DNA from: Candidatus Woesearchaeota archaeon
GTDB lineage: Archaea > Nanobdellota > Nanobdellia > Woesearchaeales > GW2011-AR9
Length of the DNA stretch: 64,000 nucleotides
Direction of reading: 5' to 3'
Assembly (NCBI GenBank): GCA_016181265.1
Contig: JACOZP010000008.1
Coordinates: 20,156-84,155, forward strand
The translations under genes and the position numbers were made by a program. Positions 1 through 64,000 of this stretch are shown here, piece after piece (position 1 is the first letter of the stretch; the number at the start of each line of letters is the position of its first letter). The notes below the pieces were generated by a model, which saw only the letters and a program-made list of their open reading frames with translations, was not told the origin of the DNA and ran no database searches.

Positions 1-658
1 GATTTAATTCGATGCCGTAGATTTGACGCGCGTCGCTGTTCCGAGCGAAGACAAGAGGATACGGCGCAGCACCGGAGAACATGACGAGGACATCTTCCCC
101 CGGTTTGATCATCTTGGTGATACGTAAACGTTCATTGCCGGAGCGCGCGGAAAAATACGTTTTTTCCAAATGAAGTTTAATGTCAACACCGCTTTCTTTG
201 TGAACGGTCTCTTTGCTCTTCTTGCCGGCAAGGATGCGGACGGTTCTTGTCCTAAATTCACCGCTATGGATTCCTTCCTTGCGCACAACAGTATCGATCT
301 GCCTGTTGATATTAAGATAAGCTTCAGCGATGAGTTTTTCTTTGGAGGTTAATTCTTCTGGAATTTCTAGGATAAGAATGTGCCCGACGATCTCTTGTGA
401 ACGAGGAAGCAGTTCTAATTCTTCTTTAGATAATTTGTTTTTGAGGAGGTCATCGACTGTTCTTGGTTTCTCCCTTGGGGGGAAAGTTATCTTAGTCTGG
501 ACAACTTTGGCTTTCGGTACGGCCATTTTTTTGGTGATGGGAAAGTAGATGTAGCCAAGCTCTTTCAGTGGAAGAAAATCAGGGTGGACTACTTGCTTCT
601 TGACAAGAAATTCTTTGACTGCTTGAGCGTTCTGCAGTTCGGTATACGCAGCAAACAT
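1..658 (-). CDS. trm5: tRNA (guanine37-N1)-methyltransferase Trm5/Taw22-like (Met-10+ family), C-terminal part cut by window edge
   Basis: Own translation of the minus strand from ATG at 658. The ORF is open to the window edge, so it is absent from the track: MFAAYTELQNAQAVKEF... It contains YFSARSGNERLRI and GEDVLVMFSGAAPYPLVFAR, which fit the Met-10+/Trm5 SAM-methyltransferase pattern. Confidence 0.75.
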   Translation of the reverse strand, partial: MFAAYTELQNAQAVKEFLVKKQVVHPDFLPLKELGYIYFPITKKMAVPKAKVVQTKITFPPREKPRTVDDLLKNKLSKEELELLPRSQEIVGHILILEIPEELTSKEKLIAEAYLNINRQIDTVVRKEGIHSGEFRTRTVRILAGKKSKETVHKESGVDIKLHLEKTYFSARSGNERLRITKMIKPGEDVLVMFSGAAPYPLVFARNSDARQIYGIELN

Positions 659-692
659 GAGATGAGTAAAGAAGAAGGGAGATATAAATGTA

Positions 693-1241
693 TTGGAAAC
701 AAGCTTTATTCGTACTGCTGCTTATTTTTGCATAAAGTTTAAAAAGAGCGGTTCTTCAGGATTAAGAATGAGTTTACTTTCTAAAATTAAAAATATTACT
801 ATTGCTACGGCAGTTGTCGGAGGTGTTCTTGGGCTCCATCGCTTGGCCGCTGATACAGTTTACGATGGTATGCACTCGGAGATATCTTCTCCTTTCGGCA
901 GAAAACCAAATCTACACGAACGATATGGTGAATCGAGTGGAGAGGAGGAAATTGGGCTATTTGATACCCTATATTATACTTTAATGTGGAGAACAGACAG
1001 CAGAGAAGTTCATGCCACTTTATATCTCGATCGTGCTTTTAGTCGGGAAAAAGACGTGAGTCTTTACTGTTCTCTCGCTGAAGAAATTCGCTGCTTTCCA
1101 ATCTCTGATCCCATTCCGTCTAATGAATATGTCCTAAGTCTGTCTGGTGAGCAAATACAAGCTTTAGGGGAGAGGTATATCAAAGAAGCTGATTTACGAG
1201 AAGTAAGAGAAAGAATCATTAAAAACGGCTCTGCTTTTTAG
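693..1241 (+). CDS. hypothetical membrane-anchored protein
   Basis: ORF track. Has a hydrophobic segment ITIATAVVGGVLGL and no recognisable family. The real start may be the internal Met near 768. Confidence 0.5.
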   Translation: METSFIRTAAYFCIKFKKSGSSGLRMSLLSKIKNITIATAVVGGVLGLHRLAADTVYDGMHSEISSPFGRKPNLHERYGESSGEEEIGLFDTLYYTLMWRTDSREVHATLYLDRAFSREKDVSLYCSLAEEIRCFPISDPIPSNEYVLSLSGEQIQALGERYIKEADLREVRERIIKNGSAF

Positions 1242-1249
1242 AGAATAAC

Positions 1250-2287
1250 CTATATGTAACTTCCCAACCCTTTCTGTCCTATCTCTTTCTGCGCTTCTTT
1301 CAGCTTCGCTATCTTCTGCCGCACACGTTCTTCAGCAAAATTGTGTTCTTCGACTAACAGATGTAACAATTTCTTCTCATCAATGTTCTTCCATTCCAAC
1401 ACAAAATCATCCGTCACAGGGATATGTTTGATCGTGTCGAAGACTTCTTTCCAGGGGAGATCAGGATAATGCTTTGCCCATTCTACTTTGGCAAAGAGAC
1501 CAGGAAAATCGGTTCCATATTCTTTCACTAACTTCAACCCCGTCTTCGGACCGATGCCTTTAATTCCCCCGGGATTATAATCCGTGCCAACGAGAATAGC
1601 TAAGGCGATCAGCTGATCGTCGGTCAATTTTAATTCGCGAAGGACATCCTGCAGGAGAATAATTTCCGGCTTGATTTTTTCGTAAGCAAGTGCACCGGGT
1701 TTTTTACGTTTGCCTTCAAGAGAAAGGTTACGGATCAAACGTGGACAGCCAAAGATAAGATTATCATAATCTTGGGATATGGAAGCATAGGCTTTCCCGG
1801 TTTTTACCATGTAAGCTGTCTGTGCTTCGCCTTCAGAAGGTGCTTGAACGATCGGTAGGCCCAATGCTCTCAAGAGCTCTTGTGCATCATGAATCATTTC
1901 GCGTGTCAGGACAGTCGTACGGGCAGCAAATTTCTTCATGCTTTCGACATCACCGCTTTCTTCTGCCTCTTTCAACTGCAACGCTGCTTGCATCTTTACT
2001 TCCTTACGTTTCTCCCATGTCTTCTGCTTGATAGCAGGTGATCTTCCGTCAAAGACAAACACTAACTTCAGTCCTTGTTCCATCAACGCCGTTGTGCGAC
2101 TGAAGAGACCGATCAGATGCGACGTTACGCGACCTTTGCTGTCTGTTAACACAGTGCCATCAGGGCTGCGAATCGTGGTAAGAAATTGATAGAGTAAATT
2201 CATCGAATCGATCGCAAGAATCTTATCTTTAAGATCAGCGATGGAAATTTCTTTCCTGATGACTAACTCTTTGAATTGTAAGCCCAT
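1250..2287 (-). CDS. fen1: flap endonuclease 1 (FEN-1)
   Basis: MGLQFKELV N-terminus. Motifs GLPIVQAPSEGEAQTAYM and VGTDYNPGGIKGIGPKTG (H3TH). C-terminal PIP-box-like QKGLGSYI. Confidence 0.92.
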   Translation of the reverse strand: MGLQFKELVIRKEISIADLKDKILAIDSMNLLYQFLTTIRSPDGTVLTDSKGRVTSHLIGLFSRTTALMEQGLKLVFVFDGRSPAIKQKTWEKRKEVKMQAALQLKEAEESGDVESMKKFAARTTVLTREMIHDAQELLRALGLPIVQAPSEGEAQTAYMVKTGKAYASISQDYDNLIFGCPRLIRNLSLEGKRKKPGALAYEKIKPEIILLQDVLRELKLTDDQLIALAILVGTDYNPGGIKGIGPKTGLKLVKEYGTDFPGLFAKVEWAKHYPDLPWKEVFDTIKHIPVTDDFVLEWKNIDEKKLLHLLVEEHNFAEERVRQKIAKLKEAQKEIGQKGLGSYI

Positions 2288-2364
2288 TCTTGGTTATGAT
2301 GATGAGAAGAATATATAGATATCGGTAGAAAAATGGAGTAATGGCAATGATGGTTCATTCTCGT

Positions 2365-3066
2365 TCATTTTTTCTTCAGTAATTTCTGCAACCGTTTGTA
2401 ATTAGGGGTGAATTTGTTTAACCAAGATAACAGTGATTGTGATAGAAAATATAATGCAGTCCCCACGGCAGGGACAAGGAAGAGAGTGCCAGAGATGGCA
2501 GTTCTGACTGTTTCTTTCTGTTCTTCGGCGCGGAGGACTTCTTGAAGATGCCGTAGTTCTTCATCTCCATGACGAGCAAGGTTCGCTACGAGGAAAAGAA
2601 GAGCGATCTCGCTGCGAATCGCACGACGCAGGAGCCGTTCCACACTTCCTCTAAGATATTTAGACTTCAGGAAAAAAGAAAGTGTCTTTTTACCTTGCAG
2701 GATCAGAAGATAGCGAACCTCTTTCTCTCGCAGTTCTTTGACCCGCTCGATTTTCTTTTCCATAAGCTGATAACTCGCTAGTAAGCTTTGAAAATGAACG
2801 TTACGATGGCCTTCTTTCTCAAGAAGAAGAACATACGCCAGGACTTGAAGATAAAGATTTTCAAAAGCAATGATCTCTTTGATGGACTGTTCGGTGGGCT
2901 TTTGAAATTCTTGATATAACAAGAGGTCGCGTTCGACTTCTGATTCTTTTAAGAACTGTTCAACTGCAGTTAGCCGCGTTTGGTCGAGGACATTTAATTT
3001 GAGAGCGATTCCTTTTAGCTTTTCTTGTAATTCAGAGAGCTGTGCCTGAATCTTCTGAGCATCCAT
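2365..3066 (-). CDS. hypothetical coiled-coil protein with C-terminal hydrophobic segment
   Basis: ORF track. I prefer the Met at 3066 (MDAQKIQ...), which lies just after the upstream stop at 3071-3073, over the overlapping start at 3090. No family recognised. Confidence 0.55.
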   Translation of the reverse strand: MDAQKIQAQLSELQEKLKGIALKLNVLDQTRLTAVEQFLKESEVERDLLLYQEFQKPTEQSIKEIIAFENLYLQVLAYVLLLEKEGHRNVHFQSLLASYQLMEKKIERVKELREKEVRYLLILQGKKTLSFFLKSKYLRGSVERLLRRAIRSEIALLFLVANLARHGDEELRHLQEVLRAEEQKETVRTAISGTLFLVPAVGTALYFLSQSLLSWLNKFTPNYKRLQKLLKKK

Positions 3067-3070
3067 TATT

Positions 3071-4159
3071 TTACTCCACTTTCTTGACAATCACATTTTC
3101 GAACGCACCAGTAGCAATCATTTCCTGTGCTTTCTTGGTGAGATCATGAGAATACAAGAATAAGAGGGGAAGTTTTTTTACCTGCGCTTCCATGTAGGCA
3201 GCGGAGAGATCTTTCTCATCGCAACGAGTTTTCTTTTTTGCTTTGCAAAAATAGGTCATCTTGCCGACGACGGTGGGAACTTTGATGGAAAGATTCACTT
3301 CCGCATTTTTACGGATGATATCCTGTTCTTGGATTGTGATATTTAATTCGCGGAAGAAATGTTCTATCGTAGGAAGGAAAGTATCTGTTTTTGGGGTTAC
3401 TGTTTTCTTGGGTACAGCGGCGTTCATACCTGGTTTTTCGGCAAGGATCGTCTGAGTTTTATCAAGAATCGAAGTAAGAGAAGAGGATTTTTTGATCGAA
3501 CGAGTCTTCTTGACCGATGCAGGAACTACTGACTCAACTACCTGAACGGGAGGAGACGATTCGACAAGGTGTTCTTCCTCAGCTTTCCATTCTACTTCTA
3601 TGGGAGAAAGAGCGTGAGATGGTTCTGGAGAGAGTGTTCTGATGGGCAGCGGTTCTAGAGGAGTAGGCTCTGGAAATGGGGATTGTTCGACGGGGAGAGG
3701 TTCTTCTACTTGCGGTGGGTAAAGGATCTCGCGCACGAGATGATTTGTGGTATCATCCGGGAGCAGATGCCATTTCCAGAATAGTTCGGAACTGTCCGGG
3801 GTCCGTACTTGCAGTGGGACCGCAAAATCTCGAAGAGCACGCAGAGCAACTTTTGAGAGAAGATCTAGATCGGCCTCTCGTAAGACTCCTTCTGTCTTTA
3901 ACCGATCTAAAACTGCCATATCTTTGGGATTGAGATTGCCCGCAGCGAAGTTGTATAACTGTTCTTCTTGCCCAGGGAGATAATAGAGAGGACTGCCCCC
4001 TAACTTCAAACTGGAGATCCGAATCTTCTTCTGTGCAGCGAGGTCGGATAAGTGAGCAGAGGCGATAATGATATCCGTTTTGATGGTCTTGGCAACTTTG
4101 GTAGGAATTGTCGGTCCGGTAACGTTCAAGAATTCGAGAATTTGATCTTGGACAAGCAT
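3071..4159 (-). CDS. hypothetical protein, N-terminal winged-helix-like region, Pro/Glu-rich linker
   Basis: 362-aa ORF. N-terminal ~150 aa look like tandem wHTH (LEFLNVTGPTIPTKVAKTI..., MAVLDRLKTEGVLREADL). A TATA-like TTTAAATA lies 23-30 nt upstream of the ATG. Confidence 0.6.
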   Translation of the reverse strand: MLVQDQILEFLNVTGPTIPTKVAKTIKTDIIIASAHLSDLAAQKKIRISSLKLGGSPLYYLPGQEEQLYNFAAGNLNPKDMAVLDRLKTEGVLREADLDLLSKVALRALRDFAVPLQVRTPDSSELFWKWHLLPDDTTNHLVREILYPPQVEEPLPVEQSPFPEPTPLEPLPIRTLSPEPSHALSPIEVEWKAEEEHLVESSPPVQVVESVVPASVKKTRSIKKSSSLTSILDKTQTILAEKPGMNAAVPKKTVTPKTDTFLPTIEHFFRELNITIQEQDIIRKNAEVNLSIKVPTVVGKMTYFCKAKKKTRCDEKDLSAAYMEAQVKKLPLLFLYSHDLTKKAQEMIATGAFENVIVKKVE

Positions 4160-4181
4160 GACTCTTGGTCTGGGATGGATG

Positions 4182-4189
4182 TTTAAATA
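4182..4189. promoter_or_regulatory. TATA-like box TTTAAATA, possibly bidirectional
   Basis: Near-palindromic AT box. It lies 23-30 nt from the ATG of the minus-strand gene at 4159 and about 17-24 nt upstream of the first block conserved between the two structured RNA copies (4206). Confidence 0.4.
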
Positions 4190-4205
4190 ATTTTTGATGG
4201 TACAG

Positions 4206-4471
4206 TCATAAAAGTGCGGGAAAGCGGCTCACCTCGCTCTAAAGCCCTAAGAAATCAGACTTGATTTCTTGGGCACAAGAAGAGTCGTTGCTTTTCTTTG
4301 TGAGCGAGGCTTGAAAAGAGACGCTTTCTAATCCCCGCACTTTGTGACATAAATAGGCTAGAAAGCCATTCGCACAGAAAGACAACGATCTTTCTGGCGT
4401 CCCAGCAAAGCTATTTCTTTGCTGAGGACATCCTCGTCTTAAAAGACGAGGCTTTCTGGCCTATTTAATGT
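4206..4471 (+). ncRNA. unclassified structured RNA, copy 1 of 2 (paralog of 61508-61877)
   Basis: Collinear with copy 2. Identical blocks: GAGCGAGGCTTGAAAAGAGACGCTTTCT, ATCCCCGCACTTTGTGACA, ATAAATAGGCTAGAAAGCCATTCGCACA, GGACATCCTCGTCTTAAAAGACGAGGCTTTCTGGCCTATTTAATGT. Long-range helices: AAAGTGCGGG/CCCGCACTTT and the 16-bp AATAGGCTAGAAAGCC/GGCTTTCTGGCCTATT. Hairpins differ between copies by compensatory changes. G-U wobbles occur only when read on the + strand. No ORF is conserved between copies. Confidence 0.7.
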
Positions 4472-4610
4472 GATAATAGCTCTTGTTTTCAGAAAACATA
4501 CCCGCTCGTTAGAGGGGCTAAATCTCTCATTTCGTAAAATTTTTATATTTGAATTGCTACGAAGAGTACTAAGACCGTGTTCTGAGGGTCAACAAAGGTG
4601 GGGATATATA

Positions 4611-4703
4611 ATGGCCAAACCAATGAAAAAGAGAAGAAATGACGAAGATTTCGACGATGATTCTAACGACGAAGATACGGATACCGGCGATGATTGGAAT
4701 TAA
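4611..4703 (+). CDS. small highly acidic peptide (30 aa), hypothetical
   Basis: ATG at 4611 preceded by AGGTGGGG 8-9 nt upstream (SD-like). TTTTTATATT box at about 4540. MAKPMKKRRNDEDFDDDSNDEDTDTGDDWN. The longer alt-start version in the track (4470) runs into the RNA locus. Confidence 0.35.
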   Translation: MAKPMKKRRNDEDFDDDSNDEDTDTGDDWN

Positions 4704-4769
4704 ATTCTAAACGGTCTTAGAATTTCCGCATCTTTTTTATTTTTTACAGATCTAAAATATTTTAGAGAT

Positions 4770-5465
4770 TTACGGTCGCATCCAACGAACTTCATAATAG
4801 GTGACATCATTTTCGTCATCAACGACACCCAAGAGCAGCCGTTTCTTCGTGGAATGAGCGACACGGTTCTTAGCGCTAAATTCATGCCAAGTAAAGACAC
4901 TTGCTTCGTGAACGGGATAGACAATCCATTTGGCGTGATCTTCGCCAGGTTTAACACCGCGATCATAGACACGAAAATCGGCGCCAAATTTTAACGCAGT
5001 CTTGATGATATAACCACGATTGCGCATATCTTTGAAGACACAATAACGGATCCAGAAATTAGGTTCTACTTTACGCGCTTTTTTGACATAGGTTTCGAAA
5101 GGGATTTCTTTACCAGATTCGGTCTTAATGATCAGCCGCGCGCGCTCTAAGAGATAGAGTGCTTCTAACAAAGACAGTTCTACTTTACCATTCTCCGCTA
5201 ATGAACCGAAACGGGATTGATTAAATAATTCACGTGCATCATCAGACGATTCAGTGATGACGCGTTCGCCAGCCAGGATACCGAAGATAGGTTTCTTTTT
5301 CTCTTTCTTTTCGGCTTTTTTACTGTCGTTTTCTTTTTCTTTAGAATGGTTCTCAGAAAGTTCTTCTGCTGTAGCCTCATCCAGTTCTTCAGGTACGTCC
5401 TCTACCATAGTCTCAGCAATTTTGTCTATAGCTGCTTCGGCAGATTTTTTTGTTTTCTTTGCCAT
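4770..5465 (-). CDS. endA: tRNA-splicing endonuclease EndA with Lys/Glu-rich N-terminal extension
   Basis: C-terminal ~170 aa: LSLLEALYLLERARL, FWIRYCVFKDMRNRGYIIKTALKFGADFRVY and HAKWIV...VAHSTKKRLLL fit the EndA catalytic fold. The first ~60 aa are low-complexity. Confidence 0.85.
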   Translation of the reverse strand: MAKKTKKSAEAAIDKIAETMVEDVPEELDEATAEELSENHSKEKENDSKKAEKKEKKKPIFGILAGERVITESSDDARELFNQSRFGSLAENGKVELSLLEALYLLERARLIIKTESGKEIPFETYVKKARKVEPNFWIRYCVFKDMRNRGYIIKTALKFGADFRVYDRGVKPGEDHAKWIVYPVHEASVFTWHEFSAKNRVAHSTKKRLLLGVVDDENDVTYYEVRWMRP

Positions 5466-5490
5466 ACAACTCTATTTCAGAAAGGAGTTT

Positions 5491-6132
5491 TTAAATGTTT
5501 GGGGACGAACAAGCTCTCTTCAATTCTCTCATCGCTTTCTTTGGATCCTCTGCTTGCGTGATAAAACTGCCGGAGACAACAGCATCCGCACCTGCTCTTA
5601 CCGCATCCTGAATGGTTTCTGGCTGCATTCCACCATCAACAATGATTTTGATCTTGGAATTTTGTCGTTTGAGAACAGCAATTTTCTTTAATGGTAGCCT
5701 CAAGTAGGGCGCACCATATCTTCCCGGATGAACGGTTAAAATGAGAACAGAGTTGAGCAAAGGTAGATATTTCTGGATAGAAGCAACGTTAGTTTCCGGC
5801 TTTAAAGCTAGACCCACTTTCTTTTTATATACTTTAACTTGGTTGATCAAAGAGATTATCTTTGAGTGTGATAGTGGTTCGGGGTGAAAGATGATGGAAT
5901 CTACTTTTCTCCCATTTCTTTGAATCCACCATTCGGGACTTTTTACCATCAAATGGGCATTGTACTTGAATTTCTTAGAGAAGGTGATGTCGAACCAACC
6001 ATATTTGTGAGAGACAAATTTTCCGTCACCAACATCAACGTGAAGTGTTCTGGCAACACCACCCATTTTCTTCAGGGTTTGATTTATTTCCAGCTGGTCT
6101 CGAGCCATAATAGAAGGATAGATTTGCATCAT
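5491..6132 (-). CDS. rpe: ribulose-phosphate 3-epimerase-like protein
   Basis: HVDVGDGKFV, LTVHPGRYG and IIVDGGM motifs in the order expected for the Rpe TIM barrel; somewhat divergent. Confidence 0.7.
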   Translation of the reverse strand: MMQIYPSIMARDQLEINQTLKKMGGVARTLHVDVGDGKFVSHKYGWFDITFSKKFKYNAHLMVKSPEWWIQRNGRKVDSIIFHPEPLSHSKIISLINQVKVYKKKVGLALKPETNVASIQKYLPLLNSVLILTVHPGRYGAPYLRLPLKKIAVLKRQNSKIKIIVDGGMQPETIQDAVRAGADAVVSGSFITQAEDPKKAMRELKRACSSPNI

Positions 6133-6226
6133 TGCTTACCTCGAGAGAAGGAGGAGTAATACAACAAAGAGAACAATAACCGCAACAGAGATCAGAACAT
6201 ATTGTTCTCTCCGCCAGCGCTTATGT

Positions 6227-6700
6227 TTATCCATATTTCTTCTCCAGTAATCTTATCTTTTTTATACGACGCTGATGACGTGTCGCTCCTGAAAAAACCG
6301 TGTTCAGAAAGGTGAGAATCATCTTTTTTGCTTTAGAAAAAGAGATCGCGGATTGAGGTTGTAACGTTCCGCCGCCATTGAGACAGAGAATGTTTGCATC
6401 CTCGTCTTCACGAGAACGTTTGACTTGTCCAAGATCATGAGGGTTGGCGGCACGGATGCCACGTATTTTATTGGCAGCGATACAGACGCCGACAGCAGAA
6501 CCACAGACAAGAAGACCCAGGCTATTGTTTTTGATTACTTTCAATGCAACTCTCTCCGCGAAATCAGGATAATCATCATTCCTATCTAATTTTAGGTTTC
6601 CACAGTCTTCGTAAGAAATGTTTTCCGAATCTAACCAGGGCTTGAGTTTCTCTTTGAGATTAAAACCAGCGTGATCTGCGCCAAGATAGATTTTTTTCAT
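6227..6700 (-). CDS. rpiB: ribose-5-phosphate isomerase B (RpiB/LacAB family)
   Basis: MKKIYLGADHAGFNLKEKLK and LLVCGSAVGVCIAANKIRGIRAA are typical RpiB motifs. Confidence 0.88.
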   Translation of the reverse strand: MKKIYLGADHAGFNLKEKLKPWLDSENISYEDCGNLKLDRNDDYPDFAERVALKVIKNNSLGLLVCGSAVGVCIAANKIRGIRAANPHDLGQVKRSREDEDANILCLNGGGTLQPQSAISFSKAKKMILTFLNTVFSGATRHQRRIKKIRLLEKKYG

Positions 6701-7077
6701 GAAGTTTTCCTCCTTAGAGAAAGAAAAATAACCATTAGTAGAGCGGCAACAACAAACAATACTGCGCCCCCGAGAGAGATTGTGCTAAGATAACCCACAT
6801 CAGATCCATCAGTGACGATAAGAAAGATCAACTCATCTAAGACAAGAGCAGTGCTTATTCCAGAAAAGATGAAAAGAAGTGATGAAGAGTAATTAAACAT
6901 TTGAAGAATGAAGCTTATGACGAGCACAAAAGAGCCAAGATAAAGATGATGGATATTATATTCACCGATGTAGAGATTTGTTGCTGGAGAGATGAATAAT
7001 AAGAGACGAGTGAATATAAATGTGATAAGCAGTGAAGAAGAATAATAGAGCACTTTTTGTCTGGTGGTGGGTTTCAT
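6697..7077 (-). CDS. small integral membrane protein, hypothetical
   Basis: 126 aa with about 4 hydrophobic helices. 4-nt overlaps with both neighbours (rpiB, fba) suggest co-translation in one operon. Confidence 0.6.
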   Translation of the reverse strand: MKPTTRQKVLYYSSSLLITFIFTRLLLFISPATNLYIGEYNIHHLYLGSFVLVISFILQMFNYSSSLLFIFSGISTALVLDELIFLIVTDGSDVGYLSTISLGGAVLFVVAALLMVIFLSLRRKTS

Positions 7078-7988
7078 GCTTTGTTCACACTCCCAAAAAG
7101 GCGAATTCTTTGTTCTGCTACGCTTTGAATCAGCTCCCGTGCTGGACCAAGAATATGACGGGGGTCAAAATCTCGAGGAGATCTTTTGATCACTTTTCGG
7201 ACAGCAGCATCGAATGCTAGACGTAAATCTGTGTCCGTATTAATTTTAGTGATGCCGTGCGCGATGGCAGCTCTAATTTGTGCATCAGGAACACCCTCGA
7301 CGCCAGAGAGAGAGGCGCCATAATGCTCCGCCATCTTAACGAGAGAAGAAGGGACACCGGAGGCACCATGGAGAACGAGAGGGATATTTACTTTTTTACG
7401 GAGCTGTTTAAGGATATCTTGTTTCAAGACAGCTTTTCCGGCGAATTTATAGGCGCCATGACTGGTGCCGATAGCAACGGCAAGGAAATCACAACCGGTC
7501 CGTTCCACAAATTCTTTGGCTTTTGCTGGATCAGTATACAGAATAGTTCGGCTGGAGACCAAATCTTCTGCTCCCCCTATCGTGCCTAATTCTGCTTCAA
7601 CAGAGATGTGTTTGCGATGAGCTAGTTGGACTATTTGTTTTGTCTTTTTGATATTCGTTTCAAATGAGTCATGTGAAGCATCAATCATCACGGAAGAATA
7701 GCCAAGGGCTATTGCTCTTCGAATCATATTTAAATCTTGACCATGGTCGAGATGGAAAGCGATGGGGACGGATGTTAATTCAGAAGCAGTCTCGGCTAGA
7801 CAATGGAGAAAATTAATGCCGGCATAGTTGATTGCGCCTTCGGAAGTAGCAAGGATGATGGGAGAGTTTAGTTTGACGGCGGCTTGAACAACACCTTGCA
7901 TGATCTCTAGGTTGTTGATATTAAAATGGGGGACGGCATATTTCTCTCTCTGCGCTTTTAGGAGAAGTTTCTTGGTAGATACAAACAT
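7074..7988 (-). CDS. fba: class II fructose/tagatose-bisphosphate aldolase
   Basis: FNINNLE, HLDHG, MIDASH, EAELGTIGG, AVAIGTSHGAYK and LVLHGASG motifs. Confidence 0.9.
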   Translation of the reverse strand: MFVSTKKLLLKAQREKYAVPHFNINNLEIMQGVVQAAVKLNSPIILATSEGAINYAGINFLHCLAETASELTSVPIAFHLDHGQDLNMIRRAIALGYSSVMIDASHDSFETNIKKTKQIVQLAHRKHISVEAELGTIGGAEDLVSSRTILYTDPAKAKEFVERTGCDFLAVAIGTSHGAYKFAGKAVLKQDILKQLRKKVNIPLVLHGASGVPSSLVKMAEHYGASLSGVEGVPDAQIRAAIAHGITKINTDTDLRLAFDAAVRKVIKRSPRDFDPRHILGPARELIQSVAEQRIRLFGSVNKA

Positions 7989-8091
7989 TTAAAGACCTCT
8001 TTTTAGGAGATGAAGGCGAGCGTCTTTTTATAGATTGCGTTCTGCCTGCCTCACCATAAAATTTATAAGACAAATGAGGAGATGAACAATC

Positions 8092-8541
8092 ATGAAATAT
8101 TTGCTAGGTGTGTTGGGATTAGCTTTAATCATAATTAGTACAACATTATTCTTGGGTGTGAAAGCCGTCCCCATAGACTCGACAGGCTCTGAAACAGATC
8201 GATCTCTGATTAAAGTAGTGACCGAAAACCAAGCAACAACTGCCGCGGTAGGGAAAGAGCAGGCGGTGACGCAACCAACTCTTTCCGGAATCACAACAAT
8301 GGATCTTCAGAAACATAATACAATGAGTGACTGCTGGGTGGGTTATCAACAGAAAGTCTATGACATCACGACGTGGCTGCCAAAACATCCCGGTTCTGCA
8401 AAAGCGATTCTTCCTTATTGCGGAACAGCTGCAGAATTTGAGCAGGCATTTACCAAGAAACATGGCAAATCAAAAGTATCTCTGTTCATGAGAGTAGCAG
8501 TATTTATGGGCGATTTTAGCCCGCAAGGTGATTTGCAATGA
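8092..8541 (+). CDS. membrane-anchored cytochrome b5-like heme-binding domain protein
   Basis: N-terminal TM/signal segment. C-terminal LQKHNTMSDCWVGYQQKVYDITTWLPKHPGS matches the cyt-b5-like pattern. Confidence 0.7.
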   Translation: MKYLLGVLGLALIIISTTLFLGVKAVPIDSTGSETDRSLIKVVTENQATTAAVGKEQAVTQPTLSGITTMDLQKHNTMSDCWVGYQQKVYDITTWLPKHPGSAKAILPYCGTAAEFEQAFTKKHGKSKVSLFMRVAVFMGDFSPQGDLQ

Positions 8542-8978
8542 TGACATCAAAGCAAGAGTATGGAGTGATGCTCTTACGCTATGCGATGGCAGGGGTATTT
8601 CTTCTCTTTGGGATCAATCAACTTTATGCACCAACAGAATGGACTGGTTTCGTCCCGGGATTGGTGAGCAAGTTGATGTCTGCCTCAACGGCAGTGATAG
8701 TGAATGGTTGTTTTGAGATTATCTTTGGATTATTTTTATTGTTCGGCTTGTATGTACGATTATCATCATTACTGTTAGGCTTGCATCTGATAGGTATTTC
8801 TTTTTCATTAGGTTACTCGCCATTAGCAATCAGAGATTGGGGGTTAGCGATGGCGACGCTTGCTCTTTTCTTGATGGGAACAGATAAATATTGTCTCGAT
8901 GTGAAGAGAACAGTGATGAAAGGCCGGCGGGGAAAGGCGGAGAATCGAGAAGAGACTAAGAATGAGGAGAAATCTTAA
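8538..8978 (+). CDS. DoxX-family membrane protein
   Basis: 4 TM helices. LRYAMAGVFLLFGINQL resembles the DoxX N-terminal motif. 4-nt overlap with the upstream cyt-b5-like gene. Confidence 0.6.
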   Translation: MMTSKQEYGVMLLRYAMAGVFLLFGINQLYAPTEWTGFVPGLVSKLMSASTAVIVNGCFEIIFGLFLLFGLYVRLSSLLLGLHLIGISFSLGYSPLAIRDWGLAMATLALFLMGTDKYCLDVKRTVMKGRRGKAENREETKNEEKS

Positions 8979-9915
8979 TCTTTACTTTCTTTATTTCTGA
9001 CAGGGCTTCCCGTTCTTTTAATAATCTATTTTTTGTGCCGATATGTTGGATTACTGAAGACGCATTCACTTGGCCGAGACGGAGACAGTCTGCAAAAGGC
9101 CAATCTTTAATCATGCCTGCGAGCACGCCGGAGGTAAATGCATCGCCAGCGCCGGCAGTATGAACTATTTCTACTTTAGGCGGGATAAATGAGTACGTCT
9201 TATTGAGATGAAGAGCATAACAGCGTTTTGCACCATCGGTAATGACAATAGTTTCTGGACCGAATGTCTGAAGCTTGTGGAGAAGTTTTATCGGTTCTTG
9301 TTCTGTCTTACATAGTACTTGCGCTTCTTCTCGATTCAAAACAAGAAGAGTAGTGACGTCAAGAATTGACTTCAGATAGGATCTCCCTTTTCGTGCGAGA
9401 TATAACGAAGGATTAAAAACAATGTTTATCTTTTTTGACCTGGCGTAAGAGGCGATGACTTTCGCCGTGTGAAATGATTTACCCATCAGCGTAGCGAGGT
9501 AGATCCAACGGGGATGAGGATGCGTTGCAGCAAAGTCGTGGGATGTCAGATCTTGCGATGCGCTTTTGTGAACGAAGATAGTACGATCAGAACCTGTTGT
9601 GGAAGAAAGGATTGTTGAAGAATCTGTTGGATGATGGCTGCGTGTTTTGCAGAGATTAGGAACGTGGTATTGTTTCATTTCTTTGAGAATGAACTCAGCA
9701 TCATGATCCGTACCTAGTTTGGTGAGCATCTTGACATGTAAGCCCAATAAAGAGAGAGCAGCGGCAGCATTCGTTGCGCCACCACCAGAATGAATCTCGG
9801 TGTGGTTGACCAGAATTTTATCTCCGGGATGGATTTTTGTGAGGGGAGTATCAACTGTTAGAAAACGATCGACGGTAGCAGAACCAACGCAGAGCACATC
9901 GTATCTGAAAAGCAT
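8956..9915 (-). CDS. PfkB-family carbohydrate/nucleoside kinase
   Basis: GGGATNAAAALSLLGL near the N-terminus and HTAGAGDAFTSGVLAG near the C-terminus (PfkB signatures). Confidence 0.85.
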   Translation of the reverse strand: MLFRYDVLCVGSATVDRFLTVDTPLTKIHPGDKILVNHTEIHSGGGATNAAAALSLLGLHVKMLTKLGTDHDAEFILKEMKQYHVPNLCKTRSHHPTDSSTILSSTTGSDRTIFVHKSASQDLTSHDFAATHPHPRWIYLATLMGKSFHTAKVIASYARSKKINIVFNPSLYLARKGRSYLKSILDVTTLLVLNREEAQVLCKTEQEPIKLLHKLQTFGPETIVITDGAKRCYALHLNKTYSFIPPKVEIVHTAGAGDAFTSGVLAGMIKDWPFADCLRLGQVNASSVIQHIGTKNRLLKEREALSEIKKVKIKISPHS

Positions 9916-9982
9916 AGATTATCCACCTCTTTTTATTCTAGAGAGGAGAATGAAGTTTAAATAAGTTTTTGTTGACTTTAGT

Positions 9983-10822
9983 TCACTGTTTCCACACTAT
10001 CTTGGAGAAAGTATGATCCTTATCAATCACAATTGTGGCATCTGCTTTAATCTTCTCATAACAAAGATACGTAAACGGCAAGAAAAGGTTGACAAATTGT
10101 TCAACTTCTTGTTCAGTCATCCCTTGCTTACGTATCTGTTTTAATTCGTGTTCTTGCTGTTGACGCCATTGGAGATGTAAGGAAGCTGATTCTGGACGAA
10201 GCATGACCATATAATCCAGAAACTTCCAGAGGGGACGATATCTCTTGATGAAACGCAAGACGAGAGCAGCATGGGTCAGTTTAGGATCGATCTCTTTTAA
10301 AGGAATGTTGTGCTTGCTACAGAGACGGGCCAGAGCTAAGGGGGTTACAGAAGGGATGCCAACGCACCAGCCTTCAAAGAGAACAAAGTCCGGTCTTTGT
10401 GAGACCACTGTTTTCAGGGGGGAGAGGTCGCCCTTGCCGTTGTTGATAGATTTGTCGAAAATGGGTAGTTCGGTACGGCGGCCAGATCTCAGATCGTAGA
10501 GGACAGTTTGGAGGAGAGAGATGCGATGTGTTCCGGGAAGACCACGCGGGATCTGATAGAATGGGTTCTGGGGGTATTTTTTCTGTAATGCTTCTCGTTT
10601 TGACAAGGGAAGATAAAAATCATCGATGGAAAAAGAAGTGACGTGGTATCCCTTCAATTCTAATTCTTTTTCAAGAACTTTGACGAGTGTTGTCTTTCCT
10701 GTCCCTTGACCGCCTTGGATGCCGATGATGGTAGTTTGGTTCTTCTTGTAGAGTTTTTCAAAGCGAGCGATAAGGGGATGAAGAATCTTTTCGTGTTCTT
10801 GGCGACTGAACGGCGAGGGCAT
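9983..10822 (-). CDS. P-loop kinase, glycerate-3-kinase/uridine-kinase-like
   Basis: Walker A IIGIQGGQGTGKTTL followed by SIDDFY and EGW motifs, as in the COG4240-type kinases. Substrate not assignable. Confidence 0.6.
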   Translation of the reverse strand: MPSPFSRQEHEKILHPLIARFEKLYKKNQTTIIGIQGGQGTGKTTLVKVLEKELELKGYHVTSFSIDDFYLPLSKREALQKKYPQNPFYQIPRGLPGTHRISLLQTVLYDLRSGRRTELPIFDKSINNGKGDLSPLKTVVSQRPDFVLFEGWCVGIPSVTPLALARLCSKHNIPLKEIDPKLTHAALVLRFIKRYRPLWKFLDYMVMLRPESASLHLQWRQQQEHELKQIRKQGMTEQEVEQFVNLFLPFTYLCYEKIKADATIVIDKDHTFSKIVWKQ

Positions 10823-10847
10823 CGGGAGGAAGGAATCATTTCTGCTC

Positions 10848-11393
10848 TTATATATCTTCTGGCAACTTCATCATCTCATTTTCCACATGAATCAAAGCCA
10901 TCCTTAACGCTTGCTTAGTATATTCCTTGCGCGTAACTCTGCCTCGTGTTAATACTCCAATAATCCCTTCAGCTTTGCCTACTTCGGGATTAGGAGTATA
11001 GCCAGCAAGATACGCAGCATCATTGAGATTCTTTCCTTGTTTGACAAAAGCTAGGATATCTTCTGGACAATTAAAACCCGAAGAGAAACCATAATGAACA
11101 TTCTTACCATCGTAAACCGCACAGACCGTAACTTCCATCAGACCGCCGTTCGCTAAAGGAGCTTCCAGAAACCCGGATTCGATGCCGACACTAAAATGAC
11201 AATTGCGATAGGCTGCTTTAGCTCGATTTTGCGCGCCAAGCATCGTTTGATCCAGAGTTAATGGCTGATCACCAACACCAGAATCGACTCTCGAAGGGAT
11301 GACCATCGCCGCGCATAAGAGATCATATTCTTGAATGACTTCTGTCAACGCCTGGATTTTAGTGGGATTGTCTGTGCCAATGTTAATGTTCAT
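10848..11393 (-). CDS. inosine/xanthosine triphosphatase (YjjX/DUF84 NTPase)
   Basis: MNINIGTDNPTKIQAL N-terminus, SGVGDQP, SVGIESG. I prefer the ATG at 11393 over the TTG-initiated extension to 11444 in the track. Confidence 0.7.
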   Translation of the reverse strand: MNINIGTDNPTKIQALTEVIQEYDLLCAAMVIPSRVDSGVGDQPLTLDQTMLGAQNRAKAAYRNCHFSVGIESGFLEAPLANGGLMEVTVCAVYDGKNVHYGFSSGFNCPEDILAFVKQGKNLNDAAYLAGYTPNPEVGKAEGIIGVLTRGRVTRKEYTKQALRMALIHVENEMMKLPEDI

Positions 11394-11492
11394 AGAATCA
11401 GCGGTTAATTCAGCATTTAAAAGAATTTCGAGACTTCGAACCAACTTGAAGTCTTCAGAATCTATTTAAATAAGGAAGTTCTAACAGAGGGA

Positions 11493-12071
11493 ATGGCGAA
11501 AAACAATTTCCTCTTAGTTGACCTGAATGAATCGAAGACAAAGAAACTAGCAGAAACGATTACGTCCGATACCAGCAGGATGATCCTTAATTATCTCACC
11601 GAAAAAGAAGGTGTAGAAAGTATTATTGCTAAAGACTTGAACCTGCCTCTTCCTACTGTCCATTATCATCTGCAGAAGCTGCAGGAAGCGGGTCTTGTCA
11701 CGGTCGAAGAATTTCATTACAGCCAGAAAGGGAGAGAAGTGAATCATTACAAGCTGGCGAATAAATATATCATCATCGCGCCAAAGAAAGTAACAGGTTT
11801 GAGGCAGAAGTTACGAGGGATATTACCCGTAGGTTTGATTATCGCGGGGGTAAGCGCAATCTGGGGATTTGTCAACCGAACTTCAGCTGTCGCGACAAAA
11901 TCGATGGCAGCTGAACAATTGGCGATGCCGATGTTGGAACAGAATATTGTCATGGTCCAGCCGCCAGTGTATGCTGATCAATACAGTGTGTTATGGTTCT
12001 TGGCAGGCGGCTTGTTTACGTTATTGATTTACGTGCTGATCATCGTGATGCAAGAAAAGATGAGAAGGTGA
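11493..12071 (+). CDS. ArsR-like winged-helix regulator with C-terminal transmembrane segments
   Basis: SRMILNYLTEKEGVESIIAKDLNLPLPTVHYHLQKLQEAGLV (wHTH), then two hydrophobic helices. ATTTAAATAAGG TATA about 25 nt upstream of the ATG. Confidence 0.7.
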   Translation: MAKNNFLLVDLNESKTKKLAETITSDTSRMILNYLTEKEGVESIIAKDLNLPLPTVHYHLQKLQEAGLVTVEEFHYSQKGREVNHYKLANKYIIIAPKKVTGLRQKLRGILPVGLIIAGVSAIWGFVNRTSAVATKSMAAEQLAMPMLEQNIVMVQPPVYADQYSVLWFLAGGLFTLLIYVLIIVMQEKMRR

Positions 12072-12076
12072 TTTAC

Positions 12077-12814
12077 ATGAATGAAAAGACAACACATGGA
12101 TTAATTATGGGAGGATTGGCGTTATTGTTATTGTTCGCACTCTTCCAAGTGAATGAAAAAGGAAGTGCAGGAGAAAACATTCCAAAGATAAGTGTCTCGG
12201 GAATGGCAGAAATGGAGATCATGCCAGATGAAGCTGTTCTCTCATTGACCGTGCTAACGGAAGGCAGCGACGCGAAAGATGTTCAAGAGAGAAATACGCA
12301 ACAGATGAATGCAGTCATCGCTGCGTTGAAAGAAGCAGGTGTGGATGACGAAGAGATTGAAACGACAGGATATAATCTTTACCCTTGGCAGGAATGGAAT
12401 CCTTCTTTGCAAAAGAGCGTGGAGAAAGGATATCGCTTGCAACAGACGATCACGGTGACGACAAAAGAAACGACCAAGGCGGGAGAGCTAGTCGATGTTG
12501 CGGTGAAGAGCGGCGTGAACACGGTCAACGGGATCTCATTCAGACTTTCCACGGATCGAGAACAGGAAGTACGCGAAGAATTAGTAGCATTAGCATCAAC
12601 GAAAGCACGAGAGAAGGCAGAAACATTAGCGAAGAGCTTGAAAGTCTCGTTAGGAGATGTGCTTTACGCGACCGAGAGTAGTTTTAACAATGGACCTTGG
12701 TACTACGGCGGTATCGCTAAAGCAGTGGCGATGGAAGCAGCTTCTGCGCCAGACATTGCTCCGGAACAGGTGAAGGTTTCGATTCAGGTAAATGTGGATT
12801 ATGAGGTGGATTAA
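12077..12814 (+). CDS. SIMPL/DUF541-family secreted protein
   Basis: Signal/TM LIMGGLALLLLFAL. ISVSGMAEMEIMPDEAVLSL and GYRLQQTITV fit DUF541. ATG at 12077 chosen; the track start at 11993 overlaps the upstream gene. Confidence 0.65.
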   Translation: MNEKTTHGLIMGGLALLLLFALFQVNEKGSAGENIPKISVSGMAEMEIMPDEAVLSLTVLTEGSDAKDVQERNTQQMNAVIAALKEAGVDDEEIETTGYNLYPWQEWNPSLQKSVEKGYRLQQTITVTTKETTKAGELVDVAVKSGVNTVNGISFRLSTDREQEVREELVALASTKAREKAETLAKSLKVSLGDVLYATESSFNNGPWYYGGIAKAVAMEAASAPDIAPEQVKVSIQVNVDYEVD

Positions 12815-12873
12815 TTTTTTATTTTTTTTCCTTCGACCAAAAAACATAAAAGGAAAGAGAGTATACTTTCGAC

Positions 12874-13302
12874 GTGATTCAGAGAAATAAACAGCACATC
12901 GATCGAAAGCTTGTTCTCCGTCTGCGTTTTCTCTTTGCAGTTTTTATGTTCATGGCCATCATCATCAGCTATGATGTGGTCGTCGGAGCGATCCGTTTCC
13001 TGTTAGCGCTTTCTGGAGTCCTTATCGGGATAGGCCTTGGATTTCTGGCAGGGAGAATGATGCGGATACGATGGCATGAGAAAAAGAACAAGATCAGCAC
13101 AGAGATGGATAAGCAGGGAGTGATTATCTTGGTAGCATATTTGATTTTTGTTTTTTTCCGTGACCGGCTGTTAGGACATTGGCTGGATGGTGCAGTACTT
13201 ACGGCCTTCGGGTTCAGTCTCTTGACAGGGATTCTCTTCGGACGTTATCTCAACATGAAATTAGAAATCGAAAGGGTATTAAAAGAAAAAAATTATTGGT
13301 GA
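12874..13302 (+). CDS. integral membrane protein, hypothetical
   Basis: 142 aa with 4 hydrophobic helices. No family recognised. Confidence 0.55.
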   Translation: MIQRNKQHIDRKLVLRLRFLFAVFMFMAIIISYDVVVGAIRFLLALSGVLIGIGLGFLAGRMMRIRWHEKKNKISTEMDKQGVIILVAYLIFVFFRDRLLGHWLDGAVLTAFGFSLLTGILFGRYLNMKLEIERVLKEKNYW

Positions 13303-13316
13303 TTTAACTATACGAT

Positions 13317-13850
13317 CTAAGTTGCATCTATCCGTTCAATGAACGGGATGAAAATATGCAATGCAGGGACATCTAAATAATCCAAAATCTTCTTCTTCCC
13401 CACGATCCATTTGTAATTATTTTCTATATAACCAAAAGGCCGAATAAGAAATAATTTTTGAGAGCCTTCTCCGGAATATTTCTCGGCAGGATTAAATTTA
13501 AAATAAGGTACAGGTAAACCGCCAATGGAGATTATACTGTCGAGGGTAAAAGAATATGCACATGGAGAGAGATAATCAGATTCAAATGTCTGTTTTCCGG
13601 CTTCCAATCTCCGTTTCCGAGGAAATTTACCAAAGATCCCAATGTCATTGTATCTTACTAACGTACAATATTTTTGGGGGCAGGGAATGAGTGGTAGCTG
13701 ATCCGTTTCTTCAGCCGTTTCTTCAGATCCGTAATTTCTAGATGGCTTGAGTACCGTGAAGCGAGCAGTGTACATGACTAAATCTCCAAACTGAGGATTG
13801 TGTTGTTGTAAATCAATTGATTTGTACCATTCCGAATCGCGCCAGGTCAT
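13317..13850 (-). CDS. hypothetical protein
   Basis: 177-aa ORF without a competing frame. No motif recognised. Confidence 0.5.
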   Translation of the reverse strand: MTWRDSEWYKSIDLQQHNPQFGDLVMYTARFTVLKPSRNYGSEETAEETDQLPLIPCPQKYCTLVRYNDIGIFGKFPRKRRLEAGKQTFESDYLSPCAYSFTLDSIISIGGLPVPYFKFNPAEKYSGEGSQKLFLIRPFGYIENNYKWIVGKKKILDYLDVPALHIFIPFIERIDAT

Positions 13851-13904
13851 AATGATCTTTTGGGGGGGTAATATTTAAAAATACGTTGTGTATTTCCATA
13901 CAAC

Positions 13905-14606
13905 ATGATCCAAAAACTGATCCAGCTTGGTTTAACCGGAAGGGAAGCGCAGGCATATCTAGCACTTTATAATTTCCAAGAAGCAACAGCGCCGCAGCTT
14001 GCGAAAGTGACGAAAGAGCATCGCACGAATATCTATGACTCTTTGCATTCTCTTGTCAAAAAAAGTCTCATTACATATATTATCAAAAACAACGTACGCT
14101 ACTATAAAATTTTAGATCCGATTAAGCTCGCGGAGTATTGCAGCGAAAAAGAGAAGATTGCCCAATCGCTCATTCCAGAATTAACTCAGAAATTACAGCA
14201 GCAAGAAGAAAATCCGATTGTTGAAGTGTTCGAAGGAAGAGAAGGATTTAAATCAATACTATCCAAGATTATTCGAGAAGGAAAAACGATTTATGCCATC
14301 GGCGCTTCAGAACAATGGAAAGAAGAATTCCCTATCTCGTTATCCCAATATATGAGGGAAAGGGAATTAAAGAAAATCAAAGCAAAATTACTCTATGTGA
14401 AAAATAGTAAGCCCATTAAACACCAATTGAATGAAATTCGCTTCATTCCCACAGAGTTTGTCCAGCCTTCCACAATTGCTATTTTTGGAGATTATGTCGT
14501 GGTATTAATGTGGACGACACCATTAACTGCAACTTTAACTAAAAGCAAACAGTTAAGCGCTTCTTTTAGAAAATATTTTGAAGTTTTGTGGAAAATAAGT
14601 AAATAG
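13905..14606 (+). CDS. TrmB-family transcriptional regulator
   Basis: MIQKLIQLGLTGREAQAYLALYNFQEATAPQLAKVTKEHRTNIYDSLHSLVKKSLI is the TrmB N-terminal wHTH pattern. Confidence 0.8.
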   Translation: MIQKLIQLGLTGREAQAYLALYNFQEATAPQLAKVTKEHRTNIYDSLHSLVKKSLITYIIKNNVRYYKILDPIKLAEYCSEKEKIAQSLIPELTQKLQQQEENPIVEVFEGREGFKSILSKIIREGKTIYAIGASEQWKEEFPISLSQYMRERELKKIKAKLLYVKNSKPIKHQLNEIRFIPTEFVQPSTIAIFGDYVVVLMWTTPLTATLTKSKQLSASFRKYFEVLWKISK

Positions 14607-14615
14607 AAAAAAAAA

Positions 14616-15923
14616 TTACGGCTTTTCCCTCACCGGATCCCTTGGCAATAGAACAGCTTCTCGCACATTATCCAGCAGCAACAATCGCTGGGTAATCCGA
14701 TCTAGTCCAAATCCTGCGCCGCCATGCGGAGGACAGCCGTAGATAAAAATCTCGGCATATTCTGGCATCCCTTCCGGGTCAAGCCCTTTTTCAGCAGCTT
14801 GTTTCTTCCAGACATCAAGACGATGTTCACGCTGTGAGCCGGAGCAGATCTCGACACCATTAAACAAGAGGTCAAATGATTTGGTGACGTGAGGATTGTT
14901 CTCTGCTTTCATCTGGTAAAATGGTTTGACTTCCCATGGGAAGTGGGTGATGAAGACAAACTCAGATCCGTATTTCTCTTTGACAATCTCGCAGATCAAC
15001 TTCTCTCCTTCGGAATCTAAATCTTCCTCAGGAGCATATTTTTTCCCTTTCTGAGTAAGCAGTTTCTTCGCTTCATCCATGGTTAAGCGAGGGATGTTTT
15101 GGGGAATCTCATGGCTCACACCAAGAAGCTGCAATTCAGCAGCAGATTCGGTCTTTAAGTGAGTGATTAAATCGACAAACATTTTCTCGATAAGATCCAT
15201 GACATCGGTGAAATCTTTGATGAAGCCCATCTCAAAATCCACACCAGTGAACTCTGTCAGATGACGCATCGTGTTCGATTTCTCGGCACGAAATACAGGA
15301 CCAATTTCATAAACGCGTTCAAAACCGCCGCCGACAAACATCTGTTTATAGACTTGTGGTGATTGTGCTAAGTACATCGGCCGCCCGAAGTAATCGACTT
15401 TGAAGAGTTCGGCACCGGATTCAACACCAATTTTCGTCAGTTTGGGACTGTTGATATTAGTAAATCCATTCCGATCAAAGAAATTGGTGATGATCTTGAC
15501 AATCTTGCTGCGAATCTTAAAGATCGCCTGATGTTTAAGATTTCTGGTATCGAGGAGACGATGATCAAGCCGTTTATCAATATTTGTCTGACTTTTATCA
15601 GTATTATCGATAGGGAGAGGAGTTCCAGCAAGAGAGAGAAGTTTGATAGTTTTGACACCGACTTCAATACCCCAACGAGATTCTTTATTTTCTTTAGGAA
15701 CGCCAACGATCTCAACGACAGATTCTTTAGTCAGTTCGTTGACAAGATTAAATGACGTTTCTTCCGTTTCACCTTTAAACGCAACAGTTTGGATATCTCC
15801 GGTGCGATCTCTCAGGATGATAAATTTGATTTTGCTAAGGTTCCGGATTTCTTGAATCCAGCCCTGAAGAAGCACTTCTTTGTTCAGATACAATTTTAAT
15901 TCTGAAATAAGGGTACGGGTCAT
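14616..15923 (-). CDS. aspS: aspartyl-tRNA synthetase, archaeal type
   Basis: N-terminal OB fold (VLLQGWIQEIRNLSKIKFIILRD). Class II motif 2 FRAEKSNTMRHLTEF and motif 3 GGAGFGLDRI. Discriminating versus non-discriminating status cannot be told from the sequence. Confidence 0.9.
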   Translation of the reverse strand: MTRTLISELKLYLNKEVLLQGWIQEIRNLSKIKFIILRDRTGDIQTVAFKGETEETSFNLVNELTKESVVEIVGVPKENKESRWGIEVGVKTIKLLSLAGTPLPIDNTDKSQTNIDKRLDHRLLDTRNLKHQAIFKIRSKIVKIITNFFDRNGFTNINSPKLTKIGVESGAELFKVDYFGRPMYLAQSPQVYKQMFVGGGFERVYEIGPVFRAEKSNTMRHLTEFTGVDFEMGFIKDFTDVMDLIEKMFVDLITHLKTESAAELQLLGVSHEIPQNIPRLTMDEAKKLLTQKGKKYAPEEDLDSEGEKLICEIVKEKYGSEFVFITHFPWEVKPFYQMKAENNPHVTKSFDLLFNGVEICSGSQREHRLDVWKKQAAEKGLDPEGMPEYAEIFIYGCPPHGGAGFGLDRITQRLLLLDNVREAVLLPRDPVREKP

Positions 15924-15971
15924 AACCCACTTAAAATAAGTAATTCTTTTTATTACTTTTGGTAGGGAAAA

Positions 15972-16610
15972 TCACGGTTTATAATAGATACTTCGAACAA
16001 GCCCACTGGAGGGGTCATCCCCTTCTATACAGAGATGTTCCCACGGTTTAAAGAGCTGACGGGAATGTCTTCTTTGAAGATAAATGCGTCCATCGGCACG
16101 CCACTCGAGATCTTTCTCTCGAGGGAGGAGCTCGTCGAGGCCCTTGTCAACGAAACTAACGAGTGAAGGAGGGGTATAGATGTATCCTTTTCCGTGCGAG
16201 TTAAGGACGCGATGCGCTTCGCGCAGGCCGCGTAGCTTGTCGGAGACGTAAGAGAAAGCTAAAGTTGAGTACACCAAGTCAAAAGTTTTCTGTGGAAAAG
16301 GTAGCTGTTGGATATCTCCTTGCAGAAGAAGAAGGTTTGTACGGGGAGAGTGCGAAGTGACAAAGAGATCAATGCCATAAAAATAGTGCTGAGGATACAT
16401 CGCTGCAAGATCAGAGATGGCAAAACCTTCCCCACAGCCGAGATCAATAACTCTTCTTCCAGAAGAAGAAGCGAGAGTATCATGGATAGATTGTGAGGTC
16501 TGCTCACCGAGAAAAAGAGAAACACTTTCCCAATGACGATGGCGATTTAGCGTAGGGAGTACTTGTTGGAGTACAGCATATTGTCGTCGGCGATCTTCCT
16601 CTGAGAACAT
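15972..16610 (-). CDS. class I SAM-dependent methyltransferase
   Basis: Motif I VIDLGCGEGF and post-I/II spacing typical of the Methyltransf_11/25 type. Confidence 0.75.
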   Translation of the reverse strand: MFSEEDRRRQYAVLQQVLPTLNRHRHWESVSLFLGEQTSQSIHDTLASSSGRRVIDLGCGEGFAISDLAAMYPQHYFYGIDLFVTSHSPRTNLLLLQGDIQQLPFPQKTFDLVYSTLAFSYVSDKLRGLREAHRVLNSHGKGYIYTPPSLVSFVDKGLDELLPREKDLEWRADGRIYLQRRHSRQLFKPWEHLCIEGDDPSSGLVRSIYYKP

Positions 16611-16635
16611 GAAGTCCGAAAACGTATGCTTCTTT

Positions 16636-17847
16636 TTATATTCTTCCTCTTATTTTTTCCGTGGTAAGAATTTTGTGAAGAGCATGAATGTACGTTGCCG
16701 TACGAAAATCATATTGCCGGTCACGGAATGAATCCCAGACTTTATGAAAAGCGGTGACCATCTTCTCTTTTAGACGGGTCTCTACTTCTTGCGCCGTCCA
16801 ATAATAATTGGTTCTATTCTGTACCCACTCAAAATAAGATACCGTCACACCGCCGGCGTTGGCAAGAATGTCAGGAAGGACAAGAATCTTTTTGCGATGA
16901 AGTATTTCATCTGCAGTTGGTGTTGTCGGACCATTGGCTAGTTCGAGAATGATTCTTGCGTTTATTTTGTCTGCATTTTTTTCGGTGATGACGCTGCTTA
17001 ACGCAGAGGGGATAAGTATGTCACAGGTAAGCGTAAGGAGCTCTTCATTACTAATCTTTTTTCCAGAATGGTAATTCTGCACGGAACCTGTTTTTTCTTT
17101 AATGGTTACAACTTCATCAACTGGAAGGCCTTGCTGAGCGTAGATGCCCCCTTTGGAATCAGAAACCGCAATAATACTGAAACCGCGATCAGAGAGAAGC
17201 TTTGCAACGTTCATGCCAGCGTTACCAAAGCCTTGAATTACTACACTTTTTCCTTTGAGTTTCAATTTCTTAATCGCTTCTTCTAGAACGTACACGCCGC
17301 CAAGCGCAGTGGCGATATCGCGGACCAATGAACCGCCTAATTCTAATGGTTTACCGGTAATCATCCCGGGATCATGATGACCAACTTTTTTTTCGTACTC
17401 GTCAAGCATCCACGCCATAATTTGCCCATTTGTGTAAACATCTGGAGCGGGAATATCAATCTTCGAACCGAGATGATCTGCAAACGCACGAACATACGCG
17501 CGGCTTAATTCCTGCATCTCTTTTTCGGAGAGAGACTTAGGATCAACGGTAATTCCCCCTTTCCCGCCGCCTAAAGGGATGTCGGCAACAGCCGTCTTGA
17601 GCGACATCCAGAATGCTAATGACTTTACTTCATCTTCATCGACTTCCGGATGGAAGCGGATGCCCCCTTTGTAAGGTCCTCGGGAATTGTTGAATTGAAC
17701 ACGATAGGCCGGATATTTTTTGCCATTCACAGTTAACTCAGCTTTGTGAATATGAATTGGTGTTTCCAGCAGCTTTATTTCTGCTGCCGAAAGGTTAGCA
17801 AGCGGGGCAATTTTCCGAATGAAATGTTGTACATGGTCAAAGGTCAT
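16636..17847 (-). CDS. gdhA: Glu/Leu/Phe/Val-family dehydrogenase (glutamate dehydrogenase-like)
   Basis: PLGGGKGGITVDP catalytic Lys motif. VVIQGFGNAGMNVAKLL dinucleotide fold. Confidence 0.88.
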   Translation of the reverse strand: MTFDHVQHFIRKIAPLANLSAAEIKLLETPIHIHKAELTVNGKKYPAYRVQFNNSRGPYKGGIRFHPEVDEDEVKSLAFWMSLKTAVADIPLGGGKGGITVDPKSLSEKEMQELSRAYVRAFADHLGSKIDIPAPDVYTNGQIMAWMLDEYEKKVGHHDPGMITGKPLELGGSLVRDIATALGGVYVLEEAIKKLKLKGKSVVIQGFGNAGMNVAKLLSDRGFSIIAVSDSKGGIYAQQGLPVDEVVTIKEKTGSVQNYHSGKKISNEELLTLTCDILIPSALSSVITEKNADKINARIILELANGPTTPTADEILHRKKILVLPDILANAGGVTVSYFEWVQNRTNYYWTAQEVETRLKEKMVTAFHKVWDSFRDRQYDFRTATYIHALHKILTTEKIRGRI

Positions 17848-17959
17848 TGCATCGTCGGAAGAGAAAGGATATTTAAAGATTAGTGAAATGTGTTCGTAAC
17901 ACTAAAGAGTGGAGACAGGAAAAAGATAGTTTTAAAAATGTTGGAGATATTCCAAGAAG

Positions 17960-19108
17960 GTGGTTAATTGGCGCTTCTGGGAGAAAAGTGAGAAGAAGGT
18001 TAAACGAGTTATTTCAAGTAAAGTAAAAAAAGGGATGACCATCCTCGCCAAAGAACATGTCGCTTTCCTCAAGCTGCGAGAAGATCTTCAACAATTAGTA
18101 GAAGATTTGCAGAAGCATATCAAAGATAAAGAATTGGGAGATGTAAGAATAGCTCTCCGAGATCTACGTTTTCTAGGAAGGGCTGAACGAAGGCTCAAAC
18201 CTACAGAGGAGGAGATCGAAGCAGCTTTAGAAACGCTTGTTACGAGAGTAAAATCACCTTCTGGTACGCTTGCGGAAGTTACCAAGCACATCGAGACCAT
18301 TAAAGAAGAATTAAAAGTGGAAGCAGGAAAGATTCTTACTGCAGCTTCACGTTATGAAGGAAAAATTCATGATTTATTGATTCAACTACAAGCTGAAGTA
18401 GCTGGAAGTAAAGAACAAGAAGCAAAAGAAACAATCGAAGAGATTGAAAAAATAATCGATGAAGTTGACCAGAAATGGATTCCTGCGCTTGCCGCTGATT
18501 TCAAAAGAGCACGAAGAATTGAAGAAAATTTTGTGCGAGAGAGCGGCGCTAAAGAGGCAGCGCAAAGTGCACTATCAGAAGGACGCTTCTCTGATGCTGC
18601 GCGACTATTCTTGGAAGCAGATCTATCAAAAAGAGCAATTAGTGCGTTAGATCGTAAGAGACCGGTTGATTTTACTCCTGAAGATTATGAACTTCTGAAA
18701 AGAGCGAGTGTTGCAGCAAGAGATGCTAATCGTGCAGGGGATGCAGTGATAATACAAGATGAAGCAGTGCTTCTCGATCTGATTTCCAAGCATGAGGTTG
18801 GAAAACTTGCTCAGCACCTTGATGCCCATTTAGTAAAGATGTACATCCGATGTGGGGATAAACTTCTTGCAGCTTGGGAGCGCCTCTTGGAGAGAATAGG
18901 ACGAGCACCATTTAACAGATTGAACAAAAAAGATAAAGAATGGTTACTCGGTTTTATTAATCAAAAGTTATTAAACTGGGAAGTTGCAGCAAGACATTAC
19001 GACAACGCCGGAGATTTTGCTTCATCGGTACTTTGTTGGGCGAAAACAAAGAATAAAGTACAACTAGAAAGAGCAAAAAGAGAATTACAAAAACAACGGG
19101 GAAAGTAA
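17960..19108 (+). CDS. hypothetical alpha-helical/coiled-coil protein
   Basis: 382-aa ORF with GTG start in the track; an in-frame ATG at 18035 is an alternative. Charged heptad-like sequence. No family recognised. Confidence 0.5.
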   Translation: MVNWRFWEKSEKKVKRVISSKVKKGMTILAKEHVAFLKLREDLQQLVEDLQKHIKDKELGDVRIALRDLRFLGRAERRLKPTEEEIEAALETLVTRVKSPSGTLAEVTKHIETIKEELKVEAGKILTAASRYEGKIHDLLIQLQAEVAGSKEQEAKETIEEIEKIIDEVDQKWIPALAADFKRARRIEENFVRESGAKEAAQSALSEGRFSDAARLFLEADLSKRAISALDRKRPVDFTPEDYELLKRASVAARDANRAGDAVIIQDEAVLLDLISKHEVGKLAQHLDAHLVKMYIRCGDKLLAAWERLLERIGRAPFNRLNKKDKEWLLGFINQKLLNWEVAARHYDNAGDFASSVLCWAKTKNKVQLERAKRELQKQRGK

Positions 19109-19117
19109 ATTAATTTC

Positions 19118-20404
19118 TCAAAATTTTCCTTTTGCCAATCTTTGGGATAACTTCTTTAGTTCTTTGGTGTAGGTATTTAGATCGGCAATCGGTCTTTGTG
19201 CGACACCTTCTTCCATCGCTGCTTTGGCAACTGCGGGAGCAACAACCGATAAGACTCGCGGGTCGAACGGTTTGGGGATGATATATTCCGAACCAAATGA
19301 GAAGTTTTTGCCATACGCCTTGATGACTTCTGCAGGAACTTTCCGATGAGCTAATGCAGCAAGTGCATGAACAGCAGCAAGTTTCATCTTTGTCGTAATT
19401 TTTGTGGCACGTACGTCGAGAGCAGCACGGAATAAGAAGGGAAAACATAACACATTATTCACTTGATTAGGATAATCAGATCTGCCCGTCGCCATAATAC
19501 AATCCGGGACTGCTTTCTTCGCTTCGTCGTAAGAGATCTCGGGGACGGGATTAGCCATGGCAAAGATAATCGGTTTTGGCTTCATCGTCTTTAGCATCTC
19601 ACCGTTTAGAATATTTCCTTGCGACACACCGATAAAGACATCAGCCCCGAGGAGAGCGTCAGCAAGTGTCTTTTGGGGGGTATCTTGCGCAAAAGCTGCT
19701 TTGTATCTGTTCTGTTCCTGACGTTGTTTGGTGACAATTCCTTGACTATCGACCAAGAAAATATTTTTTCTCGGCGCACCAAGTTCAAGAAGCAGGTTAG
19801 CAACAGCGATTGCCGCTGCTCCGGCGCCAGAGAAGACAACCTTACAGTCTTTGATCTTCCGAGAAGTGAATTCTAAAGCATTGAGAAGCGCAGCAGAAGC
19901 GATGACAGCCGTACCATGCTGATCATCGTGGAAAACAGGAATGTTCATCTTTTTAATCAATTCCTGCTCGACAAAAAAGCACTCCGGACCTTTGATATCT
20001 TCGAGGTTAATGCCACCAAATGTTGGTTCTAACGATGTAATGATCTCAACTAGTTTCTCGGGATCTTGTTCGTCGATCTCGATATCAAAGACATCGATGC
20101 CCGCAAAACGTTTGAACAAAACGCCTTTGCCTTCCATGACAGGTTTACCGGCAAGCGCGCCGATATTTCCGAGGCCGAGAACAGCAGTCCCATTACTAAT
20201 AACGGCAACGAGGTTGCCTTTGGAAGTATATTTGTAGGCATCTTCAGGATGATCTTTGATCTCCAGACAAGGTTGAGCCACGCCCGGAGTATAGGCCAGA
20301 GAAAGATCTGCTGCCGTCTTGCAAGGTTTGGTCGGGATTACTTTTACTTTTCCCGGCGTAGGCAGTTCATGAAATTGTAATGCTTCTCGTTTTTTATTTT
20401 CCAT
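19118..20404 (-). CDS. NAD(P)-dependent malic enzyme
   Basis: [15 protein letters not shown] and [10 protein letters not shown] motifs. About 430 aa prokaryotic short form. Confidence 0.9.
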
Positions 20405-20483
20405 CAGGAGAATGGGAGTGCTCTTCTATATAAGTGTTATGACAACTTTATAAGAAAAGAAGAAAAAGAGAAAATAAAAAAGA

Positions 20484-21779
20484 TTATTCAACGAACAATG
20501 TTCCTTTCATCCCACGCCATTCTTCACAACTGCTGCACGTGTACTCAAATGCACCAGCAGTATCAGCGACGACAGTAACTTTTGTCGGCCCTTTGATCTC
20601 TTGCTGGACACCTAATCCCGGTAAAGCAAACGTGAAGTCAACATTTTCCGGCTGGATGTTGAACACAATCGTAGACCCTTTCTTGACCGTAACAACAGGC
20701 GGATTAAAAAGCCAGCGTTTGGCATTAAGAGTTACCTCGACCGTCTGCGTCGAACTGACCGTTGTGGGTGTTTCGGACGGAGAAGCATCTACTGTTGTGG
20801 GTTTAGAATCTGTTGGTGGCACATCTTCAGACGGTGCTTCAGATGGTGCTGTTGTCGTTGGAGAAACAGCAGAGGGAGCACCTAAATTCAAAGAGGTATC
20901 CAATCCCTGCGGGAAAAATAATTTTCCATCCTTCGTCAAATACGAGTCCACAGTTTGACCAGCTACAGAAAGGGTAATCTGATAAAGATCACCTGCTTCG
21001 ACAGAGCTGACGACCTGTGCCACAAACGGAGCAGTCAACAGATTCTCGTTGACAAAACTCAGCGCTTTCGTTTCGGCTTCTTTTAATGTCAACTGTGGGC
21101 CAGCAGCAAGAACGGTCTTCTCAGAGAACTGAAACCCTTGTGTAAAGACGGAGAAAAGCAGCAAGATGATCGTAATACCCGTCAGCGCTTTCCACGTAGA
21201 AACATCTTTAAACAGACCGTTATCCGGTGAACTCTTTACTTCAGCAGAACTTTTGGCCTGAGCGGTATTTTTGAATTCTTTTCCTTTCTTTTCATCCGCC
21301 CAAGGATCGACGGGAGGAGCAGATTCAACGTACTTTGGTGTTTTGTCAGTTTTCGCCTCGGAAACCCTAGGTTCTACTGAGGGAGAATTCTTCTCCGAGT
21401 TTTTCTTTTCTGAAAGCTTCTCTTCTTTAACAGGAGCAGCTGATTTTACGGGAGTTATGACAATCTCGTCCATTAAAGCTTCTTCCTTCTTCTTGAGATC
21501 GGCTTTCGGTGATGCTTTCACGTCTACCTTTGACGAAACAGTCTTTAGCGGCTTTGTCTCTTTCAGCTTGCGCAGAGTCGGTTTTTCTTTCTTCTCTTTC
21601 TCCTCCTGACGAGAAGAGGAGTTCACGGCAGAAGCAAAGGGATTTCCTTTTCCACTGTTGACTTTTGCTTCTTTGGCATCGAGTTCGTCTAAGAAATCTT
21701 CATCGAGCACTTCTTCTTCAATGTACTCTTCGGCAAAGAAAGATTCATCCATCTCGTCTAATTGTTTTTGCTCCATCAT
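20484..21779 (-). CDS. membrane-anchored protein with acidic N-terminal region and C-terminal cupredoxin-like domain
   Basis: One TM (LTGITIILLLFSVF). Thr/Ser/Pro-rich linker. C-terminal VTVKKGSTIVFNI...FEYTCSSCEEWRGMKGTLFVE resembles EfeO-type cupredoxin-like domains. Confidence 0.65.
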   Translation of the reverse strand: MMEQKQLDEMDESFFAEEYIEEEVLDEDFLDELDAKEAKVNSGKGNPFASAVNSSSRQEEKEKKEKPTLRKLKETKPLKTVSSKVDVKASPKADLKKKEEALMDEIVITPVKSAAPVKEEKLSEKKNSEKNSPSVEPRVSEAKTDKTPKYVESAPPVDPWADEKKGKEFKNTAQAKSSAEVKSSPDNGLFKDVSTWKALTGITIILLLFSVFTQGFQFSEKTVLAAGPQLTLKEAETKALSFVNENLLTAPFVAQVVSSVEAGDLYQITLSVAGQTVDSYLTKDGKLFFPQGLDTSLNLGAPSAVSPTTTAPSEAPSEDVPPTDSKPTTVDASPSETPTTVSSTQTVEVTLNAKRWLFNPPVVTVKKGSTIVFNIQPENVDFTFALPGLGVQQEIKGPTKVTVVADTAGAFEYTCSSCEEWRGMKGTLFVE

Positions 21780-22068
21780 GCACCCCTGATGGAGAGATAT
21801 TGTTCTAAAAGAGATAAAAATCTAATCATACATCTCACCCTCACTTTTTATGAATTTTATACTTGCGAGAGATAATTTATAAAGATTTAGCTCTTTAAAT
21901 TTAGATTATTAAACAGTTATATGAAAATAACTAGGAAACCATTGACTTTGGTCAATGGAGAAATGATGCAATATCACTGGTTATTTTTACGATTTTCGGG
22001 CAATAGTCTAGTTCTACTTTAGAGTAGTCATAAAAGCTTAAGAACGTTTCTTCGTATTATAAAAAAGT

Positions 22069-22878
22069 ATGGAATTCAAAATAGAGCGAAAGGGAAATGA
22101 GAATTATCATAAATATCCTACGGATAATCTGAAAAAAGCACAAGAGTTTGCGAATGACCTCAAGAAAGAATTTGATACGTTTGTGTTAGCCATTGTTTTA
22201 TTTGGGAGTTCGGCACGACGTCAAGAGAAGCCGACGAGCGACATTGACGTATTGGTCGTGACTGATGATACTACTTTTATTATTACGGAACCGTTGATCG
22301 AAGCATACCGCCTTACGATTGAGAAATTAGTGCCAAAGATTTCTTTACAATTACATATTACGTCGATGACGTTCACGTCTTTTTGGGAACATGTGCGAGG
22401 TTCTGATCCGGTGACGGTGAATATTTTACGGGATGGCGTACCTCTCTTGGATGTCGGCTTCTTTACGCCACTGCAACAGTTATTGAAACAAGGAAGAATT
22501 AGACCTTCGGAAGAGAGTGTTTGGAGATATTATGGTCAAGCACCACGGACGCTGGTCAATTCCCGCTGGCATGTCTTGCAGGCAACCTTGGATTTATATT
22601 GGGCAGTGATTGATTCGGCACATGCAGCGTTGATGAGTAGGAATGAAGTGCCGCCGACGCCGGAACATGTGCCAGAAATGTTAGAACGAGTATTTGTCAA
22701 ACATCGTCTGTTGGAAAAGAATTATGTGGATACAATGCAAGAATTTTATAAGCTCAGTAAAATGATCACACATCGAGAACTGAGAGAAGTTAAAGGTCCG
22801 GAGTATGAAAAGTATTATCACCAAGCGGATGATTTTGTAAAACGGATGAAGAGACTGATTGAGGGAGGAAGATTGTGA
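22069..22878 (+). CDS. nucleotidyltransferase (MNT-type) fused to an all-alpha C-terminal domain
   Basis: VLFGSSARRQEKPTSDIDVLVV is the minimal-nucleotidyltransferase motif. The C-terminal ~150 aa are helical and HEPN-like in character, but no clean Rx4-6H motif is seen. Confidence 0.7.
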   Translation: MEFKIERKGNENYHKYPTDNLKKAQEFANDLKKEFDTFVLAIVLFGSSARRQEKPTSDIDVLVVTDDTTFIITEPLIEAYRLTIEKLVPKISLQLHITSMTFTSFWEHVRGSDPVTVNILRDGVPLLDVGFFTPLQQLLKQGRIRPSEESVWRYYGQAPRTLVNSRWHVLQATLDLYWAVIDSAHAALMSRNEVPPTPEHVPEMLERVFVKHRLLEKNYVDTMQEFYKLSKMITHRELREVKGPEYEKYYHQADDFVKRMKRLIEGGRL

Positions 22879-22934
22879 GATCAAATACATTTCAATCAAA
22901 ACCTTTAATAACCTTCTTTTGTTTCTAAACATTG

Positions 22935-24635
22935 ATGAAAGATATTGTGAGAAAGTACGTTCTGAAGAATGCTGCTGAATTTGGCGGTAAAGCAAATCCG
23001 GGGGTCATTCTTGGTCTTGTGTTACGAGAGAAACCAGAATTGAAGGAGGATGTGCCGAGATTAAGGAAAGAGATTGATATTCTTTGCATGGAAGTAGCAA
23101 AGCTACCACTAGAACAGATCAAAGAAGAATTGGAAAAAGTTGCAGGAGATCTTCCAGTAGAAGAGAAAAAAGAAACAGTAGAAGGTCCTCTTAAACCACT
23201 GCCCAAAGCAGTGAAAGGAAAAGTTGTCGTCAGAATGGCGCCTTCCCCGAGTGGGCCGTTGCATATTGGTCATGCTTATGGAGTCTCATTGAATTCAGAA
23301 TATGCCAAGATGTATGGGGGAAAATTAATTCTGCGGATTGAAGATACGAATCCGGAAAATATTTACCCCGCAGCTTACAAATTGATTCCGGAAGATGCGC
23401 AATGGCTTACTGATAGGAATGTACGAGAAATGTACGTGCAATCGTCACGCTTGGGAATGTATTATGATTATGCTGAACAATTAGTACGTCAAGGAAAAGT
23501 CTATCTCTGCACGTGTGACGCAGACAAGTGGCGGGAAATGAAAAGCAAAGGAGATGCGTGCGCTTGTCGCTCTCTCCCCATAGAAGAGAATCAAGAACGG
23601 TTTGCAAAAATGTTCAGCAGTTATGCGGAAGGAGAAGTGGTGGCCCGGTTGAAGACGGACATCAAACACAAAAATCCCGCGTTACGTGATTTTGCGATCA
23701 TGCGTATTGTGGAACACGTCCATCCTAAGACGGGGAAAGAGCAACGGGTTTGGCCATTGATGGTGTTTTCCGTAGCGATAGATGACCATGAGATGGGCAT
23801 TACGCATGTCTTGAATGGTAAAGATCACATGGATAATGCGATGAAAGAACGGATGATCATGGACTGTTTTGGTTGGAGTTATCCGGAGTATAAACATTGG
23901 GGAATGATCAGCTTCATCGGTTTTGACCTGAGCACGTCGAAGACGCGAAGAGCAATTGAGCAGAAAGAGTATGTGGGTTGGGATGATATTCGACTGCCAT
24001 TCATGCCGGCATTGCGAAGACGAGGGTATCAGGCAGCAGCGTTCAGGAAATATGCTATGGAGATGGGTTTAAGTCAGAATGACAAGACGGTGTCTTTGGA
24101 AGAGTTCTGGAAGAACATCAATGCGTTCAATCGGGAGATCATCGAGCCGAAGGCAAACCGCTATTTCTGTGTAGAGAAGCCGATTGCCGTGACAATCACT
24201 GGCGCGCCGAAGAAGAGAGTTCTGTTTGATTTACACCCTTCCTTTCCAAAAAGAGGACAACGGGAATTTAATACGACGGGAGAAGTGTACATCGCCGAGA
24301 ATGATTATAATCTTCTCACGGAAGGGGTTATCCACCGCCTGATGGATTATTGTAATTTCCAGATCAAAAAAGGGAAATGGGTATTTGTTTCGGAAGAGTA
24401 TGAAGATTATAAAAATGCAGAACACCGCGGGATGATTATCCACTGGCTGCCGATGCAGCGCCACCCAGCACGGATTACGGTGATGCTGGAAGATGGGACA
24501 ACAGCACAAGGGTTGGGAGAAGAGCAGATGACAACGCTAAAAGTAGGGGATATTGTCCAGTTAGAACGCATGTTTTTTGCCAGAGTAGATGAGGTAGAAG
24601 AAGATATGATCACATTATGGTATTTACATCGATAG
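22935..24635 (+). CDS. gltX: glutamyl-tRNA synthetase, archaeal/eukaryal type
   Basis: RMAPSPSGPLHIGHA (HIGH) and LSTSKTRR (KMSKS-like). Length about 566 aa. ATG at 22935 directly follows the TTG used by the track. Confidence 0.9.
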   Translation: MKDIVRKYVLKNAAEFGGKANPGVILGLVLREKPELKEDVPRLRKEIDILCMEVAKLPLEQIKEELEKVAGDLPVEEKKETVEGPLKPLPKAVKGKVVVRMAPSPSGPLHIGHAYGVSLNSEYAKMYGGKLILRIEDTNPENIYPAAYKLIPEDAQWLTDRNVREMYVQSSRLGMYYDYAEQLVRQGKVYLCTCDADKWREMKSKGDACACRSLPIEENQERFAKMFSSYAEGEVVARLKTDIKHKNPALRDFAIMRIVEHVHPKTGKEQRVWPLMVFSVAIDDHEMGITHVLNGKDHMDNAMKERMIMDCFGWSYPEYKHWGMISFIGFDLSTSKTRRAIEQKEYVGWDDIRLPFMPALRRRGYQAAAFRKYAMEMGLSQNDKTVSLEEFWKNINAFNREIIEPKANRYFCVEKPIAVTITGAPKKRVLFDLHPSFPKRGQREFNTTGEVYIAENDYNLLTEGVIHRLMDYCNFQIKKGKWVFVSEEYEDYKNAEHRGMIIHWLPMQRHPARITVMLEDGTTAQGLGEEQMTTLKVGDIVQLERMFFARVDEVEEDMITLWYLHR

Positions 24636-24680
24636 ACTAGAGAGGACGATAACAGAATAACAAAAAAGGAGTGATAGATA

Positions 24681-25166
24681 ATGCCAACAATTTCCAGGGA
24701 TACACCATTAGCAGAGATTACTTTACGCCGGTATGAAAAACCGACGATGAGTGAACGAGAGTTAGTACGAAAGTTCTGTCTTTCCGTAGGGTTATTACAG
24801 CCCGGAGACTCACGTGATGTAGTTGTTGATGTGCTTCACGTCTTGTTAAAAGCAAAAACACGCAAAGAAGAATTACACTCTGAAGAGATCAAAAACAAAG
24901 TGATGGAAGAGCGAAAAGCTACCGGGTTGCCGATGTTGGGCATAGCGTCTTCAAATATAAGAAGACAATTGAAACGAATCAAAGATCTGCACTTAATTGA
25001 AACGAACGCCAATCTCTATCGCATTACAGAGTGGGCAAATGTTTCTGAGCTGTTTGAAGAAAAAGTAGAGAATTTTATCCTCAATTCCGTGATGAGCAGA
25101 GTGAAGGAGTATGTTAAACGGATTGATGAAGAGTTTATGCATAAAGAGGATAGTGAAGAGAATTAA
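24681..25166 (+). CDS. conserved archaeal putative DNA-binding protein
   Basis: 161-aa ORF. ITLRRYEKPTMSERELVRKFCLSVGLLQPGDSRDVVVDVL looks wHTH-like. No specific family assigned. Confidence 0.5.
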   Translation: MPTISRDTPLAEITLRRYEKPTMSERELVRKFCLSVGLLQPGDSRDVVVDVLHVLLKAKTRKEELHSEEIKNKVMEERKATGLPMLGIASSNIRRQLKRIKDLHLIETNANLYRITEWANVSELFEEKVENFILNSVMSRVKEYVKRIDEEFMHKEDSEEN

Positions 25167-25238
25167 TGATTTTTGTATTTGAATATCTATGTTAATGTCT
25201 CTAAATCAATAAAAACACTCTTTCTTTAATTCGGGACT

Positions 25239-26552
25239 ATGCGCAATTCAGTAGGAGTAATTGATTGTTTTGATGGTGACGGGGGAAAAGGCAAATTAGT
25301 AGATTTTTTTGTTTCTCTCGCTGCGGAACAGCTACGACGAGAGGGCTCATTTGTTCCTCCAGAACAGAAGCCGATTGTTGTACGCCGGTATCAAGGAGGA
25401 GCGAATGCAGGCCACACTATCGTAAGTGATACGGGCACAGCCTACAAGCTTCATCAAGTTCCAAGTGGAATCCTCACAGCTGAGACTTATAATCTTGCGG
25501 GAAAGGGAATGTATCTTAACCCGCGCAAGTTGATGAAAGAGGTATTGATGCTTCAAGCAGGAGGTGTTGACGTTTCTCCGGATAATTTTGGTATTGCCGC
25601 AAATGCACATGTAACTTTTGATTATCACATACTCGACGACCAAGCAGCATTTACCCTAGCAAAACATACATCAACTGGCAGCGGGATAAAGCAGACTGCG
25701 GTAGATAAATATGGGAGAGTAGGACTGCGCTTTATTGAATTTCTTGATCCAGAGTTGATGACAGAGATTTTGAGACAGAAACGGTTCCCCAGAGGAATGC
25801 CAAAGAAATATGGGACATCTATTGACCGGCTGGTAGAGAGCTATGATGCTGAACGTCAAATTCTTGCGCCGTATGCCGTGATGGAGCATGAGATGATGAA
25901 GAAACACGGGATGATCTTAAGTTTAGACGAAGGTGCAAATGGGGTGGGGTTAGATATTGATGACGGGTTATATGATGGTATTACTTCTTCCCATCCGGCA
26001 CGTGTCCCACGAGAGACAAATTTGGTTGTGGGAGTATTAAAACTCTATAAGAGTAGTGTAGGTACAGGGAATCGGCCTTTTGTTACACGCATATCCGATC
26101 AACGATTGGAAGCTTCTTTACGTGATGCAGCAGGAGAACGTGGAACGACGACTGGTAAGGATCGTGAATTGGGATGGTTTGATATTCCCGCTGCACGGTA
26201 TGCAATTGAGGTTGCGGATGTAGATCATATTGTTGGCACACGTGGTGATAGCATGGAAGTTTTTGCACGTGTGGGTGCGAAACCAAAGATCTGTGTGGCG
26301 TATGATATTGGTGGAAAAAAATATGATGCGTGGGATATTTCATTTTTACGAAGAGATACGTTGCGTAAAGCAACACCAGTTCTAGAAGAATTTGAGCCGT
26401 GGGAAAAATTTGTCGAGGAAGATGGGATTACTCTTTCACAAAATGCAGCTGTCTATCTCCGACGGGTAGAACAACTTCTTGGAAAACAATTTAGTATGTT
26501 AGGCACCGGACCAAGAAGGAAAGATATGATTGTGTACGATGAGATAATCTGA
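25239..26552 (+). CDS. purA: adenylosuccinate synthetase (divergent)
   Basis: GDGGKGKLVDF (P-loop GDEGKGK variant), GGANAGHT and TTTGKDRELGWFD motifs. Confidence 0.85.
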   Translation: MRNSVGVIDCFDGDGGKGKLVDFFVSLAAEQLRREGSFVPPEQKPIVVRRYQGGANAGHTIVSDTGTAYKLHQVPSGILTAETYNLAGKGMYLNPRKLMKEVLMLQAGGVDVSPDNFGIAANAHVTFDYHILDDQAAFTLAKHTSTGSGIKQTAVDKYGRVGLRFIEFLDPELMTEILRQKRFPRGMPKKYGTSIDRLVESYDAERQILAPYAVMEHEMMKKHGMILSLDEGANGVGLDIDDGLYDGITSSHPARVPRETNLVVGVLKLYKSSVGTGNRPFVTRISDQRLEASLRDAAGERGTTTGKDRELGWFDIPAARYAIEVADVDHIVGTRGDSMEVFARVGAKPKICVAYDIGGKKYDAWDISFLRRDTLRKATPVLEEFEPWEKFVEEDGITLSQNAAVYLRRVEQLLGKQFSMLGTGPRRKDMIVYDEII

Positions 26553-26603
26553 TTGTGATCAACAAGTTTAATAAACTAGCTACAATCTTCATCTTTTGGG
26601 AAA

Positions 26604-26909
26604 ATGCTGATGTTTAAAGAGCTTACAAAGAAATTTTCTAAACGAATGACTCTTCGGGGGAATAAAATTCAAGGATTTTATGCTGAGCAGACATACGCGA
26701 CATCGAGGAGATTGCAGGGATACGAAGTTAAGAGAACAGGCAAAGGTCATGATTTTGTTGAAAGAAAAGTAGATTTCCGGACTGGTAAAAAAGGACCAGA
26801 AACTTATGTAGAAATCAAATCCAGTAAAGGCGCATGTCTCTCAAAATTACAAAAGAAAACTATGAAAGAAAAATCAAATTATAGAGTAGAAAGAAGAGGC
26901 TTCTTCTGA
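26604..26909 (+). CDS. small PD-(D/E)XK-fold nuclease-like protein (Hjc-like)
   Basis: 101 aa. GYEVKRTGKGHDFVERK...TYVEIKSSKGACLSKLQKK fits a D...(D/E)xK core with the Hjc-like G-x-V-x-R lead-in. Weak by-eye assignment. Confidence 0.45.
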   Translation: MLMFKELTKKFSKRMTLRGNKIQGFYAEQTYATSRRLQGYEVKRTGKGHDFVERKVDFRTGKKGPETYVEIKSSKGACLSKLQKKTMKEKSNYRVERRGFF

Positions 26910-26912
26910 GCT

Positions 26913-27176
26913 CTAAATAATATCTTCTTCTGCAACAACGATAAAGTCACCGGTCGCAATAACAGCAGAGAAAGGAATCAGGATCTGCCCTTCTTTGGTC
27001 TTTTCTAATTCCATCTTGTCAGTGTAGGAAGTTGGATTCTTGAGAAGAATGTGAATTAACTCACCCGAACCAATCTCAAAAATAAGATCAGCTACTTCTC
27101 CGAATTTTTTCCCGGATTTAGAAACAATTGTTTTCCCTACTAATTCCCGTGAATATAATTTGTCTTTTTCAACCAT
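26913..27176 (-). CDS. PRC-barrel domain protein
   Basis: 87 aa. LVGKTIVSKSGKKFGEVADLIFEIGSGELIHILL...IPFSAVIATGDFIVV matches the PRC-barrel pattern. Confidence 0.75.
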   Translation of the reverse strand: MVEKDKLYSRELVGKTIVSKSGKKFGEVADLIFEIGSGELIHILLKNPTSYTDKMELEKTKEGQILIPFSAVIATGDFIVVAEEDII

Positions 27177-27218
27177 GCTGCCTCACCCTCATTTTCAACC
27201 TAATAATCGTTATATCCC

Positions 27219-27974
27219 GTGCTGGTTCATCTTGGGCCATTGGAGATACGATGGTACGGGATAGTGTATGTCTTAGGATTCTTCCTAGCAGTCTGGTGGA
27301 TGCAGCAGGCACGCAGGAAAGAAAAATTGCCTCTTTCTTCGGAAGAGATCTGGGATTTCATCTTTTATTTGATGATCGGAGTGTTGGTCGGAGCACGCCT
27401 ATTTATGCTTTTTTGGCAGCCCGAGATTTATTTTTCTCATCCGCTGAATCTCTTCAAGATTTGGGAAGGAGGGATGAGTTTTCACGGCGCACTGGTGGGT
27501 GTGATTGTAGCTGGCTGGTGGTTCTGCCGCAAGAAGAAGCTTGATTTTTGGACTGTGGCGGATATTGTCTGTGTCCCGGCGATGTTCGCATTGGCATTAG
27601 GAAGGATCGCTAATTTTATCAATGGGGAACTGGTCGGAAGGATCTGGAATGGGAGAGGGTGTGTCGTCTTCCCGGCATATGGAGATGAATGTAGGCATCC
27701 AAATATGATCTATGCGTTTTTCCAAAGGATGGCCGTTTTTGGTTGGTTAGTATGGCTAAGCTATCGGAATAAGTTCAAACCAGGCTTCATCTTCTGGAAT
27801 TTTGTCTTTCTAGAAGGTTTAGGAAGGATCATTGTTGATTTTTTTCGAGAGGACTCATTATATTGGGGATTTAGTCTTGGACAATGGTTTAGTTTAGTGA
27901 TGGTCCTTGTCGCAATATGGTTCTTTAGGAAAAGACACAGAGAGGATTTGAAGAAAATCTTTCAAAGAATATGA
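27219..27974 (+). CDS. lgt: prolipoprotein diacylglyceryl transferase (Lgt)
   Basis: LGPLEIRWYGIVYVLGF, FKIWEGGMSFHGALVGVIV, LGRIANFINGELVGR, HPNMIYA and GRIIVDFFRED align collinearly with the conserved blocks of bacterial Lgt. GTG start. Confidence 0.9.
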   Translation: MLVHLGPLEIRWYGIVYVLGFFLAVWWMQQARRKEKLPLSSEEIWDFIFYLMIGVLVGARLFMLFWQPEIYFSHPLNLFKIWEGGMSFHGALVGVIVAGWWFCRKKKLDFWTVADIVCVPAMFALALGRIANFINGELVGRIWNGRGCVVFPAYGDECRHPNMIYAFFQRMAVFGWLVWLSYRNKFKPGFIFWNFVFLEGLGRIIVDFFREDSLYWGFSLGQWFSLVMVLVAIWFFRKRHREDLKKIFQRI

Positions 27975-27988
27975 ATGGAGGGATATAC

Positions 27989-28405
27989 ATGAAATATACA
28001 GGAATAGTTGTGTTGTTAGTGGGATTATTGGCAGTTGTCGGCTGTAGTTCACCCGTCGTGGAAGATCAAGCGATGCCCGTACCGACGGAAGATGGGACGC
28101 AACCGAGCGTAGAAGAAACGATAGTTGAAGAGGAAACGGTGACAGCACCGACGGCAGGAGAAGTTAACCAAGTTGTAATCGAGAATTTTAAGTATAGTCC
28201 TTTTACGATGGAAGTGAACGTTGGCGATACGGTAGAGTGGGTTAATAAAGATAGCGCAGCGCACACGGTGACGATGTCAACATTAAATGTTGATGAGAAT
28301 TTACCGCAAGGAGCGACATTTACCTACACGTTTACGGAGAAGGGGACATATGAATATCGCTGCCGCTTTCACGCTGGAATGAAAGGAAAAGTGATTGTGA
28401 GTTAG
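27989..28405 (+). CDS. type-1 copper cupredoxin (amicyanin/plastocyanin-like), predicted lipoprotein
   Basis: GGAGGG SD 7 nt before the ATG at 27989. Signal MKYTGIVVLLVGLLAVVGC with a lipobox-like VVGC. Copper ligands AAHTV...C.FHAGM. Confidence 0.85.
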   Translation: MKYTGIVVLLVGLLAVVGCSSPVVEDQAMPVPTEDGTQPSVEETIVEEETVTAPTAGEVNQVVIENFKYSPFTMEVNVGDTVEWVNKDSAAHTVTMSTLNVDENLPQGATFTYTFTEKGTYEYRCRFHAGMKGKVIVS

Positions 28406-28461
28406 AACTTTTGGAGTTTTATTTTTTTCTTTTTTTGTTTTCTTAGCGGGTATGTCTTTTC

Positions 28462-30228
28462 CTAACTATAATACCATTTGTTCTCTTCCCTCTGTTCTCT
28501 ATCTTTGACGCTGCCGGGATTATTGATTCTAGGACGATGAGAAGCAGGATCACGGCGTAGTGTAATCCCAATATCACTTAAAAAAGTGTTCATACCTTCT
28601 TCTAATGGAAATGGCCCGCGTAACAAGCCATTCTTTGCTGGCGTACCTGAAAAGACAATCAGGCGGTCAGAGATATAATCCATGAACAGAAGATCGTGAT
28701 CGACAACAAGGATAGTAACATCACGCTCTTGAGCAACAGTCTTGATCACTTTGGAAATTATCAGGCGTTGTTCAACGTCAAGATAGGCTGAAGGCTCATC
28801 TAAAAGGAAGAGTTGTGCGTCCTGAGAAAGACAGTGGGCGATGGCGACACGTTGCAATTGGCCGCCAGAAAGTTCGCTTAATTTTTGACCGAAAAGTTTC
28901 TCGATGTCGAGAGGTTTGATCAGCTGGTGAGGATATTTGTCAACAGCAACCTGTAAGAAATCGCTGACGATAAGGTCTGATCCGGTCTCAAGATACTGCG
29001 GCTTGTAGGCGACCTTAATTTGAGTATCAACGCTGCCCGCATCGGGAGAAGTGAGGCCGGCGAGAATCTTGATAAAAGATGTTTTTCCAATACCATTCTC
29101 TCCAAGAACACCAACGATCTCGTTCTTGTAGAGGGTGCCACGTTCGGTCTGAAGATGAAATTTTCCTAATTGTTTCTGGAGATTATCCCAAGAGATTAGA
29201 CTACGAGGAAGATTCTTACGAGCATCTTGAGTCTTGTCGAATTTTAACGGGCGGTCACGGAAGCGGACATTTTCTTCTTTGAGGAAGCCATCTAAGAACG
29301 CGTTTATTCCTTCGCGAGTGGATTTGACACCAGAAACGACACCAAAAGCGCCCTCCTGTCCGTACATGATATTGATGAGATCAGTCATGTAATCTAAAAT
29401 GATGAGGTCGTGCTCAATAGAGATGATAGATTTTTCAGGAACAGCAAGAGAACGGATGAAGAGGGAAACATTGATGCGCTGTTTGATGTCTAAGTAAGAT
29501 GTCGGCTCATCAAAGAGGAAGAGATTAGCATCTTTCAATACGGCAGCGGCGATGGCTGTACGTTGTAGTTCCCCGCCGGAGATCGTAGAGATATCGTTAT
29601 CTAAGAAATGCGTGAGTTGAAGCTGTTCGGCGATCTTGTGCAGCTGGTCTTTGGTGTCTATTTTCGCAAGCAATTCTTTGACGGTGCCGGAGAATTGTTT
29701 GGGAATGAGATCGACTTGCTGTGGTTTGTAGGAAAGTGTAATCTCGTTTCGATGTAATTTTTCTAAGAATTTTTGTGTTTCTGTCCCCTTGAAATACGCG
29801 ATGACTTCTTTAAATTCAGGAGGATTCTGCCATTTCCCAAGATTTGGTTTGAGGAGATTTCCCATTATCTTTAGGGCGGTTGATTTCCCGATTCCGTTCT
29901 TTCCAATGATTCCCGTCACTTGTCCAAAGATAGGAGAAGGAAGAGAATATAATTCGAACATGTTCTGACCATAGCGATGAACGGGATCTTTGTTGAGCGT
30001 GTCCGGGAGATTGATGATCTGAATGGCACCAAAAGGACAGCGATTGGGACAGATGCCACAACCCGTGCAAAGAAATTCATCGATGCGCGCTTTCTTCGCG
30101 GGATCATCGCCGGGAAAGATACAATCAGCGCCCGCGCGATTGACAGGGCACAATTTAGCACAAAGATAGTTTCCACATTCCATCGGGTGACATTTCTCCC
30201 GGTCAATGATTGCTAGACGCTTACGCAT
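28462..30228 (-). CDS. abcE1: ABCE1 / RNase L inhibitor-type ribosome-recycling ATPase
   Basis: N-terminal double 4Fe-4S Cys clusters (CHPMECGNYLCAKLCP, CTGCGICPNRCP). Two ABC cassettes (GKNGIGKST, GENGIGKTS) with LSGGELQR/LSGGQLQR signatures. Confidence 0.93.
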   Translation of the reverse strand: MRKRLAIIDREKCHPMECGNYLCAKLCPVNRAGADCIFPGDDPAKKARIDEFLCTGCGICPNRCPFGAIQIINLPDTLNKDPVHRYGQNMFELYSLPSPIFGQVTGIIGKNGIGKSTALKIMGNLLKPNLGKWQNPPEFKEVIAYFKGTETQKFLEKLHRNEITLSYKPQQVDLIPKQFSGTVKELLAKIDTKDQLHKIAEQLQLTHFLDNDISTISGGELQRTAIAAAVLKDANLFLFDEPTSYLDIKQRINVSLFIRSLAVPEKSIISIEHDLIILDYMTDLINIMYGQEGAFGVVSGVKSTREGINAFLDGFLKEENVRFRDRPLKFDKTQDARKNLPRSLISWDNLQKQLGKFHLQTERGTLYKNEIVGVLGENGIGKTSFIKILAGLTSPDAGSVDTQIKVAYKPQYLETGSDLIVSDFLQVAVDKYPHQLIKPLDIEKLFGQKLSELSGGQLQRVAIAHCLSQDAQLFLLDEPSAYLDVEQRLIISKVIKTVAQERDVTILVVDHDLLFMDYISDRLIVFSGTPAKNGLLRGPFPLEEGMNTFLSDIGITLRRDPASHRPRINNPGSVKDREQREENKWYYS

Positions 30229-30274
30229 GGAGATTACTTTTCGTTGCAGATTTTATATACTTTTGCTTTGGAAT

Positions 30275-30835
30275 CTAAGAATGAACAAGGTAAAGATAAC
30301 CGGTTTCGGATGATCCTTCTTGTACGAAGCCAAAATGACCAAATGCTTTCAGCGCTACGTCATTGCTAGGATGGACTAATAAAGTGAGAGGAACATCTCT
30401 TTGGAGAGATCCGAGAAGAGAGGACATTATTCCCCGCCGACGATATTTGGGGGAAACAACAACTTCGTGAATGAAGAGATCGTGATTGTCTTCTTGATAG
30501 AGAGTATAACCAACTATCTTCTGATCTAAAGCGGCGACTAGACACTGAGAACCATCGTCAAGAGAGAAGCGAGGGAAGAGCAAGGGATCATTAACAACAG
30601 CAAGAAGATATCTTCGAAGAGAAGCGACGCGAGAGGCATCGTGCAGAGGATCATAATCGCGGACGAGAAAAGGAGATTGTGTTTCTTCCTCTAATTGAGC
30701 TAATAAGCGGTATCCTTCTTGGCGTTGCTGGTCGGTGAATTCCAGCCAACGATCAATAAGATCATCAATAGAAGTGATGGAAGACATTCCTAACTGTAGT
30801 AGCTGTTTACGTACTTCTTTTAAACATTGAGCCAT
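30275..30835 (-). CDS. GNAT-family N-acetyltransferase
   Basis: VVVSPKYRRRGIMSSLL motif A in the C-terminal half. Confidence 0.7.
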   Translation of the reverse strand: MAQCLKEVRKQLLQLGMSSITSIDDLIDRWLEFTDQQRQEGYRLLAQLEEETQSPFLVRDYDPLHDASRVASLRRYLLAVVNDPLLFPRFSLDDGSQCLVAALDQKIVGYTLYQEDNHDLFIHEVVVSPKYRRRGIMSSLLGSLQRDVPLTLLVHPSNDVALKAFGHFGFVQEGSSETGYLYLVHS

Positions 30836-30916
30836 ATGGCTTTAAATCAGAAGATTCTTTAAAAAATATCACATAAAAAAGATAAATTTAAAATAGAGAC
30901 AAAATTTAAAGATAAT

Positions 30917-31081
30917 ATGGTTAAGTGCAGTATTTGCGGGAGTACGATTCAAGAGTTATTCTTAGAAAAGATTAAAGGAACAGTTCTGCACAAGCCGGGT
31001 TCAAAGAAACAATATCCAATCTGCTTCGAGTGCCAGAAGAAATGGCTGACAAAGGAAGAATTACTGCAGCAGTTGCGATAG
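30917..31081 (+). CDS. small zinc-ribbon protein (54 aa), hypothetical
   Basis: Below the track cut-off. Own translation: MVKCSICGSTIQELFLEKIKGTVLHKPGSKKQYPICFECQKKWLTKEELLQQLR, with CxxC...CxxC. AT-rich boxes upstream. Confidence 0.45.
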   Translation: MVKCSICGSTIQELFLEKIKGTVLHKPGSKKQYPICFECQKKWLTKEELLQQLR

Positions 31082-31101
31082 TTTTTTGGTTTTAGTATTT
31101 T

Positions 31102-31629
31102 CTACAGACAATCTAAAACGGTTTTTCCTTCACCTTCTAAAAAGAGATAGCGACCAGCACCTGTACGATGATACTGTGCGCTCCATCTCCCCGAATAGTG
31201 TTGGGAAAGGAAATGATAGATATTATCTAAAGAACTTGCTTGAAAGACTGCACCAGCTCGGGGATCACCAGAGTGATGAGCATTATGATGAGGATCAACC
31301 GCGAGGCAATGGTTTACTCCCGCTTCTCGCAGAGGAACTATCAGTAGACCAACGTTGTGGAAGTTCCCATATCCTTCTTTGAGAGCACCTTCGCTCCCAA
31401 CAACAAAATAGTGCGCATCGGGAAACTTAACTTTAGTTATGGAAGAGTTCATGATTTCATTCCCTAGTAGGCGGGCAGCATCATGACAGCGGTTGGTTAA
31501 TCCTTCTCTCTGGACATGTGCAACAGAAGCAGTAATGACCGATTCTAACGGTTGCAACGGTGAAGGAAGCCCGAGGGGGGATCGCCGGTTCAGATAGATG
31601 TACTGCAAAGGTGGTATTGGTTCGACCAT
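31102..31629 (-). CDS. hypothetical protein
   Basis: 175-aa ORF, longer than the competing + frame ORF 31086-31382. His-rich segment VDPHHNAHHSGD. No family recognised. Confidence 0.45.
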   Translation of the reverse strand: MVEPIPPLQYIYLNRRSPLGLPSPLQPLESVITASVAHVQREGLTNRCHDAARLLGNEIMNSSITKVKFPDAHYFVVGSEGALKEGYGNFHNVGLLIVPLREAGVNHCLAVDPHHNAHHSGDPRAGAVFQASSLDNIYHFLSQHYSGRWSAQYHRTGAGRYLFLEGEGKTVLDCL

Positions 31630-31744
31630 GTATGAATAAGAAGAGGGTTTATTTAAAAAACATCGCGAGAAAAAATGCTAATCTCTAAAATGGCAAAAGA
31701 ATGAATTAGATGATGTTTTATGTCACTCACTAAAATACCAATAA

Positions 31745-31752
31745 TTTAAAAA
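31745..31752 (+). promoter_or_regulatory. TATA-like box TTTAAAAA upstream of the tRNA-Thr locus
   Basis: The box ends 26 nt before tRNA position 1 (31778), implying a very short or absent 5' leader. Confidence 0.45.
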
Positions 31753-31777
31753 AGAGTTACTATTTTTAGATTGAGGA

Positions 31778-31858
31778 GCCCCTGTAGCTCAGCGGTAGAG
31801 CGGCAGTTTCGTAACAAGATTAAAAACAGAGAAAAAACTGCAGGTCCCGCGTTCAAGG
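31778..31858 (+). tRNA. tRNA-Thr(CGU) gene with canonical 37/38 intron, lacking the 3' T-stem strand and 3' acceptor strand (truncated or split)
   Basis: GCCCCTG-TA-GCTC-AGCGGTA-GAGC-G-GCAGT-TTCGTA[~22-nt intron 31814-31835]A-ACTGC-AGGTC-CCGCG-TTCAAGG. The next bases are TACAATTTATCC instead of the expected CGCGG+CAGGGGC. No complementary 3' part is found in the following 450 nt. Confidence 0.6.
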
Positions 31859-31864
31859 TACAAT

Positions 31865-32026
31865 TTATCCAGTGGCCCATTTCCAGATCCTTGGGGCAAT
31901 ATAAATAAATCCCATGATTACCAGGAAAAGTATTGCTATTGCTAAAACTAAAAATATCCCCCTTCCTGCTTGCCTAGTCCAATATTCTAATACTCTTGAT
32001 AATTTTGATTTATGTCCCATAGCCAT
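31865..32026 (-). CDS. small hydrophobic peptide (53 aa), hypothetical
   Basis: Own translation: MAMGHKSKLSRVLEYWTRQAGRGIFLVLAIAILFLVIMGFIYIAPRIWKWATG, with one TM helix. Its start overlaps the upstream stop (TAATG). Its stop lies 7 nt from the tRNA fragment. Confidence 0.4.
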   Translation of the reverse strand: MAMGHKSKLSRVLEYWTRQAGRGIFLVLAIAILFLVIMGFIYIAPRIWKWATG

Positions 32027-32193
32027 TACCTCCGACTTTTAAATCCTAGATCTTTTAATGCCTCATTAAAAATAGATGAAGGACTGTAATTTTTTCCTTT
32101 CAACCACAGACTCATTTCAGGAGTTATACGGATAGTAATCAGAACCGTTCTTTGTTGGTCTTTTGGTTTTCGTACAATCTTGTGTGCGTCCAT
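32026..32193 (-). CDS. ribbon-helix-helix (CopG/Arc-like) small DNA-binding protein (55 aa)
   Basis: Own translation: MDAHKIVRKPKDQQRTVLITIRITPEMSLWLKGKNYSPSSIFNEALKDLGFKSRR. Beta-strand plus two helices in the RHH pattern. TTTATATAC box about 30 nt upstream. Confidence 0.5.
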   Translation of the reverse strand: MDAHKIVRKPKDQQRTVLITIRITPEMSLWLKGKNYSPSSIFNEALKDLGFKSRR

Positions 32194-32302
32194 TGTATAT
32201 ACAAGAGTATTACAAAAGTATATAAATCTTTTGCTAGATCAAGGTTGATTTAATAATTGTAATTCCCCAAAATTTATATACTCACCCCTCAAAAATACTA
32301 GC

Positions 32303-33163
32303 ATGAACACTCTTCTCATCGGCGAAATTCATCCCGACGCCAAAATACTCCTCGAACAGAACACAAAACTAACTAAAATCACCAACGATCAATTCTCTCA
32401 AATCATTTCTTTCCCTGAAATTGAAGCCGTCGTCCTCAGAACATTTACTCCATTAAAAGCAGCGGAGTTACAGAAGCTGCCGAGATTAAAGTGCGTCGTC
32501 ATCTGCAGCGTCGGGACAGATAATCTTGATCTCGAACTATTAAAACAAAAAAATATTCGCCTCATCCATTGCCCCGGTACAAATGCCAATAGTGTGGCAG
32601 AACATACACTATACTTAATGCTTTCACTTCTTCGAGAGGATTCAAAGAAACCGTTCGCGGAGTTGAAAGGAAAAACAGTCGGTATTCTTGGTTTTGGTGC
32701 CATCGGCAAGATTGTCGCGAAGAAGTTGCAGGGGTTCGAAGCAAAGGTGCTAGCGTTTGATGTTATCCCGCAAGATCCAGAAGTGGTTAAACAATTACAT
32801 GTCACGATGGTCGATCAGGATTCATTGCTTAAAGAAGTGGAAATAATTACTGTCCACGTCCCATTAAATAAGTATACAGAAAAAATAGTTAATAAAAGAT
32901 GTTTTTCTCAGATGAGAGATAATTCTTTTTTTGTCAATACATCGCGCGCGGAAGTTATTGATGAAGAAGCGCTGATTGACGAATGGAAAAAAGGAAAATT
33001 CAGAGGCGTGGGAGTTGATGTTTGTTCTGAAAACTTTGCATTAAAGATCGGGGAAGGAAATGTGATCATCACGGACCATTGTGCAGCTCAAGGAGAAGAT
33101 TCTTTTCGTGAACAATGCGTTAAGCCAGTGGAAGAATTTATGAAGATCTTAGAGAGAGACTGA
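32303..33163 (+). CDS. D-isomer-specific 2-hydroxyacid dehydrogenase (PGDH-like)
   Basis: GKTVGILGFGAIGKIVAKKL NAD fold. VHVPLN, NTSRAEVIDEEAL and TDHCAAQ catalytic-region motifs. Confidence 0.82.
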   Translation: MNTLLIGEIHPDAKILLEQNTKLTKITNDQFSQIISFPEIEAVVLRTFTPLKAAELQKLPRLKCVVICSVGTDNLDLELLKQKNIRLIHCPGTNANSVAEHTLYLMLSLLREDSKKPFAELKGKTVGILGFGAIGKIVAKKLQGFEAKVLAFDVIPQDPEVVKQLHVTMVDQDSLLKEVEIITVHVPLNKYTEKIVNKRCFSQMRDNSFFVNTSRAEVIDEEALIDEWKKGKFRGVGVDVCSENFALKIGEGNVIITDHCAAQGEDSFREQCVKPVEEFMKILERD

Positions 33164-33215
33164 GGAAAAACCTTTCCATAAAATATATAAAGCGTGTTCC
33201 TGGACTCTTATAAAT

Positions 33216-33944
33216 ATGGCTGACGAAGAGATTAAAGTAGAAAAAGCAGGAGAGAAAACCGATTTACCACAGATCGATCCACTCCTCCATCAGAAGAAGA
33301 AAGAACGCAAACAACTGATTACGATTATTGTTGTCGTGGCCATCCTTTTAGCGCTGGGTTCCGGAACGTTTTCACTTCTTAAGACATCAAATGTACCGCA
33401 GAAGTTAGCCGTTGATCAATTACATGATCTCAATAAACAGGGAAAATTATCTCCGGAACGAGGATATATGTATGGAGAGAATAGTATTGTGATGAATGAA
33501 GGATTGTGGTGGTCAGATGTCTTTTTATGGGGAACGACGTTTAAAGTGCCTCTTCATTTTGGCCCGAGAGATGTGGAAACAGTTGTGATAACAGGAGAGT
33601 TGAATCGTTCGTTTAACGACGAGCCAGATGTGTATGTTGCTATCAACCCAGAAGTTTCCGATAAGTATTACACGCTGGCGATCTCTGAGCTAAGCTTGAA
33701 TCTGGCGAAGATTATGAACCGCGCGCCACTCGGTGCGTGTACTCAAGAGAATGAAAATGTGTGCATAGAACGGAAAATTATCAACTGTGGTCAGACGGGG
33801 GGCAAACCCGTTATTGAATTGGAATATAGTGAAGTCCCTTCTATTCAGCTAGATGGCTCGTGCATCAAGATCGCCGGCCAAGGATATAACCTCACTAAAG
33901 CTGTCGATCGGCTGCTATATCAGTGGTATGGGATTATGGAATGA
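33216..33944 (+). CDS. membrane-anchored extracellular protein, hypothetical
   Basis: One N-terminal TM (LITIIVVVAILLALGSG). Cys-containing ectodomain. No family recognised. Confidence 0.5.
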   Translation: MADEEIKVEKAGEKTDLPQIDPLLHQKKKERKQLITIIVVVAILLALGSGTFSLLKTSNVPQKLAVDQLHDLNKQGKLSPERGYMYGENSIVMNEGLWWSDVFLWGTTFKVPLHFGPRDVETVVITGELNRSFNDEPDVYVAINPEVSDKYYTLAISELSLNLAKIMNRAPLGACTQENENVCIERKIINCGQTGGKPVIELEYSEVPSIQLDGSCIKIAGQGYNLTKAVDRLLYQWYGIME

Positions 33945-34291
33945 GCAACGTACTTCTTTCATCTGTCGTTCTTCGAAGCAGGGATCTAGAGGAGATGCGC
34001 CAGTTCTATGAACAGCTGTTGGGTATGCCGTTTCAGGAAGAGCAGCACGAACGTGGGCGGAAGCATTATTCTTGTCGTTTGGGAGACGTGCTGTTAGAAC
34101 TGTATCCACGACGGACAGATGATGCCGGGACAGACCAATTAGGATTTACAGTGGATTCCCTCGATAGAATACTCGAATGTATCGAGGAAAAATATGTCCG
34201 GCACGGGCCTTTTGATACGATGTACGGGCGAGGTTTATTGCTTCGGGATCCAGAGGGAAGATTGATTCATCTCGAAGAAAAGAACCGATAA
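33941..34291 (+). CDS. glyoxalase/bleomycin-resistance (VOC) family protein
   Basis: VVLRSRDLEEMRQFYEQLLGMPF...LELYP...LGFTVDSLD...LLLRDPEGRLIHLEE. ATG at 33941 overlaps the upstream stop (ATGA). Confidence 0.75.
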   Translation: MSNVLLSSVVLRSRDLEEMRQFYEQLLGMPFQEEQHERGRKHYSCRLGDVLLELYPRRTDDAGTDQLGFTVDSLDRILECIEEKYVRHGPFDTMYGRGLLLRDPEGRLIHLEEKNR

Positions 34292-34299
34292 AGAATTAT

Positions 34300-34674
34300 T
34301 TATTCTCTTCTTAATCCTAAGATCTCGGCTTGATTATTCGAAACAGTGACAAGCCGGAAGTTGCATCCCATCTCTAATACAGCCTCTAGCAAGGCCATAT
34401 GTTCTTTCCCTGAGCCGGAGGCGAGATTTAACGCGACTTCAAAGTCAGAAATCTTGTCTTTCAATTGTTTTTTGATCTCTTGAGTGAGAGAAGAACAATC
34501 CATATCTAAGTTAAGTACAAGCAGTTGGACATTTTCTGGCTTTCCCGTGAAGTTTTCCTTCCCAAATTGATTAGTGATCAAAAATATGTTTGTCCAGGGC
34601 TGAGCTTGGATGAGACGAGAGACTTCCGACCACGTTCCTTTTCCAGTCGATAAACAGGCAAGCAAGGTAGGCAT
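34300..34674 (-). CDS. hypothetical Rossmann-like protein (weak CARF/DUF1887-like motifs)
   Basis: 124 aa. LACLSTGKGT near the N-terminus and LNLASGSGKEHMA later loosely recall the two CARF-type loops. Very tentative. Confidence 0.35.
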   Translation of the reverse strand: MPTLLACLSTGKGTWSEVSRLIQAQPWTNIFLITNQFGKENFTGKPENVQLLVLNLDMDCSSLTQEIKKQLKDKISDFEVALNLASGSGKEHMALLEAVLEMGCNFRLVTVSNNQAEILGLRRE

Positions 34675-34724
34675 GGGATGTAGAGAAGCAATGGTTTTAT
34701 AAGAATATCGGAAGGGAAAATGAT

Positions 34725-35204
34725 CTAATCGAAACGAACAATATGATGTTCATCTCCTTTTTTCTCTACAACGCAGTTATAATAGTTCTTCCCTCGTGAG
34801 AGAAGCATCTTTTCGATCATAGCATAATCGCTAGGAATAATCTCTTCCCGATGCAAGGGTAAATCGGCTAAAGCAAACCATGCTAGCGCACCTTCTCTTC
34901 CCTCAACGAATTGAGAAGTCAAAGGCTGTAGCTGGCAAAGATGAAGTAAAAAGTGCTGGATGACTTCATTCTTTTCGGTGAGGTGTTCGGATACGAATCC
35001 GAGATGTTGTGTAAAGAGGCAACGGATACCGGTCTCTTCTTTAATCTCGCGGATAGCAGCTTCAGAAACATGTTCATCTTTCTCGATCTTTCCTCCGGGA
35101 AGACCCCAGAAGCCGACATAACTCCCTTTAGCGCGTTTGATGAGAAGGATCTTGTCGTCGTGGATCAACGCGGCGATGGCAACTGCGAGCGGAAGATTAT
35201 TCAT
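34725..35204 (-). CDS. NUDIX hydrolase
   Basis: Nudix box GGKIEKDEHVSEAAIREIKEETG. Confidence 0.88.
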   Translation of the reverse strand: MNNLPLAVAIAALIHDDKILLIKRAKGSYVGFWGLPGGKIEKDEHVSEAAIREIKEETGIRCLFTQHLGFVSEHLTEKNEVIQHFLLHLCQLQPLTSQFVEGREGALAWFALADLPLHREEIIPSDYAMIEKMLLSRGKNYYNCVVEKKGDEHHIVRFD

Positions 35205-35312
35205 AAGATTATTCTTCCAAAAGGGGTTATAAATAGATTTAGATTGTCGGAAATGAGTAGTAATGACCTAGAAATCGCAACTTATATTAATGATAATACT
35301 ATCTGAGAACGT

Positions 35313-36065
35313 ATGCTGATCAGTTTCTTTGAAGAATTTCCCACAGCAGAAAACCTTGCGAAGTTAGAGTTAGTGAAGTGGAAAACAAAAGTGTATATTG
35401 CTGCGCCGGGATTGGCCATGTTTAGAAAAGTGCAACAAGAAGTGGAAGCGAGGAAAAATATTTTAGAGACGATCTATTGGCCGGTGCTCAAAAAGAAAGA
35501 AGGGTATTGGATCTCACCGTTTTCACGGCGGAAGGCACTGCATCGCGTATTTTCTGAATTGAAGAAACAGGTTGTTCCGGTGATGCTAGATCTGGAATTA
35601 CCGACGACACAGCATCCTTCGTTGTTCTGCACAGAATTCCTGCATTTCAGCGCGAATAAGAAAATGATCTTAGATTTTATCAATTCATATTATGGAGAAG
35701 TTTATCTTGCAGAATATTATCCACTCGATTTGAAAGGACGTAAAAAATTGGAATGGGCCGGTTTGCATTATCAAAATCCAAAAGTAAATGTGGTGAAGAT
35801 GTTCTATCATTCGCTGCATGATTTTAGTGATGATTTTTTAAGAGAGAATTGGGAACGTGGACGGCAGGAATTGGGAAAAAAATATATCCCAGCGTTGGGG
35901 ACGATCGCGCGCGGGATCCAAGGAGACGAGCCAATATTATCTTTAGAACAATTGAAACAAGATTTGATTCTGGCACGTGAACAGAAGATGAAAGAAGTGA
36001 TTATTTTTCGCCTGGGTGGGTTGACAAAAGAATACGCACGATTGTTGGCGAGGTTTGCGGATTGA
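35313..36065 (+). CDS. hypothetical protein
   Basis: 250-aa ORF. No motif recognised. Confidence 0.5.
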   Translation: MLISFFEEFPTAENLAKLELVKWKTKVYIAAPGLAMFRKVQQEVEARKNILETIYWPVLKKKEGYWISPFSRRKALHRVFSELKKQVVPVMLDLELPTTQHPSLFCTEFLHFSANKKMILDFINSYYGEVYLAEYYPLDLKGRKKLEWAGLHYQNPKVNVVKMFYHSLHDFSDDFLRENWERGRQELGKKYIPALGTIARGIQGDEPILSLEQLKQDLILAREQKMKEVIIFRLGGLTKEYARLLARFAD

Positions 36066-36070
36066 GAAGC

Positions 36071-36625
36071 TTACTTACCTCGGAGATACAATTCTAATGC
36101 CGCGGCAGTGCGTTTTGGACTTGCAGGTTGAGAAATCTGTTGTCGCAGAGCATGAATGTGATCAACTTCAGTGAATAGTTTTTCAATTCCCGGATGGTGT
36201 ACATACATCCCAGGAGGGGGTTGAGCATATTCTACGTGGGTTCCTTGGAGGTGCTGATCTTCTACAACAACTAGCTTATAGAGATTACCTGACAAACCTT
36301 GGCGGAAAGCTCTACCTACACGTTCTTTTTCGCGGCGTTCGGAAGGAAGATAGGGAAAATCCTCTACAGAAGGTGTTCCTCGGTGAATTCTTCCGACAAC
36401 GAAATGGAGCGGGATTTCAGATTTCATAGAGGGGATATCAATCGGGAGCGGAATTAGTGAAGAATAGGCGGTGACATCTTTTGTTCTCAGGAGAGGAGAC
36501 CATCGTGGATCCTCGGTATAAATCAGTTTTAGAAGACCATTAAAAGGCAACCCTTCCCAGGGGGAACTATTAAAAAAACGATCGATGAGAACAAGTTCTC
36601 CAGGAGTAGGCTCTTCTAACGACAT
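36071..36625 (-). CDS. hypothetical protein
   Basis: 184-aa ORF. No motif recognised. Confidence 0.5.
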   Translation of the reverse strand: MSLEEPTPGELVLIDRFFNSSPWEGLPFNGLLKLIYTEDPRWSPLLRTKDVTAYSSLIPLPIDIPSMKSEIPLHFVVGRIHRGTPSVEDFPYLPSERREKERVGRAFRQGLSGNLYKLVVVEDQHLQGTHVEYAQPPPGMYVHHPGIEKLFTEVDHIHALRQQISQPASPKRTAAALELYLRGK

Positions 36626-36637
36626 ATACTGTCTTCT

Positions 36638-37726
36638 TTAGAAGAGATACTTCATAAATCTTACGAATCGCGGTTCTTTCAACAAAGCCATACTAACGAG
36701 GGGGATGGGATTATCACGGGTATATTTCTCAAAAACCTCTTGAACTTTTGACTGGTTTACATACGAGATGAGGCGATCCCAATCTGCATCGGAGAATCTG
36801 TCCATGATTTTATGCACCTGAAGATGTGTCCACATTCTCTTACGCAATGGCTTGAGCTCGCGGCAATAATTCTTCTTCTCCGTGATGCAACGAGCGAGAA
36901 TTTCCGCCTGCTGCAGGCCGGGGATAAGACCGCCAAGCGTTGTGGCTTTGACGTAGCCCGCAGCATCACCGACAAGATAACAGTTATCTTTGTGTAGCCG
37001 TTGTTGAGGATGATAGACGGGAATCGTGCCGGCCTGCATCTCTTTTGCAGTGAAGTGATGCGCTTTCATGAATCGGTCAAAGTAATATTTGCTATTCTTG
37101 AGCGTCGCGACACCGACTCGAGCAGTGGTCGCTGATTCTGGCGCGATCCAAGCAAATAATCCGGGACAAACATCATTGCCAAAATAAGTCTTGATGGTAT
37201 GCGGTTCGAAAGTGCCCTCTACAACGGCTTGAACTCCATAATAGTTTTCCCGTTTGGGATAGTAGAAGCCAAAGGCTTTTGCGGTAGGTGATAGCGGGCC
37301 ATCGGCAGCGATGACAATGTCGGGGTTAACACGGATTTCGGTGTTATTTTTAGTGTCTTTGATGATCAGTTCTTTTCCTTCTTTACGCTGAAAACTGTGG
37401 TTGACAAGTATCTTAGCGCCAGCTTTACGAGCTTTGTCAGCGAAGAAGTTATCAAATTTAATGCGGCAGACGATGTAATCTTTTTGCTTGATTACTATCT
37501 TCTTGTTCGACGGAGAGTAGACTTCAATGGAATCAATGGTATTGACGAGAAAAGAATCTAGGGAGAAGCCGAATTGGTCGAAGTCAGAGGTAAGAATACC
37601 TGTGCATTGGATGGGTGAACCAATCTGGGGATGATTCTCGTAAATTGTAACTAAATGACCTTCTTTTGCTAACAAGTAGCCGGCATAACAGCCAATGGGG
37701 CCTGCACCGATGATAGTGATGTTCAT
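36638..37726 (-). CDS. geranylgeranyl reductase-family FAD-dependent oxidoreductase
   Basis: MNITIIGAGPIGCYAGYLLAKEGHLVTIYE (FAD GxGxxG) and LVGDAAGYVKATTLGGL motifs, typical of archaeal digeranylgeranylglycerophospholipid reductases. Confidence 0.82.
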   Translation of the reverse strand: MNITIIGAGPIGCYAGYLLAKEGHLVTIYENHPQIGSPIQCTGILTSDFDQFGFSLDSFLVNTIDSIEVYSPSNKKIVIKQKDYIVCRIKFDNFFADKARKAGAKILVNHSFQRKEGKELIIKDTKNNTEIRVNPDIVIAADGPLSPTAKAFGFYYPKRENYYGVQAVVEGTFEPHTIKTYFGNDVCPGLFAWIAPESATTARVGVATLKNSKYYFDRFMKAHHFTAKEMQAGTIPVYHPQQRLHKDNCYLVGDAAGYVKATTLGGLIPGLQQAEILARCITEKKNYCRELKPLRKRMWTHLQVHKIMDRFSDADWDRLISYVNQSKVQEVFEKYTRDNPIPLVSMALLKEPRFVRFMKYLF

Positions 37727-37835
37727 GAGAAAATGAGTGTTGAGAATCTATTTTAAATATATTATTAAAAAAGAATCTTCCTTCGAGATTATTTAAAAAA
37801 TAAAAAAAAGAAGAAAAATGGAAGAAGATACGTAC

Positions 37836-39152
37836 CTAATAGTACGTTTGTTCTTCTTCGTCGTCTTTTCTCAATCTGCTAAAGCCGATGATCAAGCCGA
37901 TGATGACTAGTAAGACTACTAGTACAATCAGAGCAATTTCAAGGCCGTTGCGAAGATTGAAATCGGTTGCTTTAGCAGCAGGAGCAGCACCAGCTACATT
38001 TGCTTGCAGAGCAATCGTTTGGACGGTTTCACTGCCTGCTTTAACAGCGACAGATACAGCATGTTGACCAACTGTAGCGTCAGCAGCAGGAGTTACATCC
38101 ACATAGACAACTTTGTTCTGGCCAGGAGCTAGAACAACAAGCATTTCACTTACGGAAGCTGTTGCCCATTCTCCACCAGTAGCAACGTCAAAGGTAAAAG
38201 CTTTGGTCGTTGTTCCTTCGTTGCTGAGTGCAATGCCGTAGGTTGCGGTTTTCCCAGGAGCAACAGTTTGTGATCCAGGGCCAACTGCGAGCAATACTTT
38301 ATCAGATTGCACCATTTCGCTTGCAACAACAGTGATGGACAATGTTTTGGTTGCTGTTTCATACTTGTCGTATTTAGCAGTAACTTTTACATCGTAGACA
38401 CCAGCAGCAGCTGAAGCTGGGATCGGCAAGAACATTTCAGGAACGTCTTTGCGTTCGTCAGCATCAAGTTTTTTAACAACTTCTGTAGCTTTTACGCCCA
38501 GAGCTGGAACTTCAACAGTAACAACAACGTTTTCTTCATCGCGGTCGCCATAATTTTCCAAGACTGGAGTAACTAATAGAGCACGGCCTGCTTTTACGGT
38601 TTCCCCAGGGGAGAAGTAGACATCGTTGATGTCAACAGCATGGCGTGCAGATTCTACGCTGAATACGTAGTTAAGTACAATTTCTTCAGAGTTTCGATCA
38701 AGGACGAAAACACGCAAGGTATTTTCTTCGTTGCTGATGTCTTTAGGAACAGTCAATTCAAGATCAACTGTTTTCTTTGTACCAGCGTTAAGATCGAAGA
38801 CGTGAGATACATCTTCTAAAGACACATAATCAGAGTATTCGTACCCGCTTAGGCGAGCAAGAACTTCAATCTGTTCTGCATCTTGTGCGTCAACAGTAGC
38901 GCCAGCAGCATCTTTAACTTGTGCAGGCATTTTCAATTCAACTTCAATATGTAACTTTTCGCCTTCTTCAACGGATTGAAGAATCAAGTTACCAAACTGA
39001 TCTTTTTCAGCTTCTTCATCATTTACCGTTACGGTGATATCATTTTCAGTCAGGCTACCAAGTGTGCTTTCGCTTACTTTTGCAGCACTAACCATAGAAA
39101 CCAACAGTACGCTGATGACGAAAAAAGCCATTACGTTTAGTAGTTTTCTCAT
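37836..39152 (-). CDS. S-layer-like type I membrane surface protein (beta-sandwich repeats)
   Basis: Signal peptide MRKLLNVMAFFVISVLLVSMVSA. Val/Thr-rich repeated beta-strand modules. C-terminal TM IALIVLVVLLVIIGLIIGF plus a short charged tail. GGAGG SD and strong TATA upstream. Confidence 0.7.
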   Translation of the reverse strand: MRKLLNVMAFFVISVLLVSMVSAAKVSESTLGSLTENDITVTVNDEEAEKDQFGNLILQSVEEGEKLHIEVELKMPAQVKDAAGATVDAQDAEQIEVLARLSGYEYSDYVSLEDVSHVFDLNAGTKKTVDLELTVPKDISNEENTLRVFVLDRNSEEIVLNYVFSVESARHAVDINDVYFSPGETVKAGRALLVTPVLENYGDRDEENVVVTVEVPALGVKATEVVKKLDADERKDVPEMFLPIPASAAAGVYDVKVTAKYDKYETATKTLSITVVASEMVQSDKVLLAVGPGSQTVAPGKTATYGIALSNEGTTTKAFTFDVATGGEWATASVSEMLVVLAPGQNKVVYVDVTPAADATVGQHAVSVAVKAGSETVQTIALQANVAGAAPAAKATDFNLRNGLEIALIVLVVLLVIIGLIIGFSRLRKDDEEEQTYY

Positions 39153-39227
39153 TTTTTATCTTCCTCCAAATTTCCTCTTCTTGCCTCATTAAAGGCATGA
39201 GTAGGATAGAGAGACAAGCTCTCGTAT

Positions 39228-39258
39228 TGACCTTTCAAAAGGTCAGTTATATATAAAT
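39228..39258 (-). promoter_or_regulatory. TATA box (TTTATATATAA) followed by the perfect palindrome TGACCTTT-nn-AAAGGTCA upstream of the S-layer-like gene
   Basis: On the minus strand the order is TATA (39247-39258), then the palindrome (39228-39245), then an ~70-nt leader, GGAGG and the ATG at 39152. Confidence 0.5.
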
Positions 39259-39300
39259 GTTTCGTCATTTTTAGTATCTCAAAGTAACTACACTCAGTTC

Positions 39301-41871
39301 TTATTTAAGGATAGTTAACTGACGATAGGCGACGCTATGCAGGGAATCGTTTTTGACGAGAATCTGCACAAGATAGGTTCCGGGAATGGTCTCGGGAGGG
39401 AGGGATAATCCTACGCTAGCCAAAGTCGAACCGTTCTTGGCAACATCAAATTGTCTGGTCGACTGGATAATGCCTAACTCAGGGATCATCACGATGCCAC
39501 GAACATCTTCTGCTTTAAGCAAGGTTTCATTTTCTACCTTGATGAAGACTTGTGTTTGCCAGTTGCCGTTGACTAATTCTTCGGGAGCCAGAGTTACGGA
39601 TTTAATGAAAAAGTCAGCTGAGGCTGGTTCTTCCACGGGCGGAATTATCGGAGGTTGAACTGGCGGAACGACGGGAGGGACGATGTTATTTGTTTCATCA
39701 TTGTCTTGCGGATTAGCGCAGCCAGGATCAGCCATATCGATCAATTTGTCTCCATCATTATCTTTGCCATCAGAACATTGGGTTGTTTGAGGTGGAGGGG
39801 GTGGAGAGGTATCTCCTTTGAGCATGACACTGATCAAGACATCTTCAGAAATAGTAACAAAACCATCGTTGACGGTGAACGTAACGGTATAGAGACCAAC
39901 TTGGTCTTTCGTCGGTTTCCAAGAAAAGCCGCTCTTTGCATATGTAGCTCCATCAGGCATAGGTAAAGCAGCGTAATTCAAGGTATCGTTATCTGCATCG
40001 ATTGCCTCAACAGTAAAAGAGACAGTATCGCCAACGTAGACAATCTGGTCATCTATCGGCTTAAATTGAGGCTTTTGATTTACGTCTTTGATATTGATCA
40101 GAACATTCTTTGTTGTTTTTGCTTTCCCATCATCAGCTTCCAAAATCAGCGTGAATGAACGGCTGGTCTGAGGGTGCTTAACGAATGAATAGAGCGGTTG
40201 GAGTTGAATGGTAAATGTTCCATCATTATTATTGATTATATGGACACCTTGTCCGTTGATCGGGGCAAGATCAGGGAGGATAGGATCGGCAGAGTAGGGT
40301 GTTAAGAGGATCTTATCTCCGTTCTTATCAAAGATGGTAACAGTAAACTGTAAAAGTTTGCCTTCCATTCCAAATTGGGTGTGAAGGCTGCCGATTACGG
40401 GTAGGCTATTTGGATCTACAGGCGGAACAGGAAGGTTTGTCTCGTCATCATCTTCAGGGTTGGTACAGCCAGGATCAGCCATATCGACCAATTTGTCCCC
40501 ATCGTTATCTTTGCCATCAGAACACTGAGACGTAGGCTCGACGGGCTTTTGTTTGACGATGATCTGAACATCTTGACTGGTTTGCGCGAAACCGTCAGAG
40601 ACGGAAAATGTGATGAGATGGCTGCCGAGATCATGGAATTTTGTCTGCCACGTGAAGGCAGTTCCGTCTAGTTTTGATCCGAGAGGTGCGTTTTCCATTG
40701 CATAGGAGAGGACGTCTTCGACATCAGCATCGGTTGCGTATAAGTCAAATGAAACGGTCTCACCAGCATAGACGACAATCTGATCAGAGAACGTGACGAA
40801 AGTCGGTTTGCGATTGACATCATTGACTAAGATAGTCACAACTTTCCAATCGGAGAACATTTTTCCATCGTATGCTTTAAAGCGCAGTTGGAGCGTCTTC
40901 TGAGTTTGAGGGTGCTTGATAAAGTCGTAGTCCGGACTAAAGGTAAATACTCCTGTCTGCGAATCGAAGTGAGCACCTTCTGGAACTAGATTAGGGAATG
41001 GATTATTATCAATAGGAACACCATTTGCGACAAGTGTATGAACGTAATACGTTAATTGATCCTGCTCAGCATCAGTTCCACTGACAACATAATTGATAGT
41101 ATCACTTTCATTGACATGAAGAGCAGGGATGTTATTCATCTGAGGAGCGGTGTTCTTCGGTTCGGGAGGAGGGACATCCGGTTTTTCTTCATCAAGAACA
41201 TAAATCTGGATCGTTTCGCTATCCTCTGCTTGGCCATCGGTAACGGTGAACGTGATAGCATACGTACCAGTCTTAGAAGGGGTCCAGATGAATTTCCCAG
41301 AGCCAGAATTAAGTTTCATATTCGGCTGGAAAGAAATTGCGCCGAAGTAGAGCTTGTCATTATCAGCATCAGTTGCGGAAAGTGTAAATTGCAGCGTCTC
41401 ACCGACAGGAATGTATCGATCGCCGATCGGATTCAAGACAGGGGAATGATTTTGTGGCGCGGGAGGGGGTACTGTTTCTTCTGTTGGGTTGACGTGTAAA
41501 ATAAGCGATTCTACGTCCGAGGAGTTGTAGCTAGTGATCTTCGCTTGAATGGTATAATCTCCGAGAAGAGAGGCAGTATTTAAGGAAAGAGCCTTCGTGT
41601 ACGAATCTTGTGTTAGATTATCGACTTTTAGAAGAGTGTTGATTTTCTGGGAGCCTTTGTACAAGTCGACGACAAGGTTAAAGCTAGGAGCTAGGCTGTC
41701 CGCAGTGATCATGATCTGAGGGATGCTTCCTTGTGTAACAGTTAGTGATTGGGTATTGGCACCAACCCAATATGCGTAAAGGGAGACATTGCCTGCACTT
41801 GCAAAAGGGACTGCTGCAATGAACAGCATCAACGTCAGTACAATTCCAAATAATTTTTGTGTCATATTCAT
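39301..41871 (-). CDS. large secreted adhesin-like protein with cadherin/dystroglycan-type Ig-like repeats and two Cys/Asp-rich inserts
   Basis: Signal peptide. At least 4 repeats of the pattern P..PIGD..V.VGETL.F.V.A.DAD.D.L.Y. Two copies of QCSDGKDNDGDKL(V/I)DMADPGC(T/A)NP.D.DETN. Confidence 0.75.
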   Translation of the reverse strand: MNMTQKLFGIVLTLMLFIAAVPFASAGNVSLYAYWVGANTQSLTVTQGSIPQIMITADSLAPSFNLVVDLYKGSQKINTLLKVDNLTQDSYTKALSLNTASLLGDYTIQAKITSYNSSDVESLILHVNPTEETVPPPAPQNHSPVLNPIGDRYIPVGETLQFTLSATDADNDKLYFGAISFQPNMKLNSGSGKFIWTPSKTGTYAITFTVTDGQAEDSETIQIYVLDEEKPDVPPPEPKNTAPQMNNIPALHVNESDTINYVVSGTDAEQDQLTYYVHTLVANGVPIDNNPFPNLVPEGAHFDSQTGVFTFSPDYDFIKHPQTQKTLQLRFKAYDGKMFSDWKVVTILVNDVNRKPTFVTFSDQIVVYAGETVSFDLYATDADVEDVLSYAMENAPLGSKLDGTAFTWQTKFHDLGSHLITFSVSDGFAQTSQDVQIIVKQKPVEPTSQCSDGKDNDGDKLVDMADPGCTNPEDDDETNLPVPPVDPNSLPVIGSLHTQFGMEGKLLQFTVTIFDKNGDKILLTPYSADPILPDLAPINGQGVHIINNNDGTFTIQLQPLYSFVKHPQTSRSFTLILEADDGKAKTTKNVLINIKDVNQKPQFKPIDDQIVYVGDTVSFTVEAIDADNDTLNYAALPMPDGATYAKSGFSWKPTKDQVGLYTVTFTVNDGFVTISEDVLISVMLKGDTSPPPPPQTTQCSDGKDNDGDKLIDMADPGCANPQDNDETNNIVPPVVPPVQPPIIPPVEEPASADFFIKSVTLAPEELVNGNWQTQVFIKVENETLLKAEDVRGIVMIPELGIIQSTRQFDVAKNGSTLASVGLSLPPETIPGTYLVQILVKNDSLHSVAYRQLTILK
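39716..39780. repeat. intragenic DNA repeat copy A (Cys/Asp-rich insert)
   Basis: GCAGCCAGGATCAGCCATATCGA(T/C)CAATTTGTC(T/C)CCATC(A/G)TTATCTTTGCCATCAGAACA(T/C)TG is shared with 40463-40527. Only a few mismatches. Confidence 0.8.
40463..40527. repeat. intragenic DNA repeat copy B (Cys/Asp-rich insert)
   Basis: See copy A; same orientation, 747 bp apart, both in frame within the 856-aa ORF. Confidence 0.8.
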
Positions 41872-41880
41872 AGTGGCCCC

Positions 41881-43062
41881 CTAATACTCAACACCTGCTT
41901 TTACTGTACCACCAAAAGAGTGAGGATGATCTTGTGAGGGAATGAAAAAATACAACGCATTGATGCTGCCCGTGAAAGCTGTGGCATCACTGAGGGGGAT
42001 GCGAATACCAAAACCGGCATTTGCGGAGACACCAAACTGGGTAGTGATATCTTCTCCTTTCGGTTCAGAGATCGTCTTCGGTCCCAGGAAAGTAGTTCCA
42101 TCAGGAAGAGAAAGACGTGTTGTTCGTTCTTTGTCACCGGATTCGGCACCCCAAAGTGCGTAAAGGCCTGCGACGAGGTCACTGTATACTTGAACATTTC
42201 CGATTTCTGTGAGAGGAATACGAACACCAAGGACCCCGCCGATTCCACCAGTAAGGCCGTCTGCCGTTGTGGAGGTTGTATCTCTCCATGATTTTGTGTT
42301 TCCGTCAGCTAATAATTCCGTACCTAGAGACGTGGATTGACCAGTGACTGCATCTCCATAGAGAAGAATGCCTTCGACTCCGAGGAATAGGTAATCACCA
42401 AGATGTCGTTGGTAGCGTACGCTTGCATTGAATATGGGATCGGTGCCGTCAGGCATATATCGTGCTAATCCACCAAGTGAAAAAGACAGTTCATTGTGGG
42501 GTTTCTGAGAAGGATAACTTCCAGAACCGGAACTACCTGGGCCGCCACTACCTGTTTTGTTTAGACGTTCTAATTCTTGGATACGACGTTGTGCTTCTTC
42601 TAACGCGCGTTGAGTTTCAGGATTGATAACTTTAACTTCCACTTTCTTTTCTACGAAACGATCGACAGGGCGATCAACATATTCTGTGACTCTTTCGACA
42701 TCGAGTTCATAACAGTGATAACTTTTTCCCCATGGACAAAGATTGTCTGGCCCTCTCTCGATAATCACGCCTTCTAGACTTTCAAGACGGCGTGCGTCGT
42801 CTTTGTTAAGGCAAATGCCTATTCCTGGGCCATCTTTGTAATGATCGGTACATTTACTACGAGGAATGCGTGGTCGTGTCACTTTACTCGGACACTCTGG
42901 GGCAGGCGGGCAATAATTGTCTCTACATACTCTTTCTAACTCATCCGGGGGGAGACAAATCTGTCCCTGTGCATTTGGTTGCGGCGGATTAGCACGTGCA
43001 GAAGGAGTTAAAGTTAAGGTCAGTGCGGCAAGGCCATAAGTTAGATATCGTGTAAGGTTCAT
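41881..43062 (-). CDS. secreted protein: Cys-rich N-domain, coiled coil, Gly/Ser linker and OMP-like beta-barrel-type C-terminal region
   Basis: Signal MNLTRYLTYGLAALTLTLTPSARA. The C-terminal ~200 aa show alternating hydrophobic beta-strand periodicity and end in VKAGVEY (aromatic terminus). ATG at 43062 chosen, 2 nt after the upstream stop. Confidence 0.65.
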   Translation of the reverse strand: MNLTRYLTYGLAALTLTLTPSARANPPQPNAQGQICLPPDELERVCRDNYCPPAPECPSKVTRPRIPRSKCTDHYKDGPGIGICLNKDDARRLESLEGVIIERGPDNLCPWGKSYHCYELDVERVTEYVDRPVDRFVEKKVEVKVINPETQRALEEAQRRIQELERLNKTGSGGPGSSGSGSYPSQKPHNELSFSLGGLARYMPDGTDPIFNASVRYQRHLGDYLFLGVEGILLYGDAVTGQSTSLGTELLADGNTKSWRDTTSTTADGLTGGIGGVLGVRIPLTEIGNVQVYSDLVAGLYALWGAESGDKERTTRLSLPDGTTFLGPKTISEPKGEDITTQFGVSANAGFGIRIPLSDATAFTGSINALYFFIPSQDHPHSFGGTVKAGVEY

Positions 43063-43064
43063 GT

Positions 43065-43727
43065 TTATTCCTCGTTGCAAGTCATTATTACAGTGGTTTC
43101 CATTCCTGGTTGAGATGGCTTTAGATCATATGCTGCTCGTACATATACCTCGAAAGCTTCTCTTAGAGGATAATATTCTTCATCGCCGCCCATTAACTGG
43201 AATAAAACATCTATCGGCTCAAGAGGATAAGAAGCATATCTCACGACAATAGTGTGTGGATCTGCTTTGATTCCCAATGCTTCGCTTTCAAATGTATTTC
43301 TACCATAAAGAATTAACCCAGGAGACAAAGAACAGACGTAATCATTAATTATCTCATCAATTCTTCTTTTTCGATCTTCAACACTCCCATACCCCAAAGC
43401 TTCAACCATTCTTGCTTCCATTGATTGAGGTTGTTCATCAGATTCAGGAGGCAATTGCGTTCTTTCTAAATCACGATTAAGACGTTCTAAACGAGTATTT
43501 AATTTCTCCAAAGACCGAGATAATTTTTCTAATTCTTCAATGGAGGTATCTTTAGCAGGATTAGGTTTGTAGAGAGAAGGAGTATCTTTTGGTTCGGGAG
43601 TATACGTTACGGGCTTTGGATCGATAGGTGATAGAGGTTCAGGTTTCGTAGTGGGTACTAGTTCAAGAGCCCCTAAGCCAAGAACCACTGCTGCTGCAAC
43701 TCCGCCAATGACAAATCTTGTGTTCAT
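43065..43727 (-). CDS. membrane-anchored coiled-coil protein, hypothetical
   Basis: N-terminal TM VIGGVAAAVVLGLGAL, Pro-rich spacer, LEKLSRSLEKLNTRLERLNRDLERT coiled coil. First gene of the surface operon. Confidence 0.6.
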   Translation of the reverse strand: MNTRFVIGGVAAAVVLGLGALELVPTTKPEPLSPIDPKPVTYTPEPKDTPSLYKPNPAKDTSIEELEKLSRSLEKLNTRLERLNRDLERTQLPPESDEQPQSMEARMVEALGYGSVEDRKRRIDEIINDYVCSLSPGLILYGRNTFESEALGIKADPHTIVVRYASYPLEPIDVLFQLMGGDEEYYPLREAFEVYVRAAYDLKPSQPGMETTVIMTCNEE

Positions 43728-43822
43728 GTTTATGTTCTACTCCGAAGTAGTTACTTTTCTTCAAAAAAGAGAGGTTTCTATTTAAATGTTTCTCGATTTT
43801 TGTTAGCAAGGAGTAGTTAAAA

Positions 43823-44998
43823 CTAGAATATCCCGCGAAGAGAGTAGATTATCCCGAACAAGAACATTAACATAAACGCAGTACCAAGGATCCGCTGTTT
43901 TCCCAGTACGTATTCAGGTTTACGATCGCCTAACAGTCGTGCCCTCCAATACATCAGGACAACAAGAATCCCTTCCAAACCGCCAGAAACGGCGCCGGTG
44001 AATCCGAGAACGGCAAGAAACGTCGTCAGACCAAAAACAGAGACTAGTAAAGGAACGATCAACGTCAGGAAAATACTAAGCACAGGGGATAACTTGTAAT
44101 CATAATGATACACTTCTTTGAGAGCAATGGCATTAGTCAGAAATGAAGTGAACATTGCTAGAACCGCGAGAAGATTGGCAAGGATACCCAGCAAAGGATG
44201 GGAATAGATACTCAAAGCAACGGTGGCGATGCGTTCATTGGGTTGAAGCAGTTCAAAATTATCAAGACCGACGGCACCGATGACGATGAATGCAAACAAA
44301 GCGTAAAGGACGATGGGAATCAAAGCGCTGATAATGATTACTTTCTTCATCTTTTTGGTTTCGCTGCCGAGAACCTCGCGGACTTCAGGAATACCGGCGA
44401 AACCCATATATGCAAAGATAAGTACCCCGTACGGAAGAAATGAATAACGTATATCCCACGGAACAAGGGAACTGTAATCAAGACGACTAAATGAAACGAT
44501 GCCGATAATGATTACAACGAGCAGAAGTAGAGGAATCAGGAATAATTCGGCTTTCCCCATCGCTTTGATACCTCCAAGAACAATCATCGTGCAAATGAGA
44601 AAGAATACAATGGTGTATAATAGAGGAGTGCCCCATTTAAAGATAGCAAAGGAAGCTTGGCCAACACCGATGAGATAGGCAGTGAGTGCCCCGTAGACGG
44701 CGATAGGCATAGCGATGCCGGCGATAATTTTTCCTTTTCGCCCAAGATATTTTTCTGCGTAACCAGGAAGCTGATGCTGTTTTTTGGTACGAAGAACGAC
44801 TTCACCATAGAAGAGATCAAGGAATACATAGGCGAGGCCGATGAGGATGATGATGATAAGACCGTAGAGATATCCTGCTTTGGCAATGACATAAGGGATG
44901 CCTAAAATACCGGCACCGACGATAATTCCCATCAGGGTAGCGATGGAAATAGCGAAGCGATTTCTATTGAAGAATGACGGAACCTCTTTTTTGGGCAT
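43823..44998 (-). CDS. amino acid permease-like transporter (about 11 TM)
   Basis: 391 aa, polytopic. The N-terminal FAISIATLMGIIVGAGILGIPYV motif is typical of the Trp/Tyr-permease / amino-acid transporter families. Confidence 0.7.
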   Translation of the reverse strand: MPKKEVPSFFNRNRFAISIATLMGIIVGAGILGIPYVIAKAGYLYGLIIIILIGLAYVFLDLFYGEVVLRTKKQHQLPGYAEKYLGRKGKIIAGIAMPIAVYGALTAYLIGVGQASFAIFKWGTPLLYTIVFFLICTMIVLGGIKAMGKAELFLIPLLLLVVIIIGIVSFSRLDYSSLVPWDIRYSFLPYGVLIFAYMGFAGIPEVREVLGSETKKMKKVIIISALIPIVLYALFAFIVIGAVGLDNFELLQPNERIATVALSIYSHPLLGILANLLAVLAMFTSFLTNAIALKEVYHYDYKLSPVLSIFLTLIVPLLVSVFGLTTFLAVLGFTGAVSGGLEGILVVLMYWRARLLGDRKPEYVLGKQRILGTAFMLMFLFGIIYSLRGIF

Positions 44999-45029
44999 GA
45001 GAGAATTGAAGAATCTTTAGTTTATATAA

Positions 45030-45362
45030 TTATGGTTTGCTGTTCTTTCTCTTGAGAAATCGCTGCAATGCACTTTTTGCGACGGCTAAATCATCTTCAG
45101 AAAATGTTTCCTTGCGATAGTCATTTAGTTCTGCAGCAAAACCAACAACTTGAAGATCGCGATCGTTCAAAGCAACTTTTCCGCTTTCTAACTGTTCGTT
45201 CTTCTTGAAAAAATCAGCGATAGTTTTGCCGAGTCTCTTCCGGTCAGCTTCAGGTGCACCTTGAAATTCAGTGAGGAGTTTCAACATCTTCTCTGCAAAC
45301 TCTGCACCTTGAAATTCAGTGAGGAGTTTCAACATCTTCTCTGCAAACTCCTTTTTGTTCAT
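45030..45362 (-). CDS. hypothetical small helical protein carrying a 16-aa tandem duplication
   Basis: I prefer the Met at 45362 (MNKKEFAEKML...), with an ATTTAAAT box about 30 nt upstream. The 68 extra N-terminal residues in the track ORF look non-coding. Confidence 0.5.
   Translation of the reverse strand: MNKKEFAEKMLKLLTEFQGAEFAEKMLKLLTEFQGAPEADRKRLGKTIADFFKKNEQLESGKVALNDRDLQVVGFAAELNDYRKETFSEDDLAVAKSALQRFLKRKNSKP
45255..45350. repeat. perfect 48-bp tandem direct duplication (2 copies), in frame
   Basis: TGCACCTTGAAATTCAGTGAGGAGTTTCAACATCTTCTCTGCAAACTC occurs at 45255-45302 and again at 45303-45350. It encodes EFAEKMLKLLTEFQGA twice. Confidence 0.95.
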
Positions 45363-45529
45363 TAGGTTGAGTAAGAAAAAAGAGGATTTAAATGTTTCGA
45401 AAAGAACGAGCCACTGGTCACAAAGAAAGAAACAACGCTTTCTTTCTTGTGCAGAAATATGATCGTTGTCGTATTTCTTGCACTGGACAAGTACGGGTGA
45501 ATAATATAAATCACTCATTTCTTTCAAAA

Positions 45530-45700
45530 ATGATGACCAAGAGTATAAAGAAAAGAGAAGTGACAATCTTAGAATTCCAAAGTGAAGCCGGAGTTAGGTT
45601 TAAAGTAACGCGAAGAGTGCCGGAACTACATATTGCGGAAACGATGATTTTCTCTTCAAAAGAAGAGGCAAAACAACAATTCGAAAAATGGTTACGATAA
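45530..45700 (+). CDS. small hypothetical protein (56 aa)
   Basis: ATG at 45530 with AATAATATAAAT about 25 nt upstream. MMTKSIKKREVTILEFQSEAGVRFKVTRRVPELHIAETMIFSSKEEAKQQFEKWLR. The upstream part of track ORF 45392-45700 overlaps the opposite gene and is discounted. Confidence 0.35.
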   Translation: MMTKSIKKREVTILEFQSEAGVRFKVTRRVPELHIAETMIFSSKEEAKQQFEKWLR

Positions 45701-46009
45701 ATATTTAGAAAATCTTTTTGATTTCATCTCTAGAATCTCTTTTAACTGAGGATTATCATAATTATAAACATCAGGGATATCAAACGAAAGTATCCTCTTC
45801 TGTACACTTAACTCCGGAAAACGTTTCTCTACTTCTTGACGTTGTTCTTCTTCCATAACGACAACGATATCGGCCCAACGTAACTGTTTTTCATGAAGAG
45901 GCTTACTATTATAGAGTCCGGCAGATTGAGTATTGAACTTATTTTGAAAGATATGTTCTGCTAATTTACTGCGATTCCGATTTTGATTACAGATGAAAAG
46001 GACGTTCAT
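45692..46009 (-). CDS. low-molecular-weight phosphotyrosine phosphatase / ArsC-like protein
   Basis: MNVLFICNQNRNRSKLAE gives the CX5R(S) P-loop at the N-terminus. Met at 46009 chosen. Confidence 0.75.
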   Translation of the reverse strand: MNVLFICNQNRNRSKLAEHIFQNKFNTQSAGLYNSKPLHEKQLRWADIVVVMEEEQRQEVEKRFPELSVQKRILSFDIPDVYNYDNPQLKEILEMKSKRFSKYLS

Positions 46010-46067
46010 ATTACCGTGAAATGTTCTTAGAAAATAAAAGCTTTGCGAAGCGTACAAGAAGAAAGAG

Positions 46068-46220
46068 TGGGGCTGCTGGGATTTGAATTTCTGAACAATA
46101 AGTGGATTACTTATTATTTCCCAGATCCGAAGCTGGCTTCAGGGAAAGGTCTTGTCATTGCATAAAGCTCAACCCTCCACCACTGGAGGCTCCTATTCTG
46201 CCAGGTTATACTACAGCCCC
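46068..46220 (-). tRNA. tRNA-Trp(CCA) gene with two introns (48 nt at 37/38; 32 nt between 53/54)
   Basis: Minus strand: GGGGCTG-TA-GTAT-AACCTGGCA-GAAT-A-GGAGC-CTCCAG[46182-46135]A-GCTTC-GGAT-CTGGG[46119-46088]TTCAAAT-CCCAG-CAGCCCC-A. The acceptor, anticodon and T stems pair well. The D stem is weak (one A-A mismatch). No encoded CCA. Confidence 0.65.
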
Positions 46221-46251
46221 CCACAGAAAGTTCAAAACAAGACCGGTTTTA

Positions 46252-46470
46252 TTAATGTTTTTGTTTCGCGGCCTTTGGTTCTTCCGGAATGATAATCCAT
46301 GCGATAATGTATGCAAGAATTCCCAATCCCATCGAGAAGAGCGTGGCAATAACCCAAATCAGACGGACGAGAACGGGATCTACTTCGAAATAATCGGCGA
46401 TACCTGCACAGACCCCGCCAATGATCTGATTATTTCTACTGCGATAAAGACGCTTGATGGGTTTTTTCAT
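46252..46470 (-). CDS. PspC-domain membrane protein
   Basis: LYRSRNNQIIGGVCAGIADYFEVDPVLVRLIWVIATL is the PspC domain signature. Confidence 0.85.
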   Translation of the reverse strand: MKKPIKRLYRSRNNQIIGGVCAGIADYFEVDPVLVRLIWVIATLFSMGLGILAYIIAWIIIPEEPKAAKQKH

Positions 46471-46686
46471 CTGATTAATAAAACAAGCGCAATTTAAAAA
46501 TTCTACGGAGAAATCTTTTTATAGGAGGTAGTATTTCACAGGATCATGCCAAATAAAACCAGTGATTGTCGGTGGCAGTAAAAGTTACTCTTTTCTAGAT
46601 TATTCTCTATTTGAACAGAAGATAAAACTCTTCTTCTCACAGTTCTGGTGCTGGCGATAACAATCCCTAGTCCGTTTTCTATTCAA

Positions 46687-46760
46687 GGGATTATAGTTTA
46701 ATGATAAAATTTCAGGCTCCAGACTTGAAGATCCGGGTTTAATTCCCGGTAATCCCACCA
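46687..46760 (+). tRNA. atypical intron-less tRNA-Trp(CCA) with encoded CCA
   Basis: GGGATTA-TA-GTTT-AATGATA-AAAT-T-TCAGG-CTCCAGA-CTTGA-AGAT-CCGGG-TTTAATT-CCCGG-TAATCCC-A-CCA. The cloverleaf is complete, but the D-loop lacks GG and the T-loop is TTTAATT rather than TTCRAAT. Confidence 0.7.
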
Positions 46761-46786
46761 AAAACAAAAACACGGAGGAAACAACA

Positions 46787-46885
46787 ATGACAGAAACAAA
46801 ACTGTATGTGCTAAAACAATATGTGAGGAAATATCCCGAGGATATGATTAGATTACCGGAATCTCTGCGGTGGCGATCTTACTGA
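46787..46885 (+). CDS. 32-aa ORF with strong SD; possibly the detached 5' part of the next ORF
   Basis: GGAGG 9 nt upstream of the ATG. MTETKLYVLKQYVRKYPEDMIRLPESLRWRSY. The next ORF is open in the +1 frame from 46848. Confidence 0.3.
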   Translation: MTETKLYVLKQYVRKYPEDMIRLPESLRWRSY

Positions 46886-46892
46886 AGTTGCG

Positions 46893-47390
46893 TTGGAATC
46901 GTTTGGACAAGGAATGACTCCGCAGGAAGTCTTAGATCATCTGCTTCCAAATGAAGTTTTGTTTGTGCTTCTTGACGAACAACGACGAGGACGTGGTTTC
47001 GCGGGTTTGGAAAGAAGAACGTATTACACAGACCTGACGGGAGCGGTCCTCGGAAAAGAAGAGCAACGCCGCGGATTGTATCGAGCTTTAACACGGGAGA
47101 GAATTGAGTATAGCTTGGCTTTTGCGGGTCATACTTTTAAGACGCGAACGCAAAACCCGCGCGTGGAAGCAGGGATCTGTTCTGTATTGGAAGAGATCAC
47201 TGAAGAGAATCGCCGGGGACATCGTCCGTTGCAGTCGTTGATGGTGACAAGGGAATCGAAACCAGGTCTTTATGGAAGAATGTTGACGGCAAAAAGACCA
47301 CTCTCTAGCAACGAAAAGCTCAATGCCCATTATGAGCAGCTCTGTTACGAAAGAGGAGATGCGTTCGAGCTGACATTCTCTTTAAAGTAG
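46893..47390 (+). CDS. hypothetical protein (possible acyltransferase-like motif), start uncertain
   Basis: TTG start in the track; first ATG at 46914. VLFVLLDEQRRGRGFAGLE loosely resembles GNAT motif A. Confidence 0.45.
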   Translation: MESFGQGMTPQEVLDHLLPNEVLFVLLDEQRRGRGFAGLERRTYYTDLTGAVLGKEEQRRGLYRALTRERIEYSLAFAGHTFKTRTQNPRVEAGICSVLEEITEENRRGHRPLQSLMVTRESKPGLYGRMLTAKRPLSSNEKLNAHYEQLCYERGDAFELTFSLK

Positions 47391-47472
47391 AAAGTGACGA
47401 GAAAGAGATATCTAAAAACTTTTTTTTCTTTTTTATTCCCCCCATAATTTTATATAACGCACTGACTCCACT

Positions 47473-48549
47473 ATGCAGATGATCACTCTCGATGGTTCTC
47501 AAGGGGAAGGCGGTGGCGCGCTTGTACGGGTGGCTTTAGCGCTGTCTACATTTACGGGAAAAGAATTCAAAGTTACTAATATCCGCGCGGGACGAGAGCA
47601 GGGTGGTCTGAAAGCGCAACATCTTGCTGCGATTAAAGCGTTGAAGAAAATGTGCGATGCAGAAACAAATGAGGTACAGATCGGCTCGACGGATTTGTGG
47701 TTTAAACCAGGGGAAATAAAAGGAGGAAGATATGAATTTGATATTGGTACCGCTGGGAGTATCACTTTATTCTTGCAGGCGATCATTTTGCCTTGCCTGT
47801 TTGCACCAAAGAAAGTGACTCTTACTGTTAAAGGAGGAACGTCGGGGAAATGGCAGGCATCAGTTGATTATCTACAATATGTACTTCTGCCACAGCTCAA
47901 GAGATTTGTAGAAAAGATCGAAGTAAAAATTTTGAAACGAGGGTATTATCCAGAAGGAGGAGGAGAGATCATTTTAGAGATCATACCAAAATATACAAAA
48001 GAGGAGATCGAAGAAAAAATTTCGATAATGAGATTAGTAGAGCAAGGGACGTTAGAACAGATCAAAGGAATCGTCAATCTATCATCAGAATTAGAAGAGC
48101 AACGGGTAGGAGAACGCATCCGACAGACAGTGGAGATGGGATTACGAGACTACCATGTTCCGACGACGATTCGGGTAGAGTATGCGCGGAGCAGTAGTAT
48201 CGGAGGAGAAGTTGTCATCTGGGCGCTCTTTAGCTCAGCGAAAGATGAGGAGAGAAAGAATCCGGTCATTCTGGGAGGAGATGCGTTGCTGGAAAAAGGA
48301 AAGCGCTCAGAAGATGTGGCGAAAGAAGCGATTGCGGAATTACGCGAAGAAATCGATAATGGAGCTGTCGTTGATCAGCACTTAGCGGACCAGTTAATTC
48401 CTTTTATGGGATTATTACCCGGTTCAATGATAAAAGTGCGAGAGATCACTCCGCATACGCAGACGAATATTGATATTGTTGAGAAATTTCTGCCGGTTAG
48501 ATTCAGTGTAGAAGAGAAACTTATAAAAGTGGAAGCGTATCAGAAATAG
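47473..48549 (+). CDS. rtcA: RNA 3'-terminal phosphate cyclase
   Basis: ITLDGSQGEGGGALVRVALALS N-terminal signature and the C-terminal VDQHLADQLIPFM region, characteristic of RtcA. Confidence 0.88.
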   Translation: MQMITLDGSQGEGGGALVRVALALSTFTGKEFKVTNIRAGREQGGLKAQHLAAIKALKKMCDAETNEVQIGSTDLWFKPGEIKGGRYEFDIGTAGSITLFLQAIILPCLFAPKKVTLTVKGGTSGKWQASVDYLQYVLLPQLKRFVEKIEVKILKRGYYPEGGGEIILEIIPKYTKEEIEEKISIMRLVEQGTLEQIKGIVNLSSELEEQRVGERIRQTVEMGLRDYHVPTTIRVEYARSSSIGGEVVIWALFSSAKDEERKNPVILGGDALLEKGKRSEDVAKEAIAELREEIDNGAVVDQHLADQLIPFMGLLPGSMIKVREITPHTQTNIDIVEKFLPVRFSVEEKLIKVEAYQK

Positions 48550-48550
48550 A

Positions 48551-48964
48551 TTGATGAATATTTTCCTTTGTTGCAGCAAACATTTTTACGATAAAATCCC
48601 ACCAATTAAAGAAACGTTAGAGAAAAAAGGACATAACATCACATTGCCAAATAGTTATGATGAGCCGTTTAAAGAGGATGAAGTGAGAAGACTCGGTGAA
48701 AAAGAACATCAAGAATGGAAAGCAATGATGATTAGGTTACAAGAGACAAAGATTAAAGCGAATGATGCAATCTTAGTTCTTAATTTTGAGAAGAAAGGAA
48801 TGGCGAATTATGTAGGTGGGGCGACATTCTTAGAAATGTTCAAAGCGTTTGAATTAGGAAAGAAAATATTCTTGTATAATCCCATTCCAGAATCAATCCT
48901 GACGGATGAGATCAAAGGATTTGGACCGATTGTGATCGGAGGGAATTTGAGTAACGTAAACTGA
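48551..48964 (+). CDS. nucleoside 2-deoxyribosyltransferase-like (Rossmann-like) protein
   Basis: NIFLCCS...IKANDAILVLNFEKKGMANYVGGATFLEMFKAFELGKKIFLYN follows the pattern of the NDT/DUF4406-type fold. Starts 1 nt after the rtcA stop. Confidence 0.45.
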   Translation: MMNIFLCCSKHFYDKIPPIKETLEKKGHNITLPNSYDEPFKEDEVRRLGEKEHQEWKAMMIRLQETKIKANDAILVLNFEKKGMANYVGGATFLEMFKAFELGKKIFLYNPIPESILTDEIKGFGPIVIGGNLSNVN

Positions 48965-48998
48965 AACATTTATAAATAACCTATCTTCTCACGTGGCT

Positions 48999-49169
48999 AT
49001 GGAAGGAAAATACTGTAGTTCATGCAAAAAGAAAATTGTCAATGACCGAGGCAGTGTCACATTCAAATGCCCGCAATGTAGCAATCAAGAGTTTGTACGA
49101 TGCAGCAGCTGCCGGACAAATGCGGTAAAATATGTCTGCCCACAATGTAGTTTCATCGGGCCTAATTAA
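48999..49169 (+). CDS. zinc-ribbon protein (56 aa) of the type commonly found upstream of aEF-1beta
   Basis: Own translation: MEGKYCSSCKKKIVNDRGSVTFKCPQCSNQEFVRCSSCRTNAVKYVCPQCSFIGPN. Four CxxC pairs. TATAAATAAC box about 25 nt upstream. Confidence 0.65.
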   Translation: MEGKYCSSCKKKIVNDRGSVTFKCPQCSNQEFVRCSSCRTNAVKYVCPQCSFIGPN

Positions 49170-49175
49170 ATTACC

Positions 49176-49454
49176 ATGGCAAAAGCAATCATCACGTTCA
49201 AACTGATGCCAGAGTCGGTTGATGTGGATTTAGGAAAAATCCGAGAGAAAGCATTAGTCATCGCTAAAGAAGCAGGTGCAATCGGTCAGATGCAGGCAAA
49301 GGAAGAACCAATTGCATTTGGATTAAAAGCAGTTCTTGTTCTTGCGATGTATGAAGTAGGTAATGCTGATTTTGATGGGATCGCTGCAAAGATGAGTGAA
49401 ATCGAAGACGTGCAATCCGCAGAGGTAGCAAAGATGGATTTAGCTTTGGGCTAA
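49176..49454 (+). CDS. ef1b: translation elongation factor aEF-1 beta
   Basis: 92 aa. MAKAIITFKLMPESVDVDL...IAFGLKAVLVLAMYE...VQSAEV matches the archaeal EF-1beta pattern. Confidence 0.88.
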   Translation: MAKAIITFKLMPESVDVDLGKIREKALVIAKEAGAIGQMQAKEEPIAFGLKAVLVLAMYEVGNADFDGIAAKMSEIEDVQSAEVAKMDLALG

Positions 49455-49457
49455 AAT

Positions 49458-50297
49458 TTATGTGAGTGATTCTAAAACTTTCAATCGATCTCGAGCATCA
49501 ATACTTTGTCCCCACAAATGCCAAAATACTTTTTGGGTCCAAGCTATCCATGCTTGGTCTTTAATGAGGTAAAATAAGAATGATTTCTCTTTGACTTCAC
49601 GACATAATTGGGGACTCATCACTTCTTTGATGGACATCAGAGTGTCGTCAACAAGAACCGCGCGCAAAGGCTGTTCGCAGTGTCTAATTTCGATGGCATC
49701 CCAACCGCAGCGCAGATTAAGGGAGAGCATATCGACAGTATTCTTATGAGAAGTAAGATCGACGCGAGTCAATATTTTGATCCTGACTTTTTTGGCCGCT
49801 AACATTTCAATAACTGCACGCATGTCTGGTCCTAATTCCATCCAGGAAAGATTCCCTGAAAAGAAAAGAACCTGTTGTTGTGCGTTTGCCAACATGGTAT
49901 CATACCGTATCGGTTCAGGCGTTAAGAATTCCTGAGATTCTAAGAAAAGCTGGCGCTTATCTTCATCGACGAATTGATACAGATCAAATGGAGAGAAATC
50001 TTCCTTGCGTCTTCCCTGGACGAGCCTAGTGAATAGTCTCTCTTGATATGCACTTCCTTTTGTTCTCTCTAACGCATTCCAATACACAACCTTTAACGCT
50101 CCTCTGCTCCCTTCCCGAAAGATTCTCGTCGAGATCAAGCCAGTTTCTTGTGCGATCAGTTCGATATAGCGGTCAGCAGTACGCCAGTTCTTTTGGATAG
50201 ACTGAGCAACTTCTTGAACGGTTCTCGGTTTCTGTTGGATGAGCTGAAGGATACTATCTTTTATCTCTTTTTGCACCAAAGTACAACACCACGACAA
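49458..50297 (-). CDS. TrmB-like transcriptional regulator (wHTH + C-terminal sensor-like domain)
   Basis: ILQLIQQKPRTVQEVAQSIQKNWRTADRYIELIAQETGLI wHTH. The ~180-aa C-terminal domain resembles the PLD-like effector domain of the TrmB family. Divergent from the 50347 cassette. Confidence 0.6.
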   Translation of the reverse strand: MSWCCTLVQKEIKDSILQLIQQKPRTVQEVAQSIQKNWRTADRYIELIAQETGLISTRIFREGSRGALKVVYWNALERTKGSAYQERLFTRLVQGRRKEDFSPFDLYQFVDEDKRQLFLESQEFLTPEPIRYDTMLANAQQQVLFFSGNLSWMELGPDMRAVIEMLAAKKVRIKILTRVDLTSHKNTVDMLSLNLRCGWDAIEIRHCEQPLRAVLVDDTLMSIKEVMSPQLCREVKEKSFLFYLIKDQAWIAWTQKVFWHLWGQSIDARDRLKVLESLT

Positions 50298-50346
50298 TTT
50301 TTTTGAGAGTAATGGCTATCTTTTCTACAAGTATATATGTATTCTG

Positions 50347-50877
50347 ATGGAGAAATATATACTCACGGGAGGGCCAGGAACTGGAAAAACAACACTTCTG
50401 AGAGAATTGGGAAGATTAGGGTACGAGGTAATTCCCGAAGCAGCGCGAGGAATTATTGCGGAGGAAATGAATAAAGAAAAAGCAGTTCTTCCTTGGACAG
50501 ACTTAGAGAACTTCCAGAGACTGGTCATCAAACGACAATTAGAGTTAGAAAAAGGATCCAATGGGAGGAGACAATTCCTTGACCGTTCGCTTGTTGATTC
50601 TATTGCTTACTGTGAGCAGGGAGGGATCCCTCCGCCAGAAAATATGTATTCTTTGATCAGTCAAGCCCGCTATACAAGAGTATTCTTTCTCGAACAACTT
50701 CCGACTTACGTTCAAGATAGAGAACGGAAAGAAGACAAAACAGCAGCAGAATGGATCCACAAAAGATTATACGAGGTCTATGATCGCTTTGGTTTTGAGA
50801 TCACAAGACTCCCGCCTTCTGGAATTGATAGACGTGTAGAGATGATCATTGCTGAAATAGGAGATACAAAGAGGTGA
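50347..50877 (+). CDS. P-loop NTPase/kinase of the AAA_28 / NadR-ribosylnicotinamide-kinase-like type
   Basis: MEKYILTGGPGTGKTTLLRELGRLGYEVIPEAAR Walker A plus FLDRS (Walker B-like). 176 aa. Confidence 0.7.
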   Translation: MEKYILTGGPGTGKTTLLRELGRLGYEVIPEAARGIIAEEMNKEKAVLPWTDLENFQRLVIKRQLELEKGSNGRRQFLDRSLVDSIAYCEQGGIPPPENMYSLISQARYTRVFFLEQLPTYVQDRERKEDKTAAEWIHKRLYEVYDRFGFEITRLPPSGIDRRVEMIIAEIGDTKR

Positions 50878-50881
50878 GATA

Positions 50882-51685
50882 ATGGACTTAGAACTGCTGA
50901 CGTTTGCGGAGACGTTTTATGTAAGCAAGGGGTATAAAAAGATAGAAGTTCCTTGGACTGTTGACCAGGATGTATTAGATATTACCTTACCACTGGGGAG
51001 AATCGGCGCTGACCTTTTTGGAAAGCTATTAGTAGGATCAGCCGAACAATCATTTCTCCAACTCATCAAAGAGAAGAAACTTTCCCCAGGAAAATATGTT
51101 GCTACTACCCCTTGTTTTCGTGACGACCCGGTTGATGATCTTCATCAGAAATATTTTATGAAGACGGAACTTATTGATTTTTCTGTCGAAGAAAGAGAGG
51201 TAGCAGAGCGATTAGAACAGGTGATGAGAGATGCATTAGAATTTTTTAATTTCTTTCTTCCAATTCGAAAAAAACAGACAGATATGGGGTATGATATTGT
51301 CGATGATAAACGGGAGATAGAACTGGGTTCATATGGAGTTCGGAGCCATGCTTTTTCGGAAGGTCATCGGGTTACGTGGATTTATGGAACTGGAATAGCT
51401 CTTCCCAGATTGACGGATGTAACAGAAAGTGTAAAGAAAAAAGGATATCACGAGATGATTATCCCCAAAGCGCCAGCTGGGTCATTTCTGAAAATTGCTG
51501 AGGAATTTAGAGAGGCGAGAGATGCTTATATGAATCATAATCCAATTATGCTATTAGTCGAACTAGCAGATATTTATGGCGCAATGGAATTATTTCTAGA
51601 GAAGCATTCCCCAGAAATCAGCATGGAAGACGTCCGAAGATTACAGGAAGTGACAAGGAGGGCATTTCAGAATGGTCGACGATAG
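50882..51685 (+). CDS. minimal class II aaRS-like (SerRS-type) catalytic core fused to a MazG-like NTP pyrophosphohydrolase domain
   Basis: TPCFRDDPVDDLHQKYFMKTELIDF (motif 2-like, compare SerRS cFRxE...HQFxKvE). WIYGTGIALPRL (motif 3-like). C-terminal KIAEEFREARDA...LLVELADIYGAMELFLEKH (MazG/HisE EExxE...ExxD pattern). Confidence 0.55.
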   Translation: MDLELLTFAETFYVSKGYKKIEVPWTVDQDVLDITLPLGRIGADLFGKLLVGSAEQSFLQLIKEKKLSPGKYVATTPCFRDDPVDDLHQKYFMKTELIDFSVEEREVAERLEQVMRDALEFFNFFLPIRKKQTDMGYDIVDDKREIELGSYGVRSHAFSEGHRVTWIYGTGIALPRLTDVTESVKKKGYHEMIIPKAPAGSFLKIAEEFREARDAYMNHNPIMLLVELADIYGAMELFLEKHSPEISMEDVRRLQEVTRRAFQNGRR

Positions 51686-52355
51686 AAGGTTATATTTCGT
51701 TCCGGTGCGAGAAGTATGCAATGCCGATTGTACTTTTTGTTATATGAATGAGAAAGCGGTCGATGAACAAAAACCACAGTTCATTCCGCTTGAAAAGCTG
51801 ATAGGATGCGTTGCTTCTCTTCAGGGGAAATTCAATCAAGTGGAGATCACGGGAGGGGGTGAGCCAACTCTCCATCCTAAGCTGCCTGAGATTCTGAGAT
51901 TATTTGAAAATACATACCGGAAAATGTATACTAATGGTTTCCATCTGAGAAATCTGCCGCCTTTTGAAGAAGTAAATATTTCAAGAGTGCATTGGGATTC
52001 AGTAATTAATAACCAGTATTACCGATCAAGATCACAAAATGAACTTAGTGTAGCGATAGATCATTATAGGGGGATTGCAGAGAGAATAAGAATCCAAACC
52101 ATCCTTCTGCGCGGAGCAATTGATTCTCGCGAAAAATTGCTCGATTTTGTAACACGCTATGAAGAGAAAGTTGATGTTTTTATGTTTAGGACGTTGTTTC
52201 CAAAATGTTCTTTGGAGAAAGCAAAAATGGTGACGTATGAAGAAGTCTTTGTAAAACATCCGAAAGTAGTCTTTGACAAGACGTTGGATGATTATTCCAG
52301 GCCCCTTTATTTTATCGGGACTGATTGTAATGTGCATGAAACGTTTCAGTTTTAA
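51672..52355 (+). CDS. small radical SAM enzyme (227 aa), subfamily unassigned
   Basis: VPVREVCNADCTFCYM (CxxxCxxC) at residues 17-24 and EITGGGEPTLHP. 14-nt overlap with the upstream gene. Confidence 0.8.
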   Translation: MVDDRRLYFVPVREVCNADCTFCYMNEKAVDEQKPQFIPLEKLIGCVASLQGKFNQVEITGGGEPTLHPKLPEILRLFENTYRKMYTNGFHLRNLPPFEEVNISRVHWDSVINNQYYRSRSQNELSVAIDHYRGIAERIRIQTILLRGAIDSREKLLDFVTRYEEKVDVFMFRTLFPKCSLEKAKMVTYEEVFVKHPKVVFDKTLDDYSRPLYFIGTDCNVHETFQF

Positions 52356-52416
52356 TATCAATGGGTAACACAAAGAATTTATAGTTCAGCCACCCGTAAG
52401 ATATAAAGTGTTTATC

Positions 52417-52881
52417 ATGAAACTGACTAGTCCTGCTTTTGAAGCGAATGGCGAGATTCCTAGTAAATACACGTGTGATGGGAGTAATATTAGTATTCCT
52501 TTGACATTTGAAGACGTGCCTAAAAACGCGAAGAGTCTCGTTTTAATTATGGATGATCCGGATATTCCTGAAGTGGCGAAGAGGAATTTTAATATTGATG
52601 TGTGGGATCATTGGATTGTTTTTAATATTCCGGCAGAAACAACAGAAATTCCAGAAGGAAAGATGCGGGCGGGCGTTCTGGGAAAGAATACGCGCGGCAA
52701 TAATACCTATGGCGGACCTTGCCCGCCGGATCGGGAGCACCGCTATTTCTTCAAGCTCTATGCACTTGATACGATGCTTAACTTAAAAGAAGGAGCGACG
52801 AAGAAAGACGTGGAGATGGCGATGGAAGGACATATTGTTGCGAGAGCGGAATTGATGGGACGATATGAGAGGAAGAAATAA
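52417..52881 (+). CDS. PEBP-family protein (YbhB/YbcL-like)
   Basis: LIMDDPDIP, HWIVFNIP and GPCPPDREHRYFFKLYALD motifs. Confidence 0.88.
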   Translation: MKLTSPAFEANGEIPSKYTCDGSNISIPLTFEDVPKNAKSLVLIMDDPDIPEVAKRNFNIDVWDHWIVFNIPAETTEIPEGKMRAGVLGKNTRGNNTYGGPCPPDREHRYFFKLYALDTMLNLKEGATKKDVEMAMEGHIVARAELMGRYERKK

Positions 52882-53286
52882 TTATCTCTTTTTCTTAAAT
52901 CCTAACGAAACGGAATTGATACAATAACGTAATCCCGTCGGTTGGGGACCGTCGTCAAAGAGGTGACCGAGATGGCCACCGCATTTCTTGCAGATGACTT
53001 CTGTGCGTTTCATCCCGAAACTATGGTCCTCTTGGAGGACGACTCTGTCTTTAATCACATCAGAAAAACTAGGCCAGCCACACCCAGCATCAAATTTTGT
53101 TTCGGAGGAGAATAATTCTGTGCCACAGGCAGCACAGACGTACGTCCCATTTTCAATGTTGTAGAGAAGTTTTCCAGAAAATGGCTTTTCTGTTCCTTTC
53201 TCGCGAAGAATGTGATATTGTTCTGGAGTGAGTTTCTTTTTCCAATCAGTTTGTTCAGGTTTTGCTTTTAGTTTTGATTCTTTCAT
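52882..53286 (-). CDS. msrB: peptide-methionine (R)-S-oxide reductase MsrB
   Basis: CAACGTELF...GCGWPSF...[16 protein letters not shown]...RYCINS. Met at 53286 (MKESKL) chosen because the longer track ORF overlaps the upstream gene. Confidence 0.9.
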
Positions 53287-53288
53287 GG

Positions 53289-54077
53289 TTAACCAAGAAA
53301 AGTAAAGCGAGGGACGTCTCCGTCTTTGGTACGAACAGTTGTGAGAAAATCGTTTCGTGATCTGACCCAAACGCGTCGAGGTCCAAATTCTGAATCTTCA
53401 CGCGCGCGATAGATGACAACAGGTTCTGGTTGTTCAGTTTCAGTATCTAAAGCAATATCAAGAACATCATATTCATTGCCTCTGTAGTGACGCCATTTGC
53501 CAAGAGGGATATCGGGATCGCCAGCGAAAATCTTCTCAATGGGATCATCTCGACGAACAACACCTTGTCTAAAAACTTCTGCATAGAACCCTGTCAGACC
53601 CCATCGGGGAGAGGTATAATCACACTTCGCAACTCGCTGATCAAACATCGCTTTGATAATTCCTGCACCATACGCATCAGCAATAGTGGTGCAAGGTGTC
53701 CTGATTGCACTAATTCTAAGTCTTACATCAGCACCAACTTGATATACATCACCGATACGGATGGTATGGTAGTCTAAGCCTTCAGTGGTGAGATTTTCTC
53801 CTAGTGCTCCAGGGAAGACAGGAAAACCACTCTTCTTCAATTCTTCCAAGCATTCGAGAGAGTAAAGACAGACTGCTTTCTGGCTCCCCCCATGTTTCCC
53901 GGGCTTTCCGCTGCTTTGAATTCTATCTATACCCCAACTCCATTCGTCGCCGATAACGCGCTCGAGAGAAACGTACGCTTCCGGTACGGGAAGCTTAGGG
54001 ACGCCGCCGCTCCCGGTATTGATTTGATGGATTTTCCCGGTCATGTGACGATTAAAATTAGTTTGACTATAAATCAT
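53289..54077 (-). CDS. MOSC-domain protein with C-terminal DUF1653-like extension
   Basis: [45 protein letters not shown] (MOSC). C-terminal [17 protein letters not shown]...VVIYRA (DUF1653-like). Confidence 0.75.
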
Positions 54078-54089
54078 TTATGTTTTGGG

Positions 54090-54243
54090 GTACGTATTTA
54101 GTTGGCCGTTCGTCTCGCGGAAAATTAGCTGTGAATCATTTATTCCAAAAGAGAAATAAGATCAGATTATTTTCCGTCCCCATCCTTTCTGCTTCGCTAA
54201 CTACTGCGAGACGAACCTCTTGGCCAACTAACTAAATACGTAC
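54090..54243. repeat. long imperfect inverted repeat (29 bp paired, ~87-nt interior) between MOSC and trm1 genes
   Basis: Arm 1 (54090-54118) is GTACGTATTTAGTT-GGCC-GTTCGTCTCGC. Arm 2 (54206-54243) is its reverse complement with 4-nt (AACT) and 5-nt (CTCTT) insertions. The interior contains a nested GGAAAAT/ATTTTCC helix. Arm 2 overlaps the last codons of trm1. Confidence 0.8.
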
Positions 54244-55350
54244 TTTTGGTGGCGCTCGGAGGAATTCTTTCTCGATCTCTTCCAATGAAGCGGTCGTCTT
54301 GATTCCAGTTCCAGAGAAATGTGTTCTCACGGCTTTCATTTTCTTCAAAAGATTCTCCATGCGTGGCGAATCAGTCTTCAATTTACGCGCGATTTCATGA
54401 AGATCATAAAAACCAACCTGGGAAATTGTTGCCTCTTGAGCAAGAAGATCCAAGAATTGTTGTTCTTCAGGGAAAGGATTTTGTTTAGCCATCTTCTGAA
54501 TTAATTTGGAATCGCTAAGTTCTCCAGTCCATAGTGGGCCGGCAAATTGGAATTGCTGTCCACAAGAACAAGTTTTGCGGTTGAAGGGGGAGTGAGTAAA
54601 ATGGAGGCAGAAAGAGCAGAACAAGAAGTATTGATGCTGTTTGATGAGCGCGTCACATTTCTCTTTTCCTTTCGAAGCGCGGAAATAGATCCGAAAATAA
54701 TGATCTTTGTGGTACGAGAGGAGGGGGGTTAATGCTTTGTCAAATTGTGTGCCTTGAAGCTGAATTTTGCGGATGAGAATACGTAGGCCAAGCTCATGCA
54801 TGAGATAATTGTGCATTGATTCTGACCAATATTTCCGCCGGGTGACTTGAAGATATGTGCCGGTTAATGCAGCGGTATCCGTAGCAGTGATAGCAAGAAT
54901 GCCCTCACGAGAAATACGTGTGACGGCAGCGGCAAGGAAAGGATTGGGACTGCCGAACGGATCAATATCGATATAATCAAAACCGGTCTGTTCAAGAAGG
55001 AATTGTGTCGCTTCTTTATTCTCGATACTTATCTTCTCTGTCTTCTTAATCTTGTTGTTCTTCAGTTGGGCAGTAAAGTAAGAAGAGAAATTGGGTTTGA
55101 GGTCATTGGCACAGAGCTGTTTTATTTTTCCCGTTTTCAACTCTTTAAGAAAACGCAGGGAGCGGATGCCTGAACCAGCAAGGGGGTCAGCTATTTTTAG
55201 ATTTTTTGAAGAGATCATGTTCAGAAGAAGAATAGAAAGATTCCGGTTGGAAACCATGATGGGATTGTAAAAAATCTCCATCTTGGCGTTTACATCTCCT
55301 TTAGGTAAAGTGATCGGAAGAGAAACGGAATGTTCAGTGATTGATGTCAT
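54232..55350 (-). CDS. trm1: tRNA (guanine26-N2)-dimethyltransferase Trm1
   Basis: MEIFYNPIMVSNRNLS, PLAGSGIRSLRF, IDIDPFGSPNPFL and ITATDTAALTG, plus a C-terminal Cys cluster. Met at 55350 chosen (ATTTTTAAAG box about 22 nt upstream). Confidence 0.88.
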   Translation of the reverse strand: MTSITEHSVSLPITLPKGDVNAKMEIFYNPIMVSNRNLSILLLNMISSKNLKIADPLAGSGIRSLRFLKELKTGKIKQLCANDLKPNFSSYFTAQLKNNKIKKTEKISIENKEATQFLLEQTGFDYIDIDPFGSPNPFLAAAVTRISREGILAITATDTAALTGTYLQVTRRKYWSESMHNYLMHELGLRILIRKIQLQGTQFDKALTPLLSYHKDHYFRIYFRASKGKEKCDALIKQHQYFLFCSFCLHFTHSPFNRKTCSCGQQFQFAGPLWTGELSDSKLIQKMAKQNPFPEEQQFLDLLAQEATISQVGFYDLHEIARKLKTDSPRMENLLKKMKAVRTHFSGTGIKTTASLEEIEKEFLRAPPKVRI

Positions 55351-55447
55351 CAAGTAGCAGAAGAGAATTTGCTTTAAAAATGTATTCTTAAAGAAAGAAT
55401 TGAGATTGTCAAAGAAAACCACCCACCACTGGTGGAAAGCTCAACTT

Positions 55448-56518
55448 CTAATCGCTATTTTTCCCATTACCATCCATTTCTCTATAGATTTGGATGCAGG
55501 TGATCAAGATTGCCAGAAGAATGGGACCAAAGAAAAATCCTAAGAGGCCAAAGAAATGTAACCCCCCCAAGACGCTCATAAAGACAGCATATGTTGACAT
55601 TTGGATTTTCTCACCGATAATCTTCGGTTTGAGCAGCGTTTCAATGGAAGTAAGGATGAGCACGGCAGCACCAATGAGGATCATCGCTTTAAGGAAAGCA
55701 CCTTGAATGAGAAAGATGATAGCTATAGGAATCCAAATAAGCGAAGGACCTAATCCGGGGATGAATGCAAGGATAGCGATCATCAAGCCCCAGAAGAGAG
55801 GAGCAGAAACGCCGAGGAGATAGAAGATGAGAGATGCTGCGACACCTTGCAGGAATGCAGTCGTGACGTTGCCGCCGATGACTGCTTTGATAGTTTCTTC
55901 CAGACGCTGGACAATCCGGCGTTTATCCCCCTTAGATAAAGGGAGGATGGAAACAACGGTGCTTTTAATTTCTTCGCCATGATCCAGAAAATAGAATAGA
56001 GAGAAAACCATGACCAGAAAGAAGATGATGAATGAGACGATGCCTGCAAGGAGGCCAGTTATCTTATCATAGATGTAGAGAGATGTCTTCTGGAGGAACT
56101 CATTGCTACGTTCTTTGAACTCGGGAGAATCAAAGAAAGAGGAAAATGTTTGAGAGATCTGGCAAGCGGGAAGATCTTTTGTATCCGGGCTGCAGTTCTC
56201 AAGATCACTGACAAACGACGAGACCATCTGGCCCGATTTGACATAGAGAGATTGTGCTTGTGTGGCAAGGGGAAAAGCAATGATAGAAATAAGCAACAGA
56301 AGGACAAATCCCGCGCCAAGACCAATAATGATTTGTGCTGCTACTTTTGATTTTACAACCACAAGGAGTTTGGCATACAAAGGTTTGACGAAATACGCAA
56401 GAAGTGCGCCGACAATAATCGCATTAAGATAAGGACGGAACATGAAAAAAGCGAGTATTAACAGGAGTACAAAGAAAAAGAAAAAGACCCATTTCCGCTT
56501 ATGTTCCTCAAAACCCAT
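55448..56518 (-). CDS. AI-2E family (PerM/YhhT-like) transporter
   Basis: 356 aa with about 8 TM. IKAVIGGNVTTAFLQGV and AFIPGLGPSLIWIP motifs are typical of UPF0118/AI-2E. Confidence 0.78.
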   Translation of the reverse strand: MGFEEHKRKWVFFFFFVLLLILAFFMFRPYLNAIIVGALLAYFVKPLYAKLLVVVKSKVAAQIIIGLGAGFVLLLLISIIAFPLATQAQSLYVKSGQMVSSFVSDLENCSPDTKDLPACQISQTFSSFFDSPEFKERSNEFLQKTSLYIYDKITGLLAGIVSFIIFFLVMVFSLFYFLDHGEEIKSTVVSILPLSKGDKRRIVQRLEETIKAVIGGNVTTAFLQGVAASLIFYLLGVSAPLFWGLMIAILAFIPGLGPSLIWIPIAIIFLIQGAFLKAMILIGAAVLILTSIETLLKPKIIGEKIQMSTYAVFMSVLGGLHFFGLLGFFFGPILLAILITCIQIYREMDGNGKNSD

Positions 56519-56619
56519 ATCCCGGACGAAGGGAATGGATTATTTAAAGGTTACTTTTGGAATGAGCTAAACTTAAACGAGACAAAAGACTTAAATAAAA
56601 ATGATCTCTAGAGCAAGGA

Positions 56620-56958
56620 ATGGAAGAGATAATTAGTTACGATGAATTTGCAAAAGTAGATTTACGAGTAGGAACCATCTTAGAAGTAGAAGATTTCCCG
56701 CAAGCACGAAAACCGGCGTATAAACTCAAGATCGATCTGGGAGAGTTGGGAGTAAAGCAGTCTAGTGCTCAGATTACTAAAGAATATCCTAATAAAAAAG
56801 AATTGATAGGAAAACAAGTTGTTTGTGTGGTGAATTTTCCGAAGAAACAAATTGGACCGTTTATATCAGAATGTCTTACCACGGGTTTTGATGGAGAAAA
56901 AGGAGTAGTGCTTACCACCGTAGATAGAACTGTAAAGAATGGAATGAGACTATATTAG
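56620..56958 (+). CDS. csaA: tRNA-binding domain protein (CsaA/Trbp111-like)
   Basis: [33 protein letters not shown]...[23 protein letters not shown]. Confidence 0.85.
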
Positions 56959-56969
56959 TAGCCTAGGTA

Positions 56970-57899
56970 TTAGTGCCGTTTTAATAGAGAAGCTCCCATC
57001 TGACTAACAACACGTGAAGCGATTCTGCTCCCGTTCATGCCACACGCGGACAAATCATCTCCGTTTAGATATGCTGTTAGGAACCCTGCAGCATAACCAT
57101 CTCCTGCACCATTAGTATTGACAACGGTTGTGGGAACGATAGGGATGCGATGATCAATTCTTTCTGCCAAGATACGTGATCCTTGTACGCCATACTTTAA
57201 ACAGATAATCTTATGGTGATGAGGATTCTCTGCATGAGAAGTAAATTCCCTGCCGACGGCAGCCACGTATTCCTCAGGAGAGGCAAAGAGAATATCCGTA
57301 AGATCAAGAACGGTCTTCATTTTCTCGCCAATCTTATGACAGGTGTGAGGATTGGCGAGATCCACACTTATCTCTGCACCAGCTTCCTTGGCGCGACAAA
57401 GATAGGTGATAAATTCGTCTTCTTTTCCAACAATTTCATAACAGGAAGTGTGAATGATCTTAGCGGAAGTCGGAGCTTTCTTTAAATCAAAGTGAGGGGC
57501 GGCGTTCATCTGATTAAGAAATGTCCGCTCTCCATCAGGGGTGATGAAGGTATAACACACACCACTTTCACTAGCAGAAGAGATCTGCATGTGATTAGCG
57601 ATGCCGTATTCTTGGATCATTTTCCGATACGCTGTGCCGAGCAAATCGTTGCCTAGACAACCAACGATGCCTACTTTCAACCCTAAGACAGCAGTGGAAA
57701 AGCCAACATTTGCTGGCGAGCCAGCGGGACTTTCATAGCTCAGGGAGATGGCTTCTAGTTTTTGAGCGACCTGAGAACGAAGCAAGGCACGATGTTCTGC
57801 ACCGCGGCGTAAGTCTAAATCCTGGAGAAATTCAGTACTGACAGGATAGACCAGATCGGTAACAGCATTGGTAATGACTAAAAGATCTAATGGACTCAT
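56970..57899 (-). CDS. PfkB-family sugar/nucleoside kinase
   Basis: AGSPANVGFSTAVLGL (GG-like motif region) and NTNGAGDGYAAGFL (PfkB signature 2). Confidence 0.8.
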   Translation of the reverse strand: MSPLDLLVITNAVTDLVYPVSTEFLQDLDLRRGAEHRALLRSQVAQKLEAISLSYESPAGSPANVGFSTAVLGLKVGIVGCLGNDLLGTAYRKMIQEYGIANHMQISSASESGVCYTFITPDGERTFLNQMNAAPHFDLKKAPTSAKIIHTSCYEIVGKEDEFITYLCRAKEAGAEISVDLANPHTCHKIGEKMKTVLDLTDILFASPEEYVAAVGREFTSHAENPHHHKIICLKYGVQGSRILAERIDHRIPIVPTTVVNTNGAGDGYAAGFLTAYLNGDDLSACGMNGSRIASRVVSQMGASLLKRH

Positions 57900-57911
57900 G
57901 GGAAATCTCTC

Positions 57912-58565
57912 CTATTTCTCTATATATATTTCAATCCGTTCTTTTCCTTTACCAACGTTTACTCTTTTTAATGTTATCGAACCGATCTCCCCGCTAGATC
58001 TGACATGCGTGCCGCCGCAAGGCATTTTCCATTCACCACACGTCCACCAACGTAAATCTTGTTTTTCTTCATTGTTCTTCATGATGATGTGATGATCTTC
58101 TTGGATAAATAAGTTCATCTTCGATTCTAGTTGTGGAATTACCTCGTTTAATGGTTTCTCGTAAAGGAAATCCATACGTGCTTTCTCTGGAGCAATATTT
58201 GAACCAATAATTTTTACTTTTCCGATTACATCTTCTGTAAGGTAGTATAAAATATGTGCCGCTGAATGAAGATTCCGCAATTTTCTTCGTCGTTCAGGAT
58301 TAATTTTGATTGTAACGGTATCTCCCACTTTGAATGATGGTTCTTTCCCTAATGTATATTCGATATCAATGATATTTTCTTTGTCTCCTTGTTTTACGGC
58401 TTCGCTAACAGTAATACCGCTGATTGTGCCTTCATCAGAAGCTTGTCCACCGGAAAACGCGAAGAAAATAGTCTGATCTAGGTTTATCTTATTACCGTTG
58501 ATCTCTGTGACGGTTGCAGTGCACTCTGTGAGGTACGGGTCTTGCCAGAAGAGTTTGATGGTCAT
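57912..58565 (-). CDS. alaX: AlaX-type alanyl-tRNA editing protein (Thr/Ala-tRNA synthetase second additional domain)
   Basis: HSAAHILY (HxxxH) and PCGGTHV (CxxxH) zinc motifs. 217 aa. Confidence 0.85.
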   Translation of the reverse strand: MTIKLFWQDPYLTECTATVTEINGNKINLDQTIFFAFSGGQASDEGTISGITVSEAVKQGDKENIIDIEYTLGKEPSFKVGDTVTIKINPERRRKLRNLHSAAHILYYLTEDVIGKVKIIGSNIAPEKARMDFLYEKPLNEVIPQLESKMNLFIQEDHHIIMKNNEEKQDLRWWTCGEWKMPCGGTHVRSSGEIGSITLKRVNVGKGKERIEIYIEK

Positions 58566-58568
58566 TTT

Positions 58569-59045
58569 CTAATCCTCTTCAAATGAGTCCACATAAAAGC
58601 CATATTTTGAAAGATAGTTGTTCTTAGGATTAGTTTCTTTGAGCATCCCTTTTAGTTTGTACTTCTGATTGTGCACCAGCCCGTGACATGGTTTCCCGTA
58701 ATCACAATAGCCATAGGCTTCTCCATCCGAAGAGTAAAGCTGAATCGTCGTTTTCCATTCTTCTTCATAGCTTAATTCTTGAGATTCGGGGAGCTCGTTC
58801 TGGGAAAATATCACTTTTCCCCAGCATTCCATTGTAGAAGCCCGACAGACGGCTCGAACATTTAAAGCATAACCTTCTAATTCTATTTTTTGATTCACGT
58901 ACACTTCCGGATTGGCAGTGATGGCTGACATTTTTACTGTCATTCCACTGTTCTTCGACTGTGGGTCTACGTTTTTCTCTGTGCATCCGACTAAGAGAAA
59001 GGCTAAAGTAATGAACAACCCCACCGTCATTATTGCACGTTTCAT
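58569..59045 (-). CDS. predicted lipoprotein, hypothetical
   Basis: MKRAIMTVGLFITLAFLLVGCTEKN: signal peptide ending in the lipobox-like LVGC. Cys-rich mature part. Confidence 0.6.
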   Translation of the reverse strand: MKRAIMTVGLFITLAFLLVGCTEKNVDPQSKNSGMTVKMSAITANPEVYVNQKIELEGYALNVRAVCRASTMECWGKVIFSQNELPESQELSYEEEWKTTIQLYSSDGEAYGYCDYGKPCHGLVHNQKYKLKGMLKETNPKNNYLSKYGFYVDSFEED

Positions 59046-59047
59046 TT

Positions 59048-59944
59048 TTACATCGCCTCTAATTTTTTGATCCTTTCGTTAATATCTGGATGCGTGCTAA
59101 ATAGATTTGTAAAAGTCCCTTTTGTCTTCCTAAACGGCGTCGAAATAAAGAGATGCGCCGTTGCCCGATTGGCTTTATCAACTAACGGATCAGGATCTTC
59201 TTTTATCTTGCGCAGCGCATCAGCCAGTCCCTTTGGATAGCGTGTCAGCATCGCGCCGGAGGCATCTGCCAAAAACTCACGCTTGCGGGAAACAGCTAAC
59301 TTCATCAGTTCGCCGATCAGCGGCGATAATATTGCCAGAGCTAGTCCTACGACAATCAAGATCGCTGTTCCAGAGCCTTTCTCGCGATCATTTCCATGGG
59401 ATCCCCACAAGAAACTACGTAACAAGAAGTCGGATAATAGTACCGTCAAACCAACCATCACGGAAGCAAGCAGCATCACGCGGATGTCAAAGTTTTTGAT
59501 GTGTGAAATCTCGTGAGCGAGAACTCCTTCCAATTCCAATTTATTTAATCGTTCCAGCAATCCGGTGGTTACTGCTACAGATGCATGCTGGGGATCACGA
59601 CCAGTAGCAAACGCATTCAAAGCGCTGTCTTCAATTACATACACCGCGGGAACTTTAGGTAATCCCGCAGCAATGGATAGTCCCTCGACGGTGTTGATGA
59701 GATGAGTATATTTCGGCTTGGTCGCTTCGTGGGCGCCGGTCATGGTTAAGACGGCATTCGCACCAGCGTAATAGCTGAAGAGGAAATAGATGATGCCAAT
59801 AAAGATAGCGAATCCAACGCCAAAATAGGTGCTGCCATACATCGCTCCGATAACGACACCAAGGACAGTAACTAGAACAAAGAAGAAAAAAAGCAAAAGG
59901 TACGTGCGCCTCTGGTTAGAGGCTATTTCATCGTAGATCCCCAT
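59048..59944 (-). CDS. htpX: HtpX-family zinc metalloprotease (M48)
   Basis: HEISHIKNFD (HExxH) and 4 TM. C-terminal FSTHPDINERI. Confidence 0.9.
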   Translation of the reverse strand: MGIYDEIASNQRRTYLLLFFFFVLVTVLGVVIGAMYGSTYFGVGFAIFIGIIYFLFSYYAGANAVLTMTGAHEATKPKYTHLINTVEGLSIAAGLPKVPAVYVIEDSALNAFATGRDPQHASVAVTTGLLERLNKLELEGVLAHEISHIKNFDIRVMLLASVMVGLTVLLSDFLLRSFLWGSHGNDREKGSGTAILIVVGLALAILSPLIGELMKLAVSRKREFLADASGAMLTRYPKGLADALRKIKEDPDPLVDKANRATAHLFISTPFRKTKGTFTNLFSTHPDINERIKKLEAM

Positions 59945-59949
59945 GGAGA

Positions 59950-60504
59950 TTAGAACTCTACTTTGACATTTCCTCGTTCTTTCCCGTCTGCTTTGAAGAA
60001 TTCTTCTGCTTTAAAGCTAAAAAGTTTAGCAAACAAGTTCTTAGGAAAAACTTGCAACGACTCATTGTAGCTCATCACAGAATCATTATAGAACTGGCGG
60101 GCGTATGCAATCTTGCTTTCAGTACCCGATAATTCTTCCTGCAGCTGCTTAAAGTTTTCGTTCGCTTTCAGTTGAGGGTAATTTTCTGCGACAGCAAAAA
60201 TAGACTTTAATGCGTCGGTGATCTGATTTGATGCTTTCGCTTTATCTTTCATCGATCCGGAGATTAAAGAAGTACGCGCTTTGGTCACTTCCTCAAGTAC
60301 CCCTTTTTCGTGTTTCATATAGCCTTTAACGGCGCTGATTAGATTAGGGATCAAATCATATCTTCTTTTTAACTGTACATCAATCTGAGACCAAGCATTT
60401 TTTACGCGCATGCGTAAGCGGATCAGACTGTTGTAGATGTAAATAACAAGTAATACAACCGCAACAATGACTACTAATATCCATGTGGCTACCATAATTT
60501 TCAC
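59950..60504 (-). CDS. lemA: LemA-family protein
   Basis: N-terminal TM, then NAWSQIDVQLKRRYDLIPNL and YNDSVMSYN, typical of LemA. Confidence 0.88.
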   Translation of the reverse strand: MKIMVATWILVVIVAVVLLVIYIYNSLIRLRMRVKNAWSQIDVQLKRRYDLIPNLISAVKGYMKHEKGVLEEVTKARTSLISGSMKDKAKASNQITDALKSIFAVAENYPQLKANENFKQLQEELSGTESKIAYARQFYNDSVMSYNESLQVFPKNLFAKLFSFKAEEFFKADGKERGNVKVEF

Positions 60505-60625
60505 TCCCCTTATTGAAGGTAGATTTCTGTTGTTCTGCCTCTTTAAAAGCTTTATGGAGGAAAAATGGTTACCGTAATGTATATAAACTGAGAAAGAATC
60601 CTCTCTGCAAAGAGAGGTAACGGAT

Positions 60626-61501
60626 TTGGTATTAGAACATCTTTTTCCTGAAGACTGGTTAGAAAAGCGGGGAGTGTACGCGTTTATTTTAGGAGCAGTT
60701 TATTCAGTAGTGGGAGTTCTTGTCGCATCTGTGCTTTTTCCAAAAGATCCGGCACTGGTGGGAGTGGCGTTGACGTCTATGTTAATTCTCCCGGAGATGT
60801 ACAAGATATTTTCATACCAAGAAAGACAACAAAGCTTAGAACAGAAGACAACATTTCTTTCTCTTTGGAAAAATGACATTGAAATTGTACGAATCTATGT
60901 ATTTATGTTTTTGGGAATTATCTTGATTTACTCTGTAGGGACAATGATTCTTCCCAGTATCCAGACAAACGAATTATTTAGGGAACAGTTAGAAATCCGT
61001 TTTGGGGAAGGCTTTGCAGGTAATGCAGTTGCTAGCGGCCTTTTTGAGAGTGGTTTATTCATAGAATTGCTGAGTAATAATTTACTGGTCATGATTGCCT
61101 GTTTTATAATGGCATTGCTGACAGGGGATGGAGCAGTCTTTTTGATTATCTGGAATGGATCAGTGTGGGGAACAATCTTTGGGATCACGGCGAAGAATGC
61201 AGCATCATTTTCAGGAGCGAATGTGATTTACATCTTTGGGATTGTCATGCTCATCGTTTTCCCACATATGATCATTGAAGGGATCTGCTATTTTTTGGCA
61301 GCGATCGCTGGTTCGCTGATATCAAAAGATGTTATTCTAGAGAAGTTTGCTTCCGATCGGTTCTTTAGGGTCTTTGGGTTTAATCTTTATCTTGTTGTGT
61401 TTGCGTTGCTGTTCTTGATATTAGGAGCGGCGGTAGAAGCGTTTGTCTTAGATAATGTGGATATCTATACGGAAATAGTTAGACAGAGTTTATTGGCGTA
61501 G
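60626..61501 (+). CDS. SpoIIM/DUF95-family integral membrane protein
   Basis: About 6 TM. VFPHMIIEGICYFLAAIAG resembles the DUF95 PHGxxE motif. TTG start with a TATAAA box about 40 nt upstream. Confidence 0.6.
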   Translation: MVLEHLFPEDWLEKRGVYAFILGAVYSVVGVLVASVLFPKDPALVGVALTSMLILPEMYKIFSYQERQQSLEQKTTFLSLWKNDIEIVRIYVFMFLGIILIYSVGTMILPSIQTNELFREQLEIRFGEGFAGNAVASGLFESGLFIELLSNNLLVMIACFIMALLTGDGAVFLIIWNGSVWGTIFGITAKNAASFSGANVIYIFGIVMLIVFPHMIIEGICYFLAAIAGSLISKDVILEKFASDRFFRVFGFNLYLVVFALLFLILGAAVEAFVLDNVDIYTEIVRQSLLA

Positions 61502-61507
61502 AGAGTC

Positions 61508-61877
61508 TCATAAAAGTGCGGGAACATGAAAACTGACGACGATCAGTTTTCTGTTCAGAAATGCAATATTATTTACATTTCTTGAAAGCGTCTCACTTCG
61601 CTCTAAAGTCCTGAGAATTGCCGTGCAATTCTGGGACGCAAGAAAATGATTTTTCTTCGCGAGCGAGGCTTGAAAAGAGACGCTTTCTGATCCCCGCACT
61701 TTGTGACACAAGAAGGACAAGTCCTTCTGTGCAAACAGACAATGTCTGTTTTGCATAAATAGGCTAGAAAGCCATTCGCACAATGAAACAAAGATTTCAT
61801 TGGCGTCCCAGTGAAATATCATATTCACTGTGGACATCCTCGTCTTAAAAGACGAGGCTTTCTGGCCTATTTAATGT
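61508..61877 (+). ncRNA. unclassified structured RNA, copy 2 of 2 (expanded paralog of 4206-4471)
   Basis: Same ordered conserved blocks and helices as copy 1, plus about 62-nt and about 46-nt insertions. Each insertion folds into two self-contained hairpins (e.g. GAAAACTGA/TCAGTTTTC, AGAAATG/CATTTCT, AGAAGGAC/GTCCTTCT). A T-rich tract follows the 3' end. Confidence 0.7.
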
Positions 61878-61898
61878 AACTTTATTTCTCATTGCATC

Positions 61899-62717
61899 TT
61901 ATTTCTCATGTGGTTTGCAAACATCATAGAAATCACATTTACCCGTAGACCATTTGCAGAGGGACGTGATGGTTTTAGGGTAATCTTCTTTCTGTTCGGT
62001 GGAACTTGTATGCTTATGGATCTCTTCGATTTCTTTCCTTGCAAGATCGAGGAGAGGCTCGTCAACATTCATCAGCTTCAGCTTATGACGAAGGAAAAAG
62101 ATACCCACTTTGGAAGGCATTTTCCCATGCTTTTCGAAATAAAGAAGAGAGTATATCGCTAATTGAAGCCGGATGCTCTCTTTCATCTCAAACGTAGAGT
62201 TAGTCTTGTAATCAATGATGTGGACTTCGTCATCAACGTGGTGAATAGCATCAATGAATCCACGGACGGAACGTCCTTCGGACGCATATTCTTGTTCACG
62301 GACAGGAGTCAGTTCTAAGAACGCTTCCTGCACGGAAATATTCTTTTTTTTCAGGAGGATGGACAGATCTTCGACAAAGTGATTTGTCCAATTCATGAGC
62401 ATAAGCATTGTCTCTTCGAAGTAAAAGCGTTCCTGGTCAGGGCTCAGTTGGAGCAGTCGGAGTTTTTCTTGGTATTGTTTCCAATAATGAAGAAAAAAAG
62501 TTTGGATGCTCTCCTTGCATTTACGCGCAAAATTCTCTTCGGTAAGTTGATGAGTGTCAAGATTATAGAAGTTTTCTAGCGTAGAGTGAGCAATATTACC
62601 CCGAACCTGATGAATATTGGCTTGAGTTGGTAGTTTCTCGATGTATTGATAATAATATTTCCGCTTGCACTGCTTGAATGTGTTGATTGATGAGGGGGAT
62701 TCTATTCTTTTTGCCAT
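61899..62717 (-). CDS. Cas4/RecB-like PD-(D/E)XK nuclease with 4-Cys cluster
   Basis: N-terminal FKQCKRKYYY and C-terminal CKWSTGKCDFYDVC (C...CxxxxxCxxxxxC arrangement). IDAIH...IIDYK core. No CRISPR or other cas genes in the window. Confidence 0.7.
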   Translation of the reverse strand: MAKRIESPSSINTFKQCKRKYYYQYIEKLPTQANIHQVRGNIAHSTLENFYNLDTHQLTEENFARKCKESIQTFFLHYWKQYQEKLRLLQLSPDQERFYFEETMLMLMNWTNHFVEDLSILLKKKNISVQEAFLELTPVREQEYASEGRSVRGFIDAIHHVDDEVHIIDYKTNSTFEMKESIRLQLAIYSLLYFEKHGKMPSKVGIFFLRHKLKLMNVDEPLLDLARKEIEEIHKHTSSTEQKEDYPKTITSLCKWSTGKCDFYDVCKPHEK

Positions 62718-62826
62718 GGATCACCTCTTTGAATGAAAAAGAGTTGGTGGGGGGTTTATATGCTTTATTGTGATACTCTTCTGCTAGCACAATCTTAATA
62801 AAAGAAAGATATTTTGAGAATGAACA

Positions 62827-63360
62827 ATGAAACCAAATCAACTGACGACGATACGATTTCTCTTACTCTTTTTTGTGATTCTGGCTGATCAGATCCAGCT
62901 TTATCTCCTTGCGCTGCTCTTAATTGGCCTGTCTTTCTTAACTGATTTTTTGGACGGTTTCGTCGCACGCAGATATAAGAAAGGTTCAGAAGTGGGGGTC
63001 TTCTATGATCATTTCGTAGATAAGGTTTTTGTCCACGTTCTATTGATCTATTATCTCTCACAGAATCTAATTTCATTCTGGATTGTAGCGTTATTAATCC
63101 TACGAGATTATGTTGCACTCGGATTTCGACAGTATGCAATTTCCAAAGGAGAGAATGTAGCAAGCGTGTTGTCAGGAAAGATTAAATTGATTTCACAAGG
63201 GGCGTTATTAGTGTTAATTGCATTGGTAAGGCTAACCGCATTTCCGTCCGTGGTTCTGCTGGGATTGGAGTGGCTTATCGTGCTGTGGTCATTTGTATCG
63301 TTAATCGATATGGGATGGAAGAATAAAAAAATCATACAAAAGTTGTGGAAAGAGCTTTGA
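62827..63360 (+). CDS. CDP-alcohol phosphatidyltransferase family protein
   Basis: TDFLDGFVARRYKKGSEVGVFYDHFVDKV fits D-x2-DG-x2-AR-x8-G-x3-D-x3-D. Confidence 0.88.
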   Translation: MKPNQLTTIRFLLLFFVILADQIQLYLLALLLIGLSFLTDFLDGFVARRYKKGSEVGVFYDHFVDKVFVHVLLIYYLSQNLISFWIVALLILRDYVALGFRQYAISKGENVASVLSGKIKLISQGALLVLIALVRLTAFPSVVLLGLEWLIVLWSFVSLIDMGWKNKKIIQKLWKEL

Positions 63361-63382
63361 TTATCCGTCAGTGAGGCGTGAG

Positions 63383-63862
63383 ATGCAAATAATGTCGATA
63401 ACATTTGAAAAAGGAGATATACATTTATTGAAAGAAATTGTTTTGTTAAATGAATCTGTTTTTAGAGGAATGTATGAGCACGAGCCTTACTCGTTAGACC
63501 ACTATACCGAGAGATTATTAAAAGTTAAGCCGGTGATTTATATTGCAAAGTCAGGCAATCAGATCATCGGCGACGCAATATCTTTCGAAAGAGATGGATC
63601 TCTTTATCTTTGGATACTCGCCGTCTCTCCAGAATTCAGAAATAGGGGTGTTGCTTCCACGTTGTTTAACTTGATGGAACAACATGCTCGAGATAATGGT
63701 ATCGGTTCTGTGTCGACAAAAGTATACAATGTTTCAAAAGAAATGTTAAGATTATTGTTAAAAAAAGGATACAATATCGTGGCGATAGAGGAGCATGGTT
63801 CTCATCCAAAATATAATGCTATCCACTTCAAATTATCTTTCTTAAAAAGCAATACTTTTTAA
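63383..63862 (+). CDS. GNAT-family N-acetyltransferase
   Basis: LWILAVSPEFRNRGVASTLF motif A. ATG at 63383 preferred over the GTG at 63371. Confidence 0.78.
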   Translation: MQIMSITFEKGDIHLLKEIVLLNESVFRGMYEHEPYSLDHYTERLLKVKPVIYIAKSGNQIIGDAISFERDGSLYLWILAVSPEFRNRGVASTLFNLMEQHARDNGIGSVSTKVYNVSKEMLRLLLKKGYNIVAIEEHGSHPKYNAIHFKLSFLKSNTF

Positions 63863-63887
63863 AGAAGCAACGATTTTTAATAGGATC

Positions 63888-64000
63888 ATGAATAAACCAT
63901 CTGAAGAGGAATCACAGGTTATCAAAGTTCGTATCCCCCAAGGAAAAGAAGTTCTCGGGATTGTTCAGCAACGCTTAGGGGGTAGCCGGATGAGAGTCCT
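63888..64000 (+). CDS. eif1a: translation initiation factor aIF-1A, N-terminal part (cut by window edge)
   Basis: Own translation: MNKPSEEESQVIKVRIPQGKEVLGIVQQRLGGSRMRV..., matching the aIF-1A S1-domain start (V.VR.P..GE.LG.V...LG..R..V). Confidence 0.75.
   Translation, partial: MNKPSEEESQVIKVRIPQGKEVLGIVQQRLGGSRMRV

Follow-up and report, generated by a model that had tools for sequence, protein, structure and literature searches.

Rickettsia palindromic elements (RPEs) are hairpin-forming repeats of ~150 bp that occur in multiple copies and have no linked transposase, and the mechanism of their mobilisation is open (PMC10969869). They are found in intergenic regions as well as in frame within unrelated metabolic genes, where they give rise to translated inserts, and their hosts have small, compact genomes (PMC10969869). 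Mitochondria harbour double-hairpin elements, also called repetitive hairpin-forming elements, which are dispersed tandem double hairpins residing in spacers and rRNA genes and, at times, also within protein genes (PMC2800124). These elements have been reported to be kept in transcripts, show complementary substitutions in their stems, and combine into multi-hairpin structures (PMC2800124). For archaea, a large automated census of MITEs has placed one Woesearchaeal genome among those with the highest MITE density (PMC11602168), which implies that repeats of this general kind were counted there, but not characterised.

Here we describe a family of repeats from Woesearchaeota and Nanoarchaeota (DPANN) for which a literature search found no earlier description. 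The family is newly characterised within a known kind, that of small hairpin-forming mobile repeats; its nested hairpin pairs and its compensatory evolution are unusual. Two copies were analysed in depth, and both are probably copies of a small, non-coding and non-autonomous selfish hairpin element, similar to MITEs and RPEs, that is spreading or has recently spread in some Woesearchaeota and Nanoarchaeota.

The whole stretch of DNA that was analysed (the window) comprises 64 kb from Candidatus Woesearchaeota archaeon (GCA_016181265.1, contig JACOZP010000008.1, positions 20,156-84,155). It encodes the archaeal markers tRNA-splicing endonuclease EndA, RLI/ABCE1 and class I GluRS, and its closest relatives among the GTDB species representatives are groundwater Woesearchaeota (EndA identity 85-88%). 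The two copies, A (268 nt) and B (372 nt), are collinear, lie on the same strand and are 57 kb apart. The original prediction had recognised two collinear segments at 4206-4471 and 61508-61877, and these required only slightly wider bounds, 4205-4472 and 61507-61878; the boundaries of copy A were taken from the family catalogue and from an empty site in the related locus L160. Long identical blocks, one of them of 46 nt, had also been seen correctly: there are five exact blocks common to both copies (17, 28, 17, 29 and 46 nt), and the 46-mer occurs exactly twice in the window. Conserved 27- and 34-mers were found in the 64 kb only in copies A and B, even with up to three mismatches, where 100 shuffles gave an expectation of zero. 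Copy B equals copy A with two further hairpin pairs. The features of both copies, and of a related solo hairpin pair in the same window, are as follows.

4205-4472, + strand: copy A as a whole, with hairpins D1 and D2 and two nested hairpin pairs
4205-4239, + strand: 5′ arm of D1 in copy A, GTCAT.AAAGTGCGGG / AAAGCGGCTC / AC / CTCGCTC (helices 1-3)
4244-4301, + strand: hairpin pair in the D1 apical loop of copy A, not present in the minimal copies L003 and L015
4302-4348, + strand: 3′ arm of D1 in copy A, with the conserved unpaired GCTTGAAAA and CTAATC
4349-4371, + strand: 5′ arm of D2 in copy A (ATAAATAGGCTAGAAAGCC) and start of the ATTCAT bulge
4372-4429, + strand: hairpin pair in the D2 bulge (ATTC^AT) of copy A
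4430-4472, + strand: D2 apical hairpin CCTCGTC/GACGAGG of copy A, 3′ arm of D2 and terminal AATGTG
61507-61878, + strand: copy B as a whole, with the same scaffold and four nested hairpin pairs
61524-61584, + strand: hairpin pair between helix 1 and helix 2 of D1 in copy B, also found in L022 and L040
61608-61660, + strand: hairpin pair in the D1 apical loop of copy B, at the same position as the pair of copy A and with compensatory differences from it
61708-61753, + strand: hairpin pair in the D1-D2 linker of copy B (GTGAC^ACAAG...), also found in L002, L030, L071, L085, L100 and L119
61778-61835, + strand: hairpin pair in the D2 bulge of copy B, positioned as in copy A
45420-45481, + strand: solo hairpin pair with loops CAACG and TCGTTG, without a D1-D2 scaffold, flanked by CCACTGGTC and CACTGGACAA

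The neighbours of both copies are housekeeping genes without a transposase, as had been noted before. Copy A is flanked by two divergent promoters, one of a 362-aa gene and the other of a conserved acidic ORF of 30 aa located upstream of EndA. At copy B, a SpoIIM-like gene and a PD-(D/E)XK nuclease gene converge on the element, with their stops 5 and 20 nt away. The earlier failure to match the segments to a known RNA family was borne out by Rfam 15: at the gathering threshold there was no match at either copy, the sole match in the window being a tRNA (46687-46757), and at an E-value threshold both loci gave chance-level matches only (E ≥ 0.37, with scores of 10-20 bits where the gathering scores are 43-211).

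In its minimal form, the element is ~150 nt long (150-152 nt in L003 and L015) and consists of two related long hairpins, D1 and D2, in tandem. D1 has the outline GTCAT-AAAGTGCGGG...CCCGCACTTT-GTGAC and is composed of three stacked helices, namely helix 1 (GTCAT/GTGAC together with AAAGTGCGGG/CCCGCACTTT), helix 2 (AAAGCGTCTC/GAGACGCTTT) and helix 3 (CCTCGCTC/GAGCGAGG), with CTAATC and AC/GCTTGAAAA as conserved unpaired bases. D2 has the outline ACAT-AAA...TTT-AATGTA and is made up of an outer helix of 15-18 bp, an apical hairpin and the conserved bulge ATTCAT; its sequence falls into at least five types, all with this one shape. Three candidates were considered on anatomical and alignment grounds and rejected. 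By inspection, an archaeal H/ACA sRNA does not agree with the covariation-supported fold: the ACA of GTGACA is part of helix 1, the internal loops (0/6 and 2/9 nt) are one-sided, and there are no tandem G.A pairs; a C/D sRNA was likewise rejected on anatomy. The copies are also not template and variable repeats of a DGR, as they differ by indels and compensatory pairs, not adenine-specifically, and do not lie at the 3′ ends of genes.

The predicted folds of both copies contain the two domains and the helices that had been named originally, and these helices are kept by compensatory change. The compensatory differences listed at the time (CAC/GTG versus CGC/GCG, AAATCA/TGATTT versus AATTGC/GCAATT, and GAAAG/CTTTC versus ATGAAA/TTTCAT) are all visible in the alignment and folds; they are differences between orthologous inserted hairpins. 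Covariation is present among the homologues in both hairpins of the scaffold itself. D1 has 33 pairs; 96.8% of its cells are paired and nine pairs are double-changed (33 cells). D2 has 25 pairs, with 96.4% of cells paired and eight double-changed pairs. For each hairpin, none of 500 shuffles reached the covariation score, and in slid controls pairing dropped to 33-59%. Helix 1 is constrained by the search patterns used to collect the copies, but the divergent copy L265 has other complementary strands in its place, AGAAATTCGCC/GGCGAATTTCT. Both hairpins are supported by covariation, and certain unpaired bases are fixed.

A covariance model of D1 scores 95-115 bits in the forward direction and 20-29 bits in reverse, with 94 bits for copy A. 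This strand asymmetry gives the family a defined orientation; it does not distinguish RNA from single-stranded DNA. The + strand is also the more stable one in 28 of 35 copies, by a mean of 2.7 kcal/mol, although these copies are not independent samples. Transcription of the + strand had been argued from wobble pairs, and the difference in stability agrees with that orientation. On the other hand, G.U pairs are no commoner on the + strand over the 35 copies (98 versus 130), and the minus strand folds almost as well. Copy A has a minimum free energy of -131.3 kcal/mol (z = -12.4 against shuffles) and copy B one of -169.6 (z = -14.6) on the + strand, with z = -11.7 and -14.0, respectively, on the minus strand.

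Covariation, conserved unpaired nucleotides (CTAATC, GCTTGAAAA and ATTCAT) and the strand asymmetry of D1 fit a functional RNA equally. The family might therefore consist of mobile or multi-copy genes for a functional structured RNA encoded on the + strand, such as a regulatory sRNA, a protein-sequestering RNA, or a bridge- or omega-RNA-like cofactor or guide of its own mobilisation. The higher stability of the + strand points the same way, as do secondary hairpin pairs that are located mostly in loops, like RNA expansion segments. We regard such a gene as unlikely, given the folding of the minus strand, the lack of G.U enrichment and the lack of an Rfam match, and given several properties of the flanks and insertion sites that are described below.

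The two segments had originally been taken for paralogous copies of one dedicated structured-RNA gene. Instead, they are members of a dispersed repeat family with ~45 copies in at least 15 Woesearchaeota/Nanoarchaeota MAGs, each of which carries two to five or more. The richest are SMAG_U8017, with at least five copies, and RIFCSPLOWO2_01_FULL_44_20, ERP119705_co13_634 and C4_metabat.bin.63, with at least four each. Catalogued copies are 118-372 nt long, ~40 of them complete and several truncated. Copies were recovered with an exact 19-mer, a gapped pattern and the D1 covariance model. The 19-mer, taken from domain 1, is present at 41 loci, of which ~25 are true copies in Woesearchaeota/Nanoarchaeota MAGs and the remainder correspond to the number of bacterial chance matches expected; an exact 34-mer from domain 2 is present in four other genome assemblies. 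The palindromic gapped pattern retrieved mostly chance bacterial hairpins and an unrelated Richelia repeat, and only ~10 new true copies. In ~1.1 Mb of sequence from ~160 other related loci, the D1 model found only four matches (L160, L248, L252 and L265). The distribution of the family is patchy.

Assembly breaks are also associated with the element. Copies lie directly at the end of a contig in at least seven cases, from six MAGs (L004, L007, L011, L020, L035, L042 and L128), and a D2-like fragment opens L160. The window organism is present in run SRR12113430. An independent Logan assembly of it, which encodes identical proteins, has one contig that stops within the shared 28-nt block of copy A and another that starts within the shared 46-nt block of copy B. 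Contig breaks inside both window copies reflect the behaviour of repeats that is typical of short-read assemblies.

Syntenic loci in relatives have revealed that the element is missing at both sites occupied in the window. At the site of copy A, EndA and the 362-aa gene are adjacent in L160, L162, L172 and L176, with spacers of ~0-270 nt that contain no element, as compared to a spacer of 610 nt in the window. L160 has the same left junction as copy A, ...TTTAAATAATTTTTGATGGTA(C/G)A (also given as ...GTTTAAATAATTTTTGATGGTA(C/G)A). Past this junction, the window continues into the GTCAT... of the element and L160 into an unrelated spacer, and the small acidic ORF follows further on in both. At the site of copy B, the convergent SpoIIM and PD-(D/E)XK pair is kept in ~45 metagenome loci. 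In the closest relatives (87-91% amino acid identity), the spacer measures ~30 nt, against 397 nt in the window, 372 nt of which are element; the element is missing from this site in L240, L241, L246-L249 and others. An empty allele at the window junction would read ...GATGGTACA joined directly to GATAATAG.... As the syntenic spacers of relatives lack the element, its genomic position is not conserved across related genomes, and both window copies are insertions. No polymorphism between filled and empty sites was seen at strain level: the empty sites come from relatives at ~80-90% protein identity, so loss at a single site is formally possible; with two independent sites, and with the closest relatives empty, gain is far more parsimonious than loss.

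The same comparison bears on the spacing of the two copies. Their shared orientation and the distance of 57 kb between them would suit direct repeats bounding an integrated element, either as att sites or as LTR-like ends. However, at each copy both flanking genes adjoin each other in relatives, which makes each copy a small insertion of its own instead of one end of a 57-kb island. Furthermore, the family is scattered as single copies in other genomes, and viral contigs (searched with two patterns), phage records and plasmid records contained no match to the element. Bounding repeats of an island are thus a scarcely credible explanation.

Sequence conservation between copies ends exactly at the ends of the element. 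Upstream, between positions -45 and -1, no position reaches 0.35 bit, and the TATA-like motifs present in 3 of 38 flanks are scattered and do not keep a fixed distance; downstream of the element, there is no T-run. All four orientations of flanking genes occur (in nine, seven, six and five cases), and orientation of the element relative to its neighbours is therefore random. Among 147 neighbouring ORFs, no Pfam family is enriched and no recurrent partner was found, and the best 25 of their 139 Pfam families include no recombinase, transposase, TnpA, RAYT, TnpB or IscB. A structured-RNA gene would be difficult to reconcile with flanks that share no promoter or terminator, with random orientation, and with no recombinase, TnpB or IscB among these best 25 families. 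Lineage-specific insertions, copies inside genes and the similar folding of both strands add to the case against the dedicated RNA gene of the original prediction.

Pneumococcal BOX elements are bacterial repeats in which boxA, boxB(n) and boxC follow in series, so that variable internal modules lie between conserved end modules, and they are highly structured when transcribed. Like them, the DPANN element has a variable number of internal modules, whereas its modules are nested in loops and there is no sequence relation. A host-domesticated architectural or cis-regulatory repeat of the REP/BIME, BOX or ERIC type could act as a transcript-end stabiliser, as a terminator, or as a site for a chromatin or topology protein. 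Besides this modularity, the very stable hairpins would agree with such a role, as would the mostly intergenic location of copies that often fill an entire short spacer, exemplified by copy B so close to the stops of two convergent genes. Yet the element is equally frequent between divergent promoters, as for copy A, and in all other flank arrangements, and a terminator-like T-run does not follow it. Most related genomes lack it, as do close relatives at the syntenic sites, and it therefore cannot be required by the host. On this evidence, domestication by the host appears very unlikely.

A small number of copies reside inside genes. In L056, a 153-nt copy lies in frame within a 643-aa fusion of NTP-transferase, HAD-phosphomutase and mannose-6-P-isomerase (MPI); PDB 4bnd, an alpha-phosphoglucomutase, aligns to this protein in two parts, residues 1-76 and residues 86-247, separated by an insert of ~50 aa that corresponds to the element. 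In L085, a 207-nt copy (69 aa) lies in frame within an ORF of 1550 aa. In L019, the reading frame of a P-type ATPase extends 17 codons into a copy right after its C-terminal Pfam domain, so that the element replaces the stop. The copies in L056 and L085 have lengths that are multiples of three, and small indels delete the stop codons of the consensus frame. These frame-keeping lengths and stop-removing indels argue for translation of the in-gene copies and against their removal by splicing. The original statement that no reading frame is shared holds for the window copies, both of which have stops in every frame, but not for the family, in which these two members are read through within genes. 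Open, frame-keeping copies in ORFs also argue against a structured-RNA gene. In-gene copies are rare (2-3 of ~45), and the peptide encoded by the element gave one weak match in a set of 5.8 billion proteins, from which it follows either that translated copies are rare or that these MAGs are outside the protein set. The element can land in coding sequence and persist there as an in-frame insert.

Insertion into genes would be harmless if the element were removed from transcripts like an intron, for example by the splicing endonuclease at a bulge-helix-bulge. The archaeal hosts do encode EndA, one gene for which lies ~300 nt from copy A, a coincidental proximity, and in-gene copies exist. However, no 3-4-3 bulge-helix-bulge can be drawn at the ends of the element, where the 5′ end has its pairing partner halfway along the element and not at the 3′ end. 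Moreover, both fully internal in-gene copies have the lengths and stop-removing indels described above, which are expected only if they are translated. Removal as an intron is consequently most improbable.

The selfish hairpin element favoured here resembles RPEs in being a hairpin repeat of ~150 bp that is multi-copy, lacks a linked transposase, forms in-frame inserts in genes and inhabits compact genomes. The copy in the mutase domain of L056 is an archaeal parallel to the RPE phenomenon in Rickettsia. The two differ in their hosts, which are archaeal (DPANN) in the present case, and no homology is claimed or expected. In-gene copies are frequent among RPEs and exceptional here, and the DPANN family is set apart by its scaffold of two hairpins, by the modules of hairpin pairs nested in it and by stems that clearly covary.

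Larger copies of the family consist of the minimal scaffold with discrete inserts of ~45-60 nt, each made of two hairpins of 25-30 nt. Seven kinds of insert position were found: the junction of helices 1 and 2 of D1, the D1 apical loop, the 3′ strand of helix 2, the D1-D2 linker, the D2 bulge, the loop at the apex of D2, and, in L025, L116 and L030, the loop of a hairpin that is itself inserted. The number of nested pairs, two in copy A and four in copy B, explains the difference in length between 268 and 372 nt. Across genomes, the insert loops belong to two recurring classes that are reverse-complementary to each other, with CAACGA or AAACTAC in one and TCGTTG or GTAGTTT in the other, and the stems of the inserts covary. 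Such pairs also occur outside any D1-D2 scaffold, in the window itself (45420-45481) and in L028, L056, L071 and L176; the pair in L028 has the same architecture and flanks as that in the window. The solo pair of L056 is hosted by a GC-rich hairpin upstream of a 5S rRNA gene. The nested pairs could have originated by independent mobility or by local inverted duplication.

In behaviour, the family is similar to the mitochondrial double-hairpin elements, which are also dispersed tandem double hairpins with insertions in spacers and protein genes, covarying stems and multi-hairpin combinations. The latter differ in being organellar (in fungi and sponges) and shorter, in having no conserved bulge motifs, and in not being known from archaeal chromosomes.

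The complementary loops of the inserts invite a further reading, in which the element would be a self-propagating structured-RNA gene with the two-hairpin RNA as its product, for instance as cofactor or guide of an undiscovered RNA-dependent mobilisation system of DPANN archaea. The nested pairs would then be kissing-loop modules, pairing CAACGA with TCGTTG and AAACTAC with GTAGTTT, that spread alone into other structured RNAs, perhaps near the 5S rRNA in L056. We consider this decidedly unlikely.

The ends of the element have a bearing on how a selfish hairpin element might be mobilised. No target-site duplication (TSD) could be found in 12 of 34 copies, even with a boundary shift of 2 nt, and the others show matches of 2-3 nt in AT-rich flanks without a common length. 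The ends form a weak inverted repeat, with 15 matches in 24 positions between the first 24 nt and the reverse-complemented last 24 nt, a score reached by 6 of 2000 shuffles; this weak terminal repeat arises because D1 and D2 are related hairpins with similar 5′ arms. The loci examined contained no autonomous parent element that shares these ends. Like classical prokaryotic MITEs, the element is small (118-372 nt), non-coding, multi-copy, insertion-polymorphic, mainly intergenic, taxon-restricted and non-autonomous. It differs from them in having no TSD, only a weak terminal inverted repeat and no identified parent insertion sequence, and the classical definition of a MITE therefore does not apply to it.

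A second comparison is with PATEs derived from IS200/IS605 and with REP/REPIN sequences, which Y1 HUH transposases mobilise by acting on single-stranded hairpins. The DPANN element shares with these the lack of a TSD, hairpins at both ends, a conservation of structure over sequence, and a distinct top strand. In contrast to them, its hairpins are 60-90 nt long and extend right up to its ends; it has neither a GTAG nor a CGTC head, and no conserved 5′ tetranucleotide target or other short cleavage motif, as no base upstream of the element is conserved. Nor are TnpA, RAYT and TnpB among the best 25 of the 139 neighbour Pfam families.

These features suggest a model in which a trans-acting enzyme would recognise the element as a folded single strand, either as DNA during replication or transposition, or possibly as RNA. 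The fixed bulges and loops might be the contacts of this enzyme. Such recognition would select for compensatory changes in the stems, and secondary insertions would survive mostly in loops and junctions. Candidate mobilisers would be single-strand transposases that recognise hairpins, of the IS200/IS605 or RAYT type.

For the annotation of DPANN genomes, the finding means that what appeared to be a novel two-domain RNA gene is a repeat family, whose copies should be masked or annotated as repeats, and the element explains contig breaks in DPANN assemblies. It adds a well-delimited, TSD-less hairpin element to the very sparse catalogue of small mobile DNA in archaea, in hosts with genomes of ~1 Mb, where each insertion is costly. 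With its compensatory evolution and its hairpins within hairpins, the family lends itself to work on the recognition of hairpin elements and on their growth.

The pairs of small hairpins nested in the D1-D2 scaffolds of copies A and B, the two copies of the dispersed repeat in the window, also occur alone. One such solo pair lies between short flanks in the window, as follows.

45411-45419, + strand: left flank, CCACTGGTC
45420-45481, + strand: solo hairpin pair, two hairpins of ~30 nt with loops CAACG and TCGTTG
45482-45492, + strand: right flank, CACTGGACAA

Both its architecture and its flanks are matched at L028 (about 3990-4060), a locus outside the window. As a module, the solo pair resembles in kind those found within the scaffolds of copies A and B; such solo pairs may constitute a second repeat family, smaller than the D1-D2 element.

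The two loops are often mutual reverse complements, either inside one pair or in nested pairs (L030 2500-2620, where the loop order is F F R R, L036, L022 and L025), with CAACGA matched by TCGTTG and AAACTAC by GTAGTTT. These reverse-complementary loops could form kissing loops, or could reflect an origin by inverted duplication. A hairpin pair, with loops CAACGA and GTAGTTTT, is also borne at the tip of a long hairpin that neighbours the 5S rRNA gene of locus L056; a search of Rfam returned no match for the long hairpin.

L056 2885-3001, - strand: 5S rRNA gene
L056 3140-3300, - strand: long GC-rich hairpin in an AT-rich genome, adjoining the 5S rRNA gene

Of two notable reading frames, one lies near a copy of the element and the other has a copy inside it.

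4612-4704, + strand: 30-aa highly acidic ORF near copy A, MAKPMKKRRNDEDFDDDSNDEDTDTGDDWN
L085 2698-7347, - strand: 1550-aa ORF with several sigma-70 region 2, 3 and 4 domains

The acidic ORF is probably a real small gene, judging by its conservation together with an upstream TTTTTATA box at L160, a locus syntenic with the copy A site. The L085 ORF contains a D1-D2 copy in frame; its contig is binned as Nanoarchaeota. Such an ORF is odd in an archaeon, and the contig may be mis-binned or mobile.

A palindromic repeat of ~95 nt in the cyanobacterium Richelia intracellularis, GGCGTTGCATAAGTGCGGGATGA...TCATCCCGCACTTATGCAACGCC, occurs in both orientations (L047, L051, L063, L065, L069 and about 20 more loci), and has only a 9-bp stem, AAGTGCGGG/CCCGCACTT, in common with the D1-D2 family, to which it is unrelated.

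Syntenic blocks around EndA that resemble those of Woesearchaeota, or the element itself, also occur in many 'uncultured Methanosarcinales' MAGs (TPA assemblies) and in single 'Omnitrophota' bins (L004, L020, L026, L027, L029, L032, L042, L071, L116 and many EndA loci); these carriers look like DPANN bins that were given the wrong taxonomy.

Follow-up and report, generated by a model that had tools for sequence, protein, structure and literature searches.

The window analysed here, by which we mean the whole 64,000-nucleotide stretch, carries a gene for a member of the prolipoprotein diacylglyceryl transferase (Lgt) family (27219..27974, plus strand) in surroundings that are archaeal, as had been supposed from the start: ABCE1, GluRS, AspRS, a tRNA-splicing endonuclease, FEN1 and TrmB are all encoded within it. 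The stop codon of lgt (TGA, 27972-27974) overlaps an ATG (27971-27973) in the ATGA at 27971-27974, and this ATG is one of two possible starts, the other being ATG 27989, of a gene for a lipobox-bearing type-1 copper cupredoxin (27971..28405, plus strand). A Shine-Dalgarno-like GGAGGG (27977..27982, plus strand), read from the sequence, lies 6 nt 5′ of the second start. A T-rich tract (28416..28443), likewise read from the sequence, separates the cupredoxin gene from the convergent ABCE1 gene and is likely an oligo-T terminator region. A second lipobox protein is encoded at 58569..59045 on the minus strand and a PgsA-like CDP-alcohol phosphatidyltransferase at 62827..63360 on the plus strand. 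Just upstream of lgt is a junction (27213..27214) at which independent assemblies contain 114 more bases.

The 251-aa ORF had been recognized by its block-by-block likeness to bacterial Lgt, and the motifs in question (IRWYG, WEGGMSFHG, GRIANFINGELVGR, RHPNMIY and FFRED) are all in place. PF01790 matches aa 2-236 of the 251 with an E-value of 1.1e-66; at 225.1 bits the match is well over the cutoff of 24.9, and it takes in profile positions 3-238 of 240 and thus the full length. The TIGR00544 equivalog model, which has a cutoff of 118.9 bits, scores 177.8, and phmmer relates the protein to E. coli Lgt (5AZB) with an E-value of 5e-34. An AF2 model based on a 39-sequence alignment (pLDDT 90.8, pTM 0.88), which was used instead of a poor single-sequence model (pLDDT 59.5), has the seven-helix Lgt fold of 5AZB, the sole significant match when the model was compared with the PDB using Foldseek (E 1.9e-12, TMq 0.73). 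The gene is kept by purifying selection in this woesearchaeote: pN is 0.15 and pS about 0.8 (saturated) against the nearest relatives, dN/dS is 0.12 among the lgt genes L001-L003, and the strain SNPs comprise 8 synonymous and 4 nonsynonymous changes, none of which hits a key residue. No RNA-seq run containing the lgt locus was found. By its sequence the protein truly belongs to the bacterial Lgt family, in which it is filed as a variant member because Tyr235 (E. coli numbering) is replaced clade-wide.

Although the ORF encodes a real Lgt, its 5′ end as first annotated does not stand. The start was placed at GTG 27219 because 114 bases are absent from the window sequence. Logan contigs from three metagenome runs (X1, X2 and X5) belonging to two studies show, at 27213/27214, 114 letters that the window lacks, and every contig crossing this junction in the three runs carries them; these runs include the best match to the window (0.94 of words), with flanks that are 100% identical. 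The insert was read from its two 30-letter ends, TGTGAACAGAGTACGAAAGTGAATATATAA after 27213 and CAAAACGAACTATGTACATCTATAATCTCG before 27214, and its middle 54 bases were not recovered. Near its end ACT is followed by ATG TAC, and reading on across the junction (CTC G, then AT CCC GTG in the window) gives the N-terminus MYIYNLDPVLVHLGPLEIRWYG (MYIYNLDP), which is present in all relatives. The N-L-(N/D)-P segment conserved at the Lgt N-terminus is missing from the window ORF, and the upstream intergenic region is 42 bp long in the window versus 133 bp in relatives. The independent contigs restore the real lgt ATG and probably the promoter region, so that, as read from them, the true length of Lgt is about 259 aa and the window ORF lacks the ATG and 8 N-terminal residues. 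The form without the 114 bases is more probably an artefact of assembly or a variant present in a minority.

Are the residues required for catalysis retained? Those of E. coli Lgt have been examined for essentiality by mutagenesis (PMC4728403, PMC13251419), and 52 Woesearchaeota Lgt sequences were compared with 83 bacterial ones in E. coli numbering. The concern that catalytic residues might prove missing on proper alignment was not borne out: Y30, S101, H103 (window H89, in MSFHGAL), G104, D129, G142, R143, N146, N149, E151, G154 and R239 (window R203) are invariant in all 52, while Y26 (window Y13) and R246 (window R210) are each kept in 51, Y26 falling in a gap in the remaining sequence. 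The residues of the R239/E243/R246 hydrogen-bond network are retained in the window Lgt as well, with Asp at position 243. The signature motif reads G128-R-I-A-N-F-I-N-G-E-L-V-G140 versus G142-R-L-G-N-F-I-N-G-E-L-W-G154; a G145A mutant of E. coli Lgt is inactive, and the Ala found at this position in the window also occurs in 20 of the 83 bacterial sequences.

Outside this core, three sites that are invariant in the 83 bacterial sequences are replaced in Woesearchaeota (Y80W, Y235E and E243D). Position 235, Tyr in 83/83 bacterial Lgt, is Glu in the window (E199) and in 47 of the 52 Woesearchaeota sequences, the others having Asp (3), Met (1) or Leu (1). In E. coli, Y235 is essential and contacts the C3-OH of the diacylglyceryl moiety, only Y235T being partly active, and substitutions of Y80 likewise inactivate the enzyme (PMC4728403). 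The change at position 243, to Asp in 52/52, is conservative, and E243 was non-essential in a 2026 mutagenesis study (PMC13251419). In addition, E202 is lost, loop L6-7 is shortened with the disappearance of W256 and Y259, and a pair of Cys residues is gained. Taken together, these changes suggest that the glycerol-binding lipid pocket of Woesearchaeota Lgt is remodelled relative to all 83 bacterial sequences. They also sharpen the question of the lipid donor, without answering it.

The window protein thus resembles E. coli Lgt in its fold (TM 0.73, 31% identity by Foldseek), in the signature motif (GRIANFINGELVG against GRLGNFINGELWG), in HGG(A)L with its His, and in Y26, R143, N146, E151, G154, R239 and R246. 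It differs in its archaeal host, in a head loop from TM4 to RHP of 19 rather than 41 residues that harbors the clade-specific Cys pair, in the substitutions Y80W, G138A, G145A, E202A, Y235E and E243D, and in an L6-7 loop shorter by about 5-6 residues and devoid of W256/Y259. The nearest labelled bacterial relatives are a Parcubacteria sequence (MBI4117571.1) and Lgt of Thermodesulfobacteriota/Deltaproteobacteria MAGs, the deltaproteobacterial ones being 38-43% identical. All of them share the short head loop with the window Lgt. L054 and L055, the closest of the deltaproteobacterial sequences, in addition share the GRLANF variant of the signature motif. Unlike the window protein, the CPR and deltaproteobacterial enzymes retain Y80, E202 (or Q), Y235 and E243, have a longer L6-7 loop and are without the Cys pair.

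The cupredoxin gene is as initially described, with an ATG at 27989 preceded by a Shine-Dalgarno-like sequence, a lipobox-like VVGC and then a cupredoxin domain. Its product begins MKYTGIVVLLVGLLAVVGC, followed by SS, the signal peptide ending in V16-V17-G18-C19 (numbered from 27989); an acidic linker and an amicyanin-like domain follow. The protein matches PF13473 with 55.9 bits (cutoff 27) and PF00127 with 43.3 bits (cutoff 21.2), and has type-1 copper ligands (H92, C125, H128 and M131) in CxxHxxM spacing. It is assigned to the superfamily only, because its scores with the amicyanin and plastocyanin equivalog models are below their cutoffs. Strain SNPs number 13 synonymous and 4 nonsynonymous, all of the latter within the linker. 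Halocyanin, for which a lipid anchor has been predicted according to an entry in the reference list of PMC13631571, is likewise a small archaeal type-1 copper cupredoxin with a lipobox signal peptide and a linker, and TIGR03102 (halocyanin domain) matches the window protein weakly. The window cupredoxin differs in scoring best as amicyanin/Cupredoxin_1 with CxxHxxM, in having a Sec-type rather than a Tat-type signal, in lying directly behind lgt, and in that the copper site is lost in 8 of 22 orthologs. These 22 orthologs are the same-strand cupredoxins found downstream of lgt at 22 of 53 Woesearchaeota/Nanoarchaeota species loci; the lipobox Cys is kept in 20 of them and the copper site in about 14. 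The proposed enzyme/substrate gene pair is present here, but the cupredoxin partner accompanies lgt at only about 40% of the related loci.

A regular-expression scan of the window yielded two lipobox proteins, with VVGC (start 27989) and LVGC (start 59045). The second, which had also been pointed out beforehand, is the product of the minus-strand ORF at 58569-59045; it begins MKRAIMTVGLFITLAFLLVGC, followed by TEKN, and is encoded downstream of lemA and htpX. It is an orphan, with no Pfam match and no homolog in a word search of 5.8 billion proteins. Woesearchaeota loci comprising about 1,150 genes yielded 11 further unrelated lipobox ORFs, a rate of 1.0%, which is near and slightly lower than the 1.2-2.0% at bacterial control loci. 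LspA (PF01252) was sought by phmmer and a 3-sequence HMM, the E. coli query matching LspA structures in the PDB; none was found in the window, in 58 Lgt loci or in 35 FEN1-centred loci, which together represent some 1 Mb of Woesearchaeota sequence, nor did the identical search find any in 147 bacterial loci. The PgsA-like protein (PF01066, E 2e-26) has pgsA TIGR00560 as its best NCBIfam model, at 80 bits, under the cutoff of 109, and scores 44 bits with the archaetidylinositol-P synthase model. It occurs only in about 20 Woese/Nanoarchaeota clusters; beyond these, the closest sequences are bacterial PgsA with no more than 38% identity, and a contig scan with the gene matched bacterial PgsA almost exclusively. 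It is possibly the source of a lipid with a glycerol-phosphate head group, the donor type of Lgt, and may in this way be linked to Lgt.

The phylogeny called for in the initial annotation groups all 57 archaeal-labelled Lgt sequences into one clade (SH-aLRT 99), and an AU test does not reject their monophyly (p 0.84). The sister of this clade is the Parcubacteria sequence (support 99), a placement that is tentative because it was the sole CPR sequence sampled; only one CPR sequence carried a label, and the alignment-based Lgt scan listed at least 600 matches, mostly from Proteobacteria. The horizontal acquisition raised in the initial annotation was not a recent event in this genome but an ancient one that concerns the whole clade. 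The tree points to an ancient acquisition of Lgt followed by vertical maintenance in Woesearchaeota.

The initial annotation was accurate in its premise that Lgt is considered absent from archaea, and this is still the current view: a 2025 paper states that archaeal Lgt or Lsp homologs have yet to be identified (Nat Commun; PMC12462473), and a RefSeq-only search in 2026 described Lgt as "absent from archaea" (mBio; PMC13251419). Because archaea were held to have no Lgt, lipidation of archaeal lipobox proteins has been credited to the unrelated AliA/AliB (arCOG02177/02178) of Haloferax volcanii, experimentally established components of archaeal lipoprotein lipidation (PMC12462473, PMC13631571) with the same presumed role, attachment of a thioether lipid to the lipobox Cys. 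AliA has been reported in DPANN "with some gaps" (PMC12462473). Public MAG records already auto-annotate the archaeal genes described here as Lgt.

Given that Lgt is elsewhere a hallmark of bacteria and that mis-binning is a common hazard of MAGs, a bacterial lgt misjoined or mis-binned with archaeal DNA must be considered. Labels in such records are unreliable, as seen from one clade member, on a 5-kb contig, that bears the name "Nitrosarchaeum sp." and from the many others that are assigned to "Methanosarcinales". However, lgt lies between genes for archaeal housekeeping proteins, a PRC barrel protein and ABCE1, in a 64-kb window of flat GC content (about 0.42), and the order GluRS-orf161-(PurA)-PRC barrel-Lgt-(cupredoxin)-ABCE1 is found at the majority of the 53 loci from species of Woesearchaeota/Nanoarchaeota. 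The syntenic loci come from dozens of independent assemblies produced in different studies, among them the single-cell genome AG-343-C14; some of the contigs are 0.3-0.7 Mb long, the longest measuring 704 kb, and one lgt homolog is on a 1.13-Mb contig. Independent Logan contigs span PRC-lgt with 100% identity, and the closest labelled bacterial Lgt is at most about 43% identical. A chimeric or bacterial contig, one of the ways in which the initial proposal could have failed, was rejected on the strength of this synteny and uniform composition, and contamination in any form is exceedingly improbable.

If the gene belongs to the archaeon, is it still active, and in its original role? The window itself, with its GTG-initiated truncated ORF, 42-bp intergenic region and missing N-L-(N/D)-P segment, could be read as a genome in which a 114-bp deletion has taken the start codon and upstream region of lgt and left it inactive or decaying. 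We regard this as very unlikely, since the spanning contigs of all three runs carry the 114 bases, the ORF is otherwise intact and most strain variants are synonymous. It is also conceivable that Lgt has been repurposed and no longer lipidates lipobox Cys residues but serves a different acceptor or lipid, as it might in lipid remodelling, with lipoproteins being made by a native AliA-type enzyme. The replacements Y80W, Y235E and E243D, the loss of E202, the short L6-7 loop and the new Cys pair would fit such a change, as would the inactivation of E. coli Lgt by substitutions at Y235 and Y80 (PMC4728403) and the occurrence of AliA, with gaps, in DPANN. Nevertheless, the peptide-binding and catalytic residues (the HGGL region with H103, together with R143, R239, R246 and Y26) are invariant, E243 is dispensable (PMC13251419), and the same-strand protein encoded downstream conserves its lipobox Cys better than its own copper site, so that repurposing appears unlikely.

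We conclude that lgt is most probably a functional, bacterially derived gene that has become a stable and vertically inherited possession of Woesearchaeota (DPANN). As to enzyme activity, substrate identity and lipid donor, we infer the following outline. Precursors whose signal peptide has a lipobox ([LVI][ASTVI][GAS]C) at its end would be exported by Sec before lipidation. The 7-helix Lgt would be embedded in the cytoplasmic membrane, its active site directed to the outside, and transfer a di-radyl-glyceryl group from a phospholipid with a glycerol head group to the thiol of the +1 Cys, and the resulting thioether lipid would anchor the protein at the cell surface. The downstream cupredoxin would be one substrate, with Cys19 as the acceptor, and the orphan lipobox protein (58569-59045) is probably another. 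Because the cupredoxin gene overlaps the lgt stop codon, translational coupling of the two genes is possible.

The donor would depend on the membrane composition of Woesearchaeota, which according to published surveys are without GGGP and DGGGP synthases. Our best guess is that Lgt uses whatever glycerol-headed lipid the membrane offers, an ether of the archaetidylglycerol type being somewhat likelier than diacyl-PG. A more specific version, which we put forward only tentatively and consider rather doubtful as a whole, is that the enzyme uses an ether-linked donor based on sn-glycerol-1-phosphate to produce archaeol-thioether lipoproteins, that the clade-specific changes are adaptive, and that the AliA route has been replaced or supplemented. 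In that case archaetidylglycerol would be scavenged, or finished by the PgsA-like enzyme and geranylgeranyl-reductase enzymes, and Y80W, Y235E, E243D, the loss of E202, W256 and Y259 and a head-loop disulfide would reverse or loosen the lipid pocket's specificity for stereochemistry and ester linkage.

The presence of Lgt in Woesearchaeota is not peculiar to this window. The locus places a canonical Lgt amid genes that are core to an entire archaeal order, contrary to the specialist papers of 2025-2026, and it turns a general puzzle into a testable question. Can an enzyme of ester-linked, G3P-based PG function within an archaeal membrane, or are the lipids of these DPANN cells of the bacterial type? 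Y80W, Y235E, E243D and the short L6-7 loop offer concrete positions for mutation. An archaeal Lgt is also relevant to the exchange of genes between DPANN and CPR, and to any claim that Lgt is exclusive to bacteria as a drug target or marker.

Two recent specialist papers (PMC12462473; PMC13251419) state that archaea have no Lgt, and the initial annotation had thus reported the view of the field correctly in treating this bacterial-type prolipoprotein diacylglyceryl transferase as unexpected. The gene at 27219-27974 (+) encodes, as assembled in the window, a 251-aa polytopic membrane protein, which is covered end to end by Pfam PF01790 (LGT; E 1.1e-66, 225 bits), scores 177.8 bits against the NCBI equivalog TIGR00544 (lgt; curated cutoff 118.9), and aligns with E. 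coli Lgt (PDB 5AZB) at E 5e-34. An AlphaFold2 model built from a 39-sequence alignment (pLDDT 90.8, pTM 0.88) has E. coli Lgt as its sole significant Foldseek match in the PDB (E 1.9e-12, TM 0.73). The Lgt of the initial annotation is thereby confirmed, with a start that is corrected below. The protein has the sequence and structural features of the family except Y235 (E. coli numbering), and because of this one departure it is classed as a variant member.

The context of the gene is archaeal. Among the proteins encoded in the window are ABCE1, complete with Fe-S domain, an archaeal-type GluRS, a non-discriminating AspRS, archaeal GdhA, tRNA-splicing endonuclease, FEN1 and TrmB, and GC is flat at about 0.42 (0.41 around lgt). 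The best 120 of 7,223 Lgt homologs share 61-77% identity with it, those with names being entitled 'prolipoprotein diacylglyceryl transferase [Candidatus Woesearchaeota / Nanoarchaeota archaeon]'. In species-representative genomes, 55 lgt loci of the Woesearchaeota type were found (52 near-full-length, 3 fragments), on contigs of up to 704 kb and in one case in a single-cell genome, most of them with the gene order GluRS-orf161-(PurA)-PRC barrel-Lgt-(small TM protein or rubrerythrin)-(cupredoxin)-ABCE1. A chimeric bacterial/archaeal assembly, the possibility that would have undone the initial annotation, is ruled out because identical junctions recur in dozens of independent assemblies. Many species-representative records titled 'uncultured Methanosarcinales archaeon' (L004, L009, L012-L014 and others) share the Woesearchaeota synteny, and their Lgt, ABCE1 and FEN1 are 60-70% identical to those of Woesearchaeota; to judge from these sequences, the titles look wrong. 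Likewise, an Lgt labelled 'Nitrosarchaeum sp.' nests inside the Woesearchaeota clade, and its 5-kb contig is probably mis-binned.

Horizontal acquisition, which had been raised as a question for phylogeny, is supported by the resulting trees. An exhaustive representative search returned 14,144 Lgt relatives, among which the Woesearchaeota proteins fall into a few clusters at 50% identity, beyond which identity drops to about 40%. When 102 labelled sequences were placed in a tree, the 57 Lgt with archaeal labels (the 'Nitrosarchaeum' one included) all grouped in one clade with an SH-aLRT of 99, and its sister, with support of 99, is a Parcubacteria (CPR) sequence, the only CPR sequence in a tree with a Proteobacteria-heavy outgroup. 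Archaeal monophyly was not rejected by the AU test (p 0.84), and the constrained tree even outscored that of the free search. The name Woesearchaeota is also carried by several representatives that branch more deeply, including one from a contig of 1.13 Mb. The simplest reading is one old acquisition from bacteria, possibly from a CPR-like donor, and vertical inheritance afterwards.

Residues of functional importance were taken from papers on the structure and mutagenesis of the E. coli enzyme (PMC4728403; PMC13251419) and mapped. The catalytic core, whose absence on a proper alignment would have counted against the initial annotation, is present: Y26, Y30, S101, H103, G104, D129, G142, R143, N146, N149, E151, G154 and R239 do not vary among 52 Woesearchaeota Lgt, and R246 is found in 51 of them. 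The gene is also constrained: compared with its nearest relatives, nonsynonymous sites have diverged by 0.15 whereas synonymous sites are saturated (about 0.8), the closest available pair gives a dN/dS of 0.12, and strain differences in other metagenomes comprise eight synonymous and four nonsynonymous changes.

A different picture emerges when 83 labelled bacterial Lgt are compared with the 52 core Woesearchaeota proteins. Position 80 is Y in 83/83 bacterial proteins versus W in 51/52 core Woesearchaeota ones, position 235 is Y in 83/83 versus E or D in 50/52, position 243 is E in 83/83 versus D in 52/52, and position 202 is E or Q in 82/83 versus A or S in 48/52. Loop L6-7 has a median length of 15 residues in bacteria and 10 in core Woesearchaeota, where E. 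coli W256 and Y259 have no counterpart. Two cysteines in the extracytoplasmic head loop are found in 2/83 bacterial and 52/52 core Woesearchaeota proteins; in the window they are C148 and C158 (27660-27692; WC-VVFP...-CRHP), which probably form an extracytoplasmic disulfide. In E. coli Lgt, the pocket for the glycerol of the transferred lipid consists of F102, R143, E202, Y235, R239, W256 and Y259, and the enzyme is inactivated by Y235F/L/S and Y80F/Q (PMC4728403); E243 was later found to be dispensable (PMC13251419). Four of these seven pocket residues differ in Woesearchaeota. Our reading is that the lipid-backbone pocket has been remodelled while the core for catalysis and peptide binding has stayed intact, which may or may not reflect a different donor lipid. 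In the deeper archaeal branches, position 243 is already D in 4/5 (N in the fifth) but Y235 is kept, which suggests stepwise replacement.

The 5′ end of lgt in the window needs correction. As assembled, just 42 bp separate its GTG start from the divergent PRC-barrel gene, and the ORF lacks the 7-8 N-terminal residues found in every relative. Logan contigs from three metagenome runs in two studies (two runs from one groundwater study, the third from an independent soil study) carry 114 extra bases exactly between 27213 and 27214; in one of the groundwater runs, 94% of the words of the window are present and the flanks are identical. The last 30 bases before 27214 in these contigs, CAAAACGAACTATGTACATCTATAATCTCG, when joined to the window, give ATG TAC ATC TAT AAT CTC GAT CCC GTG..., that is, MYIYNLDPVLVHLGPLEIRWYG, to be compared with MYVYNLNPVLVHLGPLEIRWYG in the relatives. 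Since the 114 bases restore the relatives' N-terminus, the true lgt encodes about 259 aa from an ATG, with an upstream region of normal size. The piece, of which 30 bases at each end were read, contains this ATG and the first seven codons, and probably also the promoter region shared with the PRC-barrel gene. The shorter sequence of the window at 27213/27214 is due to misassembly or else comes from a deletion variant, which may exist as a minority beside the form of the contigs.

The lgt stop overlaps an ATG (ATGA, 27971-27974) of a cupredoxin gene (27971-28405, +), whose second ATG lies eighteen bases further on at 27989, preceded by GGAGGG. The product begins with MKYTGIVVLLVGLLAVVGC followed by SS; this signal peptide is of the Sec type and has a canonical lipobox at its end. 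Behind it come an acidic linker and a cupredoxin domain (PF13473, PF00127), in which the type-1 copper site is complete (H92, C125, H128, M131). The overlapping lipobox cupredoxin of the initial annotation is thus present in every detail, as is its second lipobox protein, an orphan at 58569-59045 (-) starting with MKRAIMTVGLFITLAFLLVGC followed by TEKN. Strain differences in the cupredoxin comprise 13 synonymous and four nonsynonymous changes, all four in the linker. A same-strand cupredoxin gene follows lgt in 22 of 53 loci. Although the signal peptides are very divergent, 20/22 have the canonical lipobox Cys, versus only about 14/22 with the CxxHxxM copper site, so the anchor is better conserved than the metal centre. 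CxxHxxM is lost in eight orthologs (L004, L007, L019, L020, L029, L033, L037, L041), six of which, all except L007 and L037, retain signal peptide and lipobox Cys; they would then be lipoproteins that have the cupredoxin fold but carry no copper. In some loci (L015, L018, L029, L032, L043, L045, L011), a conserved small membrane protein of ~110 aa, with two to three TM helices and the motifs ...AMxYAKQGLVLF... and IPxIGxFAKKI, lies between lgt and the cupredoxin, and in L025, L034 and L035 a rubrerythrin-like gene takes its place. The signal-plus-lipobox pattern occurs in 31 ORFs among about 1,180 genes of Woesearchaeota loci, 11 of them unrelated to cupredoxin; excluding cupredoxins, the rate of 1.0% is near, and slightly below, the 1.2-2.0% of bacterial control loci in the same, crude, locus-level scan.

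Lgt-type lipidation of lipobox proteins is the predicted mechanism, in which we place considerable confidence. Searches of the window and of about 1 Mb of related loci gave no LspA (signal peptidase II). As for the lipid donor, diacyl-PG and an archaetidylglycerol-type lipid are both candidates. A geranylgeranyl-reductase family protein (36638-37726, -; TIGR02032, 166.8 bits, cutoff 158.8) hints that the cell may process isoprenoid, archaeal-type chains; a published survey found Woesearchaeota to be without GGGP and DGGGP synthases (PMC8421398). A PgsA-like CDP-alcohol phosphatidyltransferase (62827-63360, +) matches bacterial pgsA best (80 bits, below cutoff) versus 44 bits for archaetidylinositol-phosphate synthase. 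Only about 20 Woesearchaeota/Nanoarchaeota protein clusters contain it, its next relatives being bacterial PgsA at ≤38% identity, and it is possibly a second bacterially derived lipid gene.

The orphan lipobox gene clusters with an htpX-type M48 protease (59048-59944) and lemA (59950-60504), adjoined by a divergent SpoIIM-family membrane protein (60626-61501); in other archaea, SpoIIM (arCOG01994) is the family reported to neighbour AliA in the genome. Large secreted or surface proteins whose signal peptides are of the SPase-I type are encoded in a row at 37836-43727 (-), and one of them (37836-39152) has a sub-threshold match to the PACE-CTERM model for a putative S-layer protein. At 8092-8541 (+) lies the gene for a cytochrome-b5-like heme-binding protein with a membrane anchor, which overlaps that for a DoxX-family membrane protein (8538-8978, +). 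This redox pair is unexpected in a DPANN archaeon that is presumed to be fermentative and, taken with the membrane-anchored cupredoxin, may be a hint of extracytoplasmic electron transfer. A Cas4-like PD-(D/E)xK nuclease (61899-62717, -; TIGR00372 below cutoff) has no CRISPR array or other cas genes near it.

Public databases already auto-name proteins of Woesearchaeota MAGs Lgt, and our literature search found no paper linking the two. The mBio analysis (PMC13251419) covered RefSeq genomes only and therefore missed them. AliA, the functional analogue of Lgt in archaea, has no detectable homology to it. Because the same locus type is found throughout the order, Lgt is not unique to the window: Woesearchaeota are a real, under-recognised exception, and their Lgt makes the question of the lipid donor experimentally accessible.

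Follow-up and report, generated by a model that had tools for sequence, protein, structure and literature searches.

To our knowledge, and as textbooks have it, monomeric transmembrane β-barrels are confined to outer membranes, those of diderm bacteria and of mitochondria and plastids, and are inserted there by the Omp85/BAM machinery. OmpX has a protruding polar sheet, the 'fishing rod', which is regarded as a partner-binding element. In Ignicoccus hospitalis, a crenarchaeon, an outer membrane has been demonstrated, and its dominant protein is Ihomp1 (Imp1227), which is very small and α-helical, forms an oligomeric pore and has no β-barrel. The DPANN archaea cultured to date are attached to hosts and have only one membrane, which an S-layer covers (PMC11329633; bioRxiv 10.1101/2021.04.28.441871), and our literature search found no paper on OMP-type barrel proteins in DPANN.

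We analysed a 64-kb stretch of DNA (the window) containing the gene for P0001, a protein with a predicted barrel of this kind. The gene is native to a groundwater archaeon of the Woesearchaeota (DPANN). The window also encodes the archaeal markers RLI/ABCE1, Trm1 and geranylgeranyl reductase, the contig of one P0001 ortholog encodes ribosomal protein L35Ae, and one ortholog has been deposited at NCBI as Candidatus Woesearchaeota. Based on the list of open reading frames and their translations, the gene occupies positions 41884-43062 of the minus strand and encodes 393 aa from the ATG at 43062, exactly where an earlier note had placed it, and a Shine-Dalgarno-like GAGGA motif lies 6 nt 5' of this ATG, inside the 3' end of the gene before it. 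The TTG at 43080 is in frame but an unlikely start, because all orthologs open with MN(I/L). The family comprises about 14 sequences, all on Woesearchaeota-type contigs, and ten orthologs of P0001 share 44-92% identity with it. The protein has five parts, namely, a Sec-type signal peptide, a disulfide-rich N-terminal domain (N-domain), an amphipathic helix, a Gly/Ser linker and a 204-aa all-β C-terminal domain (C-domain). These parts and further features are located in the window as follows:

41884..43062, minus strand: coding sequence of the barrel protein P0001, whole (stop codon at 41881-41883)
42991..43062, minus strand: signal peptide, residues 1-24 (MNLTRYLTYGLAALTLTLTPSARA), with an A-x-A cleavage motif ahead of NPPQP, read by eye
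42688..42990, minus strand: disulfide-rich N-domain, residues 25-125, from alignments A1 and A2
42622..42687, minus strand: charged V-E-K/R-V repeat segment, residues 126-147 (pLDDT <50 for residues 130-147)
42553..42621, minus strand: conserved amphipathic helix, residues 148-170 (DSSP helix 148-170)
42496..42552, minus strand: flexible Gly/Ser-rich linker, residues 171-189 (GSGGPGSSGSGSYPSQKPH; pLDDT <50 for residues 168-186)
41884..42495, minus strand: predicted OmpX/OmpA-like β-barrel domain, residues 190-393, from AlphaFold2, Foldseek and the hydrophobic versus Gly-polar faces
42256..42351, minus strand: first half of the protruding sheet, residues 238-269 (upper b3 and b4), neither face hydrophobic
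42049..42150, minus strand: second half of the protruding sheet, residues 305-338 (upper b5 and b6), both faces polar or charged

The signal peptide, Cys-rich domain, helix and Gly/Ser linker described in the earlier note all proved real in the sequence, the alignments and the model, and every peptide that it had quoted is found in the translation: LTPSARA (residues 18-24), GSGGPGSSGSGS (171-182), FSLGGLARYM (194-203), FNASVRYQRHL (211-221), LFLGVEGILLYG (225-236), GGVLGVRIPL (275-284), QVYSDLVAGLYALWG (291-305), FGVSANAGFGIRIPL (343-357), FTGSINALYFFIP (363-375) and TVKAGVEY (386-393). The signal peptide, judged by eye, has a basic n-region, a hydrophobic core and an A-R-A cleavage motif, and is conserved in the family alignment as ...LTLALTPARA before and APPQP after the cleavage site. 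The N-domain, which contains the motif GPDNLCPWG-SYHC, has eight Cys in P0001, six of them invariant in 14/14 members (C36, C46, C71, C84, C109 and C117), and its column entropy (1.04) is the lowest in the protein. It was modelled with a pLDDT of about 75 over residues 70-125 of the full-length model, and neither its alignment nor its members matched anything beyond noise in Pfam (E<=10) or among the PDB sequences. The charged repeats (for example VEKKVEVKV, and IVEKIVEKTVEKIV in P0015) probably form an extended segment, judging from the model. The helix presents a heptad seam of L154, A157, I161 and L164, of which I161 and L164 never vary and A157 hardly does. The linker varies in length and sequence within the family and has the highest entropy (1.63).

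From an input alignment of 14 sequences, AlphaFold2 modelled the C-domain with a pLDDT of 89.8 and a pTM of 0.74. The DSSP string, combined with register logic, assigns the predicted strands to residues 190-203 (b1), 206-220 (b2), 225-250 (b3, with a kink at 236-238), 256-287 (b4), 290-318 (b5), 324-356 (b6), 362-373 (b7) and 381-392 (b8), a count of eight that takes 225-235 and 239-250 as one kinked strand. We rejected a nine-strand reading of the same string, which would place an entirely polar strand at the height of the membrane and require a parallel closure. As predicted, the domain is a closed, all-next-neighbour antiparallel eight-stranded barrel of the OmpX/Ail/OmpA/NspA type; its closure, its strand count and the outward-pointing face are what we infer from the prediction rather than read from coordinates. 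Foldseek searches against the PDB returned 48-70 matches at E<1e-3, with E-values of 4e-6 for Ail, 8.5e-6 for OmpA and 1.9e-5 for OmpX, and all 50 among the matches listed were outer-membrane barrels. The viral library BFVD returned phage OMP_b-brl/Opacity proteins (top E 1.2e-7), and every match at E<=0.001 with a descriptive name was an outer-membrane barrel. The confident model and the exclusively outer-membrane barrels among the matches listed support, at the level of prediction, the assignment to OmpA/OmpX-like barrels of 8-10 strands made in the earlier note; the sandwich or jelly-roll that it had named as a refuting outcome of structure prediction and Foldseek did not appear.

The best Foldseek E-values (4e-6 to 2e-5, probability 1.00) were obtained with the OmpX/Ail/Lom adhesins (PDB 1qj9, 3qra and 3qrc), which the model resembles in its eight antiparallel strands, in having the termini and the short turns on the same side, and in several strands that run past the lipid belt and project as a polar sheet. 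However, hhalign detected no similarity between the C-domain profile and E. coli OmpX (probability 0.6%), and the archaeal domain exceeds these adhesins by about 50 residues and has far longer extensions. It is also the C-terminal module of a larger protein, following the Cys-rich domain, the helix and the Gly/Ser linker, and the archaeon encoding it has no known outer membrane or BAM. The best TM-scores were obtained with the OmpA transmembrane domain and with NspA/Opa of the PF13505 type, which share with P0001 the design of a small monomeric barrel anchor joined to a second domain. Unlike in OmpA, the order is reversed, with the soluble domain N-terminal and the barrel C-terminal, and the partner domain is a disulfide-rich orphan rather than the peptidoglycan-binding OmpA_C. 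The type Va autotransporters (EspP, Hbp, NalP and EstA) also have a signal peptide, an N-terminal extracellular domain, an α-helix and a C-terminal barrel, and their barrels are present among the Foldseek matches, but the TM-scores to EspP, Hbp and NalP are only 0.2-0.3. Autotransporter barrels have 12 strands in about 250-300 aa with the helix threaded in the pore, whereas the eight strands predicted here in 204 aa are too narrow for a helix. On the strand number and the disordered 19-residue Gly/Ser linker between helix and barrel, we rejected the autotransporter reading.

In each of the eight membrane-length segments, one face is 67-87% hydrophobic and about 0-2% charged, and the opposite face contains 13-39% Gly and 15-27% charged residues. 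Thus, every strand carries an uncharged hydrophobic belt backed by a polar/Gly face, and parity and residue type suggest that the belt points outward. At the 56 alternate belt positions, the 14 members are 76-84% hydrophobic and, in 13 of the 14, only 0-2% charged, compared with 13-27% Gly and 13-34% charged residues on the opposite face, and the pattern persists in P0015 and P0016 despite an identity of 18-20% at these positions. The hydrophobic face spans 11-19 residues, 11 in the shortest strands. The extensions of strands 3-6 have no hydrophobic face, and form a polar four-stranded sheet that reaches about 13 residues past the belt. The first tip of this sheet, LADGN (residues 251-255; family consensus ELLPDGNxKSWTD), contains L251, D253, G254, N255 and K257, all invariant in the 11 close members. 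Near the second tip, LPDGT (319-323; family consensus ERTTxLxLPDGTxFxGPKTISEP), the residues R313, T314, T315, P320, D321, G322, G327, P328, K329, T330, I331, E333 and P334 are invariant in the same members. No other part of the domain is as invariant as these DG-turn tips, which probably serve as a binding surface.

In all but one of the approximately 14 family members, the barrel gene lies in a conserved operon with genes for a membrane-anchored coiled-coil protein, a giant Ig-repeat adhesin and an S-layer-like protein, and these neighbours are unchanged even around a member that is only 24% identical. In the window, the corresponding features are:

43779..43786, minus strand: TATA-like box TTTAAATA, about 55 nt 5' of the ATG of the 220-aa gene, read from the sequence
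43065..43727, minus strand: upstream partner of 220 aa, its stop 2 nt ahead of the barrel ATG
39301..41871, minus strand: downstream partner of 856 aa, starting 9 nt past the barrel stop, domains from Pfam and NCBIfam
37836..39152, minus strand: S-layer-like protein of 438 aa (PF10633, E 7e-12), the fourth member of the cluster

The 220-aa protein consists of an N-terminal transmembrane anchor, a Pro-rich spacer, a 3.5-heptad coiled coil (residues 61-91) and a C-terminal globular domain. Its gene is kept 5' of the barrel gene in loci L001, L002/L003, L005 and L008, overlapping it by 4 nt in L001, L005 and L008, and is absent from the orthologous locus L006. Since both this protein and the barrel protein contain short heptad helices, helix 148-170 is a candidate coiled-coil partner of the 220-aa protein. 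The gene for the 856-aa protein, which has a signal peptide, Big_9/He_PIG/PKD Ig-like repeats and two acidic double-disulfide repeats and lacks a membrane anchor, adjoins the barrel gene on its 3' side in every locus that reaches that far. The 438-aa protein, whose gene has its own intergenic region in front and is conserved in position in L001, L002 and L005, contains NPCBM_assoc/CARDB-like domains and a C-terminal transmembrane helix, and scores 89 bits against NF033506 'putative S-layer protein', below the cut-off of 110. On sequence grounds, the TATA-like box is a candidate promoter of the operon, and the gene spacing suggests translational coupling.

We propose, with a probability of roughly 0.5, that P0001 is a Sec-exported three-module protein whose lipid-embedded eight-stranded barrel serves as the foot or anchor of the surface complex encoded by the operon, and thereby tethers two cells. 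The C-terminal 204 residues would form a monomeric amphipathic barrel, its uncharged hydrophobic face being the lipid-facing belt and its Gly/polar face lining the lumen, with the termini and short turns on one side and the sheet of strands 3-6 on the opposite side. The barrel would hang from the Gly/Ser linker, the short helix and the disulfide-bonded N-domain, and the helix and/or the N-domain would dock on the membrane-anchored coiled-coil protein and on the archaeon's own Ig-repeat adhesin/S-layer. For the barrel itself we envisage BAM-independent insertion into a second lipid layer, for which the membrane of a partner or host cell is the most likely candidate. In this scheme the gene, the selection acting on it, its conserved operon and the stripe pattern are established and the fold is predicted, and we infer the lipid embedding, the identity of the membrane, the coiled-coil docking and the part played by the protruding sheet in binding. 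A further version of the proposal, which we consider rather doubtful, is a DPANN 'harpoon', in which a self-inserting, BAM-independent OMP-type barrel is tethered by the coiled-coil stalk and the linker to the membrane/S-layer of the symbiont, with the invariant sheet beyond the host membrane. If true, this would be a new mode of cell-cell attachment, with the first functional transmembrane β-barrels of the archaeal domain. However, insertion into a host membrane requires that a large polar four-stranded sheet cross the bilayer, and we know of no insertase for this.

A conserved barrel under selection in DPANN would mean that there is an unrecognised outer lipid layer, that barrels can be inserted into the membrane of another cell without BAM, or that the OMP fold is used outside a bilayer. 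The last of these is the first alternative to be weighed: the barrel may be an S-layer-associated or oligomeric module with its belt buried in protein contacts, such as those within a ring of several barrels or with a socket of the S-layer lattice, or it may hold a lipid or another hydrophobic ligand in the manner of PopA. This would fit the close linkage of the barrel gene to those for the S-layer-like and Ig-repeat proteins, oligomers could form through the conserved helix, and insertion machinery would be unnecessary; furthermore, lipid-trapping oligomeric eight-strand barrels have been described (PMC12228718). We nevertheless consider this unlikely, as the belt is unbroken round all eight strands, is about as wide as a bilayer requires, with 11 residues even in the shortest strands, and is free of interrupting charges in 13 of the 14 members, and the proteins that match best in structure are monomers that act as membrane anchors or adhesins.

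The presence of an outer membrane of the archaeon's own is decidedly unlikely. Here, P0001 would be a true OMP of a diderm lineage or of an outer lipid layer, tying that layer to the cell as OmpA does in reversed domain order, with a periplasm-like space that contains the N-domain, the helix and the 220-aa inner-membrane protein, and with the conserved sheet facing outward. Ihomp1 would be comparable, being likewise an archaeal protein of an additional, outer lipid layer. Double membranes are present in a few archaea (Ignicoccus and Altiarchaeales), which counts in favour of this possibility, as does the bacterial OMP-like topology, with the termini and short turns in cis and the long conserved extensions in trans, and the N-terminally anchored coiled-coil partner could span a periplasm. 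The terminal aromatic residue (F or Y), conserved in 13/14 members, also counts in its favour. The β-signal claimed in the earlier note (polar-x-G-x-x-hydrophobic-x-aromatic, the aromatic residue being last) is matched in part: this residue and the alternating hydrophobic residues (positions -2, -4 and -6) are conserved, but the conserved Gly residues are at -3 (G390) and -8/-9 instead of -5, and P0016 adds the three-residue extension PTR. Against an outer membrane, we know of no insertase for such an archaeal barrel, our C-domain profile detected no second barrel copy or barrel-like paralog in the window or the fetched loci, and the neighbouring S-layer-like protein ends in a transmembrane helix, as is usual in single-membrane archaea. 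A possible distal OMP relative in Altiarchaeales has been mentioned (PMC12228718), which again speaks for an outer membrane; however, the DPANN archaea cultured and examined so far have an S-layer over one membrane (PMC11329633; bioRxiv 10.1101/2021.04.28.441871).

It is also very unlikely that AlphaFold2 has forced a soluble β-rich surface domain, either a sandwich or a barrel with a hydrophobic core, into an OMP-like shape. The input alignment is indeed shallow, with 14 sequences, the hydrophobic face might, in principle, form the core, and the Foldseek TM-scores are moderate (OmpA 0.43/0.50, 1qjp 0.55 and NspA 0.45/0.58; target-normalised best 0.50-0.58) with large reported rmsd values. Moreover, a crude dyad-hydrophobicity score did not set P0001 apart from other ORFs of the window. 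However, when a strict stripe is defined as five alternate hydrophobic or Gly residues with polar ones between, P0001 has five, all within the final 200 aa, where the earlier note had described alternating hydrophobic/polar strands, compared with a window median of 0.68 per 200 aa. In b4, b5 and b6 the hydrophobic stripes extend over 15-19 residues, and the opposite face is rich in Gly rather than in Lys/Glu, the composition of the domain being OMP-like (G 14.7%, T 10.3%, K 2.5%). All five models have a pLDDT of 86-90, and the strands recur in a separate full-length model, that is, in two independent runs. None of the 50 PDB matches listed was a lipocalin, avidin, FABP, Ig, jelly-roll or sandwich fold, although such folds are abundant in the PDB. 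The family offers, as a 211-aa domain, a compact expressible test object with defined operon partners (the coiled-coil anchor, the giant adhesin and the S-layer protein) for work on host attachment by ultra-small archaea.

Sequence searches returned the family itself. Whole P0001 matched no Pfam or NCBIfam entry, and when members of the C- and N-domain alignments were run against Pfam at E<=10, the sole and best match was that of P0015 to PF13505 OMP_b-brl, which is sub-threshold (E 0.0058-0.05; 14 bits versus a cut-off of 28.7). Searches of PDB sequences by phmmer and profiles (P0001, C-domain and N-domain alignments) gave only noise, and word-indexed searches with P0015 and the C-domain alignment added no further relatives. 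A profile search of 1.84 billion representative proteins yielded seven matches, all from the same family or its fragments; none of the P0001 homologs carried any other annotation, and ordinary archaeal surface domains, which the earlier note had considered as possible closest relatives, were not found. That the archaeon acquired a bacterial OMP gene horizontally in the recent past and has no adapted role for it, as the otherwise bacterial fold class and the weak OMP_b-brl signal of P0015 might suggest, is extremely improbable, given that profile searches of the 1.84 billion representatives and, with a wider alignment, of a 5.8-billion-sequence non-redundant set found no bacterial relative, that the GC content of the gene equals that of its surroundings, that the barrel is fused to archaeal-clade-specific domains, that operon synteny is kept down to 24% identity, and that dN/dS is about 0.2.

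The P0001 sequence occurs in metagenomes of groundwater and soil DNA only, and a search for evidence of transcription among the sequencing runs holding it found no RNA runs. Compared with the 92%-identical ortholog, dN/dS is 0.24 over the whole of P0001, 0.19 in the barrel and 0.20 in the N-domain. Purifying selection (dN/dS of about 0.2) acts on the barrel gene.

The barrel gene lies on the minus strand, with its ATG at 43062 and its stop codon at 41883-41881 (ORF list and translation), exactly where the earlier note had placed it, and all the peptides quoted there were found in its 393-aa product. The TAA of the preceding gene occupies 43067-43065; since this leaves two bases before the ATG and a GAGGA motif lies 6 nt upstream, translational coupling to that gene is suggested. 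An in-frame TTG at 43080 is an unlikely start, because every orthologue begins with MN(I/L). A search of 5.8 billion non-redundant sequences returned 10 orthologues (44-92% identity), and when 1.84 billion representatives were searched exhaustively with a profile, the family gained another full-length member, two fragments and the distant members P0015 and P0016, which align end to end with the query at 24-25% identity and have the same architecture. As these searches found about 14 sequences, the family is small and lineage-restricted. The gene is real and under selection: compared with the 92%-identical orthologue, the barrel has a dN/dS of 0.19 and the N-domain one of 0.20, and the linker has a higher value. 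P0015 (locus L005 747-1883) and P0016 lack the CPPAPxC cysteine pair, leaving six Cys.

Only parts of the full-length AF2 model are confident: pLDDT is around 75 in the Cys-rich N-domain (aa 70-125), below 50 in the G/S linker and 75-92 in the C-domain, and a helix is modelled at aa 148-170. The C-domain model (aa 183-393), computed from alignment A3 of 14 sequences, has a pLDDT of 89.8 and a pTM of 0.74, all five models falling at 86-90. All 50 matches listed by Foldseek from the PDB are bacterial outer-membrane barrels, including Ail (4e-6), OmpA (8.5e-6, TM 0.43/0.50), OmpX (1.9e-5), NspA (TM 0.45/0.58), OpcA and autotransporter beta-domains, and the viral library gave phage OMP_b-brl and Opacity-type proteins (best 1.2e-7). 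The OmpA/OmpX-like barrel that the earlier note had proposed is thus borne out as a prediction, and since no Ig, jelly-roll, lipocalin or avidin-type fold is among the matches listed from either library, the sandwich or jelly-roll it had set against the barrel did not emerge for the C-domain model. Neither half of the protein has a sequence-level match in Pfam, NCBIfam or the PDB, hhalign gave no match to E. coli OmpX, and the sole sequence-level echo of outer-membrane proteins (OMPs) is a sub-threshold match of P0015 to PF13505 OMP_b-brl (E 0.0058-0.05). Judged by sequence, the protein belongs to none of the OmpX/Ail, OmpA and NspA families, and its predicted fold would reflect either very remote homology or convergence.

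The strand layout is our reading of the DSSP string (nine elements) rather than of model coordinates, combined with pairing:

b1, aa 190-203
b2, aa 206-220
b3, aa 225-250
b4, aa 256-287
b5, aa 290-318
b6, aa 324-356
b7, aa 362-373
b8, aa 381-392

The DSSP elements 225-235 and 239-250 are separated by just three residues and must, on this model, form one kinked strand, because both flank the single long strand 256-287; the predicted barrel is then eight-stranded. Since the tip 251-255 pairs 250 with 256, 225-235 would lie opposite about 271-281. A nine-strand reading was rejected, as one entirely polar strand would then sit at the level of the membrane and the barrel would have to close in parallel. 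Hydrophobic stripes run at aa 192-202, 211-221, 225-235, 270-284, 290-304, 339-357, 363-373 and 383-393, while in segments 238-269 and 305-338 neither face is hydrophobic; the latter are predicted to build a polar sheet of four strands that reaches about 13 residues past the belt. Most of the invariant C-domain residues lie in the sheet tips, LADGN and LPDGT, and in the sequences on either side of them (ELLPDGNxKSW, ERTTxLxLPDGTxFxGPKTISEP). In the model, the termini and short turns (LGDY, GN, LSDAT) lie opposite the protruding sheet, and size variation in the family is restricted to these terminus-side turns and the G/S linker. P0010, another member (L002 660-1928), has a 12-residue insertion, GLEDELRSFLGEY, in the short b4-b5 turn (query aa 285-288, terminus side) and another in the b6-b7 turn. 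P0015 and P0016 have xAG or xEG in place of the DG tips, and P0016 ends in the non-aromatic GYKFPTR. Between the Cys-rich domain and the helix, aa 126-147 (42622-42687, minus) carry V-E-K/R-V repeats (VEKKVEVKV; IVEKIVEKTVEKIV in P0015); model confidence is very low here, and the segment could serve as a spacer or offer an extended strand to beta-augmentation.

We liken the predicted barrel, in looks and working, to the OmpX/Ail and OmpA/NspA anchors; it has in common with OmpX/Ail the layout with a protruding sheet, although the archaeal version is enlarged. The biological hallmark of those bacterial families is that they reside in the outer membrane and depend on BAM for assembly. The module order recalls that of autotransporters, but strand number and linker exclude the protein from that family. 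Our literature search turned up no description of OMP-type barrels from DPANN or Woesearchaeota; the nearest is PMC12228718, which mentions in passing that PopA may have a relative in Altiarchaeales. What would be new here is the occurrence of a known fold in another domain of life, together with a new architecture and operon context.

A Trp/Tyr-type permease gene is followed in turn by those for the 220-aa protein, the barrel protein, the 856-aa Ig-repeat protein and the S-layer-like protein, then by a further small ORF and the geranylgeranyl reductase gene. The neighbours that concern us are:

43065-43727, minus, 220-aa upstream protein (also at orthologous loci L001 7327-8004, L008 154-831, L003 1908-2666 and L005 154-750)
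39301-41871, minus, 856-aa Ig-repeat protein with a signal peptide and Big_9/He_PIG/PKD repeats
37836-39152, minus, 438-aa S-layer-like protein, matching NF033506 (PACE-CTERM 'putative S-layer protein') at 89 bits, cut-off 110

The full order is maintained in orthologous contigs, and even at P0015, with its 24% identity, the core set persists (small protein, barrel, giant Ig/cadherin-repeat protein and NPCBM_assoc S-layer-like protein); at locus L006 the small upstream gene is missing and the barrel gene directly follows the permease. The 220-aa protein matches nothing in Pfam and represents an orphan family. A TM anchor at its N-terminus is followed by a Pro-rich spacer and a coiled coil of 3.5 clean heptads, and its small C-terminal domain carries a conserved PLEP-D-LF-LMGGD motif; the barrel protein's helix has an invariant heptad seam. 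The 856-aa protein contains two copies of the NCBIfam NF033662 'acidic double-disulfide repeat' (CSDGKDNDGDKL-DMADPGC-NP-D-DE), each between blocks of Big_9/He_PIG/PKD domains, and a C-terminal CARDB/NPCBM_assoc-like domain. As it has no membrane anchor, it must presumably be held on the surface through another protein. At its C-terminus the 438-aa protein has a TM helix and, after it, the acidic tail RKDDEEEQTYY; it is likely an S-layer subunit of this archaeon. The 95 nt that separate the permease gene from the 220-aa gene contain a TTTAAATA box at 43779-43786 (minus), about 55 nt ahead of the latter's ATG; this candidate TATA box of archaeal type could serve a three-gene transcript.

Because of the signal peptide and 6-8 conserved Cys, the N-domain is probably outside the cytoplasmic membrane, and in the model both barrel termini are on its side. 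If the barrel resides in lipid, it would have entered from the extracellular face, with the conserved sheet on the far side of the lipid layer. In the cell's own cytoplasmic membrane this polar binding sheet would face the cytoplasm, a placement that is difficult to explain; that leaves a second lipid layer of the same cell or another cell's membrane. We favour a tethered anchor that would insert into a partner or host membrane and couple it to the operon's adhesin/S-layer complex, because DPANN in culture live as episymbionts and have a single membrane covered by an S-layer (PMC11329633; bioRxiv 10.1101/2021.04.28.441871), because a flexible linker would join the barrel to a helix above it, itself a potential partner for a membrane-anchored coiled coil, and because the neighbouring S-layer protein has a helical anchor. 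The analysis demonstrates the gene with its conservation, stripe pattern and operon; the fold is a prediction, and the tethering is an inference. The shortest stripes, at 11 residues, would have a bilayer-like width for tilted strands; a non-bilayer role, as an oligomeric or S-layer socket, is the foremost rival and seems unlikely to us. Residence in an outer membrane of the cell's own, the second lipid layer just mentioned, we consider more doubtful still.

It is about as improbable that AF2 over-predicts the barrel, if not slightly more so. A simple even/odd hydrophobicity score does not set the barrel ORF apart from many other ORFs in the window, so alternation by itself is weak evidence. 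Under a stricter criterion (hydrophobic or Gly at five alternate positions, polar residues in between), the ORF has five stripes, all inside the final 200 residues; the median for the window is 0.68 per 200 aa. Comparison within the family is more telling than this count. At the 56 belt positions set by strand parity, residues are 76-84% hydrophobic in 14/14 members and 0-2% charged in 13/14, and the positions between are 13-27% Gly and 13-34% charged; P0015 and P0016 keep the belt pattern despite 18-20% identity to the query at these sites. The C-domain composition (G 14.7%, T 10.3%, K 2.5%) is OMP-like.

Passive horizontal transfer is very improbable. The window is archaeal: it holds RLI/ABCE1, Trm1 and geranylgeranyl reductase, an orthologous contig encodes ribosomal protein L35Ae, and one orthologue was deposited under Candidatus Woesearchaeota. 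The window's DNA is also present in groundwater metagenomes. The single tRNA called by ARAGORN in the 64 kb is tRNA-Trp(CCA), at 46687-46760 on the plus strand.
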